Below, one piece after another: positions 1 through 64,000 of a DNA stretch of 64,000 nucleotides; position 1 is the first letter of the stretch; the number at the start of each line of letters is the position of its first letter. This DNA is from a phage. The position numbers and the translations under genes were made by a program. The notes beneath the pieces were generated by a model. That model was given only the letters and a program-made list of their open reading frames with translations, was not told the origin of the DNA and searched no databases. The stretch lies in sequence record PZ357121.2. One strand, 5' to 3'.

Positions 1-270
1 ATCAATTAATGAATCAACCACAAATTCATTTTCAGACCAGAAATATTTACGAGTGTTATATGCGTTATCTTTATACCATAATGGAACAAACTTAAATTCT
101 GGGAAAAGACGTTCGCATTCTTTAATATCAGATGCATTACGTGGATATGTAATCACATCACCCGGATTAGCACGGTGCAAATGAAGTTGGAAGTTGCCAT
201 CCTTAAGGATAGCATACTGTCCAGTTTCATAAGACCGCATACTCAAGATAGGTACGCGGAAAATAGCCAT
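1..270 (-). CDS. hypothetical protein, 5' part only (gene runs off window start); sits where T4 has beta-glucosyltransferase
   Basis: Manual minus-strand translation from ATG 270..268: MAIFRVPILSMRSYETGQYAILKDGNFQLHLHRANPGDVITYPR...; SD AAGGA upstream; TAATG overlap with stop of upstream gene. Confidence 0.5.
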   Translation of the reverse strand, partial: MAIFRVPILSMRSYETGQYAILKDGNFQLHLHRANPGDVITYPRNASDIKECERLFPEFKFVPLWYKDNAYNTRKYFWSENEFVVDSLID

Positions 271-986
271 TAGTCAAGGAATCCTTTAACATAATCAAAA
301 TCACGGTCAAACACATGGGCACTTACCATGGTATGAGTATAATCACCAACTTCTACACCACATTCTTTAGCGATATAATGAAGTAATTTTCCTTGGAGAT
401 AAAAATCCAACTGCATAACAACAGCACAGTTCTGAGAACGCATATGACAGTGGGTATAAAGCTTACCATCACGAATATAATAAGTCACTGAGTCAGTACA
501 TGGATATTCAAGTGTTTCGTCCGAATCAAGCAAAGCCTGATCTGAACTTTCAAGAATTTGAAACACAACTCTTCGTGAATTAGGTTTCTCTTTAAGTTCT
601 TTGAGAAGAGCTGGTAACTGGGCCGCAATTCGTGGACCATAGAAAGTGTTGAAGTTTGCAGGCAAAGCGTCTGATTTAGGTTTAGAAATAAATTTAGCAA
701 CGTTAGGATATGCCTTAAATGCTTCTTCTGCGTCGGTACCACCAGAAATCATAAATTTCCAGAAGTCTTCGGCATATTCATAAGAGATGCGGTTAATACG
801 TGGGTCGGTCATTTTGAATGATGATGGAGTGTCAACAACTACTGTCATAGACCCAATTTCATTACAACGTCCAATACGAGAATCAGTTACGAATTCCGGG
901 TTTTCTAAAATTTCACGATTGACTGCTTTAAATGCGGATTGAAAATCTGCGGCTTTGATATATTTCATTGTGTTATGTTTTCCCAT
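270..986 (-). CDS. thymidylate-synthase-fold pyrimidine hydroxymethylase (dCMP hydroxymethylase, gene 42 position)
   Basis: 238 aa; TS/dCMP-HMase motifs NSRRVVFQI, catalytic Cys in YPCTDSV, HMRSQN; SD GAGGT 5 nt before ATG. Confidence 0.8.
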   Translation of the reverse strand: MGKHNTMKYIKAADFQSAFKAVNREILENPEFVTDSRIGRCNEIGSMTVVVDTPSSFKMTDPRINRISYEYAEDFWKFMISGGTDAEEAFKAYPNVAKFISKPKSDALPANFNTFYGPRIAAQLPALLKELKEKPNSRRVVFQILESSDQALLDSDETLEYPCTDSVTYYIRDGKLYTHCHMRSQNCAVVMQLDFYLQGKLLHYIAKECGVEVGDYTHTMVSAHVFDRDFDYVKGFLD

Positions 987-1004
987 GTTTACCTCAATAC
1001 AGTT

Positions 1005-1030
1005 ATTATATACTCAATTCATAAAGCTTA
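1005..1030 (-). promoter_or_regulatory. candidate MotA-type middle promoter for the hydroxymethylase gene
   Basis: Minus strand reads AAGCTTTA (MotA-box-like) then 11 nt then TATAAT, about 20 nt upstream of ATG at 986. Confidence 0.3.
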
Positions 1031-1106
1031 TTTGAATTTCTTAGCGATGTTGATATAACGTAAAGCTTCAGCATCGATACTTCCAAGAACACTATGAAGA
1101 AATGCA

Positions 1107-1265
1107 TCAGCGTAGTATTCTAGTTGAACAGGTTTTAATCACTTTAGCCGCTTTAGTTTCAAACAGGCCCTTATGGGCCTTTTTAAGAATTTGTTCGTTG
1201 CTGTTAATTTTCGTAGTCAAAATCTCTTCGTTAAGTTGGTGGTTAAAAGTTTTTCTAGAAATCAT
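1107..1265 (-). CDS. small hypothetical protein (52 aa), below ORF-track cutoff
   Basis: ATG overlaps stop of upstream gene (ATGA); SD GAGGT 8 nt upstream; manual translation MISRKTFNHQLNEEILTTK... Confidence 0.3.
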   Translation of the reverse strand: MISRKTFNHQLNEEILTTKINSNEQILKKAHKGLFETKAAKVIKTCSTRILR

Positions 1266-2422
1266 TCTGGGTACCTCAAAGCGTCGTCAGAGTTAGTTAT
1301 ATCAATAATAGATATAGAATTTTCTGATAACCCATTTTTAGATAACTGACGTTTATAATATCTTTCACAATATGTACACGTCGTCCCGCAGATTTCATTA
1401 GCACAATCGAAATCTGGATGTTTGAACCACCTTTTTTCTAAAAAGCCATCTAACAAAGAGGTTTCAATATTTACCGTATGTGAAAACTCAGTTTCGTTTT
1501 CAAGAGTGAAAATGGTCTCTAAAGGCTTCCACAATTCCAACAAATTACCTTCAAATTTTTCAGAAGCATAAGCTTCAAGAACTTTCAAAATGTAGTCTGT
1601 GCTACCTGTACGTCCCGAAACTTTAAATTGGGTGATACCAATATCGTTATAAAGTTTCAAATCTTGTGGACGAACAAAACGAGTTCTCAACCAGTTAAAT
1701 GGGTCTGTATCACGAGCTTTAATACAGTGCTGCATTGGATATCCATTTAAGGATTTGGCATCATCTACTGTAACATCGGTGCTATGGAAAATATAGCAAG
1801 AGTCACGATAACTACAATGTGTTGTATACCCTTTACCAGCATTAGAACAGAACTCATTTACAAGAACTTCAAATATTATATTGTTCTTATTGCAAAACTC
1901 TGCTGCACGCTTCAGGAAAGAAACTGAACGGTTCTTATGAATTCCACAGCAGACCTTTTTGATATTATATTGGTCATGCAAGTATTTGATTTGAGTTACA
2001 GCATCGACATGTAGAATTGTTGAAACTTCAATCTCAATGTCTTTATTGACTTCACGAACAATTTCCATAACAACAGGGTTAGCGATAGTAATACGCCATA
2101 CGCCTATTGACCAAAGATACTGAACATAATCCTGAATAGCTTTCTTCTTCCACTCAACTAGTTCTCTTTTTGAACCAGGATTTATCGTGTTGAGTGTATA
2201 GTTAAAGCAAATACCTAATTCGTTACAACGTTTAACGTAATCTTCTAACATCTTTTTGTCAACGTCGGGAAGCCTAAAATCAGGTCTGGCTGCTACAAAA
2301 GCCATTTCTCTTGTAGAGCCGTATACTTCGTTTATCAAGCTATTAGGATAAGTTTTATTGAGCTCTACGATTTTATCAAGAAGAGCTAAATCAAAATTCG
2401 TTCCGATTTTAAAGGTATTCAT
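1262..2422 (-). CDS. peptidase-U32-like TIM-barrel protein with Cys cluster (putative Fe-S enzyme), function unknown
   Basis: 386 aa; U32-like segments (KIGTNFDLALLDKIVEL, FNYTLNTIN, EVLVNEFCSNAGKGYTTHC); C-terminal CANEICGTTCTYC. Confidence 0.75.
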   Translation of the reverse strand: MNTFKIGTNFDLALLDKIVELNKTYPNSLINEVYGSTREMAFVAARPDFRLPDVDKKMLEDYVKRCNELGICFNYTLNTINPGSKRELVEWKKKAIQDYVQYLWSIGVWRITIANPVVMEIVREVNKDIEIEVSTILHVDAVTQIKYLHDQYNIKKVCCGIHKNRSVSFLKRAAEFCNKNNIIFEVLVNEFCSNAGKGYTTHCSYRDSCYIFHSTDVTVDDAKSLNGYPMQHCIKARDTDPFNWLRTRFVRPQDLKLYNDIGITQFKVSGRTGSTDYILKVLEAYASEKFEGNLLELWKPLETIFTLENETEFSHTVNIETSLLDGFLEKRWFKHPDFDCANEICGTTCTYCERYYKRQLSKNGLSENSISIIDITNSDDALRYPE

Positions 2423-2476
2423 TTTTGCATCTCGCGTTAATTGTTGCGATGGTTTTTGCAGGTCTTACTTAAATTA

Positions 2477-2863
2477 TTATAGATTCGGTTTATATGATTT
2501 AAATGTTTCGAATTCGCCTTTATTCATAAGAGCTTTGAATTCGTCAGGACGCATAGCTTTGTCGTCGATAATCCAATCATATACTGGTTTATGTGTTAGC
2601 AAATTATGGTACTTCAATCCAATGTTTGCCAAGTTCTGAATCAGACTTGGGAGAATGTCAATTGCTATACGACCAGGACCGACTGACTTCATACCGCGAG
2701 CAGTGTAAAGCGTTATGGTATGCCCTGCATCATACAGGGCATTAATGGCAGACACCATTTCGACGTCTGGTTTGAAGTTCACGTAATCACGATTGTTATT
2801 CCACTCTGTTATACAATCATCGACATCAAAACAAAGATTAAGCATGTTTTCTACACGGTGCAT
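2477..2863 (-). CDS. HAD-superfamily phosphatase (small, GmhB/HisB-N-like)
   Basis: 128 aa from ATG 2863 (TAATG overlap with upstream stop); HAD motifs FDVDDCI, TLYTARG, HKP, IIDD. Confidence 0.75.
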   Translation of the reverse strand: MHRVENMLNLCFDVDDCITEWNNNRDYVNFKPDVEMVSAINALYDAGHTITLYTARGMKSVGPGRIAIDILPSLIQNLANIGLKYHNLLTHKPVYDWIIDDKAMRPDEFKALMNKGEFETFKSYKPNL

Positions 2864-4548
2864 TAGATTCGTTCCCATTGATGAGTGATATCGCCACCGA
2901 TTGGACGATAAGAAACACCAGTTTCTTTATCAGTTAGTACCCATTTACCAGGATTTTTTGTAATCAGAGTAGCCGTTACAGGTTCTGCTACATCATAACT
3001 AATAGTGCCGTCCTGAAGTACACGGCCCATGTTACGTAATTGCTTAGTCAGAAGTTCCATACCTTTATAATATGCGGCTACCGCTTTAAGTGGATTATTC
3101 TTGAAATAACCACCTAATGCAATCCAGATAATTGCCACTGCCAAATGATGATACTCGTTAAACGAACTCATCTTTCCATATTTGTAAACTAACGGATTGA
3201 TGTTAATAGTCACATTACAAGTTGTTTCATCAATAGTAAACTGTCCCCAAGTCGGATTAGCGTTGAATTCATCATAACCTGAAACAGCGTAAAGCACTTT
3301 AGCTTCATCATACAATTTTGGCCCATAAATCTTGGTTTCACCAAAATATCCACGAGGGTCGATAAACTTGACTTCACCATTATCAGTAATCATAGTATTA
3401 CTGAAGTTCGGGTCACCATGAATAACAGAGTACTGTCCCTGAGAACGGTTATGATAACGAATAAGGTGTTCTAAAGCTTGTTTCAACATTGGCTTCAGAC
3501 GCCCAATCTTAGTGTAGTTCACATGTGTGATTTTACCAAATGAATCAATCAATGGTTGAATACTTTCACAACGATCAATAACTTTAGTATAGAATTCTTT
3601 AGTGAAATCACGACGAACAGTTTCAGGACTTACAAAATAAGTGTCTGTGCTGAATTTCAGTGCATCTAAAATTGCATCAACAATTTGTGGACGAGCAAGA
3701 CTTGATTTGGATTTAATATATTCAAATGCCGGCTTACCTTTAATGCGTTCCATTTCAAAGTTATTTTCATTAACAGAAACTAACTGAGGAACTGAATCTG
3801 ATTTCACTTTAAGATACCATGAAATCTCATCTTTCTGAAGAGCTCGGCCCTGTTCGGTTAATGCGAATTTAGTTACAGTTTCTTCACCAATTTCAACTGC
3901 ATTAAAACTACGATTAAGTTCACGAACTTCATGAGCTTTTTCAAGTTTAGGCATATCACCTAAATCAATTAGATTCATAAGCTCTGATTTATTGAATGCG
4001 CTGCCGTAAAGGAATTCTACGAAATCACGTCCTTTGCAGTATTCATGAATTTCCTCATCAGTAGAACCCATATAGAATTCCCAGTCTTTGAACTGATAAA
4101 TTCCTACAACATTACCACCTGTTGAACCTACATTAGTGATATTTTCACCGTCGAAATTATATCGACATTCGTCACCCTTAACATAGATTGCGTTAACATT
4201 CCAAGACCACGAACCAAAATCAGGAATAATATCACACCAGTTAACAATTACATTATGGCCGTCTAAATCTTTGTGCAATTTAGCAAGAGCATAAGCAGAA
4301 CCATACGCTTCATCAACTGTACGAATAGTCACATTGAACCCTTCTTGCTCACAATAAGCTCGAACAGTTTCAGCAAATTTTGAATGAACTACTACAATAA
4401 TTTCATCTGCGCCAAGGTCAGAATAAATTGTATACAAATTGCTCAGAATAGTGTCTTGTTTATAGTTAACAAGCACCTTAGGAATATGATGCGTTATTGG
4501 ATACAAACGAGTTGCCAGTCCAGCACCAAGAATAACAGCTTTTTTCAT
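2863..4548 (-). CDS. bifunctional sugar-1-phosphate nucleotidyltransferase / sugar kinase
   Basis: 561 aa; N-terminal NTP-transferase motif ILGAGLATRLYPIT..PKVLV; C-terminal APH/choline-kinase-fold motifs IHGDPNFSN and FIDPRGY; SD GAGGA. Confidence 0.85.
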   Translation of the reverse strand: MKKAVILGAGLATRLYPITHHIPKVLVNYKQDTILSNLYTIYSDLGADEIIVVVHSKFAETVRAYCEQEGFNVTIRTVDEAYGSAYALAKLHKDLDGHNVIVNWCDIIPDFGSWSWNVNAIYVKGDECRYNFDGENITNVGSTGGNVVGIYQFKDWEFYMGSTDEEIHEYCKGRDFVEFLYGSAFNKSELMNLIDLGDMPKLEKAHEVRELNRSFNAVEIGEETVTKFALTEQGRALQKDEISWYLKVKSDSVPQLVSVNENNFEMERIKGKPAFEYIKSKSSLARPQIVDAILDALKFSTDTYFVSPETVRRDFTKEFYTKVIDRCESIQPLIDSFGKITHVNYTKIGRLKPMLKQALEHLIRYHNRSQGQYSVIHGDPNFSNTMITDNGEVKFIDPRGYFGETKIYGPKLYDEAKVLYAVSGYDEFNANPTWGQFTIDETTCNVTININPLVYKYGKMSSFNEYHHLAVAIIWIALGGYFKNNPLKAVAAYYKGMELLTKQLRNMGRVLQDGTISYDVAEPVTATLITKNPGKWVLTDKETGVSYRPIGGDITHQWERI

Positions 4549-4729
4549 GTTGTGGTCCTCATTGGTAAGTAGGAGTATTGTACACTATTCTAGTTAAAGC
4601 ATTCATACTTTGCTTGTAGTCCAATCATAATCCATCCGATTATAAGAGTCGGAATCATTACTGGAGCCGTTAAGCTCCAGTAGATAGTCATGACAAGCAT
4701 CAATAGTAAAAGTCCTATTGTTATTGCTT

Positions 4730-5365
4730 TCATTGTTCGCCTCGTAACATGGCACCTAGTGCACCACCAGGGTGGAACTTAAGGAAGTCATTAGAGGTAA
4801 ATCCACGTTCAGACGAAAGGTTGATAGCAAACGTATCGATAAGCGCTAACAACAATGTAGTGGACATGGTCGGAGCCAGAGAATTCTCATCAACCTCTAC
4901 TGCGATGCCTGTACAGAACGTATAATCAAAAAGAGCTTCGTATTCTTGTGGAATGTCCGGGTTACAATGCAACAGAATCTGTTTGACGTTCGGACGAATC
5001 ATTTTAAGATGCTTAGCCACGCCTATCATTTCTTCAGTTTTACCAGAACGACTAATATGAATCAACACATCATTAGGCGCAATGAATCCTGCATCACCGT
5101 GAGAATAATGCCCAGTGTTCAAGTACATACTCGGGATACCAAGTGAAGCAAATGTCTCAGAAGCTTTAGTTGCAATATTAGCATTCTTACCAACACCTGT
5201 AATAATTACTCGGCTTTCATAATTACTAAGTCCTGGGCGTCGAAGAGTTTCTAGAATAGCATTATAACGAGCAGGGTTTTGACTAATTACTTTGGCCATA
5301 GCGGCCAAAGAAGAAGCTTGTTTTATGATTGCGTCAATAGCGATAGTAATAGGAGTAGTTTTCAT
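4730..5365 (-). CDS. SIS-domain arabinose-5-phosphate isomerase (KdsD/GutQ/KpsF type, no CBS domains)
   Basis: 211 aa; motifs GVGKNANIA, HGDAG, ISRSGKTEE, LAPTMSTT, FHPGGALG parallel E. coli KdsD. Confidence 0.85.
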   Translation of the reverse strand: MKTTPITIAIDAIIKQASSLAAMAKVISQNPARYNAILETLRRPGLSNYESRVIITGVGKNANIATKASETFASLGIPSMYLNTGHYSHGDAGFIAPNDVLIHISRSGKTEEMIGVAKHLKMIRPNVKQILLHCNPDIPQEYEALFDYTFCTGIAVEVDENSLAPTMSTTLLLALIDTFAINLSSERGFTSNDFLKFHPGGALGAMLRGEQ

Positions 5366-5405
5366 ATTTCTCTCATTTAATTAGTTTACCGTCCATGTCA
5401 TTATA

Positions 5406-8117
5406 TCAAAAATCGAACATATCGAACAGAGATGCTTTCTTCTCGTAATCGAGTTTCGCTGCTGATGTGAATCCTTCAAGTGGTTTAATAAATGTCTTCT
5501 CAAGGAGAACAGTGTAGTCCATCCAATGAAGTACATCGTCTTTAATTAAATCTGTGATTTCAGTACCAGAAGGCCATGCGATACATTTATCACCGAATGG
5601 GTTTCCTTCACGTAAAGGCAGAACATATACTTTTTCACCTTCTACAACTTGCGGTGCATCGATATTACCTTTGATAGCCCGGTTATACGTCAGAATTCCA
5701 CGAATATGGAACGGGCATTTAGGACCAGGGAATCCACCTACATCATATTTAGCAATGTTATTCGCAGAAGATACCGACGCGATGCTAATATAATTCAATT
5801 GACGGAATTCTTTTTCAAACTCTTTAAAATATTCTTGTAATGATTCTTCACCTTCTTGAAGCATACGACGAATACATTCTTTAAGAGCTTTCTGTACTGC
5901 TTTAGGAGTCGAAGATTTCTGAGTCTCTAGACCCATGATTTTGAGTTTAGGCTCAGCGTATCTGGTTCCTTCCATATCCCACACGTTTAATGCATAACGT
6001 TTCTTACCAGTCCAGAATCCACCAATACCTTTAGAACCGAGTGGAGGACCAGCGATAGCTTCTCGGTCCATGAACATTAAGTGTTGTTTATTGTTCATGT
6101 ATTCACACATTTCACGGAAACCTCTATCAATAGCAGGTTCCATACGTTCACGTGCAAACTTATCTAAGAAGTCTACCCAATGGTTGGTATCACGGAATTT
6201 AGATTCACCAACCTTATCGATAATTTTATCAGCAGATACGTAAATAGAGTCCGTATCACCATAAAGAACGAAAGCTTCACCTTCCGTACCACAAACTTCA
6301 TTCAGATATTCATTAACTTTACGTTCAATCCACTGTAAAGCCATTTGACCAAATGTTGTGATTGCAGTAGCATTACGCAAATCATAATAACGGAACCAAA
6401 CGTTGCCAAGTGCACCATAAAGTGAGTTGATAAGCAATTTACGGTTAATTTGGGCAGTCATACCTGCAACTTCAGTACGTTGAGCTCTAAACAACATTTC
6501 GTTAAGAGATTTAGCGGACAACTTTTTAATCTTTTCTTTAATCTCATCACTGAAGTCGAAACGATAATCAACATCTAATGGTTCGTCAACAGAAAGATTA
6601 GGATTATGCAATGCCTCTTTAATTATTTCACCATTACGTTGAGCTGCAAGCATGTAACCTTTATGTTCTTTACGTTGATTAAAGACCTTAGTGATTTCAG
6701 TTGGAACAACACCGTCACGGTCTTTATAATACATCATGCCGTTAGGAGAGCAACTATACACATCTGAAGGACGTTCAGCAACAGCGTTAATATAATCATG
6801 CAATGGAGCTACTTTAAACGTTCCTGCTATTGTTTCTGGGCTAATATTCACTTGGCGAATAATACTTGGATACAGAGATGTAAGGTCGAAACTCATTACA
6901 TATTTGTATCGATTTGGAATAGGTTCCTTAACAAAAGCGCCGGGATAAGGTTGAACCGGGTGAGAACGACCTTGTGGAATCACCTTGTTCTGCTCTTTAA
7001 GGCTATTAAAAATAATAGCATCCCATGTTTTAATTGGGCTAAACACAGATTGAATCTGAATTTTAGCATAATAACCCATGTCCAAACTCAAGTTGATGAA
7101 CTGACGCTTAGCATCAATTTGCAATACACGATACACGTCGATAATGTTATAAGAAATATATCGTTGGTGATTGCTTTCACGAAGCTTAGAAATAGGGCCG
7201 TCATATTTCAGTTTACCAACGTTCAATTCAAATTCTGAAATGTAATCCAGAGAATATGATGGTTGATTGGTAAAAGAGAATTTTTTGTAAAGGTCAATGT
7301 AATCAAGAACAGAGATACCGAACAATGTAATGATTTCACGAGAACCATACATGTTTTCGATAACTTTAACACGAGTTTTACGATGTGGTGACAAACGTTT
7401 CGCAGTAGATTCGCCAAAAATATTCTTGATTCGGTTATACACATATGGAATATCAAATGACTCAACGTTCCATCCAGTCAAAATGACAGGAGTTTTTTGT
7501 TGCCAGAAGTTGAGATATTCCATCAACAATTCTTTTTCGTTATCGAACGGCATATAAATGATTTTATCGATAATTTCGGATGGAACTTCATCACCACCTT
7601 GTTCTTGAAGCTTAGCCGCAATTTCAATAGACCATTCTTCTACATTACCATATGGAGAATTCAATAGATCAAATACGTAGAACCTGTCATCAATTGAGTC
7701 ATAATGGGTGATAGCATCAATTGGATGTTTTGCTTGTGACGGCTCAGGGAACCCATCTGGAGATGTTACTTCGATGTCGAAGTTAGCCACACGAATTTTT
7801 GTATGGTCGTATTTAATTTCATAGTTATAAGTGTCAGACAAATACGCCAATTTGAAATCGTCCATGCCAAGTGCTTCAAGTCCGATATCTTCCATGCGTT
7901 TAATCCATTGGGAGGCATCACGCATATTAGCGAACAACTTACGAGTACACGGCTTACCATAGATATCGAAATATTTCGTAGCCTGACTTTCCGGACAATG
8001 AGCAAACAGTGATGGTTTATATTCTACTTCACGAGTACGTTCACGGCCGTTAGAATCGATGTAACGTTCAAAAATTGAATCACCAATCTGTTCAACCGTT
8101 AAGTAAAATTCTTTCAT
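5406..8117 (-). CDS. 43: DNA polymerase gp43 (family B, with 3'-5' exonuclease)
   Basis: 903 aa; N-terminus MKEFYLTVEQIGDSIFERYIDSNGRERTREVEY; exo motifs FDIE, YNIIDVY; pol motifs DLTSLYPS, YGDTDS; matches RB69/T4 gp43. Confidence 0.97.
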   Translation of the reverse strand: MKEFYLTVEQIGDSIFERYIDSNGRERTREVEYKPSLFAHCPESQATKYFDIYGKPCTRKLFANMRDASQWIKRMEDIGLEALGMDDFKLAYLSDTYNYEIKYDHTKIRVANFDIEVTSPDGFPEPSQAKHPIDAITHYDSIDDRFYVFDLLNSPYGNVEEWSIEIAAKLQEQGGDEVPSEIIDKIIYMPFDNEKELLMEYLNFWQQKTPVILTGWNVESFDIPYVYNRIKNIFGESTAKRLSPHRKTRVKVIENMYGSREIITLFGISVLDYIDLYKKFSFTNQPSYSLDYISEFELNVGKLKYDGPISKLRESNHQRYISYNIIDVYRVLQIDAKRQFINLSLDMGYYAKIQIQSVFSPIKTWDAIIFNSLKEQNKVIPQGRSHPVQPYPGAFVKEPIPNRYKYVMSFDLTSLYPSIIRQVNISPETIAGTFKVAPLHDYINAVAERPSDVYSCSPNGMMYYKDRDGVVPTEITKVFNQRKEHKGYMLAAQRNGEIIKEALHNPNLSVDEPLDVDYRFDFSDEIKEKIKKLSAKSLNEMLFRAQRTEVAGMTAQINRKLLINSLYGALGNVWFRYYDLRNATAITTFGQMALQWIERKVNEYLNEVCGTEGEAFVLYGDTDSIYVSADKIIDKVGESKFRDTNHWVDFLDKFARERMEPAIDRGFREMCEYMNNKQHLMFMDREAIAGPPLGSKGIGGFWTGKKRYALNVWDMEGTRYAEPKLKIMGLETQKSSTPKAVQKALKECIRRMLQEGEESLQEYFKEFEKEFRQLNYISIASVSSANNIAKYDVGGFPGPKCPFHIRGILTYNRAIKGNIDAPQVVEGEKVYVLPLREGNPFGDKCIAWPSGTEITDLIKDDVLHWMDYTVLLEKTFIKPLEGFTSAAKLDYEKKASLFDMFDF

Positions 8118-8176
8118 TTAATTTCCTTTAGACGAGTTATTGTCTTTTGTTTGTTGATGAACTTATTATACTCCAA

Positions 8177-8194
8177 ATGGGACCGAAGTCCCAT
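8177..8194 (-). promoter_or_regulatory. stable hairpin with UUCG tetraloop between regA and gene 43; TATAAT follows on minus strand
   Basis: Plus atgggaccgaagtcccat (7-bp stem); minus strand reads ATGGGAC-UUCG-GUCCCAU then TTGGAGTATAAT. Confidence 0.35.
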
Positions 8195-8198
8195 TGCT

Positions 8199-8567
8199 TT
8201 AATTACCAATTGTATATTTTGCTTTCAAAGTCCAGTCATCTTTCTGTTTAAAAGAGATAACACGGAAGTTATTAGTCAGGCCAAACAGATCTTCACGAGC
8301 AGAGTCTTCAATAACAATCAACCCCCAGTCTTCAAGCAACTGAGCAATCGAATCACGTCGCTGATAGTCTTCACCATCAATATCAACCTGACGTCCGTCC
8401 ATACGCAGCATTTCTTTAAAGTGGACGATGTAGTATTTACCTTGCTTTTGGAGGATATGACAGGACTGATAAAGAACTTTATCCTTGTTATTAGCGATGC
8501 CCATACGGGTCAAAGTCTCTTTGACTTTCAGAAAATCTTCAGGGTTCTTCAATTTAATTTCAATCAT
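8199..8567 (-). CDS. regA: translational repressor RegA
   Basis: 122 aa from internal ATG at 8567 (MIEIKLKNPEDFLKVKETLTRMGIANNKDKVLYQSCHILQ), matches T4 RegA length and sequence. Confidence 0.9.
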   Translation of the reverse strand: MIEIKLKNPEDFLKVKETLTRMGIANNKDKVLYQSCHILQKQGKYYIVHFKEMLRMDGRQVDIDGEDYQRRDSIAQLLEDWGLIVIEDSAREDLFGLTNNFRVISFKQKDDWTLKAKYTIGN

Positions 8568-8569
8568 TT

Positions 8570-9133
8570 TTACCATTCCAATGCTAATTTTTTAAATTGT
8601 TTTTGTTCTTTCACATTTTTTGTAACTTCTTTGAGAAACTCATCAGTGACCATGGCCTTCAGCTCTTTAAGGACTATTGGCAACTTGTTATTTTTTTCAA
8701 GGAGCCGCTTATACTCGGTAGCATCATTCATGTTGATTGTGTAATGTTTCATCAACAGTTTGATAACTAGTAACTCTGAAGTGTCTTCGACTAGTTTAGC
8801 CCATTTAGAGAATCGACGACCACGCGGAATTGCCGCCATCATATAGTTGAAGTGCGCTTCATCACTTAATTCAGAACCTACTAAGTTCATCATGTAAACA
8901 GCTGGCATACATTCCGGGAACTGGGATAATGAGTTCTCAACCATAAATTTTGAGTAGTCGACCTGAGCAATTGACATAGATTTCTTTTCATTAATAGCAT
9001 TAATGATTTTAAAGAATTCATTCTCAGGTTTTTCTTTAAACATGTCAGCACATTTTTGAATCGCATCAGCGTCATTAGACTTCCATGCAATTTGGTGCTC
9101 GTTAAGTTGGACGTCATCATCAAATAAGTTCAT
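8570..9133 (-). CDS. 62: clamp-loader small subunit gp62
   Basis: 187 aa; [17 protein letters not shown]...KKLALEW matches T4 gp62 end to end. Confidence 0.92.
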
Positions 9134-9134
9134 A

Positions 9135-10097
9135 TTATTTCCAAGTCAGTTCGCAGGTCAGTTGAAGAAGCATATACATAACATGTAATTCAATATTACT
9201 TGCTAATCCATGAAACTTATTATTTTCGCCTGCAATTTCATAAAGCGAAATAATACTTTTACCTGGTGCAACTTTGTCATAACACTCAGAAACTAATTTA
9301 TCGATGAACCATGAATAATCAGCGGCATATTTTGGAGCTAATGCACGAAGTTGTTTGATATCTTTATTCTTCATTGCTTCGATAACGTCAGAGACTGTGC
9401 CACGATCATTGGTTACAATCGACAAAATACCTGCATCAAGAACACCTTTAGACGAGTACTGGTCTAATTGGCCAATTGTACGACGAAAGTCTGGGAAGTT
9501 CTTTTTAACCAGAGCTGCAACAACTTTCATATCAGCGATTTCGATATTTTCGTTCTTACAGATTTCAACCATGCGATGAATCATTTTCTTCATCATTGAG
9601 ATTTTATCTTCTTCGGTTGGACGTCCGAATTCGATAACTCGACAACGACTACGTAACGGTTCAATAATTCCATCGATGTTGTTAGCAGTAATAATAATAG
9701 AACAGTTACTAGAGAATTCTTCCATAAATGTACGAAGGTGTCGTTGTGATTCAGCAAGGCCACTACGGTCAAATTCATCGATAACGATAACTTTCGGCTT
9801 GCCTTCCATTGAGACTGAACGAGCGAATGCAGTTAACGGACCGCGTACAAAATCAATCTTACAATCAGAACCGTTGACGAACATCATTTCGGCGTTGATA
9901 TCGTTACATAATGCTTTTGCTACGGTTGTTTTACCGGTACCAGGAGATGGAGAGTGTAAAATAATATGAGGAAGTTTTCCTTTAGATACTAAAGACTTGA
10001 ATGTTTCATGGTCATACGCAGGCAGAATACATTCGTCAATGGAAGAAGGACGATATTTCTGTTCCAGAATGTGTTCTTTAGAATTGATAGTAATCAT
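9135..10097 (-). CDS. 44: clamp-loader ATPase gp44
   Basis: 320 aa; Walker [16 protein letters not shown], Walker B VIVIDEFD; position between 62 and 45. Confidence 0.92.
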
Positions 10098-10172
10098 GTA
10101 ATTTTCCTCATTGTCATTAAACTGGAGGATTTCTCCTCCATAATCATACTACATTAAACGTAAAGCTTTGTC

Positions 10173-10859
10173 TTAGAAGTCGTGGGTAGAATCAGCTTCC
10201 ATTGCAATAACATAACTTACTTGAGAGCTTTCAAACTTAGCTGCAACTTTATCACCAGCTCCCCACAACATTACTTTATAGTTACCTGGCTGGATTTTCA
10301 TATTAGCCATATTGATTACGAAGTTAAAGTTGTTAGAACCATCATAATCGGTAAGAGTCAAAGAATACTTAGGACGAGTTAGTCCGGAATCTTCAACTTT
10401 ATTATAGCCATTGATAACAATTTTACCATCTTTATTTGTAATAGCAATTGTATCAATCTGAAGACCACGTGAAACTCGAAGCAATTGTTGAAGGTCTTCA
10501 GCTTTAATTTCAGTAATCACAGAAGCCACTGGGAATTGAATTGGCTTATTAGGAAAAACAATGGTGCTCTTGTCAGCGGCAGGCCAATAAACTGTGGAAC
10601 GTGTATCTGCAATTTTAATATTGCCATCAGTGTGCATTGAAATTTCAGCATCATCAGACACTAGACTCAAAATGCTTAAGAAGCTATTCAAATCATAAAG
10701 TGCTACGTCAAAATCAATTTCATCAGAGATATTTGCTTCCGCATAAGTGGTGCCATTAACTGCACGAGTCATAATAAATTTACCTTGACTCAGCAGAATA
10801 CCAGAGTTAATAGAGGCAAAGTTTTTCAGAATAGCGATAGTATCTTTAGACAGTTTCAT
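10173..10859 (-). CDS. 45: sliding clamp gp45
   Basis: 228 aa from ATG 10859 (MKLSKDTIAILKNFASINSG...), SD AAGGAAA; matches T4 gp45. Confidence 0.92.
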   Translation of the reverse strand: MKLSKDTIAILKNFASINSGILLSQGKFIMTRAVNGTTYAEANISDEIDFDVALYDLNSFLSILSLVSDDAEISMHTDGNIKIADTRSTVYWPAADKSTIVFPNKPIQFPVASVITEIKAEDLQQLLRVSRGLQIDTIAITNKDGKIVINGYNKVEDSGLTRPKYSLTLTDYDGSNNFNFVINMANMKIQPGNYKVMLWGAGDKVAAKFESSQVSYVIAMEADSTHDF

Positions 10860-10901
10860 TTTATTTCCTTTCAAGACAATTCAAAGTTTATAACAAATTT
10901 A

Positions 10902-11318
10902 TTATGCAGCAACCATCTGCTTTTTAATAGCTTCAGGCAGTGATTCAATATATTCTGGAATTTTAGAAGCAACAATTTCGCCAGCTGCAATTAGTTGTTC
11001 GTCGGCATCAACACAGTAAAAATCTTCAAGGCGCTCAGAACCGTCTTTATCAAGAACGATTTTAGCACCTGCTTCGATAGAATCTTTATAGTGTTTACGC
11101 ATCAGATGAATCCACATATCAGATACATCGTTATCAATAAAACCATAAATCATAAAACGAGTTTCTTGCGGCAAAGATTGGAGTTTTTTAGCACTTGCGT
11201 CATCACAATGCAGGACCCATGCTTTACGAACACGATTATGGTTATGTGGGTTAGCGTCAGTACGGATAGAAGTAACTTTCAGATCAGCAGCAGTGAAACC
11301 TTTAGCAGTAGTAAACAT
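10902..11318 (-). CDS. rpbA: RNA polymerase-binding protein RpbA (by position and size)
   Basis: 138 aa ORF immediately upstream of gene 45, as in T4. Confidence 0.65.
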   Translation of the reverse strand: MFTTAKGFTAADLKVTSIRTDANPHNHNRVRKAWVLHCDDASAKKLQSLPQETRFMIYGFIDNDVSDMWIHLMRKHYKDSIEAGAKIVLDKDGSERLEDFYCVDADEQLIAAGEIVASKIPEYIESLPEAIKKQMVAA

Positions 11319-11330
11319 ATTATTTCTCTC

Positions 11331-11522
11331 TTATTCGTAGAAGTCGGTAACTGTCCATGCGGAATTGCGATTAGACATTATTTTATTATACTCATCTTTA
11401 AAAGCAGATTTGAGCATTTGTTCAGTAACAATATGTTCTTCACCTGAAAACGTATTGGTCAAAACATATTTTTTAATTTCAGGGACAACGAGAAGATGTT
11501 GTCCGGTTGAATACTCCGCCAT
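11331..11522 (-). CDS. hypothetical protein (45.2-like)
   Basis: 63 aa ORF in T4 45.2 position. Confidence 0.55.
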   Translation of the reverse strand: MAEYSTGQHLLVVPEIKKYVLTNTFSGEEHIVTEQMLKSAFKDEYNKIMSNRNSAWTVTDFYE

Positions 11523-11546
11523 TATAAATCTCCGTGTTTAAAGCAA

Positions 11547-11554
11547 TATAAATA
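11547..11554 (+). promoter_or_regulatory. T4-type late promoter (TATAAATA) upstream of the HNH endonuclease gene
   Basis: Exact TATAAATA on plus strand about 45 nt before ATG 11600. Confidence 0.4.
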
Positions 11555-11599
11555 GGTTTATCAATTTATCTGTTGCTGTATCAAATAAGGATTTAGTAA

Positions 11600-12316
11600 A
11601 TGAATTATAACTCAATATACGAAAAGCTTATCACCAATGCTAAATCAAGAAGTTTAGATGGTTATACAGAACGTCATCACATTATACCACAATGTTTAGG
11701 TGGAAGTGATGATGCTTTAAACTTAGTAGACTTAACACCAGAAGAACATTATTTGGCACATCAACTGTTGGTAAAAATCCATCCAGATAATGCCTCTTTA
11801 ATATATGCTGCTCGTATGATGACTATCTCATCTCCTAAAGCAGATAGAAGCAAAAACAAATTATTTGGATGGCTTCGACGTAAGAATCAAGAAGTTCAAA
11901 AGAACAAAGAATTCACTGCTGAAACCCGTAAGAAAATGTCCGAGTCTGCAAAAAATAAACCAAAGATTACATGTCCACACTGCGGTTTAACCGGCACTGA
12001 AGGAAACATGAGACGTTGGCATTTTGATAACTGTAAACAGGGCCCTACGCCTAAAATAGTAAAACTTGATCAAGAAACAAAGGATAAAATAATTAAAACC
12101 ATGGCCACGAAAATTTGGAAAGAAGATTCTTGCCCGTTTTGTGGCTTAACTACTAAGTTATCGGCGTTAAAGCCGCATATAAAATTCTGTAAATCAAATC
12201 CTAACAGAAAGAAAAAAGAGGACAAGAAAATTAAATGTCCTCATTGCGATAAAATAGGGATCCCTGCTAATATGCATCGTTGGCATTTTGATAACTGTAA
12301 ACATAAGCCTCATTAA
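11600..12316 (+). CDS. HNH homing endonuclease with three tandem zinc-finger modules
   Basis: 238 aa; HNH motif ERHHIIPQCLGG..N; repeats CPHCGLTGTEGNMRRWHFDNCK / CPFCGLTT..KFCK / CPHCDKIGIPANMHRWHFDNCK; only plus-strand gene among minus-strand replication genes. Confidence 0.85.
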   Translation: MNYNSIYEKLITNAKSRSLDGYTERHHIIPQCLGGSDDALNLVDLTPEEHYLAHQLLVKIHPDNASLIYAARMMTISSPKADRSKNKLFGWLRRKNQEVQKNKEFTAETRKKMSESAKNKPKITCPHCGLTGTEGNMRRWHFDNCKQGPTPKIVKLDQETKDKIIKTMATKIWKEDSCPFCGLTTKLSALKPHIKFCKSNPNRKKKEDKKIKCPHCDKIGIPANMHRWHFDNCKHKPH

Positions 12317-14001
12317 GAGGCTTTCATTACAGTAAATCGTCCAACTTTGCTCATTTGCAAATGTTGTCCATAAGCTTGTGGGTCATGGTCTCTGTGGCTA
12401 ATTATAAACACGTTTGCATCGGTTAGAGAGTTAAGAATTGTTGAAATAGCTTTAATACCTTCAGAATCAGTCGCGGAATCCATGACTTCGTCCATAATTA
12501 ATGTATTGATTCTAACACCAGAAACCTTTTCAGCAATATCTCGCCATGTAAACAACAGTGCGATATCGATACGTGCCTTTTCACCTTGACTAAATGAAGC
12601 ATAACTAAAGTCTTCACGACCACGTGATTTTATAGATTCATTGAATTCTTCGTCAATAGAAAACACGTAATCAGCTTCCATGATTTTAAGATAATGGTTA
12701 ATCTGCTTATTAAACAGAGGCACATATTTTTTAATGATAGCACCTTTAATACCAGAATCTTTTAACATATCTGTGATAATACCACGATGGTATTTTTCAA
12801 GAACGATATCCGATTTTGTTTTAATGATTTTATCAAGTTCTTTTTGAAGCAAAGCTATCTCATCGGCATGGTCGATAAATTCTGCTGAGGCTTGCTCTAT
12901 TGCAGCTTTAACTTTCTTAGCTTTATCAATAGTGGCAATCATTGCTTGTTTCTTGGTACGAATATCAGATGCAAGGTCCTGCTTAGTCTTAACATTAGCT
13001 CTATATTCATCAACTAGGACACTCAGATTATCTCTGTGACAGGTAAGTTGCTCGAATGAGTGATTACATTCATGAAGCTTATCGGTAATCTTAGAGACAA
13101 TAGGGTCACCCTGGTGCAACTGTGATGCACAAGTAGGACATGTCCCGCCATCATGATACATCTTAATAACTTTGTTGTATGAGTCAATTTTAGATTTAAT
13201 CAAGAATGCTTCTTGTCCTATCTTGTTGAATGCCTCAGTAGGGTCTTCATCAAGAACGATATTAAGTAGACGCTCATTAGCTTCTTCGATTTCTGCTTTT
13301 AATGAACGAGCTTCTTTGGCTAGGTCGTCATACATATTCTGTAGACGCGCTACATTATCGCCAGATAATTTCTTTTGACGTTCGATATTCTCGTTATAAA
13401 TCTTAATTTGTTGGATAATACCATCTTTCTTGGCATCAAGAACTTGTCCCTGAGAATTAAGTTCTCGAACTTGAGACTTATTGATTTTATCCATTTCAGC
13501 GAGTGTGCCGACTTCTAAAAGGTCTTCGACAAGTTTTCTACGAGCAGGGGTGCTAAGAGCCATGAAAGGGGTATACCCTGCCGTCCCAAGCACAACGATC
13601 TGTTTAAAAGACGCGTATGACATTCCGATGCTACGTTCAAATTCTTCTTGGAAGTCACGACTGCTGGCAGATTCATCAAGACGAACACCGTCAACGGAGA
13701 TTTCGAAAATATTGGGCTTTTGGCCACGTTTAATGAAGTATTTTTTATCATCGAATTCCATCCAAAGCTCAACTAAGAGCTCTTTCTTGTTCGTGCTATT
13801 AATGATTTGTCCTTTCTTAACATCACGAAATGGTTTACCGAAAAGTCCGAAAGTAATGGCTTCTAACATCGTAGATTTACCACCGCCATTTTTACCAGTG
13901 ATTAATGTCTTTTGGACTTTATCTAATTGGATATCAATAGGATTCCCACCTACCGACATGATGTTTTGATAACGAACACGATTTAATTTAAATGATTTCA
14001 T
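12313..14001 (-). CDS. 46: recombination endonuclease subunit gp46 (Rad50-like)
   Basis: 562 aa; Walker A GKNGGGKST, long coiled coil with CPTC zinc hook, C-terminal signature/Walker B; T4 gp46-like N-terminus. Confidence 0.92.
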   Translation of the reverse strand: MKSFKLNRVRYQNIMSVGGNPIDIQLDKVQKTLITGKNGGGKSTMLEAITFGLFGKPFRDVKKGQIINSTNKKELLVELWMEFDDKKYFIKRGQKPNIFEISVDGVRLDESASSRDFQEEFERSIGMSYASFKQIVVLGTAGYTPFMALSTPARRKLVEDLLEVGTLAEMDKINKSQVRELNSQGQVLDAKKDGIIQQIKIYNENIERQKKLSGDNVARLQNMYDDLAKEARSLKAEIEEANERLLNIVLDEDPTEAFNKIGQEAFLIKSKIDSYNKVIKMYHDGGTCPTCASQLHQGDPIVSKITDKLHECNHSFEQLTCHRDNLSVLVDEYRANVKTKQDLASDIRTKKQAMIATIDKAKKVKAAIEQASAEFIDHADEIALLQKELDKIIKTKSDIVLEKYHRGIITDMLKDSGIKGAIIKKYVPLFNKQINHYLKIMEADYVFSIDEEFNESIKSRGREDFSYASFSQGEKARIDIALLFTWRDIAEKVSGVRINTLIMDEVMDSATDSEGIKAISTILNSLTDANVFIISHRDHDPQAYGQHLQMSKVGRFTVMKAS

Positions 14002-14249
14002 ATGTATTCTCTTCGAATGAAGTCCTCTACATATTTTAACATGTCATCCCTATCAGCAAAATATTCATCTAGTTCTGCATACATAACAACACCTGGTGCG
14101 TACTCACAGGTAACATACATTGTTCCGAAGAAACGAGGAGATGATTCCTCGTAATTCTCAGTCCATTCAACGATACCAATATAACCGTCACCAATACTAA
14201 ATTCATGACGATGGATTTCATAGTCAGTCTTCGTAGTCATTATAAGCAT
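13998..14249 (-). CDS. hypothetical protein (46.1-like)
   Basis: 83 aa ORF between 47 and 46; ATGA overlap with gene 46. Confidence 0.55.
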   Translation of the reverse strand: MLIMTTKTDYEIHRHEFSIGDGYIGIVEWTENYEESSPRFFGTMYVTCEYAPGVVMYAELDEYFADRDDMLKYVEDFIRREYI

Positions 14250-14484
14250 CCTCGATGCAGGCTTCAGCCATTTTCAGAAGAGAACCAGGAGTATCACCGT
14301 CCATTACATTGAAACTGAATTCCACAGCCCAGTCTGTACAGACACGAACTGCTTTAACTTCACCGTCTTCAACTCGTAATGGTTCAATCCAGTATTTCAC
14401 TGTGTTCTCGAATCCGTCGTCGTCAATAACGTCTATTTCAACTTCAAGCCCGAGCCCAGCATTGTTAAATTCATCTAAAGTCAT
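14224..14484 (-). CDS. hypothetical acidic protein (46.2-like)
   Basis: 86 aa ORF between 47 and 46. Confidence 0.55.
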   Translation of the reverse strand: MTLDEFNNAGLGLEVEIDVIDDDGFENTVKYWIEPLRVEDGEVKAVRVCTDWAVEFSFNVMDGDTPGSLLKMAEACIEDAYNDYED

Positions 14485-15500
14485 TGTGTTGCCTCAATAT
14501 AAAGTTCGTTGGAATATTTGACCAGCGCTTCTCTGTCTTCGTCTGAGATATCTGGAATCGCGTCAATATATTCTTTAATGATATCTTGAAGTGATTTAAT
14601 CTCGATTTCCTGGTCGTCATCAGATTCAACACTGTTATCAACTTTAGAAACCATACGAAGAGAGTGAACTACTTTTTCAAGTTCAGATTCAAACTTAGTC
14701 AAATCTGAATCAATTTCTGATACTATAACACGTACGGCTAGATTAGTATAATCAGAATAATTGATTTTGCCTTTAAACGGATAAGTGATTCGTCGATGCC
14801 ATGTTGTTTCATTAGGAATAAATTCCATACGTTCGACATCAGTGTCAAATACCCAGAATCCGCGCGGGTCGTTCTCATCACCTGCAGTAAGAGTCCATGG
14901 TGTCCCAATATATTTGACGTTAGCAGCTTCAGAGATTGTGTGGAAGTGGCCGGACCAGACTTGTTTATAGGTCTTTAAGAAATCAGGTTCAAGCCCATGA
15001 GACTTCATTCCTTTATAGAAATAAAAGCCGTTCAGTTCCCAGTGACCAACACAATATGCAGCAGAAGAAGTCTTGATGTGCTCTAAGATTTCACCTGTAT
15101 TTTCTTCACACATCCATGGAACGATATCAATCAGGCATCCGTCAAAATCTACAGTAGTTGGATGTTCGTAAATAGTAAAGTTTTCAAATTGAGTTAACAA
15201 TTCAGAAACAGTGTTAGGTGTTATTGTATTCTTAAACGCCATGTCATGGTTTCCTATCGTGACATGAACGTGAATGCCTGCTTTAGAAATCATATCAACG
15301 ATTTCACGATTGAATTCCATTGTACGATGTGTTATTGCTTTACGGACGTCAAACCAATCACCGTACTGAATCCAAGTTTTAATCCCGTGTTTCTTAGAGT
15401 ATTCAATTGCTTGTCGAATACCATCACGTTGAATATCTTGAACCCATGGGTCGTCTTGTTTGACTCCGATATGGAAGTCGCCTAAGTGCAAAATTTTCAT
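14481..15500 (-). CDS. 47: recombination endonuclease subunit gp47 (Mre11-like)
   Basis: 339 aa; phosphoesterase motifs LHLGDFH, GDWFD, GNHD; SD GAGGAAA. Confidence 0.92.
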   Translation of the reverse strand: MKILHLGDFHIGVKQDDPWVQDIQRDGIRQAIEYSKKHGIKTWIQYGDWFDVRKAITHRTMEFNREIVDMISKAGIHVHVTIGNHDMAFKNTITPNTVSELLTQFENFTIYEHPTTVDFDGCLIDIVPWMCEENTGEILEHIKTSSAAYCVGHWELNGFYFYKGMKSHGLEPDFLKTYKQVWSGHFHTISEAANVKYIGTPWTLTAGDENDPRGFWVFDTDVERMEFIPNETTWHRRITYPFKGKINYSDYTNLAVRVIVSEIDSDLTKFESELEKVVHSLRMVSKVDNSVESDDDQEIEIKSLQDIIKEYIDAIPDISDEDREALVKYSNELYIEATQ

Positions 15501-15551
15501 ATTATTTCCTCATTAGTTAATTCATTCTATCATCCGTTTATAAAGCAAAAA

Positions 15552-15569
15552 AGGAACTCCGAAGAGTTC
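15552..15569 (-). terminator. rho-independent terminator (minus strand)
   Basis: Stem GGAACTC/GAGTTCC with 4-nt loop, followed on minus strand by TTTTTTGC. Confidence 0.5.
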
Positions 15570-15743
15570 CTATCCACATAGTACACCGTACAGAGGCTCA
15601 TTTGAACTTTTAAATCGAATGGGCTTGTACGTAATAGTTCCTTCGGCTTTAGCTTTATCATAAGACTCTTTAAAACGTCTCATTCTTTCTGCTTTGCCTT
15701 TACGGATTTTATCAAAATTTTCAGAAGTCGGGATGTTCGTCAT
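15570..15743 (-). CDS. small hypothetical protein (57 aa), below ORF-track cutoff
   Basis: Manual translation MTNIPTSENFDKIRKGKAERMRRFKESYDKAKAEG...; SD GAGAGGTG; stop abuts terminator hairpin. Confidence 0.45.
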   Translation of the reverse strand: MTNIPTSENFDKIRKGKAERMRRFKESYDKAKAEGTITYKPIRFKSSNEPLYGVLCG

Positions 15744-15782
15744 GCATAAGCACCTCTCAGAAAATGCCTAAATCGATTTCTC

Positions 15783-15989
15783 TCATCGTTTCCACCATTT
15801 CTTAACTTGAAATGAATCAACCCACACGAGTTGTTTTGGATCTGCCTTTACAATAGGCGGACAAATTTCTGTAATAGAACCGTCGTGATATTCCTTTTCG
15901 GAAATTTTAACACAAAGAGGACCACCCAATTTAACGGTGAACCCTGCGTTCAGCTTCAGACGTTTAAACTTTGTTTGAACTAGCGCCAT
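15783..15989 (-). CDS. hypothetical protein
   Basis: 68 aa from internal ATG (MALVQTKFKRLKL...) with SD GAGGA; ORF-track start is a TTG extension. Confidence 0.5.
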   Translation of the reverse strand: MALVQTKFKRLKLNAGFTVKLGGPLCVKISEKEYHDGSITEICPPIVKADPKQLVWVDSFQVKKWWKR

Positions 15990-16287
15990 TAATGATGTCC
16001 TCAATAGCCTGACGAGTAGTAACCCACTGGATTTTAATTAACTTGTCATTATACGGTTGTCGTAGAATATCCCGAGATTTCTTAATAGCATATTCGTAAG
16101 CTTCGAAGTTGTTTTGAATTGCTGCTTCTTGAGCATGTGCATAAAGACGGTTTAGTTCAAAACGATTCTTTTTAAGAATCTTTTCGGATTTTTTACGTGC
16201 TTCAGCTTCATTTTTCTTTTGGATTTCTTGTAGCATTTTAGCTACTGCATCTTCTGCTTCTTTATTTTCAATAATCTCGGTAGTCAT
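15964..16287 (-). CDS. hypothetical protein
   Basis: 107 aa ORF, charged/helical. Confidence 0.55.
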   Translation of the reverse strand: MTTEIIENKEAEDAVAKMLQEIQKKNEAEARKKSEKILKKNRFELNRLYAHAQEAAIQNNFEAYEYAIKKSRDILRQPYNDKLIKIQWVTTRQAIEDIINGASSNKV

Positions 16288-16288
16288 A

Positions 16289-16504
16289 TTATCTCATTAA
16301 ATTAAAATAAAAACGTCCATCCTCTTCAATACAGAACTCATACTCAACTGGAGTCCCATTTATTGAAAATGACACGTCATGTGGGTTCAAAGGGTCGATG
16401 TCAAAATTAATTTTAAATTCACGACCCAACAGTTTTACCAAATAAGGGATTGCTTCGTCAAAAGGTTCTTCTAAGTAGTTAGAGATGTCAATTGTCATCC
16501 TCAT
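16289..16504 (-). CDS. hypothetical protein
   Basis: About 71 aa from internal ATG ([15 protein letters not shown]...); upstream part of ORF overlaps the gene 55 3' end. Confidence 0.45.
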
Positions 16505-17045
16505 ATAAAAAATCCAAACTAGGCGAATCGCTAACAACTTCCTTCTTTTCAGCCCCAGGAGCTTTATAAGCGGATTCTTCATAATGCGTCATTTTATCGT
16601 AGATGTCTTGAATAAACGTTTCATCTACCAACGCTACCATATCATCGTCATGACTGTCGTAGACATTATGAACGAAGTAACTATATTTCTTTGCAACTTC
16701 CTTACGTTCTTTTTTGATACGTTGGACAAAAGCATTAAAACAAGCTCGAGTTATGTATGCATGTGGGTTATTGTACTTAGTTTCGTCGAAATTATGAAGT
16801 CCCTTAATAGAGGCTTCAATCCCATCTGCAATCATCTCCTGCTTCCAAGACTGGGTATATCCTGAAAAGTTGAAACGTTTGGACAGGCCTTCGGCGATAA
16901 GCATAATTGCTAAACCGATGGTATCATTCTGACGAATAATTTTGTTTGGGTCTTTATTATTTAAGAGCTCCTTTTTCCACTCGATTATAGCGGCGAGAAG
17001 CTCTTTATTATTCACATAGTTATTTTTAGGTTTTTGTTCAGTCAT
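16488..17045 (-). CDS. 55: late-transcription sigma factor gp55
   Basis: 185 aa from ATG 17045 ([20 protein letters not shown]...), SD AGAGGT; matches T4 gp55 length and sequence. Confidence 0.9.
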
Positions 17046-17074
17046 AAGTACCTCTTGGCTCAATTCATAGGTCT

Positions 17075-17110
17075 ATTATATCATAATATTTAGAGACCTA
17101 TCTTAAAGCA
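17075..17110 (-). promoter_or_regulatory. candidate promoter for gene 55 (extended -10 TGnTATAAT; TGCTTTA MotA-box-like upstream)
   Basis: Minus strand reads CGTGCTTTAAGATAGGTCTCTAAATATTATGATATAATAG about 30 nt upstream of ATG. Confidence 0.3.
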
Positions 17111-17117
17111 CGAGATA

Positions 17118-17387
17118 CTATCGGAGCAAACAATAAGCCTGAAACACTTTTTCCATTAAACGTTTGAACTCATGGATATCGATATAAAGCTCAGTAAGAC
17201 CGGCATTATAAAGAAAATCTAAAAAGTTCTCATGTGTTTCGTTATAGTCGCCTTCGTTTAATTGAGATACATGAGTTTCCCAAAAACCAACACCTTTAAC
17301 AAATGGAAAATACGTAACTTTCATAAAGTTGTCGACGTAAAATTCACCCAGCTTTTCTTCAGTTATACTGATTCGAGTTAATTTCAT
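17118..17387 (-). CDS. hypothetical protein
   Basis: 89 aa ORF in minus-strand gene array. Confidence 0.55.
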   Translation of the reverse strand: MKLTRISITEEKLGEFYVDNFMKVTYFPFVKGVGFWETHVSQLNEGDYNETHENFLDFLYNAGLTELYIDIHEFKRLMEKVFQAYCLLR

Positions 17388-17611
17388 TCTAGTTCCTTTG
17401 CTGCTTCAAGAGCAACATCCAGCGAATCAAATTGGTCTACGAAATCAATATTCAACGCATCATCAACCGTAGCATATAACCACCATTGTTTGAATTCGTA
17501 TTCTAGAATAAATCCAGGACCTTCAATCTGAGGAAGACCTAGGCTATTTGTACCAACTTCGTAACCAGCTAGACGCAGGTCATTAATCAAAGTTTCTGTT
17601 AATACGCTCAT
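17384..17611 (-). CDS. hypothetical acidic protein
   Basis: 75 aa ORF; start/stop overlaps with neighbours. Confidence 0.55.
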   Translation of the reverse strand: MSVLTETLINDLRLAGYEVGTNSLGLPQIEGPGFILEYEFKQWWLYATVDDALNIDFVDQFDSLDVALEAAKELE

Positions 17612-17988
17612 TTTGCCGCCTTAACAATTTTCAGGTCAACGAATTTTTTCTTACGTTGATTTTTCATACGACGGATAGTCTTTTCAGAGATTTCATGTTT
17701 CTGATAAGCTTTAGATTCAACACCAAATGCAGCAACGTCAAATTCAGAAAGAATATATTGTACTAGAATTTCACGAATAGAATTACGTCCAATTTTCTGG
17801 TCGTGTTTTTGCATGATTTCATAAAGACGGAATTCCCACGCATCAAGAACTTGAGGAGTAACAATATTGCCAGATTCCAGAAGAGCAACAACTTTATCGA
17901 AAGCGAAAGAATTAACTACGTTTTTGATTTTAGTAGACATATTATTTTCCTCGGTTATTTTATTATCCAACGAGAGAATTATACTCAT
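17608..17988 (-). CDS. hypothetical protein
   Basis: 126 aa ORF. Confidence 0.6.
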   Translation of the reverse strand: MSIILSLDNKITEENNMSTKIKNVVNSFAFDKVVALLESGNIVTPQVLDAWEFRLYEIMQKHDQKIGRNSIREILVQYILSEFDVAAFGVESKAYQKHEISEKTIRRMKNQRKKKFVDLKIVKAAK

Positions 17989-18006
17989 CTCTCAAGAGTT
18001 TGTATA

Positions 18007-18246
18007 CTATTTTTTAAGCATGAAAAGTAAGTAATTTGTATCACGTGGAGTAATATCAACACCCATATCAAAGATGCCTTTATAGATTGGGTATTTGTTT
18101 TCGGTTGTATCGAAGCTGAAACTATTTCCATCACAACTAACAGTAATAGCATCTGTTAAAATGTCATACTCAATCCTAACAATTGAATCCCCAATTTTAA
18201 CGTCGAGGTGTTTTTTGAATTTGATAAAATCTAATTCTTGGGCCAT
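18007..18246 (-). CDS. hypothetical protein
   Basis: 79 aa ORF. Confidence 0.55.
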   Translation of the reverse strand: MAQELDFIKFKKHLDVKIGDSIVRIEYDILTDAITVSCDGNSFSFDTTENKYPIYKGIFDMGVDITPRDTNYLLFMLKK

Positions 18247-18309
18247 GATATTTTCCTCATTTTAAGACGATAGGAAGATAATAACATGTCTTCCTATCGT
18301 TGTACATTA

Positions 18310-18510
18310 TTAACCGAACTTTTTAGCGCCTTTCCAGCCTTCGTACATAACTGCACAAGTCAGTAGTACAGCGTGCTGGCATTCTTTGTATTTGTAAATC
18401 CAGAACCAGCGTAAGAAGTCTTCATCCTCAACGCCGTTGAGTTTCATATTGGCAAAGAATTCGGCACGTTCTTCACGAAGCTTTTGCGATAACATAGATT
18501 CAGGATTCAT
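18310..18510 (-). CDS. hypothetical protein
   Basis: 66 aa ORF. Confidence 0.5.
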   Translation of the reverse strand: MNPESMLSQKLREERAEFFANMKLNGVEDEDFLRWFWIYKYKECQHAVLLTCAVMYEGWKGAKKFG

Positions 18511-18641
18511 TTTGTGTTCCAGGCCCCATTTTCATCGATGAACTTAATCCAGTCATTTACAGACCATTTAGTTGTATCACCCTTTGGATTAACATTTAAA
18601 GTATATAATCCCTGCTTAAAAAGCATTCGTTTGATATTCAT
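18507..18641 (-). CDS. small hypothetical protein
   Basis: 44 aa from internal ATG 18641 with strong SD GAGGAAA; ORF-track start overlaps the upstream gene. Confidence 0.4.
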   Translation of the reverse strand: MNIKRMLFKQGLYTLNVNPKGDTTKWSVNDWIKFIDENGAWNTK

Positions 18642-18648
18642 AATTTCC

Positions 18649-18942
18649 TCAACTGTAACGATAACATTCGTTAGCTTTACGTTTGGCTTCAGTATGAGAA
18701 GTATTATAATCATACTCTTCTTTACTGTAAACATCTTTTTTCAACTTACGAACTTCTTTGCGGAGTTGTCGATTCATTTCATTCTTGACTTCAGAATCAA
18801 CGCCTTTCATACGCTTCCATTTATCAGAGCGGAATATGTTTTCAACCATGTCTTTGTGGCTAACACCGTCAGGAGCTTTACGCTTACCAAAATAGTCGTA
18901 ATCGCGAACTTTCAAATCTTTACGACGATATGTTTTACCCAT
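18649..18942 (-). CDS. hypothetical basic protein
   Basis: 97 aa from ATG 18942 (MGKTYRRKDLK...), SD GAGGT. Confidence 0.5.
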   Translation of the reverse strand: MGKTYRRKDLKVRDYDYFGKRKAPDGVSHKDMVENIFRSDKWKRMKGVDSEVKNEMNRQLRKEVRKLKKDVYSKEEYDYNTSHTEAKRKANECYRYS

Positions 18943-18949
18943 AAGTACC

Positions 18950-19198
18950 TCAGAGGTTGATTGATACAACGCGTTTGATAAAATTCACTTCACTTACTGA
19001 AAGGTCTTTAAGACCGATTGATTCTAAACGCTGAGTAAGCGTCAACATCGGGATATAATCCCAATGAGTTTTATTTGCTTGATAAGTACGAACGCCATTA
19101 GCAATTTCAACGTTCAAATCAGAAATGGTAATGAATATCGGACGTTCGTCATTAACTTTAAGGGTTAGAACAACTTTCTTTGAATCTAAACTAATCAT
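18950..19198 (-). CDS. hypothetical protein
   Basis: 82 aa ORF. Confidence 0.55.
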   Translation of the reverse strand: MISLDSKKVVLTLKVNDERPIFITISDLNVEIANGVRTYQANKTHWDYIPMLTLTQRLESIGLKDLSVSEVNFIKRVVSINL

Positions 19199-19377
19199 GA
19201 CTTAATTTCCTTCGCAATTGAACAGAAGATACCACGGTCACAAAGCATTTCACCAATTTCTGGATATTTGATTGAACGGTACCAAACATCCAGGTTTGAA
19301 ACTTTGGTTATCTGTACTGCATTACCGTTGACAGAATAGTACTGGTCAACCTTAATTTCTTTATCTTCAATTGTCAT
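19195..19377 (-). CDS. small hypothetical protein
   Basis: 60 aa from ATG 19377 (MTIEDKEIKVDQYY...), SD GAGGAAAA; early promoter GTTTAC..TAAGAT upstream; longer ORF-track form is a non-ATG extension. Confidence 0.45.
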   Translation of the reverse strand: MTIEDKEIKVDQYYSVNGNAVQITKVSNLDVWYRSIKYPEIGEMLCDRGIFCSIAKEIKS

Positions 19378-19526
19378 TTTATTTTCCTCTATAGTAGATG
19401 GTTTAATCTTAACACATTTATTGAGGATGTAAACTGTTTTATGAAAATATTTTTTGATTTGAGAGGGGCACAAGGAGATAGTGAAGTGAAGATTCCAATG
19501 GATTATATTAGAAATGAGATAAAGAA

Positions 19527-19545
19527 GACCAGGCGGCACCTGGTC
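19527..19545 (-). terminator. rho-independent terminator (minus strand)
   Basis: Stem GACCAGG/CCTGGTC with 5-nt loop, followed on minus strand by TTCTTTATCTC. Confidence 0.45.
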
Positions 19546-19867
19546 AATCTTCTATGATATCAGAGTCATATCCTAATGAAATCAAGGACTTTTTAAACTC
19601 TGCAATATTCTTTTGTTTCTTATCATTTAAAAATATGACAGGATAACGAATATTAAGTGAAGTGAATCCTGCACGTTTAGCAAGAGATACGATTAAAGGA
19701 CGGTCATATTCAATCTTACCATTATTAGTGAGGACTTTATAAAATGTATAAGGAGCATTGAGCTCCTTTAAAAGTTTTGTAACAGTATAACATCCTGGAC
19801 AACGTCCAACTTCTTCAGGGATGCCATAAATTTCAATCTTGTTCTTTAAGTTCGAGTTTTGTTCCAC
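19544..19867 (-). CDS. thioredoxin/glutaredoxin-fold protein (NrdH-like); start uncertain (GTG proposed)
   Basis: CPGC redox motif in IEIYGIPEEVGRCPGCYTV; candidate GTG start with SD AAGGA. Confidence 0.45.
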   Translation of the reverse strand: MEQNSNLKNKIEIYGIPEEVGRCPGCYTVTKLLKELNAPYTFYKVLTNNGKIEYDRPLIVSLAKRAGFTSLNIRYPVIFLNDKKQKNIAEFKKSLISLGYDSDIIED

Positions 19868-20150
19868 GAGAAATAATTCCTTGGTAAGCCCAATAAGGAG
19901 GATTAACAGAATCCTCGCCAGAGTTTTCTTCAGGAAAATAAACCTGGATAACGAAGCCGGATTCATCAAAGGTAAAATAAACCGTAGGCAGTTCACCTAA
20001 CAAATCGGCACGAGCGTTGATTTCTTCGAGGTCTTGTTCACGTCCAGCCCAGAAGCTTGGGTTCAGACTACATTCATAGAAATAATAGTCATTACCGAAC
20101 ATATCAAAACCATTCCAACTCTCTACTACATACCGCTCAAAACTAATCAT
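19833..20150 (-). CDS. hypothetical acidic protein
   Basis: 105 aa ORF. Confidence 0.5.
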   Translation of the reverse strand: MISFERYVVESWNGFDMFGNDYYFYECSLNPSFWAGREQDLEEINARADLLGELPTVYFTFDESGFVIQVYFPEENSGEDSVNPPYWAYQGIISRGTKLELKEQD

Positions 20151-20152
20151 AA

Positions 20153-20368
20153 TTAAGCCTTTTTATCAAGAACAGAGTTCAGTTTATTAGTAATTTTGTC
20201 CAAACGTTCATTGAATTCGCTGGAGGATAAACCCTTTTCTGGAGAAATTAAACTAATCACGAAAAATACACCAGTAAAAGGAATAAGAAAAATAGCTCCA
20301 ACTGCCATAAACAAAAAGAACGTTACAGTTGTAAGAAAATCAGCTAAACCTTTACGAAATTTGTACAT
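20153..20368 (-). CDS. small membrane protein
   Basis: 71 aa; hydrophobic segment FLFMAVGAIFLIPFTGVFFVISLI. Confidence 0.5.
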   Translation of the reverse strand: MYKFRKGLADFLTTVTFFLFMAVGAIFLIPFTGVFFVISLISPEKGLSSSEFNERLDKITNKLNSVLDKKA

Positions 20369-20478
20369 ATTTACCCTTAATTAACTAAGCATTGATAATC
20401 ATTAAACTATATTGCGAATAAAATTCTGGACCAAAACGAAAAATCATATCATTTATAGTATCCATAATGTAATTCAAT

Positions 20479-20949
20479 TTAATCATGTTTCCACACCCCA
20501 TCGGTATTTGACCAAAGTCGCTGATTATCTGATCCTCGCCACAGCTTTTTAGTCGGAAGATTTTTCTCATACTTCCCATCAATAATAACATCAACATATT
20601 TAAGCATTTCTAGTTGTTTAATATCTTCAAACTTATATCCTGTCCACAACCAAATGCTTTTATTGGGATAAAGATTTTTTACTGTTTGAGCAATGCAATG
20701 AATAACATCTCGGTTATCAGGATAGAGAGGGTCACCTCCGGTTATAGTTAATCCTTCTATATAATCATTATTCAAACATTCAATTAATTGTTCTAGTGTT
20801 TCACCAGTGAATGGAACACCATTTCTAGCATTCCATGTTGATTTATTATAACACCCTTCGCATTTATGCAAACAACCTGTAACGAAAAGAACGACCCTGC
20901 ATCCAGGACCATTCACAAAATCGCAAGGATAAAATCTATCATAATTCAT
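20479..20949 (-). CDS. nrdG: anaerobic ribonucleotide reductase activating protein NrdG (radical SAM)
   Basis: 156 aa; CxxxCxxC motif CLHKCEGC; directly downstream of nrdD. Confidence 0.9.
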   Translation of the reverse strand: MNYDRFYPCDFVNGPGCRVVLFVTGCLHKCEGCYNKSTWNARNGVPFTGETLEQLIECLNNDYIEGLTITGGDPLYPDNRDVIHCIAQTVKNLYPNKSIWLWTGYKFEDIKQLEMLKYVDVIIDGKYEKNLPTKKLWRGSDNQRLWSNTDGVWKHD

Positions 20950-22237
20950 TGGTGTTTAACCCTATGCATGATTTCTTTATTTTTACCGAGATTAAATCCG
21001 CGTTCGTTCGGATTTCCCAAATAACCACATGTTCTTCTTATTGTGTTCATCTTTTTAGGATCAGTTTCTCCACAAACTGAACAAACAAATCCGTTTTCAG
21101 TAGGAGTCATTTCATGGGTACTTCCGCATGTAAAACATTTATCTACTGGCATATTAACACCAAAATAATCTAAATGTTGTGCAGCATAATCCCATACGGC
21201 CTCAAGACCTTTTAGGTTATTTTTCATATCAGGAAGTTCAACATAAGAAATGTGACCGCCGGTCGCTATGAAATGATATGGCGCTTCACGAGAAATCTTT
21301 TCAAACGGAGTAATATTTTCTTCTACTGAAACGTGGAAACTGTTAGTGTACCAGCCTTTATCGGTAACATCCTTTACACTTCCATATTTTTCTGTATCGA
21401 GTTTACAGAAGCGATAACAAAGGTTTTCAGCAGGAGTCGAATATAAACTAAAAGCAAAACCGGTTCTTTCAGTCCACTGCTTAAGATGAGCATTCATTTT
21501 AGTTAAAATTTCTTGTCCAATATCACGACCGACAAGAATATTCAATTCGTGAATACCAATGTATCCTAAGGACACTGAACTTCTACCGTTTTTAAATAAC
21601 TCAATTATATCGTCATCAGGTTTAAGACGAACCCCGAATGCACCTTCTTGGTAAAGAATAGGAGCAACAGTCGCTTTAACACCCTTTAAAGAACTAATTC
21701 TACACATCAAGGCTTCAAAACACAGATCCATTCGTTCATTAAACAACTCGATAAATTTCTGTTCATTGAACTGTGTTCCAATATAAGAATCTAATGCGAT
21801 GCGAGGAAGATTCAGCGTTACAACACCGAGATTATTACGTCCATCAAGAATTTCATTACCAGTCGAATCTTTCCATACGCTCAAGAAACTACGGCAACCC
21901 ATTGGAGAAACTGGAACTGAAGAACCGGTAATAGCTTTATTATTCTTAACCGAAATAATGTCAGGATACATTCTTTTGCTTGCGCATTCTAACGCAAGTT
22001 GTTTAATATCATAGTTCGGATCATCTTTATAAAGATTAACACCTTCTTCAACAAACATAACAAGTTTAGGAAAAATAGGAGTTATTCCATCACGACCAAG
22101 ACCTTTAATGCGGTTTTTAAGAATTGCCTTCTGAATAATTCGTTCAGTCCAGTCAATTCCCGTACCAAATGTAATTGTCACAAAAGGCGTTTGTCCATTA
22201 GAGCTGAAAAGTGTATTTACTTCATCATTATATTCAG
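20946..22237 (-). CDS. nrdD: anaerobic ribonucleoside-triphosphate reductase NrdD, exon 2 (5' boundary inferred)
   Basis: Glycyl-radical motif RRTCGYLG, C-terminal Zn site CFTCG..CSVCG; joins exon 1 to give about 607 aa; junction chosen by alignment to E. coli NrdD (DAFQ..EY..VNTL). Confidence 0.8.
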
Positions 22238-23276
22238 CATGAGTCGCAAATTCATGCCCGTTTATATGAAACAACAAAATTTGGATAGTCCATAGATATG
22301 CAACGTTCTTTTATAGTGCTAGGATGAAAATTTAGCGCTTTAGCTGCTTCTATATAAGACGTATACTTAATACCGTCAACAACCACATATTCAGGAACTT
22401 TATGAATAGTAGTCTTAATACTCAAAACAAGAGGATGAGTTTCGACTTCACTTTCAGTGCAATTTAAATATTCCGCTGCTTTTTTAAAACTTCTAAAAGT
22501 TTTATTTTTAAGCTTTATCGATACTTGTTTTTTACTTTTTCGACTATTGATATTATTTTGCACATGTTCCTTAGATCTTCCGTTTTTAGCATAATATTCA
22601 GCTACAGAAGATTTTATATTGTTTTTATGAGATTCGGATAACACTTTACCCTTATGAGCATCTCTTAATTTTTGAATATGTTCTTCAGTATCCGGATGCT
22701 TATAAAACTTTTTACCGCCTATGGATTTATTTAAACATTTTTTGCTATAAAAATATTTACGTATGACCTCTTCTTCATGTTTTAATGCATCTTTATAACT
22801 ATCAAATGTTTTTAAAATTATCCATTTAGTAGGTGTATCAGTTTTTAAGCGTTCATTTATATACTTAGATGACGTTGTGTAAGTTTTCCAGTTTGTGGGC
22901 TTGTTTTTAATTGTTCTAAATTTTTTATAACCGATATAAATGTCACCATTAGAAAACTTAACTAAGTATGTAAATGCGTCTTTATCTTTTATTTTAGTAC
23001 AACGTCTTTTTATCCATTTCATTGTTTCACCTCGTATTCATAAGATAATCTTATTTATACAAGATGACTGCTGCATGTCGCCATGCAGATTAGACTATAT
23101 CTTCATCTTTCGATGCCGGCCGTTTCGAATAGCATTAGCTTCTATTCTACACCGCTACATTCATCACGGTTAGTCGTTAGGCATTTAGTTCAAAAGAACA
23201 TTTAGCACGGGATTGTCTACTAGAGAGGTTCCCCGTTTAGACCGGTTTTACATGAGCCTGAATTAAATTAACTCAT
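22238..23276 (-). mobile_element. group I self-splicing intron in nrdD (boundaries inferred, about 1039 nt)
   Basis: Minus strand carries the T4-intron core CTAAACGGGGAACCTCTCTAGTAGACAATCCCGTGCTAAAT just after the exon-1 end; proposed exon 1 ends in U, intron ends in G. Confidence 0.7.
22252..23022 (-). CDS. intron-encoded GIY-YIG homing endonuclease
   Basis: 256 aa; GIY-YIG core FTYLVKFSNGDIYIGYKK, NUMOD3-like SESHKNNIKSS, C-terminal HTH; sits 3' of the intron core. Confidence 0.8.
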   Translation of the reverse strand: MKWIKRRCTKIKDKDAFTYLVKFSNGDIYIGYKKFRTIKNKPTNWKTYTTSSKYINERLKTDTPTKWIILKTFDSYKDALKHEEEVIRKYFYSKKCLNKSIGGKKFYKHPDTEEHIQKLRDAHKGKVLSESHKNNIKSSVAEYYAKNGRSKEHVQNNINSRKSKKQVSIKLKNKTFRSFKKAAEYLNCTESEVETHPLVLSIKTTIHKVPEYVVVDGIKYTSYIEAAKALNFHPSTIKERCISMDYPNFVVSYKRA

Positions 23277-23808
23277 ACGCCTGGAATGCATCGTATACGT
23301 CTTTTTCTGTTTTAGATTGGGCATAATTCAACGCATCAGCGATTTGCCATTTTTCTGCATCCTCAATATGTTTTGCATAGGTGCGTTTAACATAAGGAGA
23401 AAGAACTTTATCGACATTCGCAAATGTAGTTCCACCATACTGATGCGAAGCAACTTGTGCAGTAATTTGTGCCATAATTGCAGTAGCAACACCAATAGAT
23501 TTAGGCGTTTCAATTTGAGCATTGCCGAGCTTAAATCCGTTTTCAAGCATTCCTTTTAAATCTACTAAACAGCAATTAGTAAAAGGCAATGATATACTGT
23601 AATCTAAATCATGAAAATGAATTAATCCAACATTATGGGCATTTACAATATGACTTGGAAGAATACGACAAGCGATATGTTTAGAAACAATACCGGCCAT
23701 TAAATCTCTTTTTGTTGGAAAGACGCGAGAATCTTTGTTGGCGTTTTCTGTATTTAATTCTTTATCTTTATTTGAAATAAAATTTAAAACATCTTTTTCT
23801 AAAGACAT
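23277..23808 (-). CDS. nrdD: anaerobic ribonucleoside-triphosphate reductase NrdD, exon 1
   Basis: ENANKDSRVFPTKRDLMAGIV...AQVASHQYGGTT aligns with E. coli NrdD after its ATP-cone; ORF-track stop at 23263 lies in the intron. Confidence 0.8.
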
Positions 23809-24620
23809 AATTCTAATTTATCCTTTTGAAATTCTTCGTCTAAATATGGGTTCCAACCCATTTTAAACCTTTTGATGAAATTATCAATTCTAAATTTCGG
23901 TAAGTTTAAATCCGCAAAAATAGATGATTTACTTTTAAAATCTGGACTTAAATAATCATATAAAATTTCTGCGTATTTTAACCATAATATACAAGTACCA
24001 GATTTAATTGCTCTCGGAGTTTTCCAAGGTTTTACACCATACATCGGATTTCCACTTCCTTTATGCCTGATAGAAGATGAAATTCCAATTTTAATTTTAG
24101 CTTCCTTTGTATGCGAAAATCCACGATGTGGATTTTCTTTCCAGTATTTTTTAGAAGCTTCTGATATTTTCTTTCTGGCTAAATTAGTATGATGCTTTCC
24201 ATAAAATCCATGATTTTTGCCTTTATTACGATTTCTTTTAATCATGGTTATTGATTGCTTTTCTCTAGTTTCTTTAGAAGGAGAAATACCATATGTCGTA
24301 AATTGGCCATCAGCATATGCTAAATTAAAATACTCTTTATTCCATACATCTTTTTCTATATTCTTTTGAAATTCAGCTTCAATGCTAGTTATTTGTTCAT
24401 CTCCGACTAATTGAAAATATAATATCTCAACTTTCGGCGTTTCTTTCAATAAGGCTTTTTGAAATTCGGAAGATGACGAAGACGAATAATAAAATTTACC
24501 ATTTTTATCAATAATATTCGTTCCGTCAAAAGTGCAATTGGTTTTACTTCCAATGTAATAATATGGCGGGGTTTTAGCATTAATTCTACTAATAAACGAT
24601 AGTTTATATACTACATTCAT
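23799..24620 (-). CDS. free-standing GIY-YIG homing endonuclease (Seg-like)
   Basis: 273 aa; GIY-YIG core VYKLSFISRINAKTPPYYYIGSK; NUMOD3-like repeats (HTKEAKIKIGISSS). Confidence 0.75.
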   Translation of the reverse strand: MNVVYKLSFISRINAKTPPYYYIGSKTNCTFDGTNIIDKNGKFYYSSSSSSEFQKALLKETPKVEILYFQLVGDEQITSIEAEFQKNIEKDVWNKEYFNLAYADGQFTTYGISPSKETREKQSITMIKRNRNKGKNHGFYGKHHTNLARKKISEASKKYWKENPHRGFSHTKEAKIKIGISSSIRHKGSGNPMYGVKPWKTPRAIKSGTCILWLKYAEILYDYLSPDFKSKSSIFADLNLPKFRIDNFIKRFKMGWNPYLDEEFQKDKLELCL

Positions 24621-25090
24621 TTTAAACTCTTTCTAAGCTGCTTTTTGAATGAAGCTATTAATTGTGTTTTAGTATCAGATTCATTATATTCAAATCCTCT
24701 TTGAAGCATCTCGGCCATCATTTCCTCTTTACCTAGTCTCGAGAACTCTTTAGTTTTGTCTGGAACAAAATTAGGATGGATATTATTATCAGAATAATCT
24801 TGTTTCAAATAAGCAAGAAGAGCTTCAAGCCATTCGAGGTAGTTGACATCACGGCCTTTAAGACCGGAACGGTTGAACTTATGCTTCATTTGACCTTCTG
24901 CTGCGTTGCACAGATTACAGAGTAACCCACGAACTCTACCGGCTTTTGGCCCGTTTAATTCGTGGTCGTGGTCAAGATGGTTACCTTGAACATCAGGGTC
25001 TAATTCACGGTGGCAAATAGGACACTTACCGTTCTGTGCATCATAAAATTTTTGTTTTTCTTCTTTATATTTTGCGCCTGATAATAACAT
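24617..25090 (-). CDS. 49: endonuclease VII (Holliday junction resolvase) gp49
   Basis: 157 aa; zinc site CPIC..C..C and HLDHDHELNG motif; T4 gp49 length. Confidence 0.9.
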   Translation of the reverse strand: MLLSGAKYKEEKQKFYDAQNGKCPICHRELDPDVQGNHLDHDHELNGPKAGRVRGLLCNLCNAAEGQMKHKFNRSGLKGRDVNYLEWLEALLAYLKQDYSDNNIHPNFVPDKTKEFSRLGKEEMMAEMLQRGFEYNESDTKTQLIASFKKQLRKSLK

Positions 25091-25125
25091 GATAAACCCT
25101 TACCTTAAATAGATAAGGGTATTTA

Positions 25126-25551
25126 TTAACTTAAACGTCTTTCTAAATATTCAATGTATTCTGCGGCTGCTTGCATCAGGTTACCTTCATAGCCGTCGTT
25201 ATTTTCTTGTCCAGCTAATTTAGCTAATGCATAAGAAATTCGTTCACCTTCGAATTCACCAAGTTTACTACCTAGCACATCCGCAATATCAGCCGAATCA
25301 ATTTCTTCGAGTTCATCTATTGAATGTGATTCCCAGAAGCACCAAAGAGAAGTATCACGGTCATAGATGCAAAGTTTCTCACCAGTGTTCAACATCACTT
25401 CAATAATGCCATGGTCGCCATAACCATCTTCGGTCGTAGTACCAATTACCTTGATGATTGTTCCTTTCTTTAATTCAGGAAACTTGACTTGTAGTTCTTC
25501 ATCTTCTTTAACAATCTTGAACCATTTACCACGTGTGTCAGAAATATTCAT
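25126..25551 (-). CDS. hypothetical acidic protein
   Basis: 141 aa from ATG 25551 (MNISDTRGKWFKIV...), SD GAGGA; longer ORF-track form overlaps the upstream gene. Confidence 0.55.
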   Translation of the reverse strand: MNISDTRGKWFKIVKEDEELQVKFPELKKGTIIKVIGTTTEDGYGDHGIIEVMLNTGEKLCIYDRDTSLWCFWESHSIDELEEIDSADIADVLGSKLGEFEGERISYALAKLAGQENNDGYEGNLMQAAAEYIEYLERRLS

Positions 25552-25552
25552 A

Positions 25553-25723
25553 TCAATATCCTCTATAAAAGTTACGATGAGAACGTTTAGCTTTGCGAAG
25601 CTGACGTTTAGTAGGACGAACTGTAAATGGTTGTCCAGAGAAAAAATTCGGATCTGTTTTAATAAGCAAATACCAATCATGCTTGCCATTTTTTAATAAA
25701 CGGTACAATAATTTAACTTGCAT
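25553..25723 (-). CDS. small basic hypothetical protein
   Basis: 56 aa from ATG 25723; ORF-track start is a TTG. Confidence 0.4.
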   Translation of the reverse strand: MQVKLLYRLLKNGKHDWYLLIKTDPNFFSGQPFTVRPTKRQLRKAKRSHRNFYRGY

Positions 25724-25851
25724 AATAATCTCTTCCCATTTCCATATCAATCATATCGTTTACTGTAGGTTCATCATAACACGTTTCTTCGTCGTTGTAA
25801 ACTGTTTCGACGTCTGGCTCGACAGTTTCCCATCGAGCCGAATACCATGGC

Positions 25852-26208
25852 TTAACCCCGGAGTTTATTGAGCTCTTCATAATCAATCCAGGATTCTAGC
25901 CCTGACGGCAGGTCACATTCAATGTTCCACAGAAGCTCTTCAATGGCTTGCAGGCGATTATATTCTTCAACGGTAATGGTAACCATTGGTGTAACCGGTT
26001 CTGCCTTTTTAACCATCATGTCGTTCATCAGGACGTAAAGGTCATCACGAACGACAGTGTCGTTCCAACCCCATGATTTGGCTTCGTAAGCTAATGATGA
26101 AGGGAGCACATTTAAAACTTCAATAATAGTTGGAGCATCAGGACCAAGTTCATTGGCACAAACTTCGTATACATCTTGGAAATCTTTAAGATTTAATGAA
26201 TATGTCAT
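25852..26208 (-). CDS. hypothetical protein
   Basis: 118 aa; start region is one copy of a 22-bp direct repeat. Confidence 0.55.
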   Translation of the reverse strand: MTYSLNLKDFQDVYEVCANELGPDAPTIIEVLNVLPSSLAYEAKSWGWNDTVVRDDLYVLMNDMMVKKAEPVTPMVTITVEEYNRLQAIEELLWNIECDLPSGLESWIDYEELNKLRG

Positions 26209-26227
26209 TTAAAATATTCTCGCAGTT
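26206..26227. repeat. 22-bp direct repeat, copy 1 (CATTTAAAATATTCTCGCAGTT)
   Basis: Identical to 26521..26542; covers start codon and RBS of gene 25852..26208. Confidence 0.7.
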
Positions 26228-26523
26228 TATTGTTCTACACATGCACAGGAAACTTCGAAATCAGGACCGTCGTACTTCCAGTGATATTCACCAACAGGAA
26301 TCCAGTCACCATGCTCGTTTTCTTCATAGTCCTCAGGCTCAAGGCCAACGAATCGCCATTGGACACCGATGATTCTATTACCCATCATTACTCGAAATTC
26401 GCCCCATGGATTATCAATAGCATACTGAATATCGTTCTTAGCACGAGAACACATTTCTTGATATAACAAAGTTTCTAATTCGTCCTGGTCATAAGGGCCT
26501 GGGAAAGTTAAATCGATATTCAT
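26227..26523 (-). CDS. hypothetical acidic protein (cassette flanked by 22-bp direct repeats)
   Basis: 98 aa ORF lying exactly between the two repeat copies. Confidence 0.55.
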   Translation of the reverse strand: MNIDLTFPGPYDQDELETLLYQEMCSRAKNDIQYAIDNPWGEFRVMMGNRIIGVQWRFVGLEPEDYEENEHGDWIPVGEYHWKYDGPDFEVSCACVEQ

Positions 26524-26783
26524 TTAAAATATTCTCGCAGTTGGTCAAATCCACCAATGTGACTTCCGTCAGGAGCAAACACTTGAGGCATCGTCAATCC
26601 AACATGTGTTTCACGTCCAAGCTTAGCCAGAAGCTCAGCAATTTTTTCTTCATCGAATACACCTTTTTCTGGCATAACATTAATGAATTCGAACGGCTGT
26701 TTCTTAACAGTCAGCAATCGTTTCGCATTATCACAATAAATGCATTTATGAATAGTAGAGTCATACCCGTACACTTTAAACAT
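26520..26783 (-). CDS. nrdC: thioredoxin/glutaredoxin NrdC
   Basis: 87 aa from ATG 26783 (MFKVYGYDSTIHKCIYCDNAKRLL...), SD AAGGAAAA; matches T4 NrdC. Confidence 0.9.
   Translation of the reverse strand: MFKVYGYDSTIHKCIYCDNAKRLLTVKKQPFEFINVMPEKGVFDEEKIAELLAKLGRETHVGLTMPQVFAPDGSHIGGFDQLREYFK
26521..26542. repeat. 22-bp direct repeat, copy 2 (CATTTAAAATATTCTCGCAGTT)
   Basis: Identical to 26206..26227; covers the nrdC 3' end and the start of gene 26227..26523. Confidence 0.7.
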
Positions 26784-27189
26784 TATTTTTCCTTTCATCA
26801 ATTAAATATGCAATGCCAAATACAATACATGTAATAAAACCTGTGATACAGATAGAAACCAACAACACTGTACCAAAGAACCAAATCAAGTTATCTTTAG
26901 TAGTTTGTTTGATATCCATCTCACGAATTTCTATAGCTATCGTATCACCTTTATTCAGAAGCGTATAAAACGATGGCGATACACGCCTGTCAAAAACTCG
27001 TCCTTGCTCATCTTTATAGACTGCAATAAATTCTAATTTAGAATATTTTCCTGTAGATTGACCTGAGATTAGCTCTACTACCTCCACAGGAATTACTTTA
27101 GTTTCCATGTAAGTATTCTGGCTGTTCCAAATGAATGGAATGATGGCAAAAACTAAAGCTGCAATAAAGCAACGAAGGCTATATCTCAT
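26776..27189 (-). CDS. membrane protein (N- and C-terminal TM segments)
   Basis: 137 aa; hydrophobic N-terminus and C-terminal FFGTVLLVSICITGFITCIVFGIAYLI. Confidence 0.5.
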   Translation of the reverse strand: MRYSLRCFIAALVFAIIPFIWNSQNTYMETKVIPVEVVELISGQSTGKYSKLEFIAVYKDEQGRVFDRRVSPSFYTLLNKGDTIAIEIREMDIKQTTKDNLIWFFGTVLLVSICITGFITCIVFGIAYLIDERKNNV

Positions 27190-27494
27190 TATAATGTTCT
27201 CTCAAATTTGTGGAAGCATTTACGGCATTTCAATTTCAAGTTATCAGTGGTCCAGTTAACCAGTTGGACTTGGATAGTTCCACATTCCGGACATGGATGT
27301 TTTGCTGCCGATTTGGCAGCATTTTCACGTCGTTCAACCATTTTCATGATTTCGTTCCATGCCGGAGGAACGAACTCTTCTTCACTGTGGATTTTATCTC
27401 GCTGAACAAATTCAATCTTTGAACTATCGTCAATAAACTTAACCAAGCCGTGATTAGTGCTCATATCAATATCCTCTAAAAGACGTAGTTTCAT
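27189..27494 (-). CDS. zinc-ribbon protein
   Basis: 101 aa; CPECG...CRKC four-Cys ribbon. Confidence 0.55.
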   Translation of the reverse strand: MKLRLLEDIDMSTNHGLVKFIDDSSKIEFVQRDKIHSEEEFVPPAWNEIMKMVERRENAAKSAAKHPCPECGTIQVQLVNWTTDNLKLKCRKCFHKFERTL

Positions 27495-28444
27495 TATAAA
27501 ACCTCAATGGCATTTCGTAAACCGTCCGCTTTCGCATTCAGAGCTTTTAACGATTTAGTTTGTTCTGCAATCTGGGCTTCGACTTCTTTCAGACGAGATT
27601 TGAGATATTCGCGTTCTTCTCTTAAGTTATCAACTTTTTCTGCTTTAGGCTCTTTAATAGGCTTAGGCTTATACTCGTTAGGGTTCTTCAGCTTAATTTG
27701 AATACGAGAACTGAATAACATTGAACCGTTATCTTCGGTTTCATCATACATTTCTACCACGTCCATGATTCTTAACATCATGCGAAGTTTATAAGACAGC
27801 GAACGAATGGTTTTGTTGCGCTTATTAATTTCTTCGGCTTTCATGGTACCGAGATTACGTGAGTAGTAATAAGGAACCTGGATATCAATTGTCAATGATG
27901 CGTTACCATTACCGGTTGGTTTGAATACTGCAGTAACCCAATCTTTAACATGAACTTTATTTGTACGACCATCGCCGCCTGTGAATAATTTACGTGAATG
28001 TTTAAAAAGCATATTCACTTGGTTATTGAATTCACAAGCAAATTTATCGGCAAATTTAGTTTCAGGAATGGTAGATAACCAATCAGCCAAATGAGTCTTT
28101 TTAACATCGTTAATAATAGTAAATTCAACTAAATCAGTTTTAGGTGTCACAGATTTAATAAAGCTCGGCTTCATAAAGTTTTTAATGTTATCACGAGCTA
28201 CAGTAGAAGATAATAAACGAGAACGTTTGAACCATTGAAGCAGTGTCCCTAATGAATGAGAATACGCATTCTGAGTATCTTTACAGATATGATTTTCTTG
28301 GCCTGTGTATGTACCAAAATCGCGAAGAATACCACTTACTACAACTCGGTGTGGAACATCAAATCCTAATGAACCAGAAGCACGTTGGGCATGAACGTTA
28401 GCGATAAGACCTGCAAAATAATCAATGTAATGTGAACGTGTCAT
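27494..28444 (-). CDS. hypothetical 316-aa protein with C-terminal coiled coil (early gene A)
   Basis: Own promoter and SD GAGAGGAAAA; C-terminal heptad-rich tail. Confidence 0.65.
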   Translation of the reverse strand: MTRSHYIDYFAGLIANVHAQRASGSLGFDVPHRVVVSGILRDFGTYTGQENHICKDTQNAYSHSLGTLLQWFKRSRLLSSTVARDNIKNFMKPSFIKSVTPKTDLVEFTIINDVKKTHLADWLSTIPETKFADKFACEFNNQVNMLFKHSRKLFTGGDGRTNKVHVKDWVTAVFKPTGNGNASLTIDIQVPYYYSRNLGTMKAEEINKRNKTIRSLSYKLRMMLRIMDVVEMYDETEDNGSMLFSSRIQIKLKNPNEYKPKPIKEPKAEKVDNLREEREYLKSRLKEVEAQIAEQTKSLKALNAKADGLRNAIEVL

Positions 28445-28472
28445 AATATTTTCCTCTCGTTAAGATAGAAAG

Positions 28473-28501
28473 ATTATACTCCAACCGTCCTTGGTTGTAA
28501 A
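28473..28501 (-). promoter_or_regulatory. sigma70-type early promoter (TTTACA, 17 nt, TATAAT)
   Basis: Minus strand reads GTTTACAACCAAGGACGGTTGGAGTATAAT about 30 nt upstream of ATG 28444. Confidence 0.55.
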
Positions 28502-28506
28502 CTGAT

Positions 28507-29439
28507 TTATGATTTTAATGCATTCATTGCGTTAAAAAGTTTAGAGTACTGCAACTGGAGCTTGGTAACTACTTGTTGAGCATCACGAAGCTTAGCTTGT
28601 GCTTTGTCAAGTTCAACAGACAGTTGGTCCACAGTGGCTTTGATTTGATTATAATAGTAATCTTCTGCAGGAAGAAGACCGTTAGAGATTTCCAGTTTAG
28701 ACGACGGTGTGCCGTTAAACATAACAGGTTGTGCTGAAGCTGAATTAATCTTACCGATAGTCGGGGCGACAATAATTGACGCTTCGAACGTTGCATTTTC
28801 CTTTTTAAGATTTTTATAATATTCAGAGTCTTTGTGCCACCATGGCGCAGGAACCTTTTTACCAATAGATACACGAGCCTGGATAGCGATATGGCCCTTA
28901 TTCTTGATAACGTCGATAATATTAAGCTCACGAGAATAAATTGCTTTAATCTGGTGAATATTATCACCTAACACTTCCAACGCTTGGTGGAATACACGAG
29001 CAACGTTATCATTCTTAGGTTTATACGTAAGAGTGAACTCGTTCTCACTGATAACCATGATTTCCAACTTATCGTAAGTATATTTCAAATGTTTCATGTT
29101 AATTGCTTGAGGACGAATACGAGAAGCAATGGCCATCAGATTGTTAAGGTTATTCCGGAACTGCTTAGCGAAATATTGTCCTTCACCACCAATACAAAAA
29201 TTACGAAGTTTCTGTTTGGCTAATAAACGGCTGAACTCACCATTTTTAATGAACTCTTTAACGGGGGTGTTAGTAACGCATTCAAATTGAGTAAACTTAC
29301 GAGAAGTAATTCCATAATACGAACAGATTTCCTCAATCTCTTCAGGAGTCTTTACAGGCATACGGATAGGATTAGGACCTGGGGTATATGCGTTCGAGGT
29401 AAATTCTTTGATAAGTTCTCTACGTGTAATAAAAGCCAT
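28507..29439 (-). CDS. hypothetical 310-aa protein with C-terminal coiled coil (early gene B)
   Basis: Own promoter; C-terminal coiled coil KLRDAQQVVTKLQLQYSKL. Confidence 0.65.
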   Translation of the reverse strand: MAFITRRELIKEFTSNAYTPGPNPIRMPVKTPEEIEEICSYYGITSRKFTQFECVTNTPVKEFIKNGEFSRLLAKQKLRNFCIGGEGQYFAKQFRNNLNNLMAIASRIRPQAINMKHLKYTYDKLEIMVISENEFTLTYKPKNDNVARVFHQALEVLGDNIHQIKAIYSRELNIIDVIKNKGHIAIQARVSIGKKVPAPWWHKDSEYYKNLKKENATFEASIIVAPTIGKINSASAQPVMFNGTPSSKLEISNGLLPAEDYYYNQIKATVDQLSVELDKAQAKLRDAQQVVTKLQLQYSKLFNAMNALKS

Positions 29440-29465
29440 TTTATATTCCTCATGTTGAAAAATTT

Positions 29466-29494
29466 ATTATACTCCAACCATCCTTGGTTGTACA
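29466..29494 (-). promoter_or_regulatory. sigma70-type early promoter sharing its spacer with 28473..28501
   Basis: Minus strand reads TGTACAACCAAGGATGGTTGGAGTATAAT; spacer differs by 1 nt from the neighbouring promoter. Confidence 0.5.
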
Positions 29495-30490
29495 TCATTC
29501 CTTAAGAAGTTTTACTACCTGAATAAGATTAGCTCGTTCTGTTTTATTTTTACCGTTTAAGCCTGCTAATCGTGAGATTTCATCGTCAGTCTGTTGAATA
29601 GTTACATTAAGTTCGTTAATCAAAGCTTCAAAGTATTTGATTTGCTCAGCATGTTTTGATTCAAATTTCTGAACTGGAATAACGTCTTGGTTTAGTTCAT
29701 CAATAAGGTCTTTAAGAGCATCTTCTTGGTTGATATCATATTCAACTTCTTTTATTTCTTCAATGAGCTCGTCTTTATATCTAACGTCTTTTAGTCCTGG
29801 TGCTGGTCCTGAAATCTCTTCTTTAGGAGTACAAACATATCCAATACGGTATCCAATGCCGTCTCGCTTGATATCAACTTCGTCAATAAATCCACAATGT
29901 TTAAGACCAGAGCCGATTAGGTCAAAATATCCTTGACGTCGTCCTTCAAACGTTACACGAACTACTAAGACAGTTTTACCTGCAACCTTTTGAAGCTCAC
30001 ATTTATAAAAGTCTGTTGAACCTGAATAACGTGGATGAGTTTTAAAGTTCATCTGACGATCTAGGCCCATTTGTAAGCGTGCTGATACGGCCATAAAACG
30101 TGTTTGGTTCTCGTTAAGATGAGCAACAATCCATTTCAAAGGCATTTTACACTGTTCACGACCGAACAAATCAGTATATCCTAGATTACGCAGAATGTTG
30201 TTAGAGTTAATCATCGACAGAACGTTAAGTTTATTCAGCGCGCTGAAGATTCCATCGGCCATTGATTTTCCGTAACCTTTACACGCTTTAATAAGCGCTC
30301 GCGGTAGATTAGTATAGATTTCAGACGGCATATGAAAATCAAATTTACTAGTCAGTAATTGATGAACTTGGATAGCAATTTGCTCATAATTAAGCGCTCT
30401 GCGATCATTATGGTCTTTAAACCACACTTTAATCTGTGAAGCACATAAACCGTTAATTTCATGTTTTACCGCATCAGATGTAATGCTCAT
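29495..30490 (-). CDS. hypothetical 331-aa protein with C-terminal coiled coil (gene C)
   Basis: Own promoter; acidic coiled-coil C-terminus. Confidence 0.65.
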   Translation of the reverse strand: MSITSDAVKHEINGLCASQIKVWFKDHNDRRALNYEQIAIQVHQLLTSKFDFHMPSEIYTNLPRALIKACKGYGKSMADGIFSALNKLNVLSMINSNNILRNLGYTDLFGREQCKMPLKWIVAHLNENQTRFMAVSARLQMGLDRQMNFKTHPRYSGSTDFYKCELQKVAGKTVLVVRVTFEGRRQGYFDLIGSGLKHCGFIDEVDIKRDGIGYRIGYVCTPKEEISGPAPGLKDVRYKDELIEEIKEVEYDINQEDALKDLIDELNQDVIPVQKFESKHAEQIKYFEALINELNVTIQQTDDEISRLAGLNGKNKTERANLIQVVKLLKE

Positions 30491-30525
30491 AACTATTTCC
30501 TCAGATTGAATTGGAACTCAAAACC

Positions 30526-30551
30526 ATTATAACCCGTCCTTGGGTAAAGCG
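30526..30551 (-). promoter_or_regulatory. candidate MotA-dependent middle promoter
   Basis: Minus strand reads CGCTTTA then 13 nt (CCCAAGGACGGGT) then TATAAT; shares the CCAAGGACGG element with the two early promoters. Confidence 0.4.
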
Positions 30552-30552
30552 T

Positions 30553-31080
30553 TTATGCGTGAACCGTCTTTAAACGTTCTTCAAATTTCCGAAGAGTACT
30601 AATACGTTCTGCTTTCTGTTTTGTATAGTTTGCAATACGTTCTGAAGTGAGAGCGTATCGTTCGTTTACTGTTTCTTTCATGAAGTCAGGGATTTCACGA
30701 GAAGCTTTAATTTCATCAAACTTATCGAGTACTGCCTGGTCTTCAGCGATTAAATTTTCGTACATCTCGATATCTTTCTTGATAAACTCGATATCTTCCT
30801 GGGTTACTTTGGATAAACGAGATGCTTTATCCTTTTTGTACTGCTCGTTAGTTTCACGAGACCAGAATAATGTACGTTTTTTGTTAGTGTTTTTGTAGAC
30901 TTCCACAATTCCAACTGAATCGATGATAGCAATCCAATTCCAGCGAGATTTGAAAATCTGACCTCCGTCCACGGTAATCTCGTTACCATAAGCAACGTCA
31001 TTAAAGAACTTGCTTTGTGCTTCAGATTTAAATTTACCGTCGTTATAATTTACCAGGTTGAAAATATCTTTAGCGTTCAT
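30553..31080 (-). CDS. hypothetical protein
   Basis: 175 aa ORF; early promoter GTTTAC..TATTAT with inverted repeat upstream. Confidence 0.6.
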   Translation of the reverse strand: MNAKDIFNLVNYNDGKFKSEAQSKFFNDVAYGNEITVDGGQIFKSRWNWIAIIDSVGIVEVYKNTNKKRTLFWSRETNEQYKKDKASRLSKVTQEDIEFIKKDIEMYENLIAEDQAVLDKFDEIKASREIPDFMKETVNERYALTSERIANYTKQKAERISTLRKFEERLKTVHA

Positions 31081-31138
31081 GTTTTACCTCCAGTAGTTGA
31101 TAGGTCTATAATAACATAACCATAGACCTTGTAAACAA

Positions 31139-31426
31139 CTAAAAGAAACTTTTTTCGGTATTTTTTCCACTGAACCAAACCGATTTCGGAATTTTCTGTA
31201 ATTTTTCAGATTTAAGTTTCTCTTCCTGTTCTTTCTTATATGCATCCTTGTCGTACCGGAACAACTCTAGGGCATTCTTTTGTAGACGGTCTAAGGTAAT
31301 TAAGGCTTTAGTTTTTCCTTTCAAGGAAGAGTCCTGGCGAACCTCCTCGCTATATTGCATCGTAGAACTAACCATACGATGAGCATAGAGTTCGACTGCG
31401 GCTTTAATTTTTTGCATAAAATCCAT
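31139..31426 (-). CDS. hypothetical protein
   Basis: 95 aa ORF. Confidence 0.55.
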   Translation of the reverse strand: MDFMQKIKAAVELYAHRMVSSTMQYSEEVRQDSSLKGKTKALITLDRLQKNALELFRYDKDAYKKEQEEKLKSEKLQKIPKSVWFSGKNTEKSFF

Positions 31427-31564
31427 AACATATCCTCTTTGATTTGTACATCATTATTTTTAAATATTTCTATGCCCTCAGTAGGTTCCTGGTGTCCTTA
31501 TTTGAGGTAAGCCATATGATTATTCATCTTTATGGCTTTTGTTACCTCAGAACTTCCTATAAGC

Positions 31565-32566
31565 TTATTTCAGTAAAGTTACTTCAGAGATTTCCTCCCA
31601 ACCATCTTTGTCAGTTGAAATAAAATCTGCTACGTAAAGAGCCGTACGTAATGATACATTGCGAAGACGAGATACGTTAGCCTTCATCCAGGACAAGGCT
31701 TTATACGTTTCTGCATCTGTCAGACCACGTTTCTGCATCATGTCAGTAGATAATATTACATCTTCAACTCGAACCATAATCTCTTCATTAGAGTGTACTC
31801 CAAGGTCGAGATACACTGAACGAGATACTAAAGCTTGAAGGTGTGGGGCAAGTTTCGAACCGCGTTCTAACTCTTTATCGATATCAACGTTTGTAATGAA
31901 AACGATAGTACCTTCAAACTCAAATTCTTTATCAATACCCTTATCATCGAGATAAGATGACGCAGTGCTCCAGCAAACTTTGCGTTTATCTCCAGTATCT
32001 AATGCTGCTTTAAGAAGGTTCAAGATGTCCATATCTGAGAATACGTCAACGTCGTCGATTAAGAGAACGCTGTCTGCATCACGGTTGAGCCAAAGTTGTT
32101 CGTAAAGGCCGATACCAGAGATTTTACCATTAATGCTTTTGTATTTGATGAAACCGTTATCATTAGCATTATTAAGTGCTTTATCCAGAGAATACGTCTT
32201 ACCAATACCAGCTGCACCTGAAATAATGAGTGAACGAATTTTACCATCGATAATGCCATTCGTCATCATGTTCATTACTTTAAAGCGTTTGTTGATACGA
32301 GTTTTCATATCTTCAGTGCTTTCAACAACTGCAACTGGTGATGTCTCAACTCCTTCCATTACGATGTCTGATTTGAAGACCCATACTCCACGTTCAGAAC
32401 CATCAATCATAACGAAAATTTTACCATCACCTAAGTGGGAACATTCAGGATTAAGCTTTGCCGGGAACCAGGTCTTTGTGGCAACATAAGAACCAGAGAT
32501 TTCGTTATTACGATAGATACCTTTTTTGATTTGAACGTTGAACATTTTATTCTCCAATTTACTCAT
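31565..32566 (-). CDS. P-loop ATPase (AAA-like)
   Basis: 333 aa; Walker A ISGAAGIGKTYSL, Walker B VLLIDDVD. Confidence 0.7.
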   Translation of the reverse strand: MSKLENKMFNVQIKKGIYRNNEISGSYVATKTWFPAKLNPECSHLGDGKIFVMIDGSERGVWVFKSDIVMEGVETSPVAVVESTEDMKTRINKRFKVMNMMTNGIIDGKIRSLIISGAAGIGKTYSLDKALNNANDNGFIKYKSINGKISGIGLYEQLWLNRDADSVLLIDDVDVFSDMDILNLLKAALDTGDKRKVCWSTASSYLDDKGIDKEFEFEGTIVFITNVDIDKELERGSKLAPHLQALVSRSVYLDLGVHSNEEIMVRVEDVILSTDMMQKRGLTDAETYKALSWMKANVSRLRNVSLRTALYVADFISTDKDGWEEISEVTLLK

Positions 32567-32663
32567 TTCGTTTCGATAGGTCTATAGTATCATATCCTAA
32601 AAGCATGTACACTACTTTTTTAAAATATTTTAACCCCCTAAAGGGACCCGAAGGTCCCCACAT

Positions 32664-32945
32664 TTACTTATCGCACTTAGCAACATAATTAGGCATATCA
32701 CAGAATACGGAGCGAGTAACTACTCGGCCCTTTGACCATGCTTCAGTTGCTTGTCCGGCCGTGCTATTAATATAGCTTGATCTAATGTTCTCAATACCCT
32801 GAGAATGTGATGCATTTACCGAACCATTAGAAGACCCAGAAGACTGGTTACCACCAGCTCCTGCACTACCGCCAGCAGCACCCGTGGTAGCACCAACAGA
32901 GAATGCCATCATTACTGCGAATAAACCAATTACTAATTTTTTCAT
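32664..32945 (-). CDS. secreted Gly/Ser-rich small protein
   Basis: 93 aa; signal peptide MKKLVIGLFAVMMAFSVGA then G/A/S-rich region and C-terminal Cys pair. Confidence 0.6.
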   Translation of the reverse strand: MKKLVIGLFAVMMAFSVGATTGAAGGSAGAGGNQSSGSSNGSVNASHSQGIENIRSSYINSTAGQATEAWSKGRVVTRSVFCDMPNYVAKCDK

Positions 32946-32976
32946 ATTTACCTCAAGTTAATGGTTATTTATCTAC

Positions 32977-33966
32977 TTATTTATAGTAAGAATTATGATT
33001 TTCGAGATAGACTTGTTCAAGGAAGTCATCCCAGAAACTCATATCTACTTTTTGTTGCATGCCGTTCTTGGCAGCTTGTTCTGATGCTTGTTCAACTTGG
33101 TCAACGATATCTTCTAGGAATTCTTGTACAGTTTTAAATGTATGTTTACCAAGCTTAACATCGAGAATAAATGGAGCATCCTGAAGTGGGTAAACCAGAT
33201 CGCCTGTTTTGTAAATTTCCAATAATTGAAGTCCACCACGACATGCATGACTCAATGCTTTCCAGTCAATACCTTCGTTAGCTTCTGCCTTACGAGCACG
33301 TTCACCATAGTTCTCTTCCAGTTTAACCAGGATGGCATTGAACTCTTTATTGGTTAATGTGTCTTGGAATTTACGGTCTAACAGATTATAGAATGTTTGC
33401 TTACCTGTTTTCTCGTTTTCAGTTTCAACCCACGAAGCAAATTCACCTACAGGCAGAACATTCTTCATATGTGATAAACGAATTACTGCACCATTATCAA
33501 AGTATTGTCCCCATTCATTAGAACGTTTAAGGGCTTGACGAAGAACAGCCAGTCGAGAACCCTTGACACCGTATTTAGAAGCTTGCTTACGGACGTACCC
33601 TAAATAAGATTTCATGTTAGTGGTATAGAAACGAGACCTGTTGTCTTGAATATACTTCCATACATCAGGCAAATCAGATTTAACTACTAAACTTGGTGGA
33701 GTGTGAAGCATATCTAATGCGACGGTTTCACCATCTGCAGCTAGTTTAAAGAAATATTTGAGACTATACAACTCATGGTCCACGTCGTCTTTTGTGTTCT
33801 TAGAAGATGTGTTATTCGTGTTCTTGCTCACGTGTTCTTTAACGTTACCGGTCAAGATATCACGAGCATGAGGGACATAAATTTCTTTAAAATCGACGTC
33901 GGATTCAGGAGTAGACGTTCCATAAAGGTGGCTACCAAAGTAGCCTTTCATAATTGTTTTCATCAT
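32977..33966 (-). CDS. putative nucleotidyltransferase (Pol-beta superfamily fold)
   Basis: 329 aa; N-terminal GSHLYGTSTPESDVDF (G-S...D-x-D) motif. Confidence 0.6.
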   Translation of the reverse strand: MMKTIMKGYFGSHLYGTSTPESDVDFKEIYVPHARDILTGNVKEHVSKNTNNTSSKNTKDDVDHELYSLKYFFKLAADGETVALDMLHTPPSLVVKSDLPDVWKYIQDNRSRFYTTNMKSYLGYVRKQASKYGVKGSRLAVLRQALKRSNEWGQYFDNGAVIRLSHMKNVLPVGEFASWVETENEKTGKQTFYNLLDRKFQDTLTNKEFNAILVKLEENYGERARKAEANEGIDWKALSHACRGGLQLLEIYKTGDLVYPLQDAPFILDVKLGKHTFKTVQEFLEDIVDQVEQASEQAAKNGMQQKVDMSFWDDFLEQVYLENHNSYYK

Positions 33967-34436
33967 TTAGCCTTATATTCAAGAGTAGGACAAACTTTTT
34001 CTTTACGAGCTTTAAGGTATTCGCCTATTAATGATTTCTTACGTTCAATAGGCTCAAGTCCATTTTTAATTCGTTCTTGGTTTTGCGCAATGAGCTCAAT
34101 TTCTTTATAATATTTTCTGTCGTTATATTTGTCTAACAACCAAGACGGACCAATTACCAATCCAGTAGCAATAAAAGCCATGACTGCTACCATTAAAATG
34201 CCTACGCCAATTGAGGCCGGAACTAATGTCCATAGACTGCTAAAAACAAAGAATCTAGTTAAAATTTCCTGGCCAATGATTGTGACTGCTGCTAAAATCG
34301 CAAATCCAATAATTGAAACAGACAATACCGGGATTAACGTTTTCCAAAAATAAGCACACAACGTTTTCGGACGATTCCATGTACTATTGAACGCGGCATA
34401 AATTTTAAAGTGCCAAGAGTTTTCATTGATAATCAT
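33963..34436 (-). CDS. membrane protein
   Basis: 157 aa; three predicted TM segments. Confidence 0.55.
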   Translation of the reverse strand: MIINENSWHFKIYAAFNSTWNRPKTLCAYFWKTLIPVLSVSIIGFAILAAVTIIGQEILTRFFVFSSLWTLVPASIGVGILMVAVMAFIATGLVIGPSWLLDKYNDRKYYKEIELIAQNQERIKNGLEPIERKKSLIGEYLKARKEKVCPTLEYKAK

Positions 34437-34445
34437 AATAATTCC

Positions 34446-34976
34446 TTATTTCAAAGTTGGGATAATAGAATCGAGATAAGCTTTAAGAGCAACTGCTTCA
34501 TCTTTGTCTAATGTAATGATATGTTGACGAAGGTCATCAATTTGGCGAATAACTACGACATCACCGTCTTCATAAGAAGGATTAACGCCTAGGACTGTTG
34601 TATAGTCAGGGCGGTCCTGATTTGTAATAAAAGCATTACGGCATTTAGCCCATTGAAGCTTGGCCTTTTTGGCAGTTTCAGATTCTATGAATTCTTTCAC
34701 CTTAGTGACGAATGTTTTCCAATTATTGATAGAAAGGCATTCATCTTCTGTTTCGATATTAACCCCACTATAAAGACCGTGATAAAAACGAACTTGAAGG
34801 TCTTCATCAATGTTAATTACAGATGCATGTCCCGGTGGATTGAGTTTCAAAATCTTGTCCAGTTCCATAGGAAGAATAGTAGCAGCATCATCTTCTTGTG
34901 TCAGAACATACACATAACCACGTTTTTCGATACATAAATCACCAAACAACTCGGTTGTTTCAATTACAGTTTTCAT
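34446..34976 (-). CDS. hypothetical protein
   Basis: 176 aa from ATG 34976 (MKTVIETTELFG...); ORF-track start is a TTG. Confidence 0.55.
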   Translation of the reverse strand: MKTVIETTELFGDLCIEKRGYVYVLTQEDDAATILPMELDKILKLNPPGHASVINIDEDLQVRFYHGLYSGVNIETEDECLSINNWKTFVTKVKEFIESETAKKAKLQWAKCRNAFITNQDRPDYTTVLGVNPSYEDGDVVVIRQIDDLRQHIITLDKDEAVALKAYLDSIIPTLK

Positions 34977-34977
34977 A

Positions 34978-35157
34978 TTATTCACCAATTAAAGTTTCAA
35001 CAAAATTCACCAAAGCATTCTGGCAAACATCAACCTGATTTTCATAAAAGTCTTCGTTATCATTTACTGCATGATAAGCTACATCATTTAAATCTGAATC
35101 AGCTTCACGTAAGTCATGGATAAGGTCCATCAATTTATTAGCTTGTTCACGGGTCAT
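34978..35157 (-). CDS. small hypothetical acidic protein (59 aa), below ORF-track cutoff
   Basis: Manual translation MTREQANKLMDLIHDLREADSDLNDVAYHAV...; coupled to a further 36-aa ORF upstream (35154..35264). Confidence 0.35.
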   Translation of the reverse strand: MTREQANKLMDLIHDLREADSDLNDVAYHAVNDNEDFYENQVDVCQNALVNFVETLIGE

Positions 35158-35283
35158 TTTACCATACTCGTTTCAATAAGATTCACTATGCCATTTACCA
35201 TGTTATAAGTAAACATCGGATAATTGTATTGTACTACAACATAAGAGATAAGCAAAAGTTTCATTTTGTTCTCCGTTTGTTTT

Positions 35284-35322
35284 GATAGGACTACTATAAC
35301 ATAGTCCTATCAAGATGTAAAC
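35284..35322 (-). promoter_or_regulatory. early promoter with 28-bp perfect palindrome (PeSL-type cassette)
   Basis: GATAGGACTA-CTATAACA-TAGTCCTATC followed by tgtaaac (GTTTACA on minus strand); identical palindrome at 53660 and near-identical at 45274 and 46568. Confidence 0.55.
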
Positions 35323-35558
35323 TACCGATTGTGTTTTAAATGTTGATAAAGTTCTTCAACTTGTTTAGGGTCCAAAACAATTAAGTCATTTTCTTGACGA
35401 AGATAAATCCATCCCTTATCCCCAGGGCCATTTTTACAAAACATCACCGTCGTCATATCGTCATCTTCAGCGCTTTCAGGTAAAAGTTCAAGTACACCGT
35501 CTTCAGATTTTCCAGTATAATCGTAAAGCATAATATCCTCACATAATCTCGTTAACAT
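35322..35558 (-). CDS. hypothetical acidic protein
   Basis: 78 aa ORF. Confidence 0.55.
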   Translation of the reverse strand: MLTRLCEDIMLYDYTGKSEDGVLELLPESAEDDDMTTVMFCKNGPGDKGWIYLRQENDLIVLDPKQVEELYQHLKHNR

Positions 35559-35787
35559 ACATTTGCAATTCGGTGTGGGCTTCAGCCATCTTTTTCATAG
35601 CTCTGTTAATGTCGATGTCTCCATCTTCGCAACCATGAGCATTTTCCCAATCAGATACCGCATTAGCGTACTCTTCAATCAAAAACATTAACTTTGAAAT
35701 CTTTTCTTTACGCGTCATAATGTTCTCCTCTAGTAAGTAAGGACTACTATAACACAACCTGAGGAGAAGTAAACTGATAGATGCCAA
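35539..35787 (-). CDS. hypothetical protein (rI.-1 position)
   Basis: 82 aa ORF downstream of rI. Confidence 0.5.
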   Translation of the reverse strand: MASISLLLLRLCYSSPYLLEENIMTRKEKISKLMFLIEEYANAVSDWENAHGCEDGDIDINRAMKKMAEAHTELQMYVNEIM

Positions 35788-35790
35788 AAA

Positions 35791-35812
35791 GCCCCAACCA
35801 TAAGGAAGGGGC
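35791..35812 (-). terminator. rho-independent terminator after rI (minus strand)
   Basis: GCCCCAACC..GGAAGGGGC hairpin followed on minus strand by TTTTTGGC; same stem sequence as terminator at 50539. Confidence 0.55.
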
Positions 35813-35819
35813 TAGTAAA

Positions 35820-36122
35820 TTAGATAGATGTAGGCTCTAATTTTATTTTCATGAACTCAGCAAATTGTCTGGCAGTTTTTATGCCTTGTTCATGACATTC
35901 AAATGCATCATCACAGGGGCTATTTTTGTAATGCTTTGCCATATACTTATAGAATTTTTCAGAATTCTCGACATTTTGAATTTCAAACAAAGTATATACG
36001 TTTTTAATCCCTGATTCCATAAAGTTATCAAAATATGGGTCGATATATGCAGTACCAACGATAGGAGTTGTTGCTGCAAAAAACCCCAGCATCGCCATGA
36101 CAGCTATCGCTCTTAAGGCCAT
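35820..36122 (-). CDS. rI: lysis-inhibition regulator RI
   Basis: 100 aa; signal anchor MALRAIAVMAMLGFFAATTP then conserved DPYFDNFMESGIKNVY and CDDAFEC; matches T4 RI. Confidence 0.8.
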   Translation of the reverse strand: MALRAIAVMAMLGFFAATTPIVGTAYIDPYFDNFMESGIKNVYTLFEIQNVENSEKFYKYMAKHYKNSPCDDAFECHEQGIKTARQFAEFMKIKLEPTSI

Positions 36123-36134
36123 ATAGGCCTCCTG

Positions 36135-36347
36135 TTAATTTTGGCCAGTATTTATTTTTCGCCTTTGGACGGCCTTAACATCTGTGAGGTATTTTTCCAG
36201 CTTGCGCTTGCGTGTATAATCAGCTTTAGAACCAGTTTGACGGATATCCTCGTTTAAATGAGAAATAGAATGACCTAATTCTCTTCGGATTTCATCCAAT
36301 TGGGTTACAGTAAGATTACGAAGTTGTCTTTCGTTTAATTGCTGCAT
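36135..36347 (-). CDS. hypothetical basic protein
   Basis: 70 aa ORF between tk and rI. Confidence 0.55.
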
Positions 36348-36374
36348 ATATACCTCTTGGTTAGATATTAGTAT

Positions 36375-36956
36375 TTATAACAACCCTGTCAAATCGTTCC
36401 AATGCTTCCGGCATAATGACACATATCTATCGGTATCACCAATTTCAATTTGACTGCCATCTGTAATTGGAAGTCCGTCTTCCGTGACTCTAGCTACCAT
36501 TGTGGCCTTTTTACCACAATGACAGACACCTTTAAGTTCAACAAGCTTATCGGCAATAGCCATTAATGCTTGAGAACCTTCAAATAGATTACCTTTAAAA
36601 TCTGTTCGTAGTCCATATGCCATTACCGGCACATTGTATACGTCAACAATACGACTAAGTTGATACACCTTTTCAGTAGTTAAGAACTGAGCTTCATCAA
36701 CAAATACACAGTGAATATCCTTTTGTGCTGCAGCCCATTTATAGAATTCAAAGATATCCATGTCTTTTGTAATTATATTGGCATCCTGACGAATACCAAT
36801 ACGAGAGACTATTTCACCTTTTGAATCACGAGTATCAATAGCCGGTTTAAGAACTAATACACCCATGCCACGTTCTTTATAGTTATGTGCGGCAGTAAGT
36901 AATGAAGCAGACTTACCAGCGTTCATAGCGGCATATGTAAAAATTAAACTAGCCAT
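36375..36956 (-). CDS. tk: thymidine kinase
   Basis: 193 aa; P-loop AAMNAGKSASL, C-terminal Zn site CHCGKK...LCRKH; T4 Tk length. Confidence 0.9.
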   Translation of the reverse strand: MASLIFTYAAMNAGKSASLLTAAHNYKERGMGVLVLKPAIDTRDSKGEIVSRIGIRQDANIITKDMDIFEFYKWAAAQKDIHCVFVDEAQFLTTEKVYQLSRIVDVYNVPVMAYGLRTDFKGNLFEGSQALMAIADKLVELKGVCHCGKKATMVARVTEDGLPITDGSQIEIGDTDRYVSLCRKHWNDLTGLL

Positions 36957-36964
36957 AAGAGTCC

Positions 36965-37150
36965 TTATTCGGTAATTCGTTCTAAATAATCATCCAATGC
37001 TTTTTGAGCATCTTCCAATTCTTGTGTTGCAAGTTGTTTTGCCAGTTTAGACGAGAAATACGATGAATGTTCCCATTCATAAGCTTGTTCTGCTAACCGT
37101 ATTTCATTAGACAAATAAATTATTTCTTCTTTCTGTTGGCGAGTAATCAT
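36965..37150 (-). CDS. hypothetical protein
   Basis: 61 aa ORF. Confidence 0.5.
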   Translation of the reverse strand: MITRQQKEEIIYLSNEIRLAEQAYEWEHSSYFSSKLAKQLATQELEDAQKALDDYLERITE

Positions 37151-37329
37151 AACGAATTCACATAGTTAATGAGTTCTTGCTCTTTCCTGTCAAATGATTC
37201 CATCAATGCTTGATATTCTTCGTCTGATAACGGGGCGTATTCGTCGTATGTGGCTGTACCCGCCTGCTCATCCAAAAGGTCGTGAATGAGTTCAAATAAT
37301 TTAGCTTTTTCTTCTTTAGTCAATTTCAT
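37147..37329 (-). CDS. hypothetical acidic protein
   Basis: 60 aa ORF. Confidence 0.5.
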   Translation of the reverse strand: MKLTKEEKAKLFELIHDLLDEQAGTATYDEYAPLSDEEYQALMESFDRKEQELINYVNSL

Positions 37330-37553
37330 TTAGGTTCGCCTTCTTTAACGAAATCTGGATAAGGGCAAAATCCTGAGTAAAACCCTTCACCTTTATGATT
37401 GTTACAACCCTTGTTCGAGCAATAGCACCAATAATCAAAATCACAAGCCATTTCGTCATTGCATAGAGCAAATACTACAGGCCATTCGCACTTTTCGCAT
37501 TTAGCGCCTAGAAGAATTTTTGTTTGACTCATAACCACGTCACCTGCATGCAA
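37326..37553 (-). CDS. Cys-rich small protein (putative metal-binding)
   Basis: 75 aa with 10 Cys (CEKCEW...CNDEMACDFDYWCYCSNKGCNNH...FCPYP). Confidence 0.55.
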   Translation of the reverse strand: MHAGDVVMSQTKILLGAKCEKCEWPVVFALCNDEMACDFDYWCYCSNKGCNNHKGEGFYSGFCPYPDFVKEGEPK

Positions 37554-37741
37554 TATTCTTCGACATGCTTTTTACGACCTTTCTTATCGATAAAGGTGTA
37601 TTCCATAAAGCGGCCATGATAACGACGTTCAACATCATGTGGGGTATTAATAGGACACTTAGTCTGGCGAATTTCTTCCCATTCACGAATAATGACTGCT
37701 TTATTCTTCGGGTCATACGGGTGAGGATAATGTACATTCAT
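37529..37741 (-). CDS. hypothetical protein
   Basis: 70 aa from ATG 37741 (ATGA overlap with the macro-domain gene stop). Confidence 0.45.
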   Translation of the reverse strand: MNVHYPHPYDPKNKAVIIREWEEIRQTKCPINTPHDVERRYHGRFMEYTFIDKKGRKKHVEEYCMQVTWL

Positions 37742-38235
37742 AACAATGGTTCCCAATCAACAATCACAATTTCTAGTTTAGTGGAATACGTATCAAGAAT
37801 TTCTTCAATGATATCCCAGTTTCCACCACCTATACCTGCACCAATTCTCGGCATATAAATCACAGGCTTTGTTATTTTATTCTTTCCGAATTCATTTAAT
37901 TCTATTATACAATTCATTAAAGCATAGTACTCGAAATTAGGTCCCGGCTCAAACTGTGTATAAAGATTAAAGCAATAAGCTTTATGGGTCTTAAAATATT
38001 TTTCATAAACCGAATAAGTCCCGAGTTTAGTCTCATCACCGAATTCGGTTTGAAGTTTATCTGCTTCTAAAATTTTTGGATAAGCCTTTGCTAATTGTCC
38101 TGCTACACCGGAACCCATTGTATGAAAACAATTACACCCATGAGCAATATTATTACCTTTAGAAAACAGGGCGACAATATCGCCCTTGATATAGTTTTTA
38201 ATCACTTGCTGCAAGTCCTCTATTATAAGAGTCAA
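37738..38235 (-). CDS. macro-domain protein (ADP-ribose binding/hydrolase fold)
   Basis: 165 aa; KGDIVALFSKGNNIAHGCNCFHTMGSGVAGQLAKAYP and C-terminal IYMPRIGAGIGGGNW resemble macro-domain motifs. Confidence 0.6.
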   Translation of the reverse strand: MTLIIEDLQQVIKNYIKGDIVALFSKGNNIAHGCNCFHTMGSGVAGQLAKAYPKILEADKLQTEFGDETKLGTYSVYEKYFKTHKAYCFNLYTQFEPGPNFEYYALMNCIIELNEFGKNKITKPVIYMPRIGAGIGGGNWDIIEEILDTYSTKLEIVIVDWEPLL

Positions 38236-38545
38236 CTAGACGGTCCACCATAGAATTGCATGCTGCCTTATCTTTAGGTTCCGCCACCGAGCATTCTAAT
38301 ATTTGCCATTTTTTATAGTATCTTTTAATTAAGGTAGACGCCTTGAACCTACTAGACGCCCCATCTTTTTCTCCGTCTTTATACGCATATAACAATTTTT
38401 GTGAAAAATCTACTTTACACTCTTGACTTTTACCACAATAATCAGACGCCGTTCTGTTTGTATACTCCGTTACATCAGTATATGTAGTATTAGCAAGAGC
38501 GCTAAATGAAACCAAGCCAACTATTAAAGCCAACATTTTGGTCAT
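38198..38545 (-). CDS. secreted Cys-containing protein
   Basis: 115 aa; signal peptide MTKMLALIVGLVSFSALA. Confidence 0.55.
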   Translation of the reverse strand: MTKMLALIVGLVSFSALANTTYTDVTEYTNRTASDYCGKSQECKVDFSQKLLYAYKDGEKDGASSRFKASTLIKRYYKKWQILECSVAEPKDKAACNSMVDRLVDSYNRGLAASD

Positions 38546-39084
38546 TCTTTTATTTCCAGTAGTTTATTTGATTTAAGGTAATTAGCCTTTTCTAGGACTT
38601 CAGAAGCATATTTACTTCCAGCACTTGTCTTCCATCCCGCATTATATGAGGATATAGCTTTTCTTATATCCCCATTATGTATATTTAACCAATAAGAAAA
38701 TTCGATATAAGCCCATCTGGCTGAATTAGACCGCTTAGATAGCATTTTCTTAATTTGGGCATCAGTCATATTATAACCAAGTTGGTTAATTCTTGCCCTC
38801 ATTGTTGGTAGATAATTTTGGAACATTCCATACGCATGGTGACCTTTCTTATCTTTAAGATTAATACCGGCAGATGATTCCTGCCATAGTATTGCGGCCA
38901 TTATGTATCCAAGTCCTTTCTTATGCATATTTTCATGCGTTTTAAATTTTCCGTCCTTAGAAAACTGTTCCCCAAACTGATAAGCATAATTCAAGTTATC
39001 GAGTTGGACATTACTAAAAGTATGCTCGGAGCTATGTGCTGATAATGAAAGAGCAAATAGACCAGCGAGTAGTGCTTTTCTCAT
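38542..39084 (-). CDS. periplasmic lytic-transglycosylase-like protein (SLT domain)
   Basis: 180 aa; signal peptide; SLT motifs ILWQESSAG, YGMFQ, AISSYNAGW. Confidence 0.65.
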   Translation of the reverse strand: MRKALLAGLFALSLSAHSSEHTFSNVQLDNLNYAYQFGEQFSKDGKFKTHENMHKKGLGYIMAAILWQESSAGINLKDKKGHHAYGMFQNYLPTMRARINQLGYNMTDAQIKKMLSKRSNSARWAYIEFSYWLNIHNGDIRKAISSYNAGWKTSAGSKYASEVLEKANYLKSNKLLEIKE

Positions 39085-39092
39085 GTTTACCT

Positions 39093-39551
39093 CTAGATTT
39101 TAATCACTGCTTTAGAAGCTTTTCCTGGTAGTCGTTTACTGTTAATAATAGCCATTCTGCATTGAAGAGTCTTCATTTTGAATGCTGGATTTTCGCGACA
39201 AACTGTAAGTCCTAACCAAAGATTTCCATCAGTTATTTCTAAACGGCCTGGGCGATATTCGACACCTTCGACAAAATCTTCATCAACATCTGGACGTGCC
39301 GGCATTGATAAAAATTCTGCAACTTCTTTAACATGATTTTTTACTTTACGAAATAATTCAAAAACGTAATTCTCATCTATTTCTCTCTGGATGGCACGAT
39401 CTAAGAGATGTTGAGAATACTTGATATGAAAGCCTGGTAGTCCAAGAGACTTTGCAGCATCTTTTATACTGGCATTTATTTTGCGGAACTCCGTTTCAAA
39501 GATTCGACGGAGTTTATTGCGGCGGATAAAAACGTCTGAATTGATAGCCAT
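39093..39551 (-). CDS. regB: endoribonuclease RegB
   Basis: 152 aa; MAINSDVFIRRNKLRR...HLLDRAIQREIDENYVFELF...RLEITDGNLWLG...CRMAIINSKRLPGKASKAVIK matches T4 RegB. Confidence 0.85.
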   Translation of the reverse strand: MAINSDVFIRRNKLRRIFETEFRKINASIKDAAKSLGLPGFHIKYSQHLLDRAIQREIDENYVFELFRKVKNHVKEVAEFLSMPARPDVDEDFVEGVEYRPGRLEITDGNLWLGLTVCRENPAFKMKTLQCRMAIINSKRLPGKASKAVIKI

Positions 39552-39558
39552 TTTGATT

Positions 39559-39608
39559 TCTCCTCTAGTTGACAGGTCTATAGTAACACAACTAGAGGAG
39601 AAGTAAAC
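39559..39608 (-). promoter_or_regulatory. early promoter (GTTTAC..TACTAT) inside a 13-bp-arm inverted repeat whose downstream arm carries the regB SD
   Basis: TCTCCTCTAGTTG ... CAACTAGAGGAGA; on the minus strand the proximal arm contains GAGGAG 8 nt before ATG 39551. Confidence 0.5.
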
Positions 39609-39907
39609 TACTCTTTGAAAGGAATTAACTTTTTAACTGCTTTAGATACTTCGTCACGAACCTGGTGGAAGTTCTTGAGCTGTTCAAGGCGTTGTTCGTA
39701 ATACGCAATCTCATCTTCTTCAAGACAATCGTCAGCGTCTTCTTTCAGATATGCCTTGTACTCATTAAAGAGGGCCCATAGGCGGTTCTCAAAGTCATCA
39801 AGGCTTTGAATTTTCTTGTGCTTCGGAACAAGGCCAAAAGGATTGCTTTCAGTTATGCGTCTAGATGCTTCATAATGAGTTCCAAAGCCTGATAGGATTT
39901 GAGCCAT
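39608..39907 (-). CDS. hypothetical protein
   Basis: 99 aa ORF. Confidence 0.55.
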
Positions 39908-40173
39908 TAGTATTTTTCCTCAGGTCGAAATACTGCACGACAGGCCCACATGCTGGCTTCTTTTAGATGTTGCTTAGCATACTTAAGAGCCTGTACTGCA
40001 TCCATATCTTCTTTGGTTTGTTGCTCTGTTTCATTTTCTTTCAAGATATATGCTTCTTCAATCAGAGCATCAAACAACAATCCAAGACGGACTTCTGCAT
40101 CTTTAATAGCGTTCACTTTACCGATTTTATCATCGGTATGCGGCTTGTAGCCTTTGATGTCTTCAATCGACAT
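39907..40173 (-). CDS. hypothetical protein
   Basis: 88 aa from ATG 40173 ([12 protein letters not shown]...), SD GAGGAAA; ORF-track N-terminal extension rejected. Confidence 0.5.
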
Positions 40174-40387
40174 AAGGAATTTCCTCATCGGTGGCAAGGT
40201 CATATTCGACCAATTGGATAGGCTCATTAATACCATATCCACGTACAGTGATATCAGTTGTCGGATAGTTTCCAGTAATATCACCCATTCTAAATGATTC
40301 AATGAATGATTGCTCGCCTGAGCAACTAAACCAGGCGGCAAAACATTTTAAAACATCTTCAGACCCTTCTATAATCAATTTAGCCAT
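40163..40387 (-). CDS. hypothetical acidic protein
   Basis: 74 aa ORF. Confidence 0.5.
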   Translation of the reverse strand: MAKLIIEGSEDVLKCFAAWFSCSGEQSFIESFRMGDITGNYPTTDITVRGYGINEPIQLVEYDLATDEEIPYVD

Positions 40388-40749
40388 TATAGACTCTCAG
40401 TAAAGGTGCGAGCGATAACGTCACGCTGCTGTTCCGGAGTCAGAGAGTTAAAGCGAACTGCATAACCGGATACACGGATGGTCAGCTGCGGATATTTTTC
40501 CGGATGCTTAACTGCATCTTCCAGAGTTTCACGACGCAGAACGTTAACGTTCAGATGTTGACCACCTTCAATTTTAACTTTAGGTTGATGTTCAATTTCA
40601 ATTTCACGGGCATTCAAACCGTAGAAAATTTCTGGGTCTACAATAGCGTCTTCTTTAAAAGTCTTAGAGACAATAATCCGGGCTTGAGTACCGTCTTCAA
40701 AATAAATAGTGCCTTTGTGTGTGCCTTCAAGAATTTGATATGCTTTCAT
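40387..40749 (-). CDS. autonomous glycyl-radical cofactor (GrcA/YfiD-like)
   Basis: 120 aa; C-terminal glycyl-radical domain ...[32 protein letters not shown] as in E. coli GrcA (from memory). Confidence 0.85.
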
Positions 40750-40755
40750 ATAACC

Positions 40756-41064
40756 TCAATTAGAAAATAAATTTATCCAAGTTTTTTCTTTAATCAAAAA
40801 TGGGTTGGAATTAAACACCATTAAACTTTGAGTGATTAATCCCTTAAATGGCCCATCAATAAATTCCATTTTGAAATGTGGAATACTAGTCATCAACCGT
40901 GCATTAGGAGCAGTACAAAGAACCTGCTGACCTGCGAACGGACCTTTAGTCAAACGATATCGTTTAGGTTTAAAATGGTAAATCTCATAATTTTCTACAA
41001 GAGCCCTTTTATTGCATACCGGGCTATTATAACAATATTCAAAAACTTCAATAGTGGTCATCAT
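40756..41064 (-). CDS. hypothetical protein
   Basis: 102 aa from ATG 41064 (ATGA overlap with upstream stop). Confidence 0.45.
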   Translation of the reverse strand: MMTTIEVFEYCYNSPVCNKRALVENYEIYHFKPKRYRLTKGPFAGQQVLCTAPNARLMTSIPHFKMEFIDGPFKGLITQSLMVFNSNPFLIKEKTWINLFSN

Positions 41065-41600
41065 TGCATTCCAATCACAAAAAATTGAGGACGAGCAATA
41101 CCGCCGTTGCAATATTTGCTTTTGCAACAGTGTTGGACTGTTTTAATATGTACATTGTAAATCTTATCCATATCAGGAGCTTTAATAGGCTCGTCAATTA
41201 TATACAGAATACGAGAAAGCGTTAATCCACGGAATTTAGAACCTTCATTGCCAATAAAACTACGAACAGAATCAGTAAATAAACGGAATCGAATATCGTC
41301 GCTAGAATAACGAGAAAATTCTTTTTCAATGTTGCCAGCAGAAATTTTAGCATAAGCTGAAGTATTAGAAAGAACAATAACCGTTCCACCATCATACAGC
41401 CAATTAGCAGCAAAGTTAGTCACAGCAATTGATTTACCTGATTGTCGGCCACCGTCTAAACGAAGTGTACAGTACTGCTTGAGTACGTCTTCAAACGGTG
41501 GGACATAACCGTTCTTACAAATTTCTTCTACTCTAGCATCAGAATGGTGTGTAAAAGCATTCATCAGGGATAGATAAGGTCCAGTTAAAAATGTTCTCAT
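41061..41600 (-). CDS. P-loop NTPase (Walker A/B), start uncertain
   Basis: Walker A GGRQSGKS, Walker B LYIIDEP; early promoter GTTTAC upstream. Confidence 0.55.
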   Translation of the reverse strand: MRTFLTGPYLSLMNAFTHHSDARVEEICKNGYVPPFEDVLKQYCTLRLDGGRQSGKSIAVTNFAANWLYDGGTVIVLSNTSAYAKISAGNIEKEFSRYSSDDIRFRLFTDSVRSFIGNEGSKFRGLTLSRILYIIDEPIKAPDMDKIYNVHIKTVQHCCKSKYCNGGIARPQFFVIGMQ

Positions 41601-41776
41601 ATTATTTCTCTTAAGGTTTGGGCCATTCCGTGGCACATGTTAGGTCCTTCGACTCGCTATGTAAACCCATTACCGCATTGCGCTCGACCTTATTACAGGT
41701 TGGAAAAGGTACATCACTCAGAGGACTCGACGTTCATGAGGAGAGGTTGCGTTCCCCTTTATTAGACAGGAATTAT

Positions 41777-42037
41777 TTAAGCTTTACCACCAGAAACAAT
41801 TCCAAAGTTATCAAAATCGTATTCAATATCATCAGCATCCACTTTAGGTCCCGCTACGATGTATGCGATTTCGCGGCGCTTTGCATAGGTATTGATTTCT
41901 TTACCGTCACCACCTAAGAAAGAATATCCATTACGTTTTAATGAGCCAAAGTCTTCAGCATCACCTGCGAATGCTTTAACTTTAAATTTAGGGCCTTTAA
42001 CGACTGCTTCTGTGATAAATTCTTGATACGTTTTCAT
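41777..42037 (-). CDS. internal (capsid-injected) protein with capsid-targeting sequence, ipII-like
   Basis: Starts MKTYQEFITEA (T4 CTS consensus MKTYQEFIAE); 86 aa; adjacent to denV. Confidence 0.7.
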   Translation of the reverse strand: MKTYQEFITEAVVKGPKFKVKAFAGDAEDFGSLKRNGYSFLGGDGKEINTYAKRREIAYIVAGPKVDADDIEYDFDNFGIVSGGKA

Positions 42038-42052
42038 TTTTATGTCCATTAG

Positions 42053-42466
42053 TTAGTAAATTGATTTGCCATAATATTTGTACCAAGACGGCCGTTGAGC
42101 AATTTTTTCATCTAAGCGTGCTTGACTTATCGCAATGGACGCTTCGGACGGGTCATAATTATTACGAAATTCGGCAGGGATGTCGGAAATATCCTGGACT
42201 GTCGTGTCCTTGATTTTGAAACCACGTTTCAAGCATTCAGCGATTAGCTCGATTTGACGTAAACGTAAAAATTCGAGTTTGTCGTAAAAGAATGTTACGT
42301 GACCTGTGCCTAAGATAAATGTTGGAGAGATTTTAAAATCCTTTACACGTTTACCGTTTTGAACATGTTTACGGACTGCACCAAATACGCGTGGTAATTC
42401 ACGATACTCAGCCATAAGATGTTGGTCGGCCAGTTCAGAAACAAGTGTTAAATTGATACGGGTCAT
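42053..42466 (-). CDS. denV: endonuclease V (pyrimidine-dimer DNA glycosylase) DenV
   Basis: 137 aa from ATG 42466 ([34 protein letters not shown]...), SD GGAGG; matches T4 DenV. Confidence 0.92.
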
Positions 42467-42524
42467 AATTTCCTCCAAGTAGTTGATGAATGTATAGTAT
42501 CAAAGTCCTTGGAGGAAGTAAACA

Positions 42525-42806
42525 CTATTTTTCTGAAGCGCCTGAAATATATTTTTCAAGACGTTGTTTCATTAGCGAGCCGTTCTTAGCGATTTCTTCC
42601 GGTTTATCGCACATACGTAACAAGGCTTCAAGCTTAGCGATATCGCTGGTACGTTCAAATTTGCGAGTATCTATCTTACTAGCAAGTTCAGAAATACGTG
42701 CTAATAGACTTTCAGCTTCAACCAAAGCTGCACCTAGCTTAGTTGCAAATGTGTCAGTAGCTTCGTTAAGAATAGATTCTGATAAAAATTCACTATATGT
42801 TTTCAT
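42525..42806 (-). CDS. internal (capsid-injected) protein with capsid-targeting sequence, ipIII-like
   Basis: From ATG 42806 starts [11 protein letters not shown]; ATGA overlap with e stop; 93 aa. Confidence 0.7.
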
Positions 42807-43291
42807 ATATACGCTTTCCAAGTTCCTGTTTTAAATGTTGAGATTACGCGTTTCGCGCGATTAGGTGTCTGACGATACCATTTAGATTGGGCTAGATTTA
42901 CTGCCGCTTCATCCCAACGTTTCTGTTGAAGCATACGAAGAGAATTAGTAAAACCGGCGACTCCTGCTACACCCATTTGGAAGACCATATTGACCAATGC
43001 ACACCGACGAACTGCATCTAAAGAATCATATACCGGTTTAAGTTTAGCATTACCCAAGATTCCGCGGACGGCTTTATCAACGTCTTCATTAAATAGCTTT
43101 TCAGCCTCATCAAGGGTAATTGTACCGTTGCATTTACGTCCGATCATTCTGTCAAGTTCAGCTTTAGCTACGGCTAAAGACGGATTCTTTGTTACTAAAT
43201 GACCTATGCCAATCGTCCAAAAGCCTTCAGTGTCTTTGTATAAAGTCAGTCTAAGACCTTCGTCATTACGAAGCATTTCAAATATATTCAT
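42803..43291 (-). CDS. e: endolysin (T4 lysozyme e)
   Basis: 162 aa from ATG 43291: [32 protein letters not shown]...; SD GGAGG; near-identical to T4 lysozyme. Confidence 0.95.
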
Positions 43292-43325
43292 AATACCTCC
43301 CACGTTTATAGGAGGTATTTATTAC

Positions 43326-43784
43326 TTATAGGAGGGTAGTGAGCACCTTATATAATGATTTGCCCATTACATATTCCCATTGAGAAGGTTTAATTAAAGC
43401 GAATGCATCAAATTCAGGAATCTGTCGTCCGTCTGGGAACGTATGATAGGAATTACAAACACTGTTTCTGAATTGCTCGTGCTCTACAGGGATGGTATAT
43501 AAGAACAGATGAATATTCTTATTGTCTGAGTAACGATGTTCACCTAGGTCTTTCAGGAAGGCAGGGTCATATTGTGTAAACCCAGTTTCTTCTTCGCATT
43601 CACGAATAGCGGCTTCGATAGGAGATTCACCGGGCTCGACACGGCCTTTAGGAATATCCCACCGATGAGCTAAAGAACCTTTAGGACGAGAACCAGTTAC
43701 ACGGCCCATGAATAACTCTTTATCTTTTGTCATGAAGATAATACCAGCTGATAGCTCTTTCACTTTATTTTTCTTACTCATCAT
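43326..43784 (-). CDS. nudE: Nudix hydrolase NudE
   Basis: Nudix box GRVEPGESPIEAAIRECEEETG; next to e as in T4. Confidence 0.85.
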   Translation of the reverse strand: MMSKKNKVKELSAGIIFMTKDKELFMGRVTGSRPKGSLAHRWDIPKGRVEPGESPIEAAIRECEEETGFTQYDPAFLKDLGEHRYSDNKNIHLFLYTIPVEHEQFRNSVCNSYHTFPDGRQIPEFDAFALIKPSQWEYVMGKSLYKVLTTLL

Positions 43785-44260
43785 CTCAAATTCCTGCATT
43801 CGGTAATAAAATGTTCAACTTCATTATTCTTGGCCTTTATCTTGTCTTTATGATCTTGTAAACTACTTTTAATAAGATTAATAATGATGGCGGCGGTACC
43901 GCCGCCAATGATGCCACCAACAACACTTATGATACTAGATGCTAATAAGATAGCAATAATATCAACAAAACCGAAAGAACTCACCTTAGTACTGAAAAAC
44001 CATATAGACGGTACAAATATAATCCATCCTGTTATCCATTGGCACTTATTGAAAAACCTTTCAAGCTCAGCTTGAGTTGTTCGTATTACTTCATCGATAG
44101 GTTGATATCCATTAATGTATCTGTTCACGATAATACCTGCTGGCTGGTCGATTTTAAATTCTTGACAAATATGTTTCACTAAGTAGGATGGACAGGATGT
44201 CCAATCTACTGAATAGTATGAAATACCTTCATTGCCATCGTCTATATTATTGTTAATCAT
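43781..44260 (-). CDS. membrane protein (C-terminal FITECR junction motif)
   Basis: 159 aa; TM segments; ends ...EHFITECRNLR. Confidence 0.55.
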   Translation of the reverse strand: MINNNIDDGNEGISYYSVDWTSCPSYLVKHICQEFKIDQPAGIIVNRYINGYQPIDEVIRTTQAELERFFNKCQWITGWIIFVPSIWFFSTKVSSFGFVDIIAILLASSIISVVGGIIGGGTAAIIINLIKSSLQDHKDKIKAKNNEVEHFITECRNLR

Positions 44261-44946
44261 TACCAGCCTTCCATAGGGAATTCCAGATAAACTTGAGCAT
44301 TGACACGAATTTCATTGGTAATCTTTTTAACTCGGTCTGTATTACGAGATACACGTCCGAACCAACGCCATCCATTACTAATTGCACGAGAACCAGTGTG
44401 CCATGTTTGCCAATCAAACTGAAGAAGAGTACGATCTGGAGCTTCCCATTTCTCTAGTTCACCTTTTTCGATTTTTTCGAGGACTTCTTTGTGCCACTGG
44501 CGATAGATAAGTTCGCCATCAGGAATCTGACCGAACTCTGCAGTTCCTGTTGCAAAATGAGTAGGACACACATCAGCGTTAACAAGACCAAGAATATGTT
44601 CAGAATGGTAACGAGGGTTGTCATAATCAGGTTGTCCTGCAGTAATAAAGTGTTGACCGGCTGGAATATCAGGGCGTGGTACGTCATCATGGTGATATCC
44701 AGGAATAGCAGGATACCAACCAGGCATCAACATGTGAACTCGTGAATCAAATACTACATCCGAGTCTTTCCAATCGCCAGGAAGATTTTGGATAAAGCTA
44801 CGAGTAATTGGACCGCCATTATCAAAAGCAAAATTCAAATCGCAGTTAAAGAACATAGGCTCGTTTTTAATCTGGTCGTTTTTAATCGCGTGAGCAAAAC
44901 CACCTACTGCACGAGCTTGGCTATTAAACACTTTAGAACTATTCAT
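44260..44946 (-). CDS. hypothetical protein
   Basis: 228 aa ORF; SD GAGGAAAA. Confidence 0.6.
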   Translation of the reverse strand: MNSSKVFNSQARAVGGFAHAIKNDQIKNEPMFFNCDLNFAFDNGGPITRSFIQNLPGDWKDSDVVFDSRVHMLMPGWYPAIPGYHHDDVPRPDIPAGQHFITAGQPDYDNPRYHSEHILGLVNADVCPTHFATGTAEFGQIPDGELIYRQWHKEVLEKIEKGELEKWEAPDRTLLQFDWQTWHTGSRAISNGWRWFGRVSRNTDRVKKITNEIRVNAQVYLEFPMEGW

Positions 44947-44947
44947 A

Positions 44948-45253
44948 TTATTTTCCTCGACATTCTTTAATGAAATTTTCTAGATTGGTAGATTCAATAG
45001 CTTTTTTACGAGCTTCTGCGTGTTCTTCTTCAGACAATTTACATTTATAATTGACCCAGACATTATGGTCGAAACTAGTCGTGGCATATAATAACAATGC
45101 TCCAACGAATAGCAAAAACGGCGATAAGAATACAAAACCAGGAACACCATCCATATCGTAAGCCTTTTGTAATACTGCAACAGAAAGAGCTGCGTAAAAA
45201 GGTGATGCAAATATTGTTAAAAGACCAATTCGGTTGGTTTCGCCTAATTTCAT
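44948..45253 (-). CDS. membrane protein (C-terminal FIKECR junction motif)
   Basis: 101 aa; two TM segments; ends ...ENFIKECRGK; PeSL promoter upstream. Confidence 0.55.
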   Translation of the reverse strand: MKLGETNRIGLLTIFASPFYAALSVAVLQKAYDMDGVPGFVFLSPFLLFVGALLLYATTSFDHNVWVNYKCKLSEEEHAEARKKAIESTNLENFIKECRGK

Positions 45254-45273
45254 AATATTCTCCTCATGTTTTA

Positions 45274-45311
45274 ATAGGACTACTATAACATAGTCCTATC
45301 ATGTTGTAAAC
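45274..45311 (-). promoter_or_regulatory. early promoter with palindrome (PeSL-type cassette)
   Basis: ATAGGACTA-CTATAACA-TAGTCCTAT then tgtaaac. Confidence 0.55.
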
Positions 45312-45323
45312 AGTTTTGCGAAA

Positions 45324-46280
45324 CTATTTGAAAGGTTTTACCATATGGAAATTTTGTTTGAAACGTTTGACGTAATCATCATGTCCTAAGCTTTGATACA
45401 TACTTACTACTTTGCTGTAGTTTTCCCAGGCATACTCACGGAACCAGCCGGAGGTTATGCTTGTGCAGACTTTTTCTAATGCTATCATAAAACTGGCTTC
45501 AGGGTTAATTTTAAAGTCATTAGGAATCTGAGAACGTTCTAATGCTAGTACACATGATTCTTCGTATACGCCGGCCAATTTGACCATTTCTGGCAATGAT
45601 TCAAACTTCTCGCGTGAGGTCATGACTTCAGAACCGTCTTTCATATAAAATGTATACGCTGGACGGTCTGTTAGTGCAATGGCTTCATGAATAGTATCAT
45701 GGTCGTATGTATAGATGTCATCTTTAAAGAACGCACTTTTAGAAGTGTCAAGAACTGGGTGAGCATAGTTCAAGGTTTCTTTCTGGCGTTTCAGCATAAT
45801 TTCAGTAAGTTCATCGTTCAGTGTAACACCTTTACCACGAAGATACTGAATATGGTTCATAGTCTTTAAAAAGAACGGATTATTTTTCTTGAAACGATGA
45901 GACATCTTAATTGCAAGACATATCTCAGGAGTTGCCCAGTAAAACCCATTCAAACGGTCTTTAGACAAATGTTTCTTGGCGTATTTTAAAAGGTCATAAG
46001 AAGACGTGAAATCTTCAGGAGTGAGTTCACCGACTAATTCACGGACATTAGTGATTGCCGGAACAATATACGCTTCAAAATGAGTTTCGCGTCCGTTATG
46101 GAAGCATTTGAAAACTTGGACATCAGGGTTATCTTGATGAACATATACACCCATCATTTGATTTTTGAATGTATTCCAAGAACCTTGGTCTGCAATAAAG
46201 TCCCAGTCACTATTTTTGATAGCGTTAGAATCAATAAGACCATGATAGTGAAGTGCACGAGAACCAATAACTAACATCAT
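45324..46280 (-). CDS. hypothetical protein
   Basis: 318 aa ORF. Confidence 0.65.
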   Translation of the reverse strand: MMLVIGSRALHYHGLIDSNAIKNSDWDFIADQGSWNTFKNQMMGVYVHQDNPDVQVFKCFHNGRETHFEAYIVPAITNVRELVGELTPEDFTSSYDLLKYAKKHLSKDRLNGFYWATPEICLAIKMSHRFKKNNPFFLKTMNHIQYLRGKGVTLNDELTEIMLKRQKETLNYAHPVLDTSKSAFFKDDIYTYDHDTIHEAIALTDRPAYTFYMKDGSEVMTSREKFESLPEMVKLAGVYEESCVLALERSQIPNDFKINPEASFMIALEKVCTSITSGWFREYAWENYSKVVSMYQSLGHDDYVKRFKQNFHMVKPFK

Positions 46281-46308
46281 AATATTTTCCTCGGATTAAT
46301 TCATTAAC

Positions 46309-46548
46309 TTAAATTTCACGACATGCGATATCATATTCATCCCAGAGGTCATCGTGTGAAGCCTCTACCAATGGAACGATTGTACCATTTATGTCTTCAT
46401 TATAAGGGCAAATTGTACAGTGCGCATCTTCGAATCGAATGCCTTTGTGTTCAGATTTTTTATAACGCATATCGAATATCTTTGCAAACTTTTCACGAGT
46501 AATGGTTTTAGCAACCACTTCGGTTCCAACACTTTCGTAATAAATCAT
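46309..46548 (-). CDS. hypothetical protein
   Basis: 79 aa ORF; PeSL promoter upstream. Confidence 0.55.
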   Translation of the reverse strand: MIYYESVGTEVVAKTITREKFAKIFDMRYKKSEHKGIRFEDAHCTICPYNEDINGTIVPLVEASHDDLWDEYDIACREI

Positions 46549-46567
46549 TGTGGACTCCGTTTAATTT

Positions 46568-46606
46568 GATAGGACTACTATAACATAGCCCTATCTTGTT
46601 GTAAAC
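46568..46606 (-). promoter_or_regulatory. early promoter with palindrome (PeSL-type cassette, one mismatch)
   Basis: GATAGGACTA-CTATAACA-TAGCCCTATC then tgtaaac. Confidence 0.5.
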
Positions 46607-46610
46607 TGTT

Positions 46611-46808
46611 TTAGCAAGAATAACTAGATGATACCCAGCCTTGAACAGTAATACTATTATTTGATACCGAGATCGCGTTCTGGAGATTCAGGCCTGCGTT
46701 ATCTTCAATCCACAATGTAACTTCTTCGCGTTCTTCTGTTGCAATTTGGAACAGGTTTTCTAGGGCAGCTACTGCCGTACGTACAGCACAATCTAATTCA
46801 CGAGACAT
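46611..46808 (-). CDS. small protein, paralog family member 3 (C-terminus GWVSSSYSC)
   Basis: 65 aa; shares MS(K/R) start, TTAAGGAA RBS junction and W-[VI]-[SA]-S-S-x-x-C terminus with two upstream paralogs. Confidence 0.55.
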   Translation of the reverse strand: MSRELDCAVRTAVAALENLFQIATEEREEVTLWIEDNAGLNLQNAISVSNNSITVQGWVSSSYSC

Positions 46809-46817
46809 ATGGTTTCC

Positions 46818-47090
46818 TTAACAAGTGTGAGAAGATGCGATCCAACCACCAGTTTCGAGGCTCAGGTTGTAGTCGTATTGGTAAACATCAGCCCATTCAG
46901 CATAGCCGTTTTTTGTACAACGTTCAAGATCGGCTTTAAGTTGTCCGGGTGAATGATAGGTTCCACCCATACCATAAGCTGGACACAAGTCGAATGTTGT
47001 GTTTTGTTTATCAGCAATTTCTTTGGCAGCCTCAATAGCTGCATAGATTTTTGCTACGGCTTCAGCCAGTTCGGTTTGTTCTTTAGACAT
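46818..47090 (-). CDS. small protein, paralog family member 2 (C-terminus GWIASSHTC)
   Basis: 90 aa; see paralog family. Confidence 0.55.
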   Translation of the reverse strand: MSKEQTELAEAVAKIYAAIEAAKEIADKQNTTFDLCPAYGMGGTYHSPGQLKADLERCTKNGYAEWADVYQYDYNLSLETGGWIASSHTC

Positions 47091-47099
47091 AATGATTCC

Positions 47100-47405
47100 T
47101 TAGCACAACGCAGAAGACGAAACCCAAGCACCTTCAGTAATAACGTAACCATTACCTTCACGCTTAACATCGCCACCATTATTTTCAATTTCATCTTTCA
47201 TCCACTGGGATACGATTTCACCCTTAGGATAATAAGTACGACCGCTACCATAATCACCTACAGAAAATGATACGGCGTATTGGTCTGCGATCTTTGTTGC
47301 TTCTTCTTCGATACGTTCAGCTTGATTCAGAAGTTTATAAATTGCATCTGAAGCGGATTTGGCATCATTAAACTCTGGTACTTTAATTTCAATAATCTTA
47401 CTCAT
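47100..47405 (-). CDS. small protein, paralog family member 1 (C-terminus AWVSSSALC)
   Basis: 101 aa; see paralog family. Confidence 0.55.
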   Translation of the reverse strand: MSKIIEIKVPEFNDAKSASDAIYKLLNQAERIEEEATKIADQYAVSFSVGDYGSGRTYYPKGEIVSQWMKDEIENNGGDVKREGNGYVITEGAWVSSSALC

Positions 47406-47761
47406 TTTCTACATTCCTTAATAAAGTTTTCTATTGTTTCATTTTCACGTCTAGCTAGGAGTTCATTATAACTAATCATTTGAGAAGCGTAAACCTTTTT
47501 ATTTTTCTTGTTATGGTTTATAAAATCGTAGTAAAAATAGACTACAGTACAAAATGATGCGATGGATGCAAAGGCTTGGGTATACCGTAAGTCCTGCCAT
47601 TGGTCTGTGAATCCACCAGTGTTCCCTATAAATCCTAACACAACGCCGTCAATAAGAAATCCAACTAATCCAAAGGCAAATCCCATGCCAATACTCATAA
47701 TAAAAATTAGAATGTTCTCACCAAGAGAAGGCCATACGGTTAAGAGTTGAGGCTTTTGCAT
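47402..47761 (-). CDS. membrane protein (C-terminal FIKECR junction motif)
   Basis: 119 aa; TM segments; ends ...ENFIKECRK. Confidence 0.55.
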   Translation of the reverse strand: MQKPQLLTVWPSLGENILIFIMSIGMGFAFGLVGFLIDGVVLGFIGNTGGFTDQWQDLRYTQAFASIASFCTVVYFYYDFINHNKKNKKVYASQMISYNELLARRENETIENFIKECRK

Positions 47762-48135
47762 CTTATTTCCTTAACGAATTCCATAGCTTCTTCATATTCA
47801 TACTTTTTAACAGCTTCGTCATACTGAGCTTGGGCTTTTGCGCACTGAACTTTCCATTCTCTTAATCGGGCTCTGTGATGACGTCCTTGGTGCCAATATC
47901 CTGCCCAATTAATAGGCATTAATAAAAATGGTACAATAAACGACCCGGCTATAATAAGTAAAAACACTGCATCAGACGATATAACTTCACTAGAATCTAA
48001 AATAGCTCCTATAATCATAAAGATTAAAAATGCTAAAGCTAAAATAGGGCCAAATAGTACTTCATTTGGGATTAATTTACGCTTGTATTCATACGCCCAG
48101 GGCTTACTTGGCATGTATAGGGTTGGCTTTGACAT
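47740..48135 (-). CDS. membrane protein
   Basis: 131 aa from ATG 48135 (MSKPTLY...); RBS lies in the FIMECR-coding junction of the upstream gene. Confidence 0.5.
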   Translation of the reverse strand: MSKPTLYMPSKPWAYEYKRKLIPNEVLFGPILALAFLIFMIIGAILDSSEVISSDAVFLLIIAGSFIVPFLLMPINWAGYWHQGRHHRARLREWKVQCAKAQAQYDEAVKKYEYEEAMEFVKEIRCKSLNS

Positions 48136-48700
48136 ATTCTCTACATTCCATAATAAATTGCTCAAGGATTAAATTGTTAGTGAAATTAGGACTAACAACC
48201 ATGGTTTCATAAAGCGCATCAATAGCACTTAAAGCATCAACTCTTTTAAGCAAAGGCTTGCCTTCATACATAGTTTCAGAATCGACGATTAACGTAAAGT
48301 AATATTTTTTATTATCGACTAGAACTTCAGTATCGATATAAAACATGTTAGACCTTAAGAGCTTATCTCTAAAACCATAATAATCTTCAGAGCGTTCGCT
48401 GATATAGTCCCGTTCAGTGTTTAAACAACAAACAGACCATGTAGGAGCAACAAAATCAGTGAATCTAATATCATGGTCTGCAACTAGTTTAGCAATAGCT
48501 CCGATATCATGAATCATAATACCTGGGGCTAATAAAGATTTTCGGCGATTTGCATATTCAGTTGTCTCATAAGAAGACGACCAGTACCATTTACGTCCAG
48601 TTGCAACATATCGTAATGAATCAACTAAAGAAGTAGGTGGATTTACCTTATTTCGGAACTCTTCGAACATTGAGTCAATATCATTATTTTGGTTTCGCAT
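48104..48700 (-). CDS. hypothetical protein
   Basis: 198 aa from ATG 48700 (MRNQNNDIDS...), SD AAGGAG. Confidence 0.6.
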   Translation of the reverse strand: MRNQNNDIDSMFEEFRNKVNPPTSLVDSLRYVATGRKWYWSSSYETTEYANRRKSLLAPGIMIHDIGAIAKLVADHDIRFTDFVAPTWSVCCLNTERDYISERSEDYYGFRDKLLRSNMFYIDTEVLVDNKKYYFTLIVDSETMYEGKPLLKRVDALSAIDALYETMVVSPNFTNNLILEQFIMECREYVKANPIHAK

Positions 48701-48748
48701 GTTAACTCCTTTATTATCCAAAGGAGGACCGGAGTCCTCCGTATTATT

Positions 48749-49342
48749 TTATTTCAAAGAGTTAATATATTCTTGTACATCAGCAGAAGTGGTTTCGACA
48801 CCAGCTGGAGCGCCATTGAACGTTTCAACACGAGTCAGAGTGTCTTCGATATCAACCTTAGTCAGTGCAGCGATTTCAATTACATCGTCAGCCGTAGAGA
48901 TACCAAGGGCATTAGCTGCTCGAGTTTCACGAATGTATTCGAGTTTGATTGCCAGATTCTGACGAGCATCGTCAAGTTCAACAACCTTACGAGCAATTTC
49001 AATTCGCATAGCGGCATACCCGTCAGCTTTTGTATTAAGTTGTTCAGCCGTTCGACGATACAGAAGACCAAGCTTAGCATGCATGGTAACATCTTGACCT
49101 TCAGCCAGGAGCTTACGAATTTCACGTTCCTTAGAAGCGGCTTGCTTATTCTTTTCATTAACAAGTTCGCGAATACGTTTTTCTTCATTAATAGATTTAA
49201 CAGAAGCCGTTTTTAGTTCTTTGATTTGGGTAATCAACTTATCTGCAGCTGCGTTATACTGTTCTTCGACAGTCAGATTTTTAGCCATAGCAGTACCCAG
49301 TTTAGTGCGGATGAATTCAACAAGTTTCTTCAGTGTGTTCAT
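48749..49342 (-). CDS. coiled-coil protein with PspA/IM30-like features (tentative)
   Basis: 197 aa from ATG 49342; amphipathic N-terminal helix then long charged coiled coil in a PspA-like arrangement. Confidence 0.5.
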
Positions 49343-49412
49343 ATTATTACCTTTCAATTGGTGGTTTATTATCCAATGAGAGCATTATACTCTGCTCTCA
49401 AGAGTTTGTAAA

Positions 49413-49640
49413 TTATTTTTTAATCAAATTGACATAAAACTCGGCGTCTTCCGGGTGCATGCCTTCGCAGTATTCTTCAACCATGAACTTCTTAACAGCT
49501 TCATAAGGACCACTCAGATTAAGCTCAGTTGTCCAGAACTTGGAATCTTGGACTGAATCGATACGAACTTCAGGGTGGCGGTTGCGAATAACTTCTTCGG
49601 TGTATTCATAATCAACGACATCAATACTAACTGTAGCCAT
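49413..49640 (-). CDS. hypothetical acidic protein
   Basis: 75 aa ORF; early promoter with inverted repeat upstream. Confidence 0.55.
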   Translation of the reverse strand: MATVSIDVVDYEYTEEVIRNRHPEVRIDSVQDSKFWTTELNLSGPYEAVKKFMVEEYCEGMHPEDAEFYVNLIKK

Positions 49641-49707
49641 TTTGTTTCTCCTCTGTAGTTGATAAGTCTATAGTATCACCATCTTTGGTGCTTGTACATC
49701 ATTATTT

Positions 49708-50013
49708 TTAATTTTTCCAACTTAACAACTTGTAGTGTCCTTCATTCATACGTGGTTTATCCCAAGAAATACTAATATATGATTCGCTGTCAATAGAAGT
49801 CGCCGGGTTTTTCTCTACCGTAAGACCTTCACTTTCCAGCCATTCAATAGTATTTGCGCATAAATCGGAAGAACACCTCATTGGAAACCGGCAAGATTTT
49901 TCACCTTTAGCTGCAGTGTTATACATCTTTTCTAAAATACGCTTTTGCACGTTTTTAAAAATAGTTTCAGCAGATTCTTCAGATTTTTTATTCAGTTCAG
50001 TATAAAGATTCAT
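49708..50013 (-). CDS. hypothetical protein
   Basis: 101 aa from ATG 50013, SD GAGGAG. Confidence 0.5.
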   Translation of the reverse strand: MNLYTELNKKSEESAETIFKNVQKRILEKMYNTAAKGEKSCRFPMRCSSDLCANTIEWLESEGLTVEKNPATSIDSESYISISWDKPRMNEGHYKLLSWKN

Positions 50014-50070
50014 AATATTCTCCTCATTAATAGGGCTCATAATATCTCAATCATAAGCCCGTGTAAACAA

Positions 50071-50346
50071 TTATTTCATATTATTGAAATAATCTTCCGC
50101 ATCAAAATCGTTATCATGGTAAACTTTGGTAGACGATTTGGCGTAACCTTCAGCTGAGAACATATTAATCACAACTTTAATTGTATACCACTGTCCGTCT
50201 TCATTACCCATTACTGCATAGGTTTCATACACTGGGTGTTCAGGTCCAATAACTTTAATATCATTCACCGTACGTCCGAAATCTTCTGGAACGCATTTCA
50301 TAAAGAAGTTGAACAGTTCACCGTAATTATCCATTTCATTCTCCAA
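50071..50346 (-). CDS. hypothetical acidic protein
   Basis: 91 aa ORF. Confidence 0.55.
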   Translation of the reverse strand: MENEMDNYGELFNFFMKCVPEDFGRTVNDIKVIGPEHPVYETYAVMGNEDGQWYTIKVVINMFSAEGYAKSSTKVYHDNDFDAEDYFNNMK

Positions 50347-50538
50347 GTTTTTTCTGTATTGGTAGTTGATAGTTGTATAGTACCACGGAAGAACAGGGAT
50401 GTAAACAGTTTTGTGAAAAAAAGTTTTTGTGGAATTCTAGGGCAGGGAGAGGAAATTAAAAAGTAGGATAATATATTATAAAGGGTATAAACTAAATGAT
50501 GTGCCTAGAGAGGTCCAGAAAGGCCTAGATACCAAAAA

Positions 50539-50560
50539 GCCCCAACCTTTCGGAAGGGGC
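50539..50560 (-). terminator. rho-independent terminator closing the RNA-gene cluster (minus strand)
   Basis: GCCCCAACC-TTTC-GGAAGGGGC hairpin followed on minus strand by TTTTTGGT. Confidence 0.55.
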
Positions 50561-50600
50561 TATACCTTGTCGGGGTTCCACCTGCAAGGCAAGTGTTTGT

Positions 50601-50692
50601 ACGAAACGCCGGGATTCGAACCCGGTTATTAAGCAGTTGACGCTACTCAATATTTTTAAAAGGCCATATCTCGACCATATCCGAACGTTCCG
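50601..50692 (-). ncRNA. tRNA-like element / candidate small stable RNA (canonical T-arm and acceptor pairing, no clean cloverleaf)
   Basis: Minus strand has CCGGG-TTCGAAT-CCCGG T-arm and 7-bp acceptor-like pairing CGGAACG/CGTTTCG, but D and anticodon arms do not fold canonically. Confidence 0.35.
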
Positions 50693-50860
50693 TCAAAAAC
50701 GCTACTCGGCTTACGGCAAAGATATTTCCTCGAATCGATAATTCTGTGCGCTGTTTCTGCTGTGATGTAAGGGGATATTAACGAATCATAAAGATTTATT
50801 AAGACCAGTCCTTACGCAGGGAACATCAGTCCGACGACTTACCGGTAGCGACCCGGCTTC

Positions 50861-51205
50861 TTATTTTGGCATATCATCAATTTGCTCTCGACGCCGACGC
50901 CATAGATTAATCGCTTCATAAACACATTCTGCGTTTGGTATATGACGGCAATAATATAATGATTCGCGTTTCTGGAACCGATGTTGCAACGGGATTTCGT
51001 TTAAAAGGTCTTTACGGTCAAAGTATTCAAAACTAGTTAACCCAGAACGATTTTTAATGAACTTCCAATGCCCAAATTCATTTTGAACATAGATGTAATC
51101 GGCATGCTGATACAGCGAATTAATCAATCGATGAGAAATAACTGTATCATATTCGTTAAAATAAAACGTTAAATCATGAACTACCAGATAAATATTGCCT
51201 TTCAT
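50861..51205 (-). CDS. hypothetical protein
   Basis: 114 aa from ATG 51205 (MKGNIYLVVHDL...), SD GAGGAAAA. Confidence 0.5.
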   Translation of the reverse strand: MKGNIYLVVHDLTFYFNEYDTVISHRLINSLYQHADYIYVQNEFGHWKFIKNRSGLTSFEYFDRKDLLNEIPLQHRFQKRESLYYCRHIPNAECVYEAINLWRRRREQIDDMPK

Positions 51206-51284
51206 ATTTTCCTCACTTAAAGTTGGTGCCTCTAGAAAGATTTGAACTCTCACCATTAACCTTAGAACGATTATATGCTATCCA

Positions 51285-51956
51285 TTACACTATAGAGGCA
51301 ATTAAATTATTTACAATATCTTCTTTATAAACTTCAGCATAATGAAGTTCATATATTTCCCATCCTAATGATTTTATAATATCATGGCGTTCTTTATAAT
51401 AAGGGGCCAAAATCTTTTTCTTAGGATTGGAGTAATGTTGGTTTCCATTAACTTCAATAATAATCTTTTTATCTATTAAAGCAATATCCGTGCAATACGC
51501 TCGGTTTTTAACCGGTTGGTATTCTTCAATAAATGAAATTCCGTTTTCTATTAATTTAGATTTCAAAAATTCACAAGGCACAGATTTAAATTTTGTATTT
51601 TTCTTCCAAGGATGTTTATCAGGGTTTTCATTCAACCATTTTTTCCGAGCATTAGATATTTTTATTCTAGATTCCTCAGAGTGTTCTCTACCTAATGAAG
51701 CGGCTGACAATTTTTGTCTAGTCTCTTCCGAAATTACTACAGGGACACCAGTCTTTTTAGATACAACATACTGGTTTAAATTACCTGAAGCTATACGTGC
51801 TTTATTCATTGCTGCAATGGCTGATTTAGAACTTTCTTTATACAATTCCAATTTAGGGTTGGATTTACACCATCTAGTGTGGTTAGCCATCCATCCTTTA
51901 GGTTTATTAGAAATATCAAATTCCATATTACAATGTTTACAAATGCTCATTACCAA
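51285..51956 (-). CDS. homing-endonuclease-like protein with N-terminal zinc finger, NUMOD3 and C-terminal Vsr/DUF559-like nuclease domain
   Basis: 223 aa; CKHCNMEF..HTRWCK finger, LGREHSEESRIKIS (NUMOD3-like), C-terminal IIIEVNGNQHY...RHDIIKSLGWEIYEL; in tRNA region where T4 has segB. Confidence 0.7.
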   Translation of the reverse strand: MVMSICKHCNMEFDISNKPKGWMANHTRWCKSNPKLELYKESSKSAIAAMNKARIASGNLNQYVVSKKTGVPVVISEETRQKLSAASLGREHSEESRIKISNARKKWLNENPDKHPWKKNTKFKSVPCEFLKSKLIENGISFIEEYQPVKNRAYCTDIALIDKKIIIEVNGNQHYSNPKKKILAPYYKERHDIIKSLGWEIYELHYAEVYKEDIVNNLIASIV

Positions 51957-51960
51957 TTAT

Positions 51961-51979
51961 CTCCTATAAAATATAGGAG
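51961..51979 (-). promoter_or_regulatory. perfect hairpin sequestering the SD of gene 51285..51956
   Basis: CTCCTATA-AAA-TATAGGAG; on the minus strand the proximal arm TATAGGAG is the RBS 5 nt before ATG 51956. Confidence 0.45.
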
Positions 51980-52024
51980 TATTTATTATTTGGATAGAGC
52001 ACTTAATTTACTTCGTTTAAATTA

Positions 52025-52096
52025 CTGGCGCACTTGGACTCGAACCAAGATAAAGGAGTTAACAGCTCCCCGTAATAACCTTTATACGATGCACCA
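52025..52096 (-). tRNA. tRNA-Asn (anticodon GUU), CCA not encoded
   Basis: Manual cloverleaf: acceptor UGGUGCA/UGCGCCA, anticodon stem GGGAG/CUCCU with loop CUGUUAA, T-arm CUUGG-UUCGAGU-CCAAG, discriminator G; U1-A72 as in E. coli tRNA-Asn. Confidence 0.75.
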
Positions 52097-52102
52097 TTTG
52101 TT

Positions 52103-52177
52103 TGGTGACCCTGGCTGGTTTCGATCCAGCTACCTATCAGTTATGAGCTGACAGCTCTCCCATTGAGCTACAGGGCC
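52103..52177 (-). tRNA. tRNA with CAU anticodon (Met or AUA-decoding Ile2-like), CCA encoded
   Basis: Manual cloverleaf: acceptor GGCCCUG/CAGGGUC, D-stem GCUC/GAGC, anticodon loop CUCAUAA, T-stem GCUGG/CCAGC, 3' ACCA; resembles E. coli tRNA-Ile2. Confidence 0.75.
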
Positions 52178-52256
52178 TAAATAACTTTCTATTATGAAAG
52201 GCACTTTAGAGCACCTTTGGTAATAGAGGGTATGAATTAATAATAACACATAATTC

Positions 52257-52772
52257 TTAAAGCAAATCAATCATTTTAACAGTCGGCAAAACAATTTCTT
52301 CTTCAATATAAGCGAATTCAACACGTTCAACTACACGCAAGAAATCATAGTCGTAGTATTCAGAAGCATAGCCAAGAATATCAATAAGGCCTTGGGATAT
52401 CTCATCGCCTTTCACAAAGAACAGGTCGAATACACGCGATTCGTCTTCTTCAGATTTATTACCAAGGTCGACTTCAATATCAAAGACCTTTTTAATGAAT
52501 TCTGGATAAAGCTGGTCTGAGAACAGTCCTTCAACCAAGTATTCATAGATTAAAAGCGAGCAATCACTGAATGGTGTATTACCACAGTAACGTTCAACTT
52601 TAGTGCTAGAATGACGACTCTTAAATTTCTTCAAGAGATATTTAAACTGTTGGAGCTCATGCTCTTCTACACCAAATAATGTTTTGGTTTTATAGTTGTC
52701 GCCGTCATTTTCCCAAGTAGTGACATCAATTACGTAACCTTTAGGAATTGTACTGCCTAAACAAATATTCAT
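52257..52772 (-). CDS. hypothetical acidic protein
   Basis: 171 aa ORF. Confidence 0.6.
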   Translation of the reverse strand: MNICLGSTIPKGYVIDVTTWENDGDNYKTKTLFGVEEHELQQFKYLLKKFKSRHSSTKVERYCGNTPFSDCSLLIYEYLVEGLFSDQLYPEFIKKVFDIEVDLGNKSEEDESRVFDLFFVKGDEISQGLIDILGYASEYYDYDFLRVVERVEFAYIEEEIVLPTVKMIDLL

Positions 52773-52776
52773 TTAC

Positions 52777-53067
52777 TCACCGTACCATATTAATGTAATT
52801 ATATTCAATGCAACATAATTTCAAAGGATTCTTGAAAATATCATATTCAAGAGGACCTTTTTCTGTTTCAATAAAGAAATCAAAGTTCACACTATTAAAT
52901 TTGCGGTCTTCCCAAAGTAATTTAACCTGTGAAGATGAACGGTCGACGTAAACCTTTTCAACTTCAAAACATGTTAAAATGCCATAATCATCAATCAAGG
53001 CTTTAGCTGCTTCTTGATCATATTTATATCCATTTTCAATGGATGATACTTTCGCATAAAGAATCAT
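52777..53067 (-). CDS. hypothetical protein
   Basis: 96 aa ORF. Confidence 0.55.
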   Translation of the reverse strand: MILYAKVSSIENGYKYDQEAAKALIDDYGILTCFEVEKVYVDRSSSQVKLLWEDRKFNSVNFDFFIETEKGPLEYDIFKNPLKLCCIEYNYINMVR

Positions 53068-53069
53068 TA

Positions 53070-53453
53070 TTAACCTTTATCAACAATAGTATGTGTATGG
53101 GCATTTACGATTTGCCACCAGTCAAAACTATCGCCAAATCGTTTTGATTTATTGTCTTCAATAATTTGGCGTAATTCATCTTCAGTAGCGGCTTTCGCGA
53201 TTAAATCAGCATATCCACCACGAGGATAATAATTATCACCTGCAAAAAGTAAAAAGTTTGGTTTAATATTATTAAACTCTTCAAGAGTAATAACTTTTCC
53301 TGTCGGTTGAACAATCTCTACATATTTATATCCTAATTTTTGAGCAGCATCTACTGCTTCAAGCAAAGTATCATGAGCCCATCCAATTTGACAACCTGGC
53401 TTTTCAGATGGATTAGCCTGATAATCCGCGTACACTTTATACATTCTATTCAC
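53070..53453 (-). CDS. hypothetical protein
   Basis: 127 aa ORF. Confidence 0.6.
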   Translation of the reverse strand: MNRMYKVYADYQANPSEKPGCQIGWAHDTLLEAVDAAQKLGYKYVEIVQPTGKVITLEEFNNIKPNFLLFAGDNYYPRGGYADLIAKAATEDELRQIIEDNKSKRFGDSFDWWQIVNAHTHTIVDKG

Positions 53454-53652
53454 CTTTAGAAATTTTATCCATAACGATAGCGATTAAGCCGATTAGAAAT
53501 GCTACTACCAATGAGATAGAATTTTCGGTTGTTGTCAGTAGTCCGCAAATGAATCCTACAAACATCGAAAAACTAAAAGCCATTGAAGCAATTACTACAG
53601 CAACATTACGAATCAGTTCAGCGCGTTTCATTTTATTTCTCCATTTACTCAT
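53446..53652 (-). CDS. small membrane protein
   Basis: 68 aa; two hydrophobic segments; PeSL promoter upstream. Confidence 0.55.
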   Translation of the reverse strand: MSKWRNKMKRAELIRNVAVVIASMAFSFSMFVGFICGLLTTTENSISLVVAFLIGLIAIVMDKISKGE

Positions 53653-53659
53653 TTGTTTT

Positions 53660-53698
53660 GATAGGACTACTATAACATAGTCCTATCATCATGTAAAC
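53660..53698 (-). promoter_or_regulatory. early promoter with 28-bp perfect palindrome (PeSL-type cassette)
   Basis: GATAGGACTA-CTATAACA-TAGTCCTATC then tgtaaac; identical to the 35284 copy. Confidence 0.55.
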
Positions 53699-53700
53699 TA

Positions 53701-53964
53701 TTAAATACCAGCTTCGCGTTTAACATAATCGACGTAAGCTTGGATAGCTTTCTTGCTGGTAATTTTTACCTGACCACGACCATTGCCTTCTTTAGAGTTT
53801 TTCTTAACAACTACATTACCATCTTTAACACCCCATACATGGACGTAAGTACCGATGTTTCGGTCGTAGAACATTGCATGGTCGTTGTTGTAAGAGAATG
53901 ATTCGTAGTTCTCTGTCAGAGTAGAAGATTGAGATTCGGCGATAAATTCTTTATAGGTTTTCAT
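53701..53964 (-). CDS. ipI: internal protein I-like (capsid-injected, CTS-bearing)
   Basis: 87 aa; starts MKTYKEFIAES (capsid-targeting sequence); T4 ipI position next to 57B; early promoter with inverted repeat upstream. Confidence 0.75.
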   Translation of the reverse strand: MKTYKEFIAESQSSTLTENYESFSYNNDHAMFYDRNIGTYVHVWGVKDGNVVVKKNSKEGNGRGQVKITSKKAIQAYVDYVKREAGI

Positions 53965-54041
53965 TTTATTTCCTTGAGGCTGTTTATTTGATAGGATGAT
54001 AGTAACACACCATCATCCTTATGTAAACTGTTTTGTGAAAA

Positions 54042-54727
<686 letters not shown>

Positions 54728-54731
54728 TTTA

Positions 54732-55466
54732 TTACCTTAAGATTGTTTCAATTTTAGAATAAAGCTCTTCTAAAGAGCCGTCGTTTGTAATAACTAAATC
54801 GCCTTCTTCAATAGGCAACCCAGCTTCTGTAATATGTTTATCAGTGGATTCCGTACCAGAGCGAACCACATGAATAACTGTAGCACCCATCGCTCTAGCG
54901 GTTTCCATTTCATGGACTTGGCGTGTATCGGTTACAACATAGTAATCGAAATCACTTCCAATATAATCCATATAGTTTAATGCAAAAAGTTTAACCCAAT
55001 ACATACGGTCAAATAAATTAACGACAACATCCGTACCGAGGGCTTGCATAAGACGGCGGATTGACCATGTGTCGTTGATATTATTTATAGCTTCACGCAG
55101 GGCTTCATATGGTTTAATATCTAGATATGAATACCCACCTTCTAATGATGATAATACTTTAACATTATTAATTGGTAAATATTGACTTTGTAAATAAATT
55201 AGCGCTTCTTCCAATAATTCAATAACATCCAACTTATTGAGATTTAATGGTGTTTCACGGTCGTATCCAACACCTTCGAAGTATTCATATTTCAACTCAG
55301 TGAATACATCAGGATTTTCAGCATGCCTACGTCCCCAGGCTATTGCTAGAGCGTCTTTAATCGGATATGCCAATTGGTATTTTACGGATTTAAAGTTTGA
55401 ATTGATGTAATCGGCAGTAGTGTCTTTACCACTACGTTTGATGCCGCTTAAAAAGATTAGCTCCAT
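54732..55466 (-). CDS. 1: deoxynucleoside monophosphate kinase gp1
   Basis: 244 aa; P-loop GIKRSGKDT; ...RRLMQALGTDVVVNLFDRMYWVKLFAL...ARAMGATVIHVVR matches T4 gp1. Confidence 0.92.
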   Translation of the reverse strand: MELIFLSGIKRSGKDTTADYINSNFKSVKYQLAYPIKDALAIAWGRRHAENPDVFTELKYEYFEGVGYDRETPLNLNKLDVIELLEEALIYLQSQYLPINNVKVLSSLEGGYSYLDIKPYEALREAINNINDTWSIRRLMQALGTDVVVNLFDRMYWVKLFALNYMDYIGSDFDYYVVTDTRQVHEMETARAMGATVIHVVRSGTESTDKHITEAGLPIEEGDLVITNDGSLEELYSKIETILR

Positions 55467-55519
55467 AGGTTTTCCTCATATAATTTATGAATGATTATAA
55501 CATACGGAGCTAGAAGCGA

Positions 55520-56104
55520 TTAACGCAAGGAAGGGTGTCTAGAAATGGATTTAGATTCGACCGCTTGACGTGGCTGTTGAGATACAATGACTTCGCCATC
55601 CTTTTCTATCGTCATATACGCGTAGTGAATAGTTGCTACGCACGTAACGGCAGGGTCAGAGTCTTCGGTGTAACTAAATTCAATTTCACTCAAATCAGAA
55701 ATCCATGGTTTATAGAAATTTGCCGTCAAAACTACTTCGGTCTTATTGTTGTTTAAAATGTGCAAAGTAACAAACTCAGGACCATCTGAGTGGGCCGTAT
55801 TATGTCCGGTTATATAGTTATTAGTGCTGAGCATCCATTTATACATGTTCATCCAGGACGTCATGTCTTCATCAACTATAAATCGTACAACAAAAGGGTC
55901 ATATTCAAATGTGGTGCCTGCACGCATTGCACGTCCTAACCCCATTGTGCCTGTCACAGTTTCAACAACAGGAATTCTCACACCTGGTAATGGAGCCGTT
56001 TGGGCATTGAGCACAAAACCTGAAGTTCGTGTACTATCTGGGATATCCACAACAAAGTTTGTTATATTTGTTTGGTTAAAAATCTGTCTCGCTGGACGAG
56101 TCAT
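55520..56104 (-). CDS. 3: tail completion / sheath stabiliser gp3 (by position)
   Basis: 194 aa from ATG 56104, SD GAGGTG; lies between genes 2 and 1 as in T4. Confidence 0.65.
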   Translation of the reverse strand: MTRPARQIFNQTNITNFVVDIPDSTRTSGFVLNAQTAPLPGVRIPVVETVTGTMGLGRAMRAGTTFEYDPFVVRFIVDEDMTSWMNMYKWMLSTNNYITGHNTAHSDGPEFVTLHILNNNKTEVVLTANFYKPWISDLSEIEFSYTEDSDPAVTCVATIHYAYMTIEKDGEVIVSQQPRQAVESKSISRHPSLR

Positions 56105-56206
56105 AAGCACCTCAAAAACGCTTTAATAAAAATGCAGTATAATGGTTTTAGGTCTCTTCCATTAATCCGGTTCAACAGAATATCAGAAGAACGGAAGAGA
56201 ATAGAA

Positions 56207-57028
56207 TTAAGATTTCCAAACAGTATTCGCAGAGAAACGTTTTCCTTTTGACATAAACTGCTGAGTAGGTAACATGATTATGTTAGCCCAGTCTTTAGGA
56301 GCTATTTCTGTTATTGTTCCTCTAATGTGGCCTGGCAGGTATGCTTTAATCATTTTGTCAGCACCTTGAAATCCTTTCACCTTGCTCCAGTCTATCTTAA
56401 ACTTTGTGTTATTAGTAATAGTAGTTGTGCTAGCATATTGCTTCAGCAATTCTTCAAGAAACTGTTGTCGTGCTTTAGGTGGGATATAGTGCAAGTTTAA
56501 CCCATACATCAAATTATGTTTACCTAATCCTAAATAAATAATCAAAGGATATCGGTCCCAGTATGGCAAAGTATCTTTATGTTTAGCATCATACACGTAA
56601 GTATAAATTTTGCCTGGCGTAGGCTTGACTACTTTATGACCTTTTACACTTTTCTTAATTGTTTCAACAAACCACTTAGATGATTTGTTGTTTACTGCTG
56701 CGCCTTCATTTCTAATCTTTTCTCGTATTGAACTGCGAAACGAGTTTATCATCAGAAGTTGACGTTCTTGCTTATTGAGTTTATTTTTAGGTTTAGATTC
56801 AAGCGTTTCAATTTTCTGTGCAGTCTTAATAGATGATGCATATCTAGACATTGCAGATGTAAACGACGAGTATTTTATTCCTTTTGATTCTGCAAATGCT
56901 TTTGCAGTGATTCCTTTCTCTTTAGCTTTCTTGTATTCTAATCCTATCTCAATCCATTTTCTTTCATTCATAGACTGAGCAATCTTAGTGGCTTGTACGC
57001 CTTCAGATATAATTTGGAATATGCTCAT
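56207..57028 (-). CDS. 2: DNA end-protector protein gp2 (by position and size)
   Basis: 273 aa basic protein; between gene 4 and gene 3. Confidence 0.7.
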
Positions 57029-57675
57029 TCAACTTTCCTCATTTTACAATTATCACCATGCCAACGTTTATAAGGCGCAGGTTTACATTCTATACCGCAG
57101 TATTGGCATATCTTATTATGAGTATTTAAGTATCCTAATCTCATGTTTTCCTTTTCTTCAGGAGTTCTATTTCGTCCTGTAAGAGTATTTTTTATTTTGT
57201 CTCTAATCTCTTTGGGCATTATCCTGCCTCGGCCTGCTTTACCTATTTTAGCTTTATGCTCTTCGGATAATTTCTTACCCTTCTTAGCTAAACTCATTTT
57301 CTTTTTAGATTCTTCGGAAATAGGACCTAATTTTCTACCTCTGGATGAATCGCCTATTCTTTTTCGCACATCAATAGAACGGCCTCGTCCTCCCTTTCCT
57401 CCTAGGTCTATATTATATGTATCTTCTCTATCCACAAAAGATTGATCAACTAATTCTGCTTCCTTTTGGAAAGCCATTTCTTCATTTAGTAATTCGTCAC
57501 CGGTATCATACACATATAATACTTCTTTTACAAAATTATCTAATCCGTATTTAGCATGGGCTTTTAAGATAATTTTACCTGTTCCTTTATAAGAATCATC
57601 CGGATTATTAGTTTTATGAACACCTATATAAATTTTATTATTTACGATGTTAGTTATTTTATATACAGTATACAT
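57025..57675 (-). CDS. GIY-YIG homing endonuclease with C-terminal zinc finger (inserted between genes 4 and 2)
   Basis: 216 aa; GIY-YIG core [16 protein letters not shown]; C-terminal [22 protein letters not shown] matches the finger module of the HNH protein at 11600. Confidence 0.8.
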
Positions 57676-57676
57676 A

Positions 57677-58126
57677 TCATCCCTTATATCCTAAACGACG
57701 TAAACCGTCTTCTGTGAGAATTCTGAATTTTATATTTCTCTTTTCTGCGACAGCAGAAGCAGCTTTCCATTTATCACAGTTCACAGACCACACGTAGATC
57801 TCGTTCATATAACGTTTCTTTGCTGCGGTCGTAAGATTTGCAGGCTTAATAGGTGGCTGAGTTTCTTTCTTTGGTTTTATTTCTACAAAGAACTCTTGAC
57901 CTGATGCATCTTTCATCCATATGTCCATATAGTATCGACGTTTCTTACCTTCGGCATTACAAAAATATGGAATTACTGCTGTTTCACTACCCCATGCAAT
58001 AATTTCTGGATTTTTATCTAACCATTCGAAAAAGAATTTTTCCCAGTTTGAACGATACGTTATTTTGGTATGGTCTCCACGGTATTTTTTTAAATTTTTT
58101 GGGACCCATTTACCAGAGTAGGCCAT
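57677..58126 (-). CDS. 4: head completion protein gp4
   Basis: 149 aa from ATG 58126 (MAYSGKWVPKNLKKYRGD...), SD GGAGGA; late promoter TATAAATA on minus strand at 58160..58153. Confidence 0.8.
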   Translation of the reverse strand: MAYSGKWVPKNLKKYRGDHTKITYRSNWEKFFFEWLDKNPEIIAWGSETAVIPYFCNAEGKKRRYYMDIWMKDASGQEFFVEIKPKKETQPPIKPANLTTAAKKRYMNEIYVWSVNCDKWKAASAVAEKRNIKFRILTEDGLRRLGYKG

Positions 58127-58137
58127 GTTGTCCTCCT

Positions 58138-58145
58138 TATAAATA
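58138..58145 (+). promoter_or_regulatory. late promoter (TATAAATA) for gene 53
   Basis: Exact T4 late consensus about 43 nt upstream of the gene 53 start. Confidence 0.5.
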
Positions 58146-58152
58146 GTATTAT

Positions 58153-58160
58153 TATTTATA
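58153..58160 (-). promoter_or_regulatory. late promoter (TATAAATA on minus strand) for gene 4
   Basis: Plus tatttata is the reverse complement of TATAAATA; about 27 nt upstream of ATG 58126; divergent from the gene 53 promoter. Confidence 0.5.
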
Positions 58161-58187
58161 CCAATTTCATATTGGAAGGAGACTATC

Positions 58188-58763
58188 TTGTTATTTACAT
58201 TCTTCGACCCAATAGGATACAGTGCTAAAACAGTTAATAAGAATGCACCTACTATTCCTATGACAGACATATTTCGTAACTATAAAGAGTACTTTAAGCG
58301 TGTTGCTGCCAATTATAGATTACGTTCTTATTATATTAAAGGCTCTCCGCGTCCTGAAGAACTAGCAAACATAATTTATGGCAACCCTCAATTATACTGG
58401 GTCCTTTTGATGTGTAATGACAACTATGATCCGTATTATGGTTGGATTACATCTCAGGAAGCAGCGTATCAAGCTTCTATTCAGAAATATGCTAATGCCG
58501 GCGGCGACCAAGTTCTTTATCATATTAATGAAAATCATGAGAAATTTTACAATTTGGTTTCATATCCAGACGAGCCTTTAGTGTGGTACGATAAAGGTGA
58601 TGAAGCTCGTAAGTATCCGCAATATAAAGGACCTTTAGCTGCAGTAGATACTTATGAAGCTGCAGTATTAGATAATGAAAAACTTCGTAAAATAAAAATT
58701 GTTGCAAAAGAAGATATAAACTCGTTTATCACAGATTTGATTCGTGAGATGGAGATTGCATAA
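58188..58763 (+). CDS. 53: baseplate wedge protein gp53
   Basis: 191 aa; MLFTFFDPIGYSAKTVNKNAPTIPMTDIFRNYK...; apparent TTG start after SD AGGAG. Confidence 0.88.
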   Translation: MLFTFFDPIGYSAKTVNKNAPTIPMTDIFRNYKEYFKRVAANYRLRSYYIKGSPRPEELANIIYGNPQLYWVLLMCNDNYDPYYGWITSQEAAYQASIQKYANAGGDQVLYHINENHEKFYNLVSYPDEPLVWYDKGDEARKYPQYKGPLAAVDTYEAAVLDNEKLRKIKIVAKEDINSFITDLIREMEIA

Positions 58764-60499
58764 TGGAAATGATTAGCAGTAGCCTTAATTGGTTCGTGGG
58801 TGTTGTCGAGGACAGAATGGACCCGTTAAAACAAGGGCGAGTTCGAGTTCGAGTCGTTGGTCTTCATCCGGCGCAGAGAACACAAGGTGATGTACAAGGT
58901 ATTCCTACAGAAAAACTTCCATGGATGACTGTTATTCAACCTATTACGTCTGCATCAATGTCAGGTATTGGTGGTTCTGTTACAGGTCCTGTTGAAGGAA
59001 CTCGAGTATATGGTCATTTCTTAGACAAATGGAAAACAAACGGGATTGTACTTGGTACATATGGCGGAATAGTACGTGAAAAGCCTAATAGACTTGAAGG
59101 TTTTTCAGACCCGACAGGTCAGTATCCGCGACGTTTAGGTAATGATACGAACGTATTAAACCAAGGTGGTGAAGCTGGTTATTATTCGAACTCTAACGTA
59201 ATTCAAGATAACAACTTGGATTACGGTATAAACCCAGATGATACAGATTTAGCAAATATTCCAGAAGATGACGACCCTAATTTTACAATAACAGAAATGT
59301 TACGTCGTGATGAAGGTCTTCGTGATAAAGTGTATTGGGACCATCTCGGGTATCCTACAGTAGGTATTGGACACCTTATCGTAATGGAAAAGACCCGAGA
59401 TATGTCTCGAATTAATAAATTGTTATCTGATCAAGTAGGGCGTGAAGTAACAGGAAATCCGGGAACTATTACATTAGAAGAAGCAACAGCGTTATTTGAG
59501 AAGGACCTTTCTAAGATGCAGAAAGACATTCGTTCTAATTCTAAAGTAGGTCCTGTTTATGCTAAAATGAACAGATCTCGCCAAATGGCATTAGAAAACA
59601 TGTGCTTCCAAATGGGCGTTGGTGGTGTAGCAAAATTCAATACTATGCTTAAAGCAATGGCCACAGGTGATTGGAAAACCGCATACAAATCTGGACGCGA
59701 TTCGTTATGGTTCCAACAGACTAAAGGGCGTGCTTCACGTGTAACAACAATTATTTTAACTGGTAACATGGAATCATATGGCGTTCCTGTTAAAACACCA
59801 CCTTCACCAGGAGTTGGTGCTGATTTAGTTACTAGAAATACCGATCCAGAAGACCCAGCTGGTCCTCCTGTTCCGTTAGATTCGCGTATCCTTTTTAAAG
59901 AACCGGAATCAAGTTATCGTGGTGAGTATCCATACGTTCATGCTATGGAAACAGAAAGTGGTCATATCCAAGAATTTGACGATACTCCAGGTAATGAACG
60001 TTATCGCTTAGTTCATCCAACAGGGTCATATGAGGAAGTTTCTCCGTCTGGGCGTCGTACTCGTAAAACTGTAGAAGACCTTTTTGACATCACTAATGGC
60101 GATGGGAACTTCTTGATTTCTGGTGATAAACTTGTTAACGTTGGTGCTAACGAAATATATTATAACATGGCAGACCGCCTCCATCAAATAGATGGCAATG
60201 ACACAATCTTTATTCGTGGTAACCAATCTAAAACTGTTGAAGGCGATGGAACTCTTTACGTTAAGGGTAATATCAAAATAGTTGTTGACGGAAATGCAGA
60301 TATTCTTGTTAAAGGTGATGCTAAAACTCAGGTCGAAGGGAATCATGATTACACCGTCAATGGAAACGTTAAATGGACTGTTAACGGTAATGTTGATATG
60401 ACTGTTGCCGGGGATTGGGCAGAAACAATGTCTACAATGAGCTCAGTAGCTTCAGGACAATACACAATTGATGGTAGCCGTGTGGATGTCGGGTTATAA
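58763..60499 (+). CDS. 5: baseplate hub / tail lysozyme gp5
   Basis: 578 aa; N-terminal OB domain, lysozyme domain with LGYPTVGIGHL, C-terminal beta-helix repeats (VxGxxxxx). Confidence 0.93.
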   Translation: MEMISSSLNWFVGVVEDRMDPLKQGRVRVRVVGLHPAQRTQGDVQGIPTEKLPWMTVIQPITSASMSGIGGSVTGPVEGTRVYGHFLDKWKTNGIVLGTYGGIVREKPNRLEGFSDPTGQYPRRLGNDTNVLNQGGEAGYYSNSNVIQDNNLDYGINPDDTDLANIPEDDDPNFTITEMLRRDEGLRDKVYWDHLGYPTVGIGHLIVMEKTRDMSRINKLLSDQVGREVTGNPGTITLEEATALFEKDLSKMQKDIRSNSKVGPVYAKMNRSRQMALENMCFQMGVGGVAKFNTMLKAMATGDWKTAYKSGRDSLWFQQTKGRASRVTTIILTGNMESYGVPVKTPPSPGVGADLVTRNTDPEDPAGPPVPLDSRILFKEPESSYRGEYPYVHAMETESGHIQEFDDTPGNERYRLVHPTGSYEEVSPSGRRTRKTVEDLFDITNGDGNFLISGDKLVNVGANEIYYNMADRLHQIDGNDTIFIRGNQSKTVEGDGTLYVKGNIKIVVDGNADILVKGDAKTQVEGNHDYTVNGNVKWTVNGNVDMTVAGDWAETMSTMSSVASGQYTIDGSRVDVGL

Positions 60500-60501
60500 A
60501 T
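60494..60501 (+). promoter_or_regulatory. late promoter (TATAAATA) upstream of the GIY-YIG endonuclease gene
   Basis: Exact TATAAATA overlapping the gene 5 stop, 18 nt before ATG 60519. Confidence 0.45.
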
Positions 60502-60518
60502 AATTCCAGAGGTAAATT

Positions 60519-61382
60519 ATGAAGAAATCCAAAACCATACAATTCCGTTACATTTATAAATCAACAGTAACCAACCCAAAGGGGTTGGTTCGAATATATA
60601 TAGGAAAGCATGAATCCAGATATTTTAATCTAGAGGATGATAATTACGTAGGAAGCGGGGATTATATACAAAAGATTAAAAACAAACCAGGCTATGCTAT
60701 AGATTTCGAAATTATCGAATTCGTTTCAACACTCGATGTTTTAAATGAAAGAGAAAAATTTTGGATATCTGAATATAGAAAAACAGGCCAGTGTGTTAAT
60801 ATAAAAGACGGTGGAGATGGATTTTCTTCAAACGATTTAAAACGAATGTGGTCTAATCCTGAGTATCGAGAAACTCAACTTAAAGCTTTGGCAAAAGGAA
60901 AATCTACAAAAGAATTTTCAGAAAAAATTTCAAAAATTAATAAACTTAGATGTTCGGAATCGGAATATCGAAAGAAAATGAGTAATGCGATGAAAACTGC
61001 TTTTGAAAATGATCCCACATTAAAAATTCGTATTTCTAATACTGTCAAATCTTTATGGAAATCCGATGAATATAGAAACAAATTAATTAATCATCCAGGA
61101 AAAATAGAAGGAACGAAAAAATCCTGGAATAATCCTTTAATAAGAAAATCAAGATTAGATACTAGAAATAAAAAACTAAGATCAGTTGAACCTTGGATTA
61201 GTATTGAAAAAGTCAAAAAACTTTGGGAGGATTTGGGAAAACCTCATCCGCAGAAATATAAATGGTTTAGAGAAAAAGCAATTGAACATAATCTACCGGA
61301 TGTAAGTTATAACGCAATTTTAAAAGCATTGAAAAAATGTGATTATAAATTTACACCATTGGAGAATTCAGTAATTGGCTAA
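60519..61382 (+). CDS. GIY-YIG homing endonuclease (Seg-like) between genes 5 and 5.1
   Basis: 287 aa; FRYIYKSTVTNPKGLVRIYIGKHE core; multiple NUMOD3-like repeats. Confidence 0.75.
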   Translation: MKKSKTIQFRYIYKSTVTNPKGLVRIYIGKHESRYFNLEDDNYVGSGDYIQKIKNKPGYAIDFEIIEFVSTLDVLNEREKFWISEYRKTGQCVNIKDGGDGFSSNDLKRMWSNPEYRETQLKALAKGKSTKEFSEKISKINKLRCSESEYRKKMSNAMKTAFENDPTLKIRISNTVKSLWKSDEYRNKLINHPGKIEGTKKSWNNPLIRKSRLDTRNKKLRSVEPWISIEKVKKLWEDLGKPHPQKYKWFREKAIEHNLPDVSYNAILKALKKCDYKFTPLENSVIG

Positions 61383-61890
61383 TATACTTCCTTTAAATAC
61401 CGACTTAGGAGAAGACATGGAAGGGGCGTCTATTGACGTCCTTTTTACTCCACAGTTAGAAACAACCGAAACTTTAGTGTCAATAAATATAACAGATTAT
61501 GAACCGACACAAGGCATTACGGTAGATGGTAATCGTTTATATGGAACATATGAAAGTGTGTTTAGTTTTTCTTCGGATGCATTGAAATACCGATTAAATG
61601 ATGATTTTGAAACTGCATCTTCATGGGATGATTTACCAAAAGATGAATCCACACAGTTATATTTGTGGAGAGCTCCTCAGAATCTTCGTAAAGTGTTTAG
61701 TTATACGGTTGAAATGATTTATAACTACCAAGAAGAAAGTTCATCAGGCGATTCTAGAAGTGCCTCTGGTACAGAACCTCCACCGGCTCCAGTACAAAAA
61801 ACTCTTACTAAGGTTTATACAAAAACTATAGTAGGAAATTGGAGCAAATGGGCTCAACAATTACGAAACTATGTTTATGTGAGGCCGTGA
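61375..61890 (+). CDS. hypothetical protein (5.1-like)
   Basis: 171 aa ORF between the endonuclease and 5.4. Confidence 0.6.
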
Positions 61891-61892
61891 AA

Positions 61893-62186
61893 ATGTCTGG
61901 TTTAAGTTACGACAAGTGCGTTACAACAGGTCATGAAGCATGGCCTCCTACTGTAATAAATGCTTCCCAATCTAAAGTATTCACCGGCGGTATTCCTGTT
62001 CTTGTGGCAGGAGACCAAATAACACCTCATACAGAAATTAAAAAACCATACGAGACTCATGGAGGTGTTACTGAACCTCGTACATCTAAAGTATACGTCA
62101 CCGGTAAAAAGGCCGTTCAAATGGCTGACCCAATTTCATGCGGGGATACTGTTTCTCAGGCCTCGTCAAAAGTCTTTATAAAATAG
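61893..62186 (+). CDS. 5.4: PAAR-repeat spike-tip protein gp5.4
   Basis: 97 aa from ATG 61893 ([41 protein letters not shown]...), SD GAGG; matches T4 gp5.4. Confidence 0.85.
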
Positions 62187-62194
62187 GAATTAAA

Positions 62195-64000
62195 ATGGCA
62201 AACACTCCTGTAAATTATCAATTAGCCCGAACAGCGAATGCTATTCCCGAGATTTTTATCGGGGGCACATTTGCCGAAATCAAACAGAATATTATCGAAT
62301 GGCTTAATGGGCAGAATGAATTTCTTGATTATGATTTTGAAGGTTCGCGTTTAAACGTATTGTGTGACCTTTTAGCATATAACACTCTTTACATCCAACA
62401 GTTCAGTAATAGTGCAGTGTATGAAAGTTTTATGCGTACTGCAAACTTGCGTAGTTCTGTTGTACAAGCGGCTCAAGATAACGGATATCTGCCTTCATCT
62501 AAATCAGCAGCACAAACAGAAATTATGCTCACATGTACGGATGCATTAAATAGAAACTATATCACCATTCCACGCGGCACTCGTTTCTTAGCATACGCTA
62601 AAGATACTTCTGTTAACCCGTATAACTTTGTTTCTACTGAAGATGTCATTGTAGTTAAAGACAAAAATAACCAATATTTTCCACGTCTTCGATTAGCTCA
62701 AGGACGTATTGTTCGCACTGAATTAACATTTGATAAATTAAAACCTATCATTATTCGTGATAAGAATATTGACCGTAATTTGGTTAAGTTGTATGTTGAC
62801 GGAGCAGAATGGATTAACTGGACTCGTAAGTCGATGGTTCACGCTGGTTCTACGTCAACAATCTATTATATGCGTGAAACAGTTGATGGGAACACCGAAT
62901 TTTATTTTGGTGAAGGCGAAATCTCTATTAACACATCAGAAGGTGCGTTAACATCTAACTATATTGGTGGCCTTAAACCTGTTCAGGGTTCTAAAATCGT
63001 AATTGAGTATATTTCTACTAATGGTGCAGATGCTAACGGAGCTGTAGGATTTTCTTATGCTGATACATTAGCTAATATCACGGTAATCGATATTAACGAG
63101 AACCCTAGCAATAACCCAGACTTTGTTGGGGCAGACGGTGGTGGTGACCCTGAAGATATTGAACGTATCCGCGAATTAGGCACAATTAAACGCGAAACTC
63201 AACAACGTTGTGTAACCGCTTCCGACTATGACACATTCGTCTCTGAGCGGTTTGGTTCTATTATTCAAGCGGTTCAAACATTCACAGATTCATCTAAACC
63301 AGGGTACGCATATATTGCTGCTAAGCCTAAATCTGGATTGTATTTGACTTCTGTCCAACGTGATGATATCAAAAACTATTTGAATGATTATAACTTAGGG
63401 ACTATTACACCTGTTGTTATTTCGCCTGATTATTTGTTTATCAAAATGAATATCAAAGTTACATACGCGTTGAATAAACTCCAAGAATCAGAACAATATC
63501 TTGAAGGGCAAATTATTAATAAAATTGACCGATATTATATTGAAGATGTAGAAATTTTTAACTCATCGTTTGCAAAATCTAAAATGCTAACTTATGTCGA
63601 TGATGCAGATATTTCTATTATTGGTTCTTCTGCTACTATTCAAATGGTTCGCGAAGTACAAAACTTCTATAAAACGCCTGAGGCCGGTATTAAATACAAT
63701 AATCAGATTAAAGATAGATCGATGGAATCTAATATATTCTCGTTTGATTCGCACAGACCTAATCCAGAAAATGCAAACGAAACTATTAAATACGGTGTTC
63801 GCATAGTATCTTCTGACCGTAATGACCGTGGCATAGGTCAAGTTATTATTGGTCCATTTGCAGAAGGTGATGTTGTTGAAAACGAAAATATACAACCTTA
63901 TACAGGTAATGATTTTAATAAACTTACTGTTACTGACGGACGAAACAAATACTATTCAATTGGTGAAGTGAATTATCCTGCCGATTCGATTTATTGGAAC
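62195..64000 (+). CDS. 6: baseplate wedge protein gp6 (N-terminal about 600 codons; continues beyond window end)
   Basis: Starts MANTPVNYQLARTANAIPEIFIGGTFAEIKQNIIEWLNGQNEFLDYDFEG as in T4 gp6; open to the window edge. Confidence 0.88.
   Translation, partial: MANTPVNYQLARTANAIPEIFIGGTFAEIKQNIIEWLNGQNEFLDYDFEGSRLNVLCDLLAYNTLYIQQFSNSAVYESFMRTANLRSSVVQAAQDNGYLPSSKSAAQTEIMLTCTDALNRNYITIPRGTRFLAYAKDTSVNPYNFVSTEDVIVVKDKNNQYFPRLRLAQGRIVRTELTFDKLKPIIIRDKNIDRNLVKLYVDGAEWINWTRKSMVHAGSTSTIYYMRETVDGNTEFYFGEGEISINTSEGALTSNYIGGLKPVQGSKIVIEYISTNGADANGAVGFSYADTLANITVIDINENPSNNPDFVGADGGGDPEDIERIRELGTIKRETQQRCVTASDYDTFVSERFGSIIQAVQTFTDSSKPGYAYIAAKPKSGLYLTSVQRDDIKNYLNDYNLGTITPVVISPDYLFIKMNIKVTYALNKLQESEQYLEGQIINKIDRYYIEDVEIFNSSFAKSKMLTYVDDADISIIGSSATIQMVREVQNFYKTPEAGIKYNNQIKDRSMESNIFSFDSHRPNPENANETIKYGVRIVSSDRNDRGIGQVIIGPFAEGDVVENENIQPYTGNDFNKLTVTDGRNKYYSIGEVNYPADSIYWN

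Follow-up and report, generated by a model that had tools for sequence, protein, structure and literature searches.

Phage T4, a small group of macrodomain enzymes and the chimallivirus PhiKZ provide the closest described relatives of the gene analyzed here. In RefSeq, Tk.4 of T4 is annotated as 'phosphatase; contains A1pp phosphatase motif', and, according to a survey of viral NAD/ADP-ribose functions, 41% of myoviruses have macro domains (PMC9503650). Even with adfA and adfN both absent, T4 remained resistant to DarTG2, which suggested the existence of a further factor (PMC11825919). According to a 2025 preprint, a T4 transposon library propagated on a DarTG2 host gave tk.4 as its single significant match, and T4 with a clean tk.4 deletion was sensitised to DarTG2; the gene was named adfM (anti-DarT factor, macrodomain) and its product was proposed to remove ADP-ribose enzymatically from DNA (bioRxiv 10.1101/2025.11.20.689424). 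The name AdfM has been given independently to two macrodomain lineages, T4 Tk.4 in this preprint and PhiKZ gp104 (PMC13309987), and the PhiKZ protein strips thymidine-ADP-ribose from oligonucleotides in vitro (PMC13309987).

SCO6735 of Streptomyces coelicolor likewise clears thymidine-linked ADP-ribose from DNA and has a protective effect on cells exposed to DarT. Structural superposition identified its Gln85 as the equivalent of K84 of TARG1 and K80 of DarG. The Q85A and Q85E variants are inactive, N27S, which removes the Asn holding this Gln, is nearly inactive, and G128E is impaired. Two features specific to SCO6735 have been tied to its activity on DNA, a Val/Ile at residue 25 and a mobile loop that is extended and carries Lys residues (all PMC9411070).

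The window, a 64,000-nucleotide stretch of phage DNA (record PZ357121.2), contains on its minus strand an open reading frame ending at 37738, identified from the ORF list and the sequence. Its most upstream start, a TTG at 38235, would give a protein of 165 aa and lies 38 nt inside the upstream neighbour vs (valyl-tRNA synthetase modifier; 38198..38545, minus strand). A GTG is found at 38205, exactly where T4 and T6 have an ATG, and a (C/A)GAGGA Shine-Dalgarno sequence, conserved in position, lies some 10 nt ahead of the start in both of these phages; in the window, GAGGA is read at 38216..38220 (minus strand), inside the 3' end of vs and 10 nt before the GTG. The stretch of T4 and T6 equivalent to the 10-codon extension (38206..38235, minus strand) contains in-frame stop codons, and the GenBank records of T6 and of PNJ-6, a phage 98% identical to the window, give a CDS of 468 nt (155 aa). 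Because of the ATG and the upstream stops in T4 and T6, the Shine-Dalgarno sequence and the 468-nt annotations, the gene is most likely 37738..38205 (minus strand, GTG start, TAA stop included) and would encode a single-domain macrodomain protein of 155 aa. The TTG start was rejected, the extension being unconserved and interrupted by stops in T4 and T6; these 10 codons are probably untranslated in the macrodomain protein, and the length of 165 aa (37738-38235) given in the original prediction is probably 10 codons too long.

The macrodomain ORF is a genuine and strongly constrained protein-coding gene. Comparisons with T4, T6 and PNJ-6 gave dN/dS values of 0.07-0.08, denoting strong purifying selection, with a dS of about 1.15 relative to T4. 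The window protein and T4 Tk.4 (NP_049723, 155 aa) are 86% identical over 155/155 residues without gaps; both genes lie between vs and tk.3, and every residue invariant in the family is shared by the two proteins. Judged by sequence and gene order, the gene is an ortholog of T4 tk.4. The two nevertheless differ by 22 substitutions, by the start codon (GTG in the window, ATG in T4) and by the overlap with vs, which is of 8 nt in the window (AGTGATTAA, the last 8 nt of vs) and of 4 nt in T4. At residue 127 (37826-37822 region), in the second glycine loop, T4 has a Lys (IGAGIGKGNW) and the window protein a Gly (IGAGIGGGNW). This Gly is found in more than 90% of the family, T4 being the outlier, so that T4 results may transfer imperfectly in the second glycine loop.

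Over the surrounding 2.2 kb, identity is 94-96% with many T4-like phages of Escherichia, among them ATK47, a20 and PNJ-6; PNJ-6 is classified as a Mosigvirus. The gene order, regB, vs.1, vs, tk.4, tk.3, tk.2, tk.1, tk, is as in T4, and the regB-vs.1-vs-tk.4-tk.3...tk arrangement is identical in T4, T6 and PNJ-6; the 'early accessory region' in which the gene had been placed from the letters fits, on this synteny, the T4 tk-vs-regB block. The ATG of the downstream tk.3 homolog (37529..37741, minus strand) overlaps the stop codon of the gene by 4 nt (ATGA). Seven genes in all are chained by start/stop overlaps of 4 or 8 nt between 36965 and 39084 on the minus strand, namely vs.1, vs, the macrodomain gene and the four small ORFs preceding tk, an organization that implies a putative single, translationally coupled unit. 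Scanning for the sigma-70 consensus around the gene returned no more sites than in shuffled sequence (in fact fewer). In the preprint that named adfM, vs was the strongest match for T4 growth in minimal medium (bioRxiv 10.1101/2025.11.20.689424).

From the macrodomain gene to tk, the window has four small ORFs in between, against three in T4 and PNJ-6. A 61-aa ORF lies at 36965-37150 (minus strand), between the tk.1 homolog and tk, in a stretch that among the best DNA matches was covered only by ATK47/ATK48, the others aligning from about 37154. Elsewhere in the window, three tRNA genes (Arg-TCT, Asn-GTT and Met-CAT) were found by both ARAGORN and Rfam at 51224-52177 on the minus strand; the tRNA set of T4 is larger and comprises eight.

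Homologs of the protein were present in 2,796 of 50,697 phage records searched by tblastn, in phages of Escherichia, Klebsiella, Salmonella, Pseudomonas, Vibrio, Acinetobacter, Aeromonas and Bacillus. Among 1.84 billion cluster representatives, a search with the profile recovered 1,244 sequences at E <= 1e-30 and, with the looser limit of E <= 1e-10, 9,058. Three distant homologs located on contigs (two from bacterial MAGs, one from a metagenome) were inspected and none lay beside DarT; at least one of the three was in a T4-like phage context.

A macro domain had been recognised in the original prediction from three motifs, GDI, MGSGVAG (as GxGV) and IGAGIGGGNW. All three are present in the ORF, and two of them correspond to the two glycine-rich ligand-binding loops. 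The assignment itself holds well: the Pfam Macro family PF01661 matched with 28.9 bits against a gathering score of 22, over profile positions 2-117 of 118, and an AlphaFold2 model built on the homolog alignment (mean pLDDT 95, pTM 0.90) has the three-layer alpha/beta/alpha macro fold. PHROG 335 ('phosphatase') matched at 4.5e-66, and numerous GenBank entries for close relatives are labelled 'macro domain protein', 'ADP-ribose binding module' or 'Appr-1-p processing protein'. A sequence search of the PDB returned BT1257, yeast Poa1p, SCO6735 (5e3b), DarG macrodomains and TARG1, and these matches improved to E values of 5e-18 to 2e-11 with a 58-sequence profile. The protein was closer to the ALC1-like class (TARG1/DarG/SCO6735/BT1257) than to the MacroD-, viral-, macroH2A- or PARG-type classes. 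On the Pfam, PHROG, PDB-search and AlphaFold2 results, it is thus assigned to the TARG1/DarG/SCO6735 ('ALC1-like') branch and kept apart from the MacroD and viral-nsp3 branches. The two glycine-rich ADP-ribose/phosphate-binding loops, MGSGVAG and PRIGAGIGGG, align with those of TARG1 and BT1257 and are invariant or nearly so, and from them the protein is predicted to bind ADP-ribose as macrodomains do.

Poa1p (6lfq), the yeast ADP-ribose-1''-phosphate phosphatase, was an equally good structural match, and the N-terminal half of the phage protein shows no less resemblance to it than to DarG, so that another ADP-ribose substrate is possible. The phage protein might then hydrolyse small-molecule derivatives of ADP-ribose, as a Poa1p-like ADP-ribose-1''-phosphate phosphatase or an O-acetyl-ADP-ribose deacetylase clearing by-products of RNA repair or of sirtuins; a Poa1p-like activity is also the basis of the old 'phosphatase' annotation in T4. 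We consider such a role unlikely. Poa1p, a small-molecule phosphatase, has a Ser at the position of Gln84, which is invariant in the phage family. RNA repair in T4, performed by Pnk and Rnl1, yields ordinary 3'-5' junctions without a 2'-phosphate, and ADP-ribose-1''-phosphate is therefore not expected to arise from it. Moreover, many macrodomains have a weak phosphatase activity in vitro although their biological role is a different one. For the T4 ortholog, sensitivity to DarTG2 is the one phenotype known.

The active-site residues were then located in the alignments. The H22-G-C-N25-C motif (38128..38142, minus strand) is invariant in the 58-homolog alignment; H22 corresponds to H24 of SCO6735, and N25 occupies the position of the conserved active-site Asn (N27 in SCO6735, N22 in DarG, N23 in PhiKZ AdfM) according to hhalign, MAFFT and the published residue assignments (PMC9411070, PMC13309987). 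Loop 1, MGSGVAG (residues 30-36; 38098..38118, minus strand), is the glycine-rich ADP-ribose-binding loop following strand 2; its G33 and A35 are invariant and it aligns to MGAGIA of TARG1. In N80-L-Y-T-Q84 (37954..37968, minus strand), Q84 is found at the position of the catalytic Lys (K84 in TARG1, K80 in DarG), which is that of the essential Gln85 of SCO6735. Loop 2, PRIGAGIGGGNW (residues 119-130; 37816..37851, minus strand), is the phosphate-binding loop, with P119, I121, G122 and G124 invariant in the 58-homolog alignment, and was aligned to PRIGCGLDRLQW of TARG1 and PRIGCGLAGGTW of 5e3b; G124 corresponds to G128 of SCO6735.

hhalign against TARG1 (probability 98.2%, with a TARG1 sequence confirmed to be identical to PDB 2lgr) placed T83-Q84 on T83-K84, G126 on the catalytic D125, N25 on S35 (an Asn in DarG and SCO6735) and G124 on the conserved loop Gly, and MAFFT placed the phage N80...Q84 on the N...Q of BT1257. 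The Lys-Gln equivalence rests on this TARG1 alignment combined with the structural equivalence of K80 and K84 (PMC9411070), the DarG position being reached through TARG1 and not by direct alignment; when the C-terminal 100 residues were searched against the PDB with HMMER, DarG was not among the matches. N25, N80, Q84 and G124 are invariant in the 58 database homologs, down to 36% identity, and in 79-80 viral loci from IMG/VR (80/80 for N25, 79/79 for Q84), Q84 and N80 lying outside the search patterns that retrieved these loci. The protein thus combines a Gln at the catalytic-Lys position (Q84), the conserved Asn (N25) and the loop Gly (G124), as in SCO6735. From these alignments we infer, modestly, a Gln-type as opposed to a Lys-type active site, as a difference in residues and not as a demonstrated mechanism. 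This distinction was not found in the accessible portion of the preprint (bioRxiv 10.1101/2025.11.20.689424).

In our view the protein, the ortholog of T4 tk.4/adfM, is quite probably a free-standing ALC1-like macrodomain which removes thymidine-linked ADP-ribose and counters DarTG2. In the proposed mechanism, the host DarTG2 system would release the DarT2 toxin, which would ADP-ribosylate thymidines in single-stranded phage DNA and block replication. AdfM would bind the ADP-ribose with its two glycine loops and hydrolyse the thymine-N3-ribose bond, freeing ADP-ribose and restoring the DNA, and would in this way be an orphan antitoxin carried by the phage. Q84 would replace the catalytic Lys in the manner of SCO6735, where an Asn-held Gln positions the distal ribose, and catalysis would proceed through an ordered water. 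The anti-DarTG2 phenotype is that of T4, is genetic and comes from the preprint, and nothing in the window indicates that this particular phage encounters DarTG2; that the window protein itself hydrolyses thymidine-linked ADP-ribose is what we would expect by analogy. Against a DNA hydrolase stand the missing catalytic Lys of DarG and TARG1 and the missing Asp of TARG1, as well as the missing Val/Ile25 and the missing extension of the Lys-rich mobile loop of SCO6735. The original prediction had suggested the reversal of a host ADP-ribosylation-based defence, which matches the genetics of the T4 ortholog, and had advised plating a deletion mutant on hosts expressing DarTG; as reported in the preprint, this experiment has already been done in T4, where the deletion sensitised the phage. 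With both the function and the proposed plating already realised for the ortholog, this reading was in essence right and is not new.

The position of the catalytic Lys also bears on whether hydrolysis is needed at all, as no obvious acid-base residue is found there. Protection against DarTG2 could be mainly non-catalytic, with the protein binding or inhibiting DarT2 or shielding ADP-ribosylated sites, and inhibition of DarT in vitro is indeed retained by the dead variants SCO6735 Q85A, DarG K80A and TARG1 K84A, the SCO6735 variant being the strongest inhibitor (PMC9411070). This is decidedly unlikely to be the main activity of a 155-aa protein which, compared with the 338-position DarG model, has no DarG-type C-terminal DarT-binding domain. 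Furthermore, invariance across distant phages is seen at the active site (N25, Q84 and the glycine loops), a pattern that fits an enzyme acting on a universal substrate and not a binder of divergent toxins.

If the protein is an enzyme, the marks that it removes could be carried by protein or RNA, either those left by the phage's own Alt, ModA and ModB or those of other host transferases, for example on uracil in RNA. T-even phages do encode three ADP-ribosyltransferases. Alt, ModA and ModB, however, modify arginine, and we know of no cleavage of the arginine linkage by TARG1/DarG-class macrodomains. TARG1 and SCO6735 act in addition on Glu/Asp-linked protein ADP-ribose (PMC9411070), and another report links TARG1-class enzymes to uracil-linked RNA marks (PMC13036486). 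On the other hand, no such phenotype was reported for the T4 screen (bioRxiv 10.1101/2025.11.20.689424), and T-even phages stay sensitive to the mRNA ADP-ribosyltransferase CmdT despite carrying tk.4 (PMC11618068). We therefore regard protein or RNA as a highly improbable main target, and a control of the phage's own ADP-ribosyltransferases, which had also been put forward at the outset, found no support. Equally without support was the idea that the protein acts against Thoeris: that it would destroy or sequester ADP-ribose-derived immune signals is barely credible, since its closest relatives are all glycohydrolases of macromolecule-linked ADP-ribose and searches of the literature gave nothing in its favour.

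In addition to its coding constraint, the 5' end of the gene contains an 8-bp GC-rich hairpin (AGGGCGAT-ATT-GTCGCCCT) with a T-rich tract, at 38168..38186 (minus strand), covering codons 7-13 (KGDIVAL) within the first 40 nt of the ORF and with a stability of about -13 kcal/mol. In 11 distinct sequences of T4-like phages, down to 53% protein identity, 88/88 cells of the stem are paired. One G-C pair is changed into A-U by synonymous changes on both sides (AAG/CTN to AAA/TTR), and one further pair goes from U-G to C-G. Four-fold codons that keep their residue in all of these sequences number 24, and the third base is fixed in just three of them, namely the stem codons for Gly, Val and Ala, while the codon of the loop varies freely; the chance of this coincidence is about 1 in 2,000 by simple combinatorics applied to sequences that are phylogenetically related. 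Phages whose peptide reads KGDIVKL or KGNIVEL lack the hairpin. An Rfam scan returned the three tRNAs only, and no family matching the hairpin. Taken together, these results suggest that the hairpin is under selection at synonymous sites as an RNA or DNA structure. It might serve as a terminator or attenuator placed between vs and tk.4, or influence coupled re-initiation at the start codon located about 17 nt upstream.

Removal of thymidine-linked ADP-ribose can be combined with these observations into a broader reading, which we offer tentatively and rate slightly below an even chance: T4-type AdfM would be a Gln-type (SCO6735/BT1257-like), lysine-independent enzyme acting through water and not a miniature DarG, anti-DarT2 macrodomains would have been recruited at least twice and from different branches, the range of substrates might be wider and expression may be tuned by the hairpin. 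If this is true, Lys-type macrodomains were recruited in chimalliviruses and Gln-type macrodomains in T4-like phages, and the Gln type might also accept protein Glu/Asp- or uracil-linked ADP-ribose. The additions to published work are modest, namely the Gln-based active site of the T4-type AdfM family and the possible intragenic regulatory hairpin. The Gln site would matter for mechanism, for inhibitor design and for the use of one name, AdfM, for two unrelated lineages. In practice, the window phage appears to carry the standard T-even counter-measure against DarTG2, which helps annotation and host-range prediction, for example when therapy phages are chosen for DarTG2-positive strains.

Compared with the known systems, the protein would work like the macrodomain of DarG (T. 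aquaticus 5m31/5m3e, M. tuberculosis 5m3i) and yet is not a DarG. The PADLOC and NCBIfam DarG models both matched over their N-terminal macro part, and the DarG equivalog NF048014 gave 29.7 bits against a cut-off of 250, at model positions 4-146 of 338 only. The catalytic Lys80 of DarG is a Gln in the phage protein, its C-terminal DarT-binding domain has no counterpart in a single macro domain of 155 aa, and no darT lies beside the gene, whose neighbours are vs and tk.3; it is on these grounds that we separate the two. The catalytic pair of human TARG1/OARD1 (4j5q-4j5s), K84/D125, is replaced by Q84/G126, both catalytic residues being therefore absent. Identity to SCO6735 (PDB 5e3b) and Bacteroides BT1257 (2afc/2fg1) is only about 25-30%. 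In a comparison made with BT1257 and the numbering of PMC9411070, the phage 'mobile loop' is about 6 residues shorter than that of BT1257 and does not contain the Lys residues to which a part in DNA binding is ascribed; an invariant Gly (G23) stands where SCO6735 has its Val/Ile at position 25. Because of this Gly and of the shorter loop, the phage protein is not, by alignment, a strict ortholog of SCO6735, which is moreover chromosomal and SOS-regulated, while the window protein is phage-borne and not SOS-regulated. PhiKZ gp104, the chimallivirus AdfM, is similarly a phage-encoded single macrodomain that counters DarTG2, and its N23 aligns with N25. It nevertheless belongs to another lineage, with about 19% identity and an hhalign E of 1.5e-9, and is a protein of the Lys type like DarG (N23, K78) that is imported into the phage nucleus (PMC13309987); hhalign and MAFFT placed its K78 one residue off Q84, in an ambiguous register that is given no weight here. 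The gene of the window is a feature already known, the ordinary tk.4 (adfM) gene of a T4-like phage.

What the first reader, a model, noticed from the sequence alone, without database searches (positions are those of the whole stretch)
41777..42806. Capsid-targeted internal proteins as candidate anti-restriction cargo
Two proteins here start with the capsid-targeting sequence ([22 protein letters not shown]), and ipI at 53701 starts MKTYKEFIAES. All are packaged and injected proteins by T4 precedent. Their mature sequences differ from the T4 versions as far as I can judge. In T4 an injected internal protein blocks a modification-dependent restriction enzyme. If this phage carries a different DNA sugar, its injected proteins may target different host nucleases.
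Basis: partly seen in the sequence, partly recalled or inferred. Interest (0 to 1): 0.45.

Follow-up and report, generated by a model that had tools for sequence, protein, structure and literature searches.

The report
Three capsid-targeted injected phage proteins
Three small genes of this RB69-like phage carry the T4 capsid-targeting leader, so their products are very probably packed into the head and injected with the DNA to disarm host nucleases; the class and the idea are already published, but in one of the three the leader sits on a protein family that otherwise lacks it.

Summary
Three minus-strand ORFs start with the T4 capsid-targeting sequence (CTS): A 41777-42037, B 42525-42806, C 53701-53964. 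The motif occurs 3 times in the window and never in 200 shuffles. All three keep the residues known to matter (Tyr4, Phe7, Ile/Leu8, Glu10) and lie in the two canonical T-even internal-protein (Ip) loci. Their mature parts show no similarity to T4 Ip1/2/3.

A and B are already annotated "internal head protein" in RB69 and JK45. B belongs to the known Ip5 family (48% identity to T2 Ip5). C is called "hypothetical" in every record that annotates it, and it is not an ipI orthologue. C carries an ipI-type 18-residue leader on a small protein family whose other members all lack a CTS and sit in other, mostly early-gene, regions of T4-like phages.

The window carries the 5-hydroxy-dCMP synthase and arabinose gene cluster. 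A near-identical phage (NicPhage) has arabinosylated cytosine and is BrxU-sensitive.

The anti-restriction idea was published in 2025: T4 Ip1-3 each block a different GmrSD, and all Ips were proposed to do likewise. It stays untested for A, B and C. Structure prediction failed, so no target can be named. Verdict: ordinary and largely known, with one modestly new member (C).

The parts
41777..42037 (-). Gene A: 86-aa internal-protein precursor (RB69p125 family, phrog_2667). The predicted mature protein is residues 11-86 (76 aa, 8.2 kDa, pI 6.5).
   Evidence: ORF and start codon. 83% identical to RB69p125, which is annotated 'internal head protein'. phrog_2667 E=9e-22. Found in 221 phage records. 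dN/dS 0.12 against the RB69 allele.
42008..42037 (-). Leader of A, codons 1-10 (MKTYQEFITE|A): CTS with the only [LIV]xE site in the protein.
   Evidence: The roles of residues 4, 7, 8 and 10 come from PMC9026906. The leader is conserved in homologues.
42525..42806 (-). Gene B: 93-aa internal-protein precursor of the Ip5 family (RB69ORF127c, phrog_3499). Its ATG overlaps the stop codon of lysozyme gene e (ATGA).
   Evidence: phrog_3499 E=2e-46. 48% identity to T2 Ip5, E=6e-22.
42762..42806 (-). Leader of B, codons 1-15 ([15 protein letters not shown]|A). Sites are LSE10 and LNE15. LNE/INE15 is the site kept in all homologues and matches the 15-residue leader of T2 Ip5 (..TITE|S).
53701..53964 (-). 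Gene C: 87-aa CTS-tagged member of a small family that otherwise lacks a CTS (phrog_13302). It is not an ipI orthologue. The predicted mature protein is residues 19-87 (69 aa, pI 9.4) or 11-87.
53911..53964 (-). Leader of C, codons 1-18 (MKTYKEFIAE|SQSSTLTE|N). It is an ipI-type long leader. Codons 14-18 (TCTACTCTGACAGAG) match the end of the RB69/JK45 ipI leader at 13 of 15 nt. Homology to the CTS-less relatives begins at Asn19.
53988..54028 (-). Early-type promoter plus stem-loop element upstream of C (GTTTACATAAGGATGATGGTGTGTTACTATCATCCTATCAA), the 5' boundary of the cassette.
   Evidence: The same element heads the first cassette after 57B in RB69, T4 and SHSML-52-1. The element class is described in PMC2839356.
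53658..53698 (-). Second copy of the promoter/stem-loop element directly after the stop of C. It is the 3' boundary of the cassette and the promoter of the trna.4 homologue.
43316..43330 (-). Two near-consensus late-promoter motifs (TATAAGTA, AATAAATA) upstream of e. They are the probable late transcription source for e and the translationally coupled gene B.
   Evidence: This is a consensus match only.

Best explanation
A, B and C are precursors of T4-type internal proteins. During prohead assembly the N-terminal leader (Tyr4 and Phe7) ties each precursor to the scaffolding core. The prohead protease gp21 then cuts after Glu of an (I/L)-x-E site: Glu10 in A, Glu15 in B, and Glu18 and/or Glu10 in C. 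The 8-9 kDa mature proteins stay in the head with the DNA and are injected with it. Once in the cell they most likely act as stoichiometric inhibitors of host first-response nucleases. The favoured targets are GmrSD-family type IV enzymes that cleave this phage's arabinosylated cytosine DNA. The genes are exchangeable cassettes. C in particular is bracketed by repeated early-promoter/stem-loop elements, and it was made by joining an ipI-type leader to a pre-existing small accessory protein. What is shown: the leader and cleavage motifs, the loci, the family links and the cassette structure. What is inferred: packaging, cleavage positions, injection and target. My confidence that they are packaged internal proteins is about 0.85-0.9. 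My confidence that the target is a type IV/GmrSD nuclease is about 0.45. The score given is for the whole statement.
For: The leader motif is far beyond chance. Residues 4, 7, 8 and 10 match the experimentally mapped CTS determinants. [LIV]xE sites are confined to the leader in A and C, as in T4 IPI-III. All three lie in the two canonical Ip loci, collinear with T4 and RB69. A and B fall in PHROG 'internal head protein' families and are so annotated in RefSeq. B is homologous to T2 Ip5. A survey of 120 sequences (the window plus 119 related loci) gave 124 distinct CTS ORFs in 27 unrelated cargo families, so the CTS behaves as a generic address tag. All three T4 Ips inhibit distinct GmrSD subtypes. 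The window carries the arabinosyl-5-hydroxycytosine pathway genes. DNA of this type is cut by GmrSD enzymes. The other members of the C family lack a CTS and sit in other variable regions of T4-like phages. The closest one (Dhakavirus) lies behind an early-type promoter next to motA, which fits a function needed at the very start of infection. A is under purifying selection (dN/dS 0.12), so it is a working gene.
Against: I found no virion proteomics for any of the three. No canonical late promoter TATAAATA lies within 200 nt of any of them, and C has only an early-type promoter directly upstream. Late expression is needed for packaging, so it must come from read-through or weaker motifs. ip4-10 gave no reproducible GmrSD inhibition. 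NicPhage, which carries near-identical A, B and C, remains BrxU-sensitive. B has two further [LIV]xE sites inside its helical body (LVE30, ISE40), so it might be degraded rather than kept. No fold or domain could be assigned, so nothing in the cargo sequences points to a nuclease target.
Confidence: 0.5

Rival explanations
1. The proteins are packaged and injected as above, but their targets are not type IV restriction enzymes. They may block another first-response defence (type I/III R-M, BREX, RecBCD-like or abortive-infection sensors) or help host take-over.
For: The cargo families are unrelated to Ip1-3. ip4-10 scored negative on GmrSD panels. The relatives of C without a CTS are accessory genes in other variable regions, next to motA, cef and dexA/41-like genes, where many kinds of take-over and counter-defence genes reside. 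The Ip5/B family spans phages with different DNA sugars.
Against: All three Ips whose function is known hit GmrSD-family enzymes, and no other Ip target has been reported in the papers read. The negative ip4-10 screen used glucosyl-hmC T-even phages only, so it does not test enzymes aimed at arabinosyl DNA.
Confidence: 0.25
2. They are structural or assembly components of the prohead core, or DNA counter-ions that aid packaging and ejection, with no role in host defence. B in particular could be a helical core protein that gp21 chops into peptides.
For: B has extra cleavage motifs at residues 30 and 40. Mature C is basic (pI 9.2-9.4), like IPI-III.
Against: Mature A and B are near neutral (pI 6.3-6.5 if cut at Glu10, B 8.1 if cut at Glu15), which makes them poor DNA counter-ions. 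The genes are gained, lost, truncated and swapped between very close relatives: RB69 has at least seven CTS ORFs and the window has three, and truncated or frameshifted A copies exist. That is not expected of structural parts. The C family works without any capsid address in other phages.
Confidence: 0.12
3. The leaders are vestigial. One or more of the ORFs is no longer packaged and acts, if at all, as an ordinary cytoplasmic protein.
For: C has only an early-type promoter directly upstream. The RB69 reference copy of B has its CTS core scrambled by a compensated frameshift yet keeps an intact body.
Against: All four functionally mapped leader positions are intact in A, B and C and in their homologues. 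The targeting-critical residues would decay quickly if they were unused.
Confidence: 0.05

Closest known systems
T4 internal protein I (IPI*, Ip1), inhibitor of GmrSD-CT596
   Same: C occupies the same locus, between trna.4 and 57B. C has the same kind of long leader ending S-T-(I/L)-T-E|. The mature size (69-77 aa against 76 aa) and the basic pI are similar.
   Different: There is no sequence similarity in the mature part. In JK45 the true ipI homologue and the C homologue sit side by side, so C is an additional cassette and not an allele of ipI. The window lacks the ipI homologue altogether.
T4 Ip2 and Ip3 (inhibitors of GmrSD-ECOR21/BrxU and of the two-gene GmrSD-ECOR17)
   Same: A and B lie in the same denV-e locus. 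The 10-residue CTS is nearly identical (MKTYQEFIAE|A in T4, MKTYQEFITE|A in A).
   Different: The cargo is unrelated. The gene order differs: A-denV-B-e here against denV-ipII-ipIII-e in T4. NicPhage, with the same A and B, is not protected from BrxU.
Ip5 of T2, RB32 and VR26 (named internal head protein, function unknown)
   Same: B is a homologue: 48% identity over 84 residues, E=6e-22. Both are helical and have a 15-residue leader ending in an (I/L)-x-E site.
   Different: T2 ip5 sits in the ipI locus, whereas B sits between e and denV and is translationally coupled to e. The B-type allele forms a separate subgroup: 235 records at 90% identity or more, against 258 records below 60%.
RB69p125 and RB69ORF127c (RefSeq 'internal head protein')
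   Same: They are direct orthologues of A (83% aa identity) and B (91%) in the same positions.
   Different: The window's A is an old divergent allele: dS 0.70, against 0.07 for the adjacent denV. RB69 has two more CTS cassettes (ORF123c, ORF124c) after A that the window lacks, with a clean junction right after the A stop codon. The RB69 reference copy of B has a scrambled CTS.
PeSL-like promoter/stem-loop cassettes of the T-even Ip loci (Repoila 1994; Arbiol 2010)
   Same: C is bracketed by two copies of GTTTACAT..stem-loop..CCTATCAA. The same element flanks ip cassettes in T4, RB69 and SHSML-52-1.
   Different: A and B have no such elements directly beside them. A follows denV by 15 nt and B overlaps e.
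Dhakavirus (IME08/IME341) 73-aa ORF between genes 52 and motA, and metagenomic relatives P0015, P0017 and P0018
   Same: They are homologous to the mature part of C. IME08 is 66% identical over residues 17-82, and the others are 31-43% identical. The shared core is H-x-M-F/Y ... Y-V/I-H-V-W-G ... V-V-K-x-N ... K-K.
   Different: None has a CTS. They lie in other variable regions: behind an early-type promoter between 52 and motA in IME08, next to cef in L122, and next to gp41/DexA-like genes in L121.

Membership tests
T4-type internal proteins (CTS-tagged, gp21-processed, head-packaged, injected) | N-terminal capsid-targeting sequence with the targeting residues at positions 4 (Tyr/Phe) and 7 (Phe) | tested here: met
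   A, B and C all read M-K-T-Y-x-E-F. The requirement is taken from PMC9026906. The motif occurs 3 times, against 0 in 200 shuffles.
T4-type internal proteins (CTS-tagged, gp21-processed, head-packaged, injected) | gp21 cleavage motif (I/L)-x-E at positions 8-10, or at the end of a longer leader | tested here: met
   A has ITE10. B has LSE10 and the conserved LNE15. C has IAE10 and LTE18.
T4-type internal proteins (CTS-tagged, gp21-processed, head-packaged, injected) | Gene located in one of the two variable Ip loci (denV-e, or trna.4-57B) | tested here: met
T4-type internal proteins (CTS-tagged, gp21-processed, head-packaged, injected) | Processed protein physically present in virions and injected with the DNA | not testable with these tools
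   No proteomic data for these proteins were found.
T4-type internal proteins (CTS-tagged, gp21-processed, head-packaged, injected) | Late expression, so that the protein is present during prohead assembly | tested here: inconclusive
   No TATAAATA lies within 200 nt of any of the three. B is coupled to e, which has two one-mismatch late motifs. C has only an early-type promoter directly upstream, and the nearest exact late motif is at 55089.
   BLASTP similarity ends at residue 18-19. tblastn of T4 IPI finds only the leader. JK45 and RB69 have a separate true ipI homologue.
Ip5 family (for B) | Full-length homology to T2/RB32 Ip5 | tested here: met
   48% identity over 84 aa, E=6e-22. 258 phage records at 47-55% identity include some annotated ip5/ipV.
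GmrSD (type IV restriction) inhibitors | Homology to a proven inhibitor (Ip1, Ip2 or Ip3) | tested here: not met
GmrSD (type IV restriction) inhibitors | Binding to and inhibition of a GmrSD-family nuclease | not testable with these tools
   Only indirect data exist: ip4-10 were negative on eight active GmrSDs with T-even phages, and NicPhage is sensitive to BrxU.
Long-HPF C-terminal (ribosome-dimerisation) domain, considered for A | Significant sequence or profile similarity to the domain | tested here: not met
   There was a single phmmer hit to 3ka5 at E=0.3. The profile search found nothing, Pfam found nothing, and hhalign gave probability 2.5%.
Promoter/stem-loop-flanked Ip cassette (PeSL-like) | Direct repeats of an early promoter plus stem-loop on both sides of the gene | tested here: met
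   This is met for C only, at 54028-53988 and 53698-53658. It is not met for A and B.

The most novel reading that the evidence does not exclude
C records the recruitment of an ordinary cytoplasmic accessory protein into the injected arsenal. An ipI-type leader with its own cleavage site was joined to a family that otherwise lacks a CTS, so that after gp21 cleavage at Glu18 the injected product is almost exactly the stand-alone protein. If so, expressing a factor early and pre-loading it in the head are interchangeable ways of delivering the same counter-defence factor. The close CTS-tagged and CTS-less forms occur in Mosigvirus and Dhakavirus, both predicted makers of glycosylated 5-hydroxycytosine. 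This hints that the family's target is a host nuclease aimed at that modification.
Probability: 0.3. Interest if true: 0.5.

Novelty: new member of a known kind. Interest (0 to 1): 0.3.

Why it matters
Internal proteins act before any phage gene is expressed, so they help set the host range of T4-like phages, including therapy candidates. Knowing which Ips a phage carries is useful only once their targets are known. For arabinosyl-cytosine phages no Ip-target pair has been defined apart from the ipI homologue of RB69, which this phage lacks. A, B and C are therefore sensible first candidates for screens against type IV enzymes using a Mosigvirus rather than T4. C, with its CTS-less relatives, also offers a natural matched pair for asking what pre-loading a protein in the capsid buys the phage. 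None of this changes current understanding: the class, the cassette mechanism and the anti-restriction hypothesis are all in the literature.

Tried and rejected
1. Structure prediction failed. AlphaFold2 on A (4 sequences) gave pLDDT 47 and on C (3 sequences) gave pLDDT 53, so neither model is usable. Foldseek of the C model against the PDB gave no hit below E=1.

2. Domain and structure libraries gave nothing. Pfam, NCBIfam and PDB sequence searches of A, B and C returned nothing significant.

3. I followed a tempting phmmer hit of mature A to the C-terminal domain of long hibernation-promoting factor (3ka5, E=0.3, covering most of the domain) and rejected it. The profile search, Pfam and hhalign (probability 2.5%) give no support.

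4. The search for canonical late promoters next to the genes found none.

5. A weak tblastn match of B at 37648-37812 straddles two reading frames and is spurious.

6. The conserved 140-nt spacer after A (41637-41776) has no Rfam match and folds no better than shuffles (z=+1.4). It is not an RNA element.

7. T4 motA.1 was considered as a counterpart of the Dhakavirus C-like ORF. By its annotation it is a 49-residue predicted periplasmic protein, and I did not compare the sequences.

8. I could not establish which of the published ip4-10 correspond to A or C. The sequences are not in the held text, and Repoila 1994 is not held.

9. Elevated divergence of A was tested for positive selection. dN/dS is 0.12, so it reflects an old allele brought in by exchange, not rapid adaptive change.

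Full report
WHAT IS THERE

The window is a T4-type phage of the RB69 group (Mosigvirus). Region 41500-43400 is 99.2-99.4% identical to phages mobillu, NicPhage and JK45, and about 95.6% identical to RB69.
- A, 42037->41777, 86 aa, MKTYQEFITEA.
- B, 42806->42525, 93 aa, [11 protein letters not shown].
- C, 53964->53701, 87 aa, MKTYKEFIAES.

The strict pattern MKT[YF]xEF[LI]xE is found three times in six frames and never in 200 shuffles of the window. A relaxed pattern adds no credible fourth gene. A follows denV by 15 nt. B's ATG overlaps the stop codon of lysozyme gene e (ATGA). C lies between the trna.4 homologue and 57B. These are the two internal-protein (Ip) loci of T4.

DO THEY MEET THE DEFINITION OF AN INTERNAL PROTEIN?

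Mutational work summarised in PMC9026906 places capsid targeting mainly at residues 4 and 7 of the 10-residue leader, and gp21 processing at residues 8 and 10. All three ORFs have Tyr4, Phe7, Ile/Leu8 and Glu10.

Potential gp21 sites ([LIV]-x-E) are distributed as follows:
- In A the only site is ITE10|A, as in T4 IPII and IPIII.
- C has IAE10|S and LTE18|N, both in the leader.
- B has LSE10|S and LNE15|A, plus LVE30 and ISE40 inside its body.

For B the site kept in every homologue is (L/I)NE15|A, and P0013 has lost LSE10. T2 Ip5, a homologue of B, has a 15-residue leader ending TITE|S. I therefore predict cleavage after Glu15.

PHROGs places A in phrog_2667 and B in phrog_3499, both 'internal head protein'. 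C falls in phrog_13302, 'unknown function'. RefSeq already calls the A and B orthologues of RB69 and JK45 'internal head protein'. C is 'hypothetical protein' or unannotated in all 36 phage records that contain it or a relative. Packaging, cleavage and injection cannot be tested here, and I found no proteomic report covering these proteins.

RELATION TO THE T4 PROTEINS

BLASTP similarity of A, B and C to T4 IPI, IPII and IPIII ends after the leader. The window has no T4-IPI-like cargo. RB69 has a true ipI homologue (p155) plus an Ip7-family gene (p156) at that locus. JK45 has [57B]-[ipI]-[C]-[trna.4]. The window has only [57B]-[C]-[trna.4].

B is a member of the named Ip5 family, with 48% identity to T2 Ip5 (E=6e-22). 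B-type alleles at 90% identity or more occur in 235 phage records. These include phages filed under Tequatrovirus, such as IME340 and slur14, with the same e-B-denV arrangement. The Ip5 family is therefore not confined to arabinose-modified phages.

A occurs in 221 records spanning Mosigvirus, VR7-like and S16-like phages. The window's allele is only 83% identical to RB69's, while the flanking denV is 98% identical. With dS 0.70 against 0.07 for denV, and dN/dS 0.12, this is an old allele moved in by exchange and kept under purifying selection. It is not a fast-evolving gene.

HOW VARIABLE IS THE REPERTOIRE?

RB69 carries at least seven CTS ORFs: 123c, 124c, 125, 127c, 149c, 155 and 156. The window carries three. 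The 720-bp difference after A is a clean absence of the module [promoter-ORF124c-ORF123c], with the junction directly after the stop codon of A.

I surveyed 119 related loci together with the window. Most were IMG/VR loci retrieved around denV and 57B. The survey found 124 distinct CTS ORFs falling into 27 mutually unrelated cargo families. A is family 3 (10 loci), B is family 6 (9 loci) and C is unique to the window in that sample. This reproduces the published picture of more than 30 Ip variants in two hyperplastic loci.

CASSETTE STRUCTURE

C is bracketed by two copies of an early-type promoter with an embedded stem-loop (GTTTACAT ... CCTATCAA), at 54028-53988 and 53698-53658. The same element heads and follows ip cassettes in T4, RB69 and SHSML-52-1. 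Six such elements lie on the minus strand of the window. These are the PeSL-like elements that Repoila 1994 and Arbiol 2010 linked to Ip shuffling.

No exact late promoter (TATAAATA) lies within 200 nt of A, B or C. Gene e, to which B is translationally coupled, has two one-mismatch late motifs at 43330 and 43323. The nearest exact motif upstream of C is at 55089. Late expression is therefore plausible for B and unproven for A and C.

THE ONE NEW POINT: THE ORIGIN OF C

In 5.8 billion clustered proteins, C has only two clusters: its own and a 73-aa Dhakavirus protein. A full HMMER scan of 1.84 billion representatives finds six sequences at E of 0.001 or less. One of them is a 26-residue match inside a 3562-aa protein that I did not examine. 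The remaining relatives all lack the CTS:
- The Dhakavirus copy (66% identical over residues 17-82) is an unannotated ORF between gene 52 and motA, behind a duplicated early-promoter/5'UTR unit.
- P0015 lies next to gp41-like and DexA-like genes.
- P0018 lies next to a Cef homologue.
- P0017 is a 47-aa sequence that also lacks the leader.

In the alignment the window protein alone has the extra N-terminal block. Codons 14-18 of C (TCT ACT CTG ACA GAG, S-T-L-T-E) match the end of the RB69/JK45 ipI leader at 13 of 15 nt. Homology to the CTS-less proteins starts at the next residue, Asn19.

The simplest reading is that an ipI-type long leader, cleavage site included, was joined to a pre-existing small accessory protein. 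Cleavage at Glu18 would then release almost exactly the stand-alone protein (69 aa, pI 9.4). The opposite direction, loss of the leader in several lineages, is less parsimonious but not excluded. The Dhakavirus copy shares the first three codons, ATGAAAACC.

THE DNA SUGAR

The first 5.4 kb of the window encodes:
- a thymidylate-synthase-family protein (270-986), homologous to the gene annotated dCMP hydroxymethylase in JK45;
- a peptidase-U32-family protein (1262-2422);
- a nucleotidyl-transferase (2863-4548);
- a SIS-domain sugar isomerase (4730-5365).

In RB69 this cluster (gp45-55) makes 5-hydroxy-dCMP and the NDP-arabinose donor. NicPhage was shown to carry mono- and di-arabinosyl-dC in a 1:4 ratio and to be restricted by the GmrSD-family enzyme BrxU. 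RB69 DNA is cut by GmrSD-CT596 and UTI89.

FUNCTION

IPI* blocks GmrSD-CT596. IPIII is required on ECOR17. Silas et al. 2025 showed that Ip1, Ip2 and Ip3 each inhibit one distinct GmrSD subtype without cross-protection. They proposed that all genes of the two Ip loci target GmrSD variants. They also reported that ip4-10 from T4-like phages gave no reproducible inhibition of eight active systems.

- NicPhage, which has A and B at 99.4% nucleotide identity and C at 98.9% amino-acid identity, is still BrxU-sensitive.
- The Ip5/B family is shared with glucosyl-hmC phages.
- Mature A and B are near neutral, and nothing in their sequence points to a target.

One point in its favour is that the negative ip4-10 screen used only T-even challenge phages. 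Enzymes specific for arabinosyl DNA were never sampled.

Attempts to get a fold failed (pLDDT 47 and 53). A suggestive hit of A to the ribosome-hibernation-factor C-terminal domain did not survive profile tests.

VERDICT

The classification as capsid-targeted internal proteins is well supported by sequence, at about 0.85-0.9. The anti-type-IV-restriction role is a reasonable but untested analogy, at about 0.45. A and B are already annotated members of known families. C is a previously unrecognised Ip whose cargo family otherwise lacks the address tag. That is a modest, checkable addition to a well-described system. Interest is low to moderate.

Noticed in passing
L002 (RB69 NC_004928) 3483-3528, compared with window 42762-42806: The RB69 reference copy of gene B (ORF127c) differs from the window by a 1-nt deletion and a 1-nt insertion 22 nt apart. 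This shifts the frame of codons 5-12 and turns the CTS core SEFLSESI into MNFYQNLS. It is either an old sequencing error or a natural CTS-dead allele.
   Followed up: partly
window 270-5365 (minus strand): This is a gene cluster for modified cytosine: a thymidylate-synthase-family 5-hydroxy-dCMP synthase homologue (270-986), a peptidase-U32-family protein (1262-2422), an NTP-transferase (2863-4548) and a SIS-domain isomerase (4730-5365). From my own knowledge, the U32 family includes RNA 5-hydroxylation factors, so its presence beside a 5-hydroxycytosine pathway is curious. The term U32 does not occur in the paper I checked.
   Followed up: partly
window 37738-38235 (minus strand): A 165-aa ORF with a Macro (ADP-ribose-binding/hydrolase) domain (Pfam E=1e-6). 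It might be an ADP-ribosylation-reversing counter-defence gene. I did not investigate it further.
   Followed up: no
window minus strand, starts at 54028, 53698, 50406, 46606, 35322 and 31136: Six copies of a roughly 41-nt element, GTTTAC(A)..stem-loop..CTATCAA, which is an early-type promoter with an embedded hairpin. Only the two that flank gene C were examined.
   Followed up: partly
L005 (RB69) 51-491: RB69ORF149c (146 aa) starts MKTYAEFLTEA, a full CTS. It lies beyond the tRNA genes, outside the two classical Ip loci, and is annotated hypothetical. The window has no homologue.
   Followed up: partly
L004 (IME08) 1084-1716: The 52-motA interval of Dhakavirus IME08 holds two small ORFs, each preceded by the same roughly 75-nt early-promoter/5'UTR unit. 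The second ORF, the C-like gene at 1495-1716, is not annotated in the RefSeq record.
   Followed up: partly
phage records PhAPEC2, pEK20 and MRostami-2023e; proteins P0006-P0009: Several Mosigvirus genomes and metagenomic contigs carry truncated, frameshifted or internally deleted copies of gene A, with only the last 24 codons left in some. Gene A is evidently dispensable and often decays.
   Followed up: no
window 51227-52177 (minus strand): There are three tRNA genes between the two Ip loci. RB69 and JK45 are annotated with two (Arg, Met) at the corresponding place.
   Followed up: no

What the first reader, a model, noticed from the sequence alone, without database searches (positions are those of the whole stretch)
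43781..48160. Recurrent gene-junction cassette encoding a C-terminal FI(K/T/M)ECR motif that doubles as the next gene's RBS
Four gene 3' ends share DNA of the form TTT(T/C)ATTA..GAATG(T/C)(A/C)G(A/G)..ATG: 43781-44260 ends EHFITECRNLR, 44948-45253 ends ENFIKECRGK, 47402-47761 ends ENFIKECRK, and 48104-48700 carries EQFIMECREY. In each case the GGAATG/AGGAA stretch is the Shine-Dalgarno for the downstream gene, which often starts MSK. The protein motif may therefore be a by-product of a conserved junction element used for modular gene shuffling, or a real C-terminal signal on small membrane proteins.
Basis: seen in the sequence. Interest (0 to 1): 0.5.

Follow-up and report, generated by a model that had tools for sequence, protein, structure and literature searches.

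The report
Shared tail motif of e-cluster proteins
Five neighbouring early genes of this T4-like (RB69-type) phage end in the same short peptide, F-I/V-x-E-C-R; it is a tail conserved at the protein level in a small local gene family, its codons also supply the next gene's ribosome-binding site, and it is not a mobile DNA cassette.

Summary
The window is a Mosigvirus (RB69-like T-even phage). F-I-x-E-C-R occurs exactly four times in its six-frame translation, all at C-termini of minus-strand genes within 4.4 kb (about 0.045 DNA matches expected by chance). A fifth, degenerate copy (EFVKEIR) lies between them.

The genes are the T4 e.2, e.3, e.4 and e.5 counterparts plus a Mosigvirus-only 101-aa gene. 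Whole-genome scans of a Mosigvirus and of T4 find the motif only in this cluster, so it is not a genome-wide junction element.

The motif is conserved as a peptide across Tequatro-, Mosig-, Dhaka- and Gaprivervirus and a divergent metagenomic relative. Codons differ (Arg AGA/AGG/CGA/CGC/CGT) and x varies freely. F and C are among the few invariant residues of the e.3 and e.5 families.

The RBS claim is right but secondary. The Shine-Dalgarno sits in the I/V-x-E codons, in the C-R codons, or downstream of the motif, depending on where the next ATG lies.

In four membrane proteins the motif ends a long helix inferred to be cytoplasmic. I infer an oligomerisation or docking module. The repeated junctions did mediate one precise gene loss (e.4 in Dhakavirus).

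Modest interest: an undescribed motif in uncharacterised accessory genes.

The parts
43781..44260 (-). RB69-type 'e.2' gene (159 aa). It has an N-terminal soluble domain, hydrophobic segments and a basic helical tail ending EHFITECRNLR*.
   Evidence: phrog_2203; named e.2 in RB69; PF26896
43793..43810 (-). Motif codons TTT ATT ACC GAA TGC AGG (FITECR). The SD for nudE is CAGGAA at 43791-43796, 6 nt before the nudE ATG at 43784, which overlaps the stop (ATGA).
44948..45253 (-). Mosigvirus-only 101-aa membrane protein ending ENFIKECRGK*.
   Evidence: phrog_9798, weak hit to phrog_2203; 150 records, all Mosigvirus
44957..44974 (-). Motif codons TTC ATT AAA GAA TGT CGA (FIKECR). The SD CGAGGA (44954-44959) lies 7 nt before the ATG of the 228-aa gene (44260-44946).
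47402..47761 (-). T4 e.3 ortholog (119 aa). It has a TM hairpin and a long C-terminal helix ending ENFIKECRK*.
   Evidence: (phrog_2330)
47408..47425 (-). Motif codons TTT ATT AAG GAA TGT AGA (FIKECR). The SD TTAAGGAA (47414-47421) lies 8 nt before the ATG of gene 47100-47405 (MSKII..., ATGA overlap).
47740..48135 (-). T4 e.4 ortholog (131 aa, two TM segments) ending ..AMEFVKEIRCKSLNS*. It carries the fifth, degenerate copy of the motif.
   Evidence: (phrog_2604)
47761..47778 (-). Degenerate motif codons TTC GTT AAG GAA ATA AGA (FVKEIR). The SD TTAAGGAA (47767-47774) lies 5 nt before the e.3 ATG at 47761.
48104..48700 (-). T4 e.5 ortholog (198 aa, no TM segment) carrying ..LEQFIMECREYVKANPIHAK*. 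The last 11 codons overlap the start of e.4.
   Evidence: (phrog_2607)
48140..48157 (-). Motif codons TTT ATT ATG GAA TGT AGA (FIMECR). A weak SD, TGGAA (48146-48150), lies 10 nt before the e.4 ATG at 48135.
45274..45311 (-). PeSL-type element (early promoter overlapping a hairpin). It is not part of the motif but is the known kind of shuffling cassette in the same region, with a twin at 46569-46606.
   Evidence: definition in PMC2839356 and PMC4122927

Best explanation
The recurring sequence is the C-terminal cap, hydrophobic-E-x-F-[I/V]-x-[E/D]-C-[R/K], of a small family of neighbouring accessory proteins restricted to T-even-type phages. They are encoded just upstream of nudE and e: T4 e.5, e.4, e.3 and e.2 with an adjacent 63-codon ORF, plus one extra Mosigvirus copy.

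Shown:
- The motif is kept by selection on the peptide, not on the DNA.
- It occurs only in this cluster.
- Four carriers are small membrane proteins. In the e.3 model the motif ends one long helix that continues from the last transmembrane segment.
- The fifth carrier (e.5) is soluble and has the motif in its last helix.

Also shown: the genes are packed end to start, so each next gene's Shine-Dalgarno has to lie in the 3' end of the previous ORF. Codon choice inside or next to the motif supplies it, as AAG-GAA for K-E or as AGG/CGA plus the next codon. There are two alternative registers, and sometimes the SD is outside the motif.

Inferred:
- The tails are cytoplasmic (basic residues after the last TM).
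- The motif is the last heptad of an amphipathic or coiled-coil helix, with the hydrophobic residue, F and C on one face.
- It serves as a common oligomerisation or docking module that brings these proteins together, or to one shared partner, at the inner membrane.
- The membrane members arose by tandem duplication.
- Tails can be passed on or retained during deletions because they carry the next gene's translation start.
For: Locality:
- Six-frame scans of a complete Mosigvirus (TH58, 170.7 kb) and of T4 find F[IV]x[ED]C[RK] in real ORFs only in this cluster, always within 13 residues of the C-terminus.

Peptide-level conservation:
- T4 e.5 has ..EKFVKECREY, e.4 ..KFVKESRCK, e.3 ..EFVIDCRKIK, and a 63-codon ORF ..NNFITECRKLK.
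- Dhakavirus and Gaprivervirus e.5 have RFIAECREY with Arg CGC/CGT, e.3 FIKECKS and e.4 FIKEVR.
- Metagenome contig L019 has four consecutive genes ending FVKECR, FIREVR, FIDDCK and FIKMCR.
- F, C, R, E, Y and K of the motif block are among 16 invariant columns in 21 e.5-family sequences at 18-93% identity.
- F113 and C117 are 2 of 9 invariant columns in 25 e.3-family sequences.
- Within genera, variation falls on x and on residues after the motif.

Codons and SD position:
- Between families, 214 of 356 identical amino acids use the same codon, against 187 expected from codon usage.
- The SD overlaps the I/V-x-E codons when the ATG is -1 to +4 nt after the R codon. It overlaps the C-R codons at a gap of 8-10 nt, and lies downstream of the motif in Dhakavirus e.5 at a gap of 22 nt. 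In two L019 junctions, read from the junction sequences, it also lies downstream of the motif.

Family relations:
- Profile-profile similarity between families is confined to the tail: 16-19 columns, or 42 columns for e.3 against e.4.
- The 101-aa protein weakly hits the e.2 PHROG over TM plus tail.
- Two adjacent L019 genes both hit the e.3 profile at about 1e-11.

Structure:
- The AF2 model of e.3 (pLDDT 79) has one helix over residues 59-118, running through the motif.
- Hydrophobic residues concentrate at heptad position a (0.67) when C is set as a, and are rarest at b (0.17).
- Four carriers have hydrophobic TM segments followed by K/R-rich stretches; e.5 has none.
Against: - No experiment or structural homolog gives a function. 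Pfam, NCBIfam, PADLOC, PDB sequence and Foldseek searches found nothing significant.
- The oligomerisation role is inference only. The heptad signal is moderate, and no multimer prediction was possible.
- Codon use is not neutral. K at position x is AAG at all but one of the K junctions examined (the 101-aa gene uses AAA), although AAG is 25% of Lys codons in the window. Arg is often AGR. So RNA-level selection also acts on these codons.
- Similarity between families covers only 16-20 residues, so common descent of the tails cannot be separated from convergence or tail transfer.
- The tail is dispensable for phage viability. Frameshifted 97-aa e.3 variants lack it. e.4 is absent in Dhakavirus. 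p000v lacks most of e.3.
- The Cys is replaced by I, S or V in the e.4 lineage.
Confidence: 0.7

Rival explanations
1. DNA-level junction cassette. A conserved nucleotide element (RBS plus flanks) is spread between gene ends by recombination, and the peptide is only its translation. The element drives modular gain and loss of genes, as PeSLs do.
For: - An SD lies in or next to the motif at every window junction.
- Rare AAG and AGR codons are preferred.
- T4 e.5 and e.4 junctions share a 17-nt identical run, AAATTTGTTAAGGAAT.
- e.4 was lost in Dhakavirus exactly between the repeated SD-ATG segments AAGGnGGTTCnnAATG of two junctions.
- A 78-aa ORF indel is flanked by GAGATGA at the e.2/nudE junction.
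- The p000v deletion spares the last 30 codons of e.3 together with the downstream start.
Against: - The motif occurs only in one cluster in two whole genomes.
- Variation falls at third codon positions and in synonymous first-position Arg changes (AGA, CGA, CGC), while the x codon is free (AAG, AAA, ACC, ACT, ATG, ATT, GCT, GAT, AGA). This is the signature of protein coding constraint.
- The peptide persists where the SD is elsewhere: Dhakavirus e.5, and L019 FIDDCK and FIKMCR.
- Codon identity between families is near expectation.
- The breakpoints of the observed indels lie in the SD-ATG part, not in the motif.
Confidence: 0.12
2. Passive relic of tandem duplication. The genes are old paralogs, and the 3' ends diverged more slowly only because they are doubly constrained (coding plus the next gene's translation start). 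The peptide itself has no role.
For: - e.3 and e.4 tails align over 42 columns.
- Two e.3-like paralogs sit side by side in L019.
- All junctions carry overlapping translation signals.
Against: - The double constraint covers at most the SD and spacer. F, I/V and C lie outside the SD in several junctions, and 23-40 nt upstream of the ATG in Dhakavirus e.5, yet they are invariant.
- e.5 has no detectable similarity to the membrane proteins outside the tail.
Confidence: 0.1
3. Cis-acting nascent peptide. The F-I/V-x-E-C-R peptide acts inside the ribosome exit tunnel to pause the ribosome just as it reaches the next gene's start, promoting termination-reinitiation coupling.
For: The motif is conserved as a peptide yet always lies just before the next start codon. 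The gap from the R codon to the ATG is -1 to 14 nt in 12 of 13 junctions and 22 nt in one. The distance to its own stop varies from 1 to 14 codons.
Against: - There is no direct evidence.
- The two distance ranges overlap, because the genes are simply tightly packed.
- The motif sits in a predicted long helix with heptad periodicity, typical of a folded interaction surface.
- Invariant EY-K follows the motif in e.5.
Confidence: 0.05

Closest known systems
PeSL (promoter-early stem-loop) mobile regulatory cassettes of T4-type phages (Arbiol et al. 2010, PMC2839356; Comeau et al. 2014, PMC4122927)
   Same: Both are short sequences repeated at gene boundaries in a hyperplastic region of a T4-type genome. 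Recombination between copies can remove or add an ORF, as seen here for e.4.
   Different: PeSLs are non-coding, consist of a sigma-70-like promoter plus a terminator hairpin, and are scattered over the hyperplastic regions. The FIxECR sequence is coding, conserved as a peptide, lacks a promoter and a hairpin, and is confined to one cluster. Elements of the PeSL type (promoter overlapping a hairpin) are present separately in the window at 35285, 45274, 46569 and 53661.
Translational coupling with the Shine-Dalgarno embedded in the 3' end of the upstream ORF (ATGA or TAATG overlaps, common in T4 early and middle operons; general knowledge)
   Same: SD-like purine runs lie 5-10 nt before each downstream ATG, inside the upstream coding sequence. 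Stop and start overlap or lie within 12 nt.
   Different: Ordinary coupling does not require a conserved 9-residue peptide. Here the same peptide hosts the SD in two different registers, or not at all.
T4 e.2, e.3, e.4 and e.5 'conserved hypothetical' proteins (AF158101.6 annotation; PHROGs 2203/35263, 2330, 2604, 2607; Pfam PF26896, PF26876)
   Same: The window genes are their orthologs.
   Different: Nothing in the annotations, family descriptions or the searched literature mentions a shared C-terminal motif.
C-terminal coiled-coil or leucine-zipper-type oligomerisation tails on small bitopic or hairpin membrane proteins (general knowledge)
   Same: A long helix continues from the last TM, hydrophobic residues recur at a and d/e positions, and charged residues flank them.
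   Different: No oligomer has been shown. The conserved Cys at a core position and the sharing of one terminal heptad by several different proteins are unusual.

Membership tests
PeSL mobile regulatory cassette | Non-coding, lies between ORFs | tested here: not met
   All five copies lie inside ORFs, in frame, 1-11 codons before the stop.
PeSL mobile regulatory cassette | Contains a strong sigma-70-like early promoter | tested here: not met
   The promoter scan finds 10/12 or better matches at the true PeSL-like sites (45310-45282, 46605-46577) but none over the motif. The only one nearby is a 9/12 match just downstream of junction 1, which is background level (32 found against 19.5 expected).
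PeSL mobile regulatory cassette | Contains a stem-loop that acts as a terminator | tested here: not met
   No terminator-like hairpin lies at any of the five junctions.
PeSL mobile regulatory cassette | Many copies dispersed over the hyperplastic regions of the genome | tested here: not met
   The motif occurs only in the e.2-e.5 cluster in the whole TH58 and T4 genomes.
PeSL mobile regulatory cassette | Indel breakpoints between related phages fall in the repeats | tested here: inconclusive
   One clean case (e.4 loss) and one microhomology case were found. In both, the breakpoint is in the SD-ATG segment, not in the motif. No systematic survey was done.
Shine-Dalgarno / translational coupling site | Purine-rich stretch complementary to the 16S rRNA 3' end, about 4-10 nt upstream of the start codon | tested here: met
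   Duplex energies are -3.3 to -6.1 kcal/mol with spacing of 5-10 nt at all five window junctions.
Shine-Dalgarno / translational coupling site | Upstream stop and downstream start overlap or are a few nt apart | tested here: met
   ATGA overlaps occur at e.2/nudE and at e.3/next gene. A 2-nt gap follows the 101-aa gene. e.5/e.4 overlap by 32 nt and e.4/e.3 by 22 nt.
Tandem paralog family (e.3-type TM hairpin plus tail) | Detectable homology between members beyond the motif | tested here: inconclusive
   e.3 against e.4: 42 columns, hhalign probability 63%. The 101-aa protein against the e.2 PHROG: E 0.002 over TM plus tail. Two adjacent L019 genes both match the e.3 profile at about 1e-11. 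e.5 against e.3: tail only.
Coiled-coil / amphipathic helical tail | Continuous helix with heptad-spaced hydrophobic residues | tested here: inconclusive
   The AF2 helix spans residues 59-118 at pLDDT 83-88. Hydrophobic fractions by position are a 0.67, d 0.47, e 0.50 and b 0.17. The oligomeric state could not be modelled.
C-terminal degradation tag (ssrA-like degron) | Recognition by ClpXP, FtsH or a similar protease at the extreme C-terminus | not testable with these tools
   The motif is followed by 1-14 variable residues, which argues against a strict C-terminal tag.

The most novel reading that the evidence does not exclude
The shared tails are an assembly code. The e.2, e.3, e.4 and e.5 proteins (plus the Mosigvirus extra copy) would form one hetero-oligomeric inner-membrane complex through a bundle of their C-terminal helices, with the conserved Cys residues at the core, possibly binding a metal or acting as a redox switch. 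That would define an uncharacterised T-even membrane machine encoded next to nudE and the lysozyme gene. A less likely variant is that the peptide acts as a nascent-chain signal that couples translation of successive genes.
Probability: 0.2. Interest if true: 0.6.

Novelty: new member of a known kind. Interest (0 to 1): 0.3.

Why it matters
T4 is one of the best-studied viruses, yet about half of its genes, including e.2-e.8, have no known role. A shared C-terminal motif conserved at the protein level links four or five of these neighbouring genes into one functional group. It gives a concrete handle for experiments: tail mutants, pull-downs and multimer models.

The case also shows how a coding motif and a ribosome-binding site can share nucleotides without one being a by-product of the other. 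It shows too that repeated translation-start regions, not only PeSLs, can serve as deletion endpoints in hyperplastic regions.

It is not a new kind of genetic element.

Tried and rejected
- The search for related loci on IMG/VR with the e.4-like protein gave only 2 close loci, so it was useless for divergence analysis.
- Word-indexed protein searches returned only T-even relatives. The exhaustive profile search showed the e.3 family is tiny, with 10 representative clusters.
- Pfam, NCBIfam and PADLOC gave no meaningful hits for the five proteins. A PDB sequence search with the e.5 profile found nothing.
- The AF2 model of e.5 is of low confidence (pLDDT 58). Its Foldseek PDB hits (small alarmone synthetases, E about 0.01, TM 0.15-0.2) are not significant and were not used.
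- Literature searches for the e.x genes returned only noise. The motif strings occur in no paper searched.
- I considered that the ATG inside GAA-TGY (the E-C codons) might be a functional upstream start. It is in frame with nudE in T4 and in the window, and is the annotated T4 nudE start. But it has no SD, and at the other junctions it is followed at once by a stop or is out of frame, so it does not explain the motif.
- I considered gene conversion between junctions. Codon identity between families within one genome (64%) is about the same as between genomes (60%).

Full report
**Identity of the window.** The 5.5 kb around the finding is 93-97% identical to Mosigvirus genomes (RB69-like T-even phages such as TH58, ATK47, ST0 and phage 55). 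All genes concerned are on the minus strand, just upstream of nudE (43326-43784) and the lysozyme gene e (42803-43303).

**Observation.** The four C-termini are exactly as described.
- A six-frame search for F[IVL]xE[CI]R finds them and nothing else in 64 kb, except a fifth, degenerate copy (..AMEFVKEIRCKSLNS*) in the gene 47740-48135, which lies between two of the four.
- At the DNA level, TTYATHNNNGARTGYMG matches 4 times, against 0.045 expected and a maximum of 1 in 1000 Markov simulations.

**What the genes are.**
- 43781-44260 is the gene annotated e.2 in RB69 (phrog_2203, PF26896).
- 47402-47761, 47740-48135 and 48104-48700 are the orthologs of T4 e.3, e.4 and e.5 at 35-50% identity.
- 44948-45253 is a 101-aa membrane protein found only in Mosigvirus (150 records), with a weak hit to the e.2 PHROG over its TM-plus-tail part.
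- Four of the five have strongly hydrophobic segments followed by K/R-rich stretches. The e.5-like protein has none.

**Is it a genome-wide junction element?** No. I assembled the complete genome of the closest relative (TH58, 170.7 kb) and of T4 and scanned all six frames.
- F[IV]x[ED]C[RK] occurs in real ORFs only in this cluster: four times in TH58 and three times in T4, plus the degenerate e.4 copy in each. It is always within 13 residues of the C-terminus.
- One of the T4 hits is a 63-codon ORF between e.2 and nudE (..NNFITECRKLK*) that is not annotated in AF158101.6.
- The reference sequence has an extra T there compared with a recent T4 assembly. The ORF is intact in more than 440 Tequatrovirus records.
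- Together with T4 e.2 it corresponds to the two halves of the Mosigvirus e.2.

**Peptide or DNA?** The motif is conserved as a peptide while the nucleotides change.
- e.5 has FVKECREY in T4, FIMECREY here and FIAECREY in Dhakavirus and Gaprivervirus, with Arg as AGA, AGA, CGC and CGT and with x as AAG, ATG and GCT.
- e.3 has FVIDCRK (TTT GTG ATT GAT TGC AGG) in T4, FIKECRK here and FIKECKS in Dhakavirus.
- e.4 has FVKESR, FVKEIR and FIKEVR in the three lineages.
- A divergent metagenomic relative (L019) has four consecutive genes before nudE-e ending FVKECRGQ, FIREVRNAKTR, FIDDCKNWR and FIKMCRNS.
- In 21 e.5-family sequences down to 18% identity, the block F..ECREY.K is the longest invariant stretch.
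- In 25 e.3-family sequences, F113 and C117 are 2 of only 9 invariant columns.
- Within genera, variation falls on x and on residues after the motif.
- Between different families, identical amino acids use the same codon in 214 of 356 cases, against 187 expected from codon usage, so there is little excess DNA identity.

**The RBS claim.** I located the best anti-SD pairing upstream of each downstream start.
- When the ATG lies -1 to +4 nt after the R codon, the SD is TTAAGGAA (TGGAA at the window's e.5 junction), formed by the I/V-x-E codons. This holds for e.3, e.4 and e.5 here, and for T4 e.4 and e.5.
- When the gap is 8-10 nt, the SD is CAGGAA or CGAGGA, formed by C-R and the next codon. 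This holds for e.2 and the 101-aa gene here, and for T4 e.3 and the 63-codon ORF.
- In Dhakavirus e.5 the gap is 22 nt and the SD (AGAGGTT) lies wholly downstream of the motif. In two L019 junctions the SD (GGAGG, AGGAAA) is also downstream.
- Lys at x is AAG at all but one of the K junctions examined (the 101-aa gene uses AAA), although AAG is only 25% of Lys codons in the window.
But the peptide stays when the SD moves, so the RBS is accommodated within the motif rather than causing it.

**Relationship among the carriers.**
- Profile-profile comparison finds similarity only in the tails: 42 columns for e.3 against e.4 (probability 63%) and 16-19 columns for the other pairs.
- The exhaustive profile search shows a very small family of 10 representative clusters. 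It includes two adjacent e.3-like genes in L019, which supports tandem duplication for the membrane members.
- e.5 shares only the tail.

**Structure.**
- The AF2 model of the e.3-like protein (pLDDT 79) has a TM helix (13-44) and one uninterrupted helix (59-118). The latter runs from the second hydrophobic segment to the C-terminus, at pLDDT 83-88 through the motif.
- With Cys set as heptad position a, hydrophobic residues are commonest at a (0.67), then e (0.50) and d (0.47), and rarest at b (0.17).
- Basic residues directly after the last TM suggest a cytoplasmic tail (inference from the positive-inside rule).
- The e.5 model is poor (pLDDT 58), though it also puts the motif in the last helix, 176-192. 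Its fold search is not significant.

**Shuffling.**
- PeSL-type elements, the known shuffling cassettes of T4-type phages (PMC2839356, PMC4122927), are present separately. Four near-identical copies lie at 35285, 45274, 46569 and 53661.
- The FIxECR junctions fail every structural criterion of a PeSL.
- Nevertheless, the repeated SD-ATG part of the junctions has acted as a recombination substrate. Gaprivervirus P479 has an intact e.4 between junctions ..AAAGGGGTTCAAAATG.. and ..TAAGGAGGTTCGTAATG... Dhakavirus IME341 has exactly one hybrid junction and no e.4.
- A 78-aa ORF present between e.2 and nudE in phage 55, ST0 and p000v but absent here is flanked by GAGATGA.
- p000v has lost most of e.3 but keeps its last 30 codons together with the downstream start.

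**Conclusion.** The finding is a real, previously undescribed C-terminal peptide motif of a local, T-even-specific group of accessory proteins. It most likely forms the end of a cytoplasmic amphipathic helix used for oligomerisation or docking (inferred). Its codons have been co-opted as Shine-Dalgarno sequences in a tightly coupled operon (shown). It is not a mobile junction cassette, although the repeated translation-start regions can serve as deletion endpoints. No function is known for any of the proteins.

Noticed in passing
window 35285-35322, 45274-45311, 46569-46606, 53661-53698 (minus strand): Four near-identical PeSL-type elements. Each is an early promoter (GTTTACA-N17-TATAGT) overlapping a hairpin (TAGGACTA-tgttatag-TAGTCCTA). 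Phage 55 and ST0 carry an extra 66-aa ORF at the 45.3 kb element.
   Followed up: partly
window 46611-47405 (genes 47100-47405, 46818-47090, 46611-46808, minus strand): A second recurrent C-terminus plus junction. Three tandem paralogs (phrog_899 type) end ..W(V/I)(S/A)SSxxC*, and their TAA stop is the first part of the next gene's SD (TGCTAAGGAA..ATG). Dhakavirus IME341 has five such copies in a row.
   Followed up: partly
T4 AF158101.6 about 67475-67664 (L010 about 1176-1365, minus strand); L003 4156-4347: A conserved 63-codon membrane-protein ORF between e.2 and nudE, ending NNFITECRKLK. It is unannotated in the T4 reference, where an extra T and two substitutions break the frame relative to assembly OZ209057.1. 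It is intact in more than 440 Tequatrovirus records. With T4 e.2 it matches the two halves of the Mosigvirus e.2.
   Followed up: yes
L009 (Escherichia phage P479, MW269952.1) about 3105-3473: The e.4 ortholog is intact (122 aa) but is annotated in the record as two small fragments.
   Followed up: yes
L004 (phage p000v) 4492-4590: Most of the e.3 ortholog is deleted (about codons 6-88). The last 30 codons, with the motif and the downstream translation start, are retained.
   Followed up: partly
window 43781-43790, compared with L001 775-1011: A 78-aa ORF is present between e.2 and nudE in phage 55, ST0 and p000v but absent from the window. The insert is flanked by the 7-nt repeat GAGATGA at the start codons.
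   Followed up: partly
window 43888-43907: A perfect GC-rich palindrome, TGGCGGCGGTACCGCCGCCA, lies inside the e.2-like gene, where it encodes the GGGTAA stretch of the last hydrophobic segment. It was flagged as terminator-like in an otherwise AT-rich region.
   Followed up: no
window 43784-43799; T4 nudE start: The ATG inside the E-C codons (GAATGC) of the e.2 tail is in frame with nudE in both T4 and this phage, and is the annotated T4 nudE start (MQEIKMK..). It has no SD, whereas the second ATG does, so the annotated NudE N-terminus is probably 5 residues too long.
   Followed up: partly
L019 (Logan SRR8048111 contig, 3215 bp): A divergent T-even-like contig with four consecutive tail-motif genes (111, 126, 120 and 179 aa) directly upstream of nudE and e. 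Two of them are adjacent e.3-like paralogs.
   Followed up: partly
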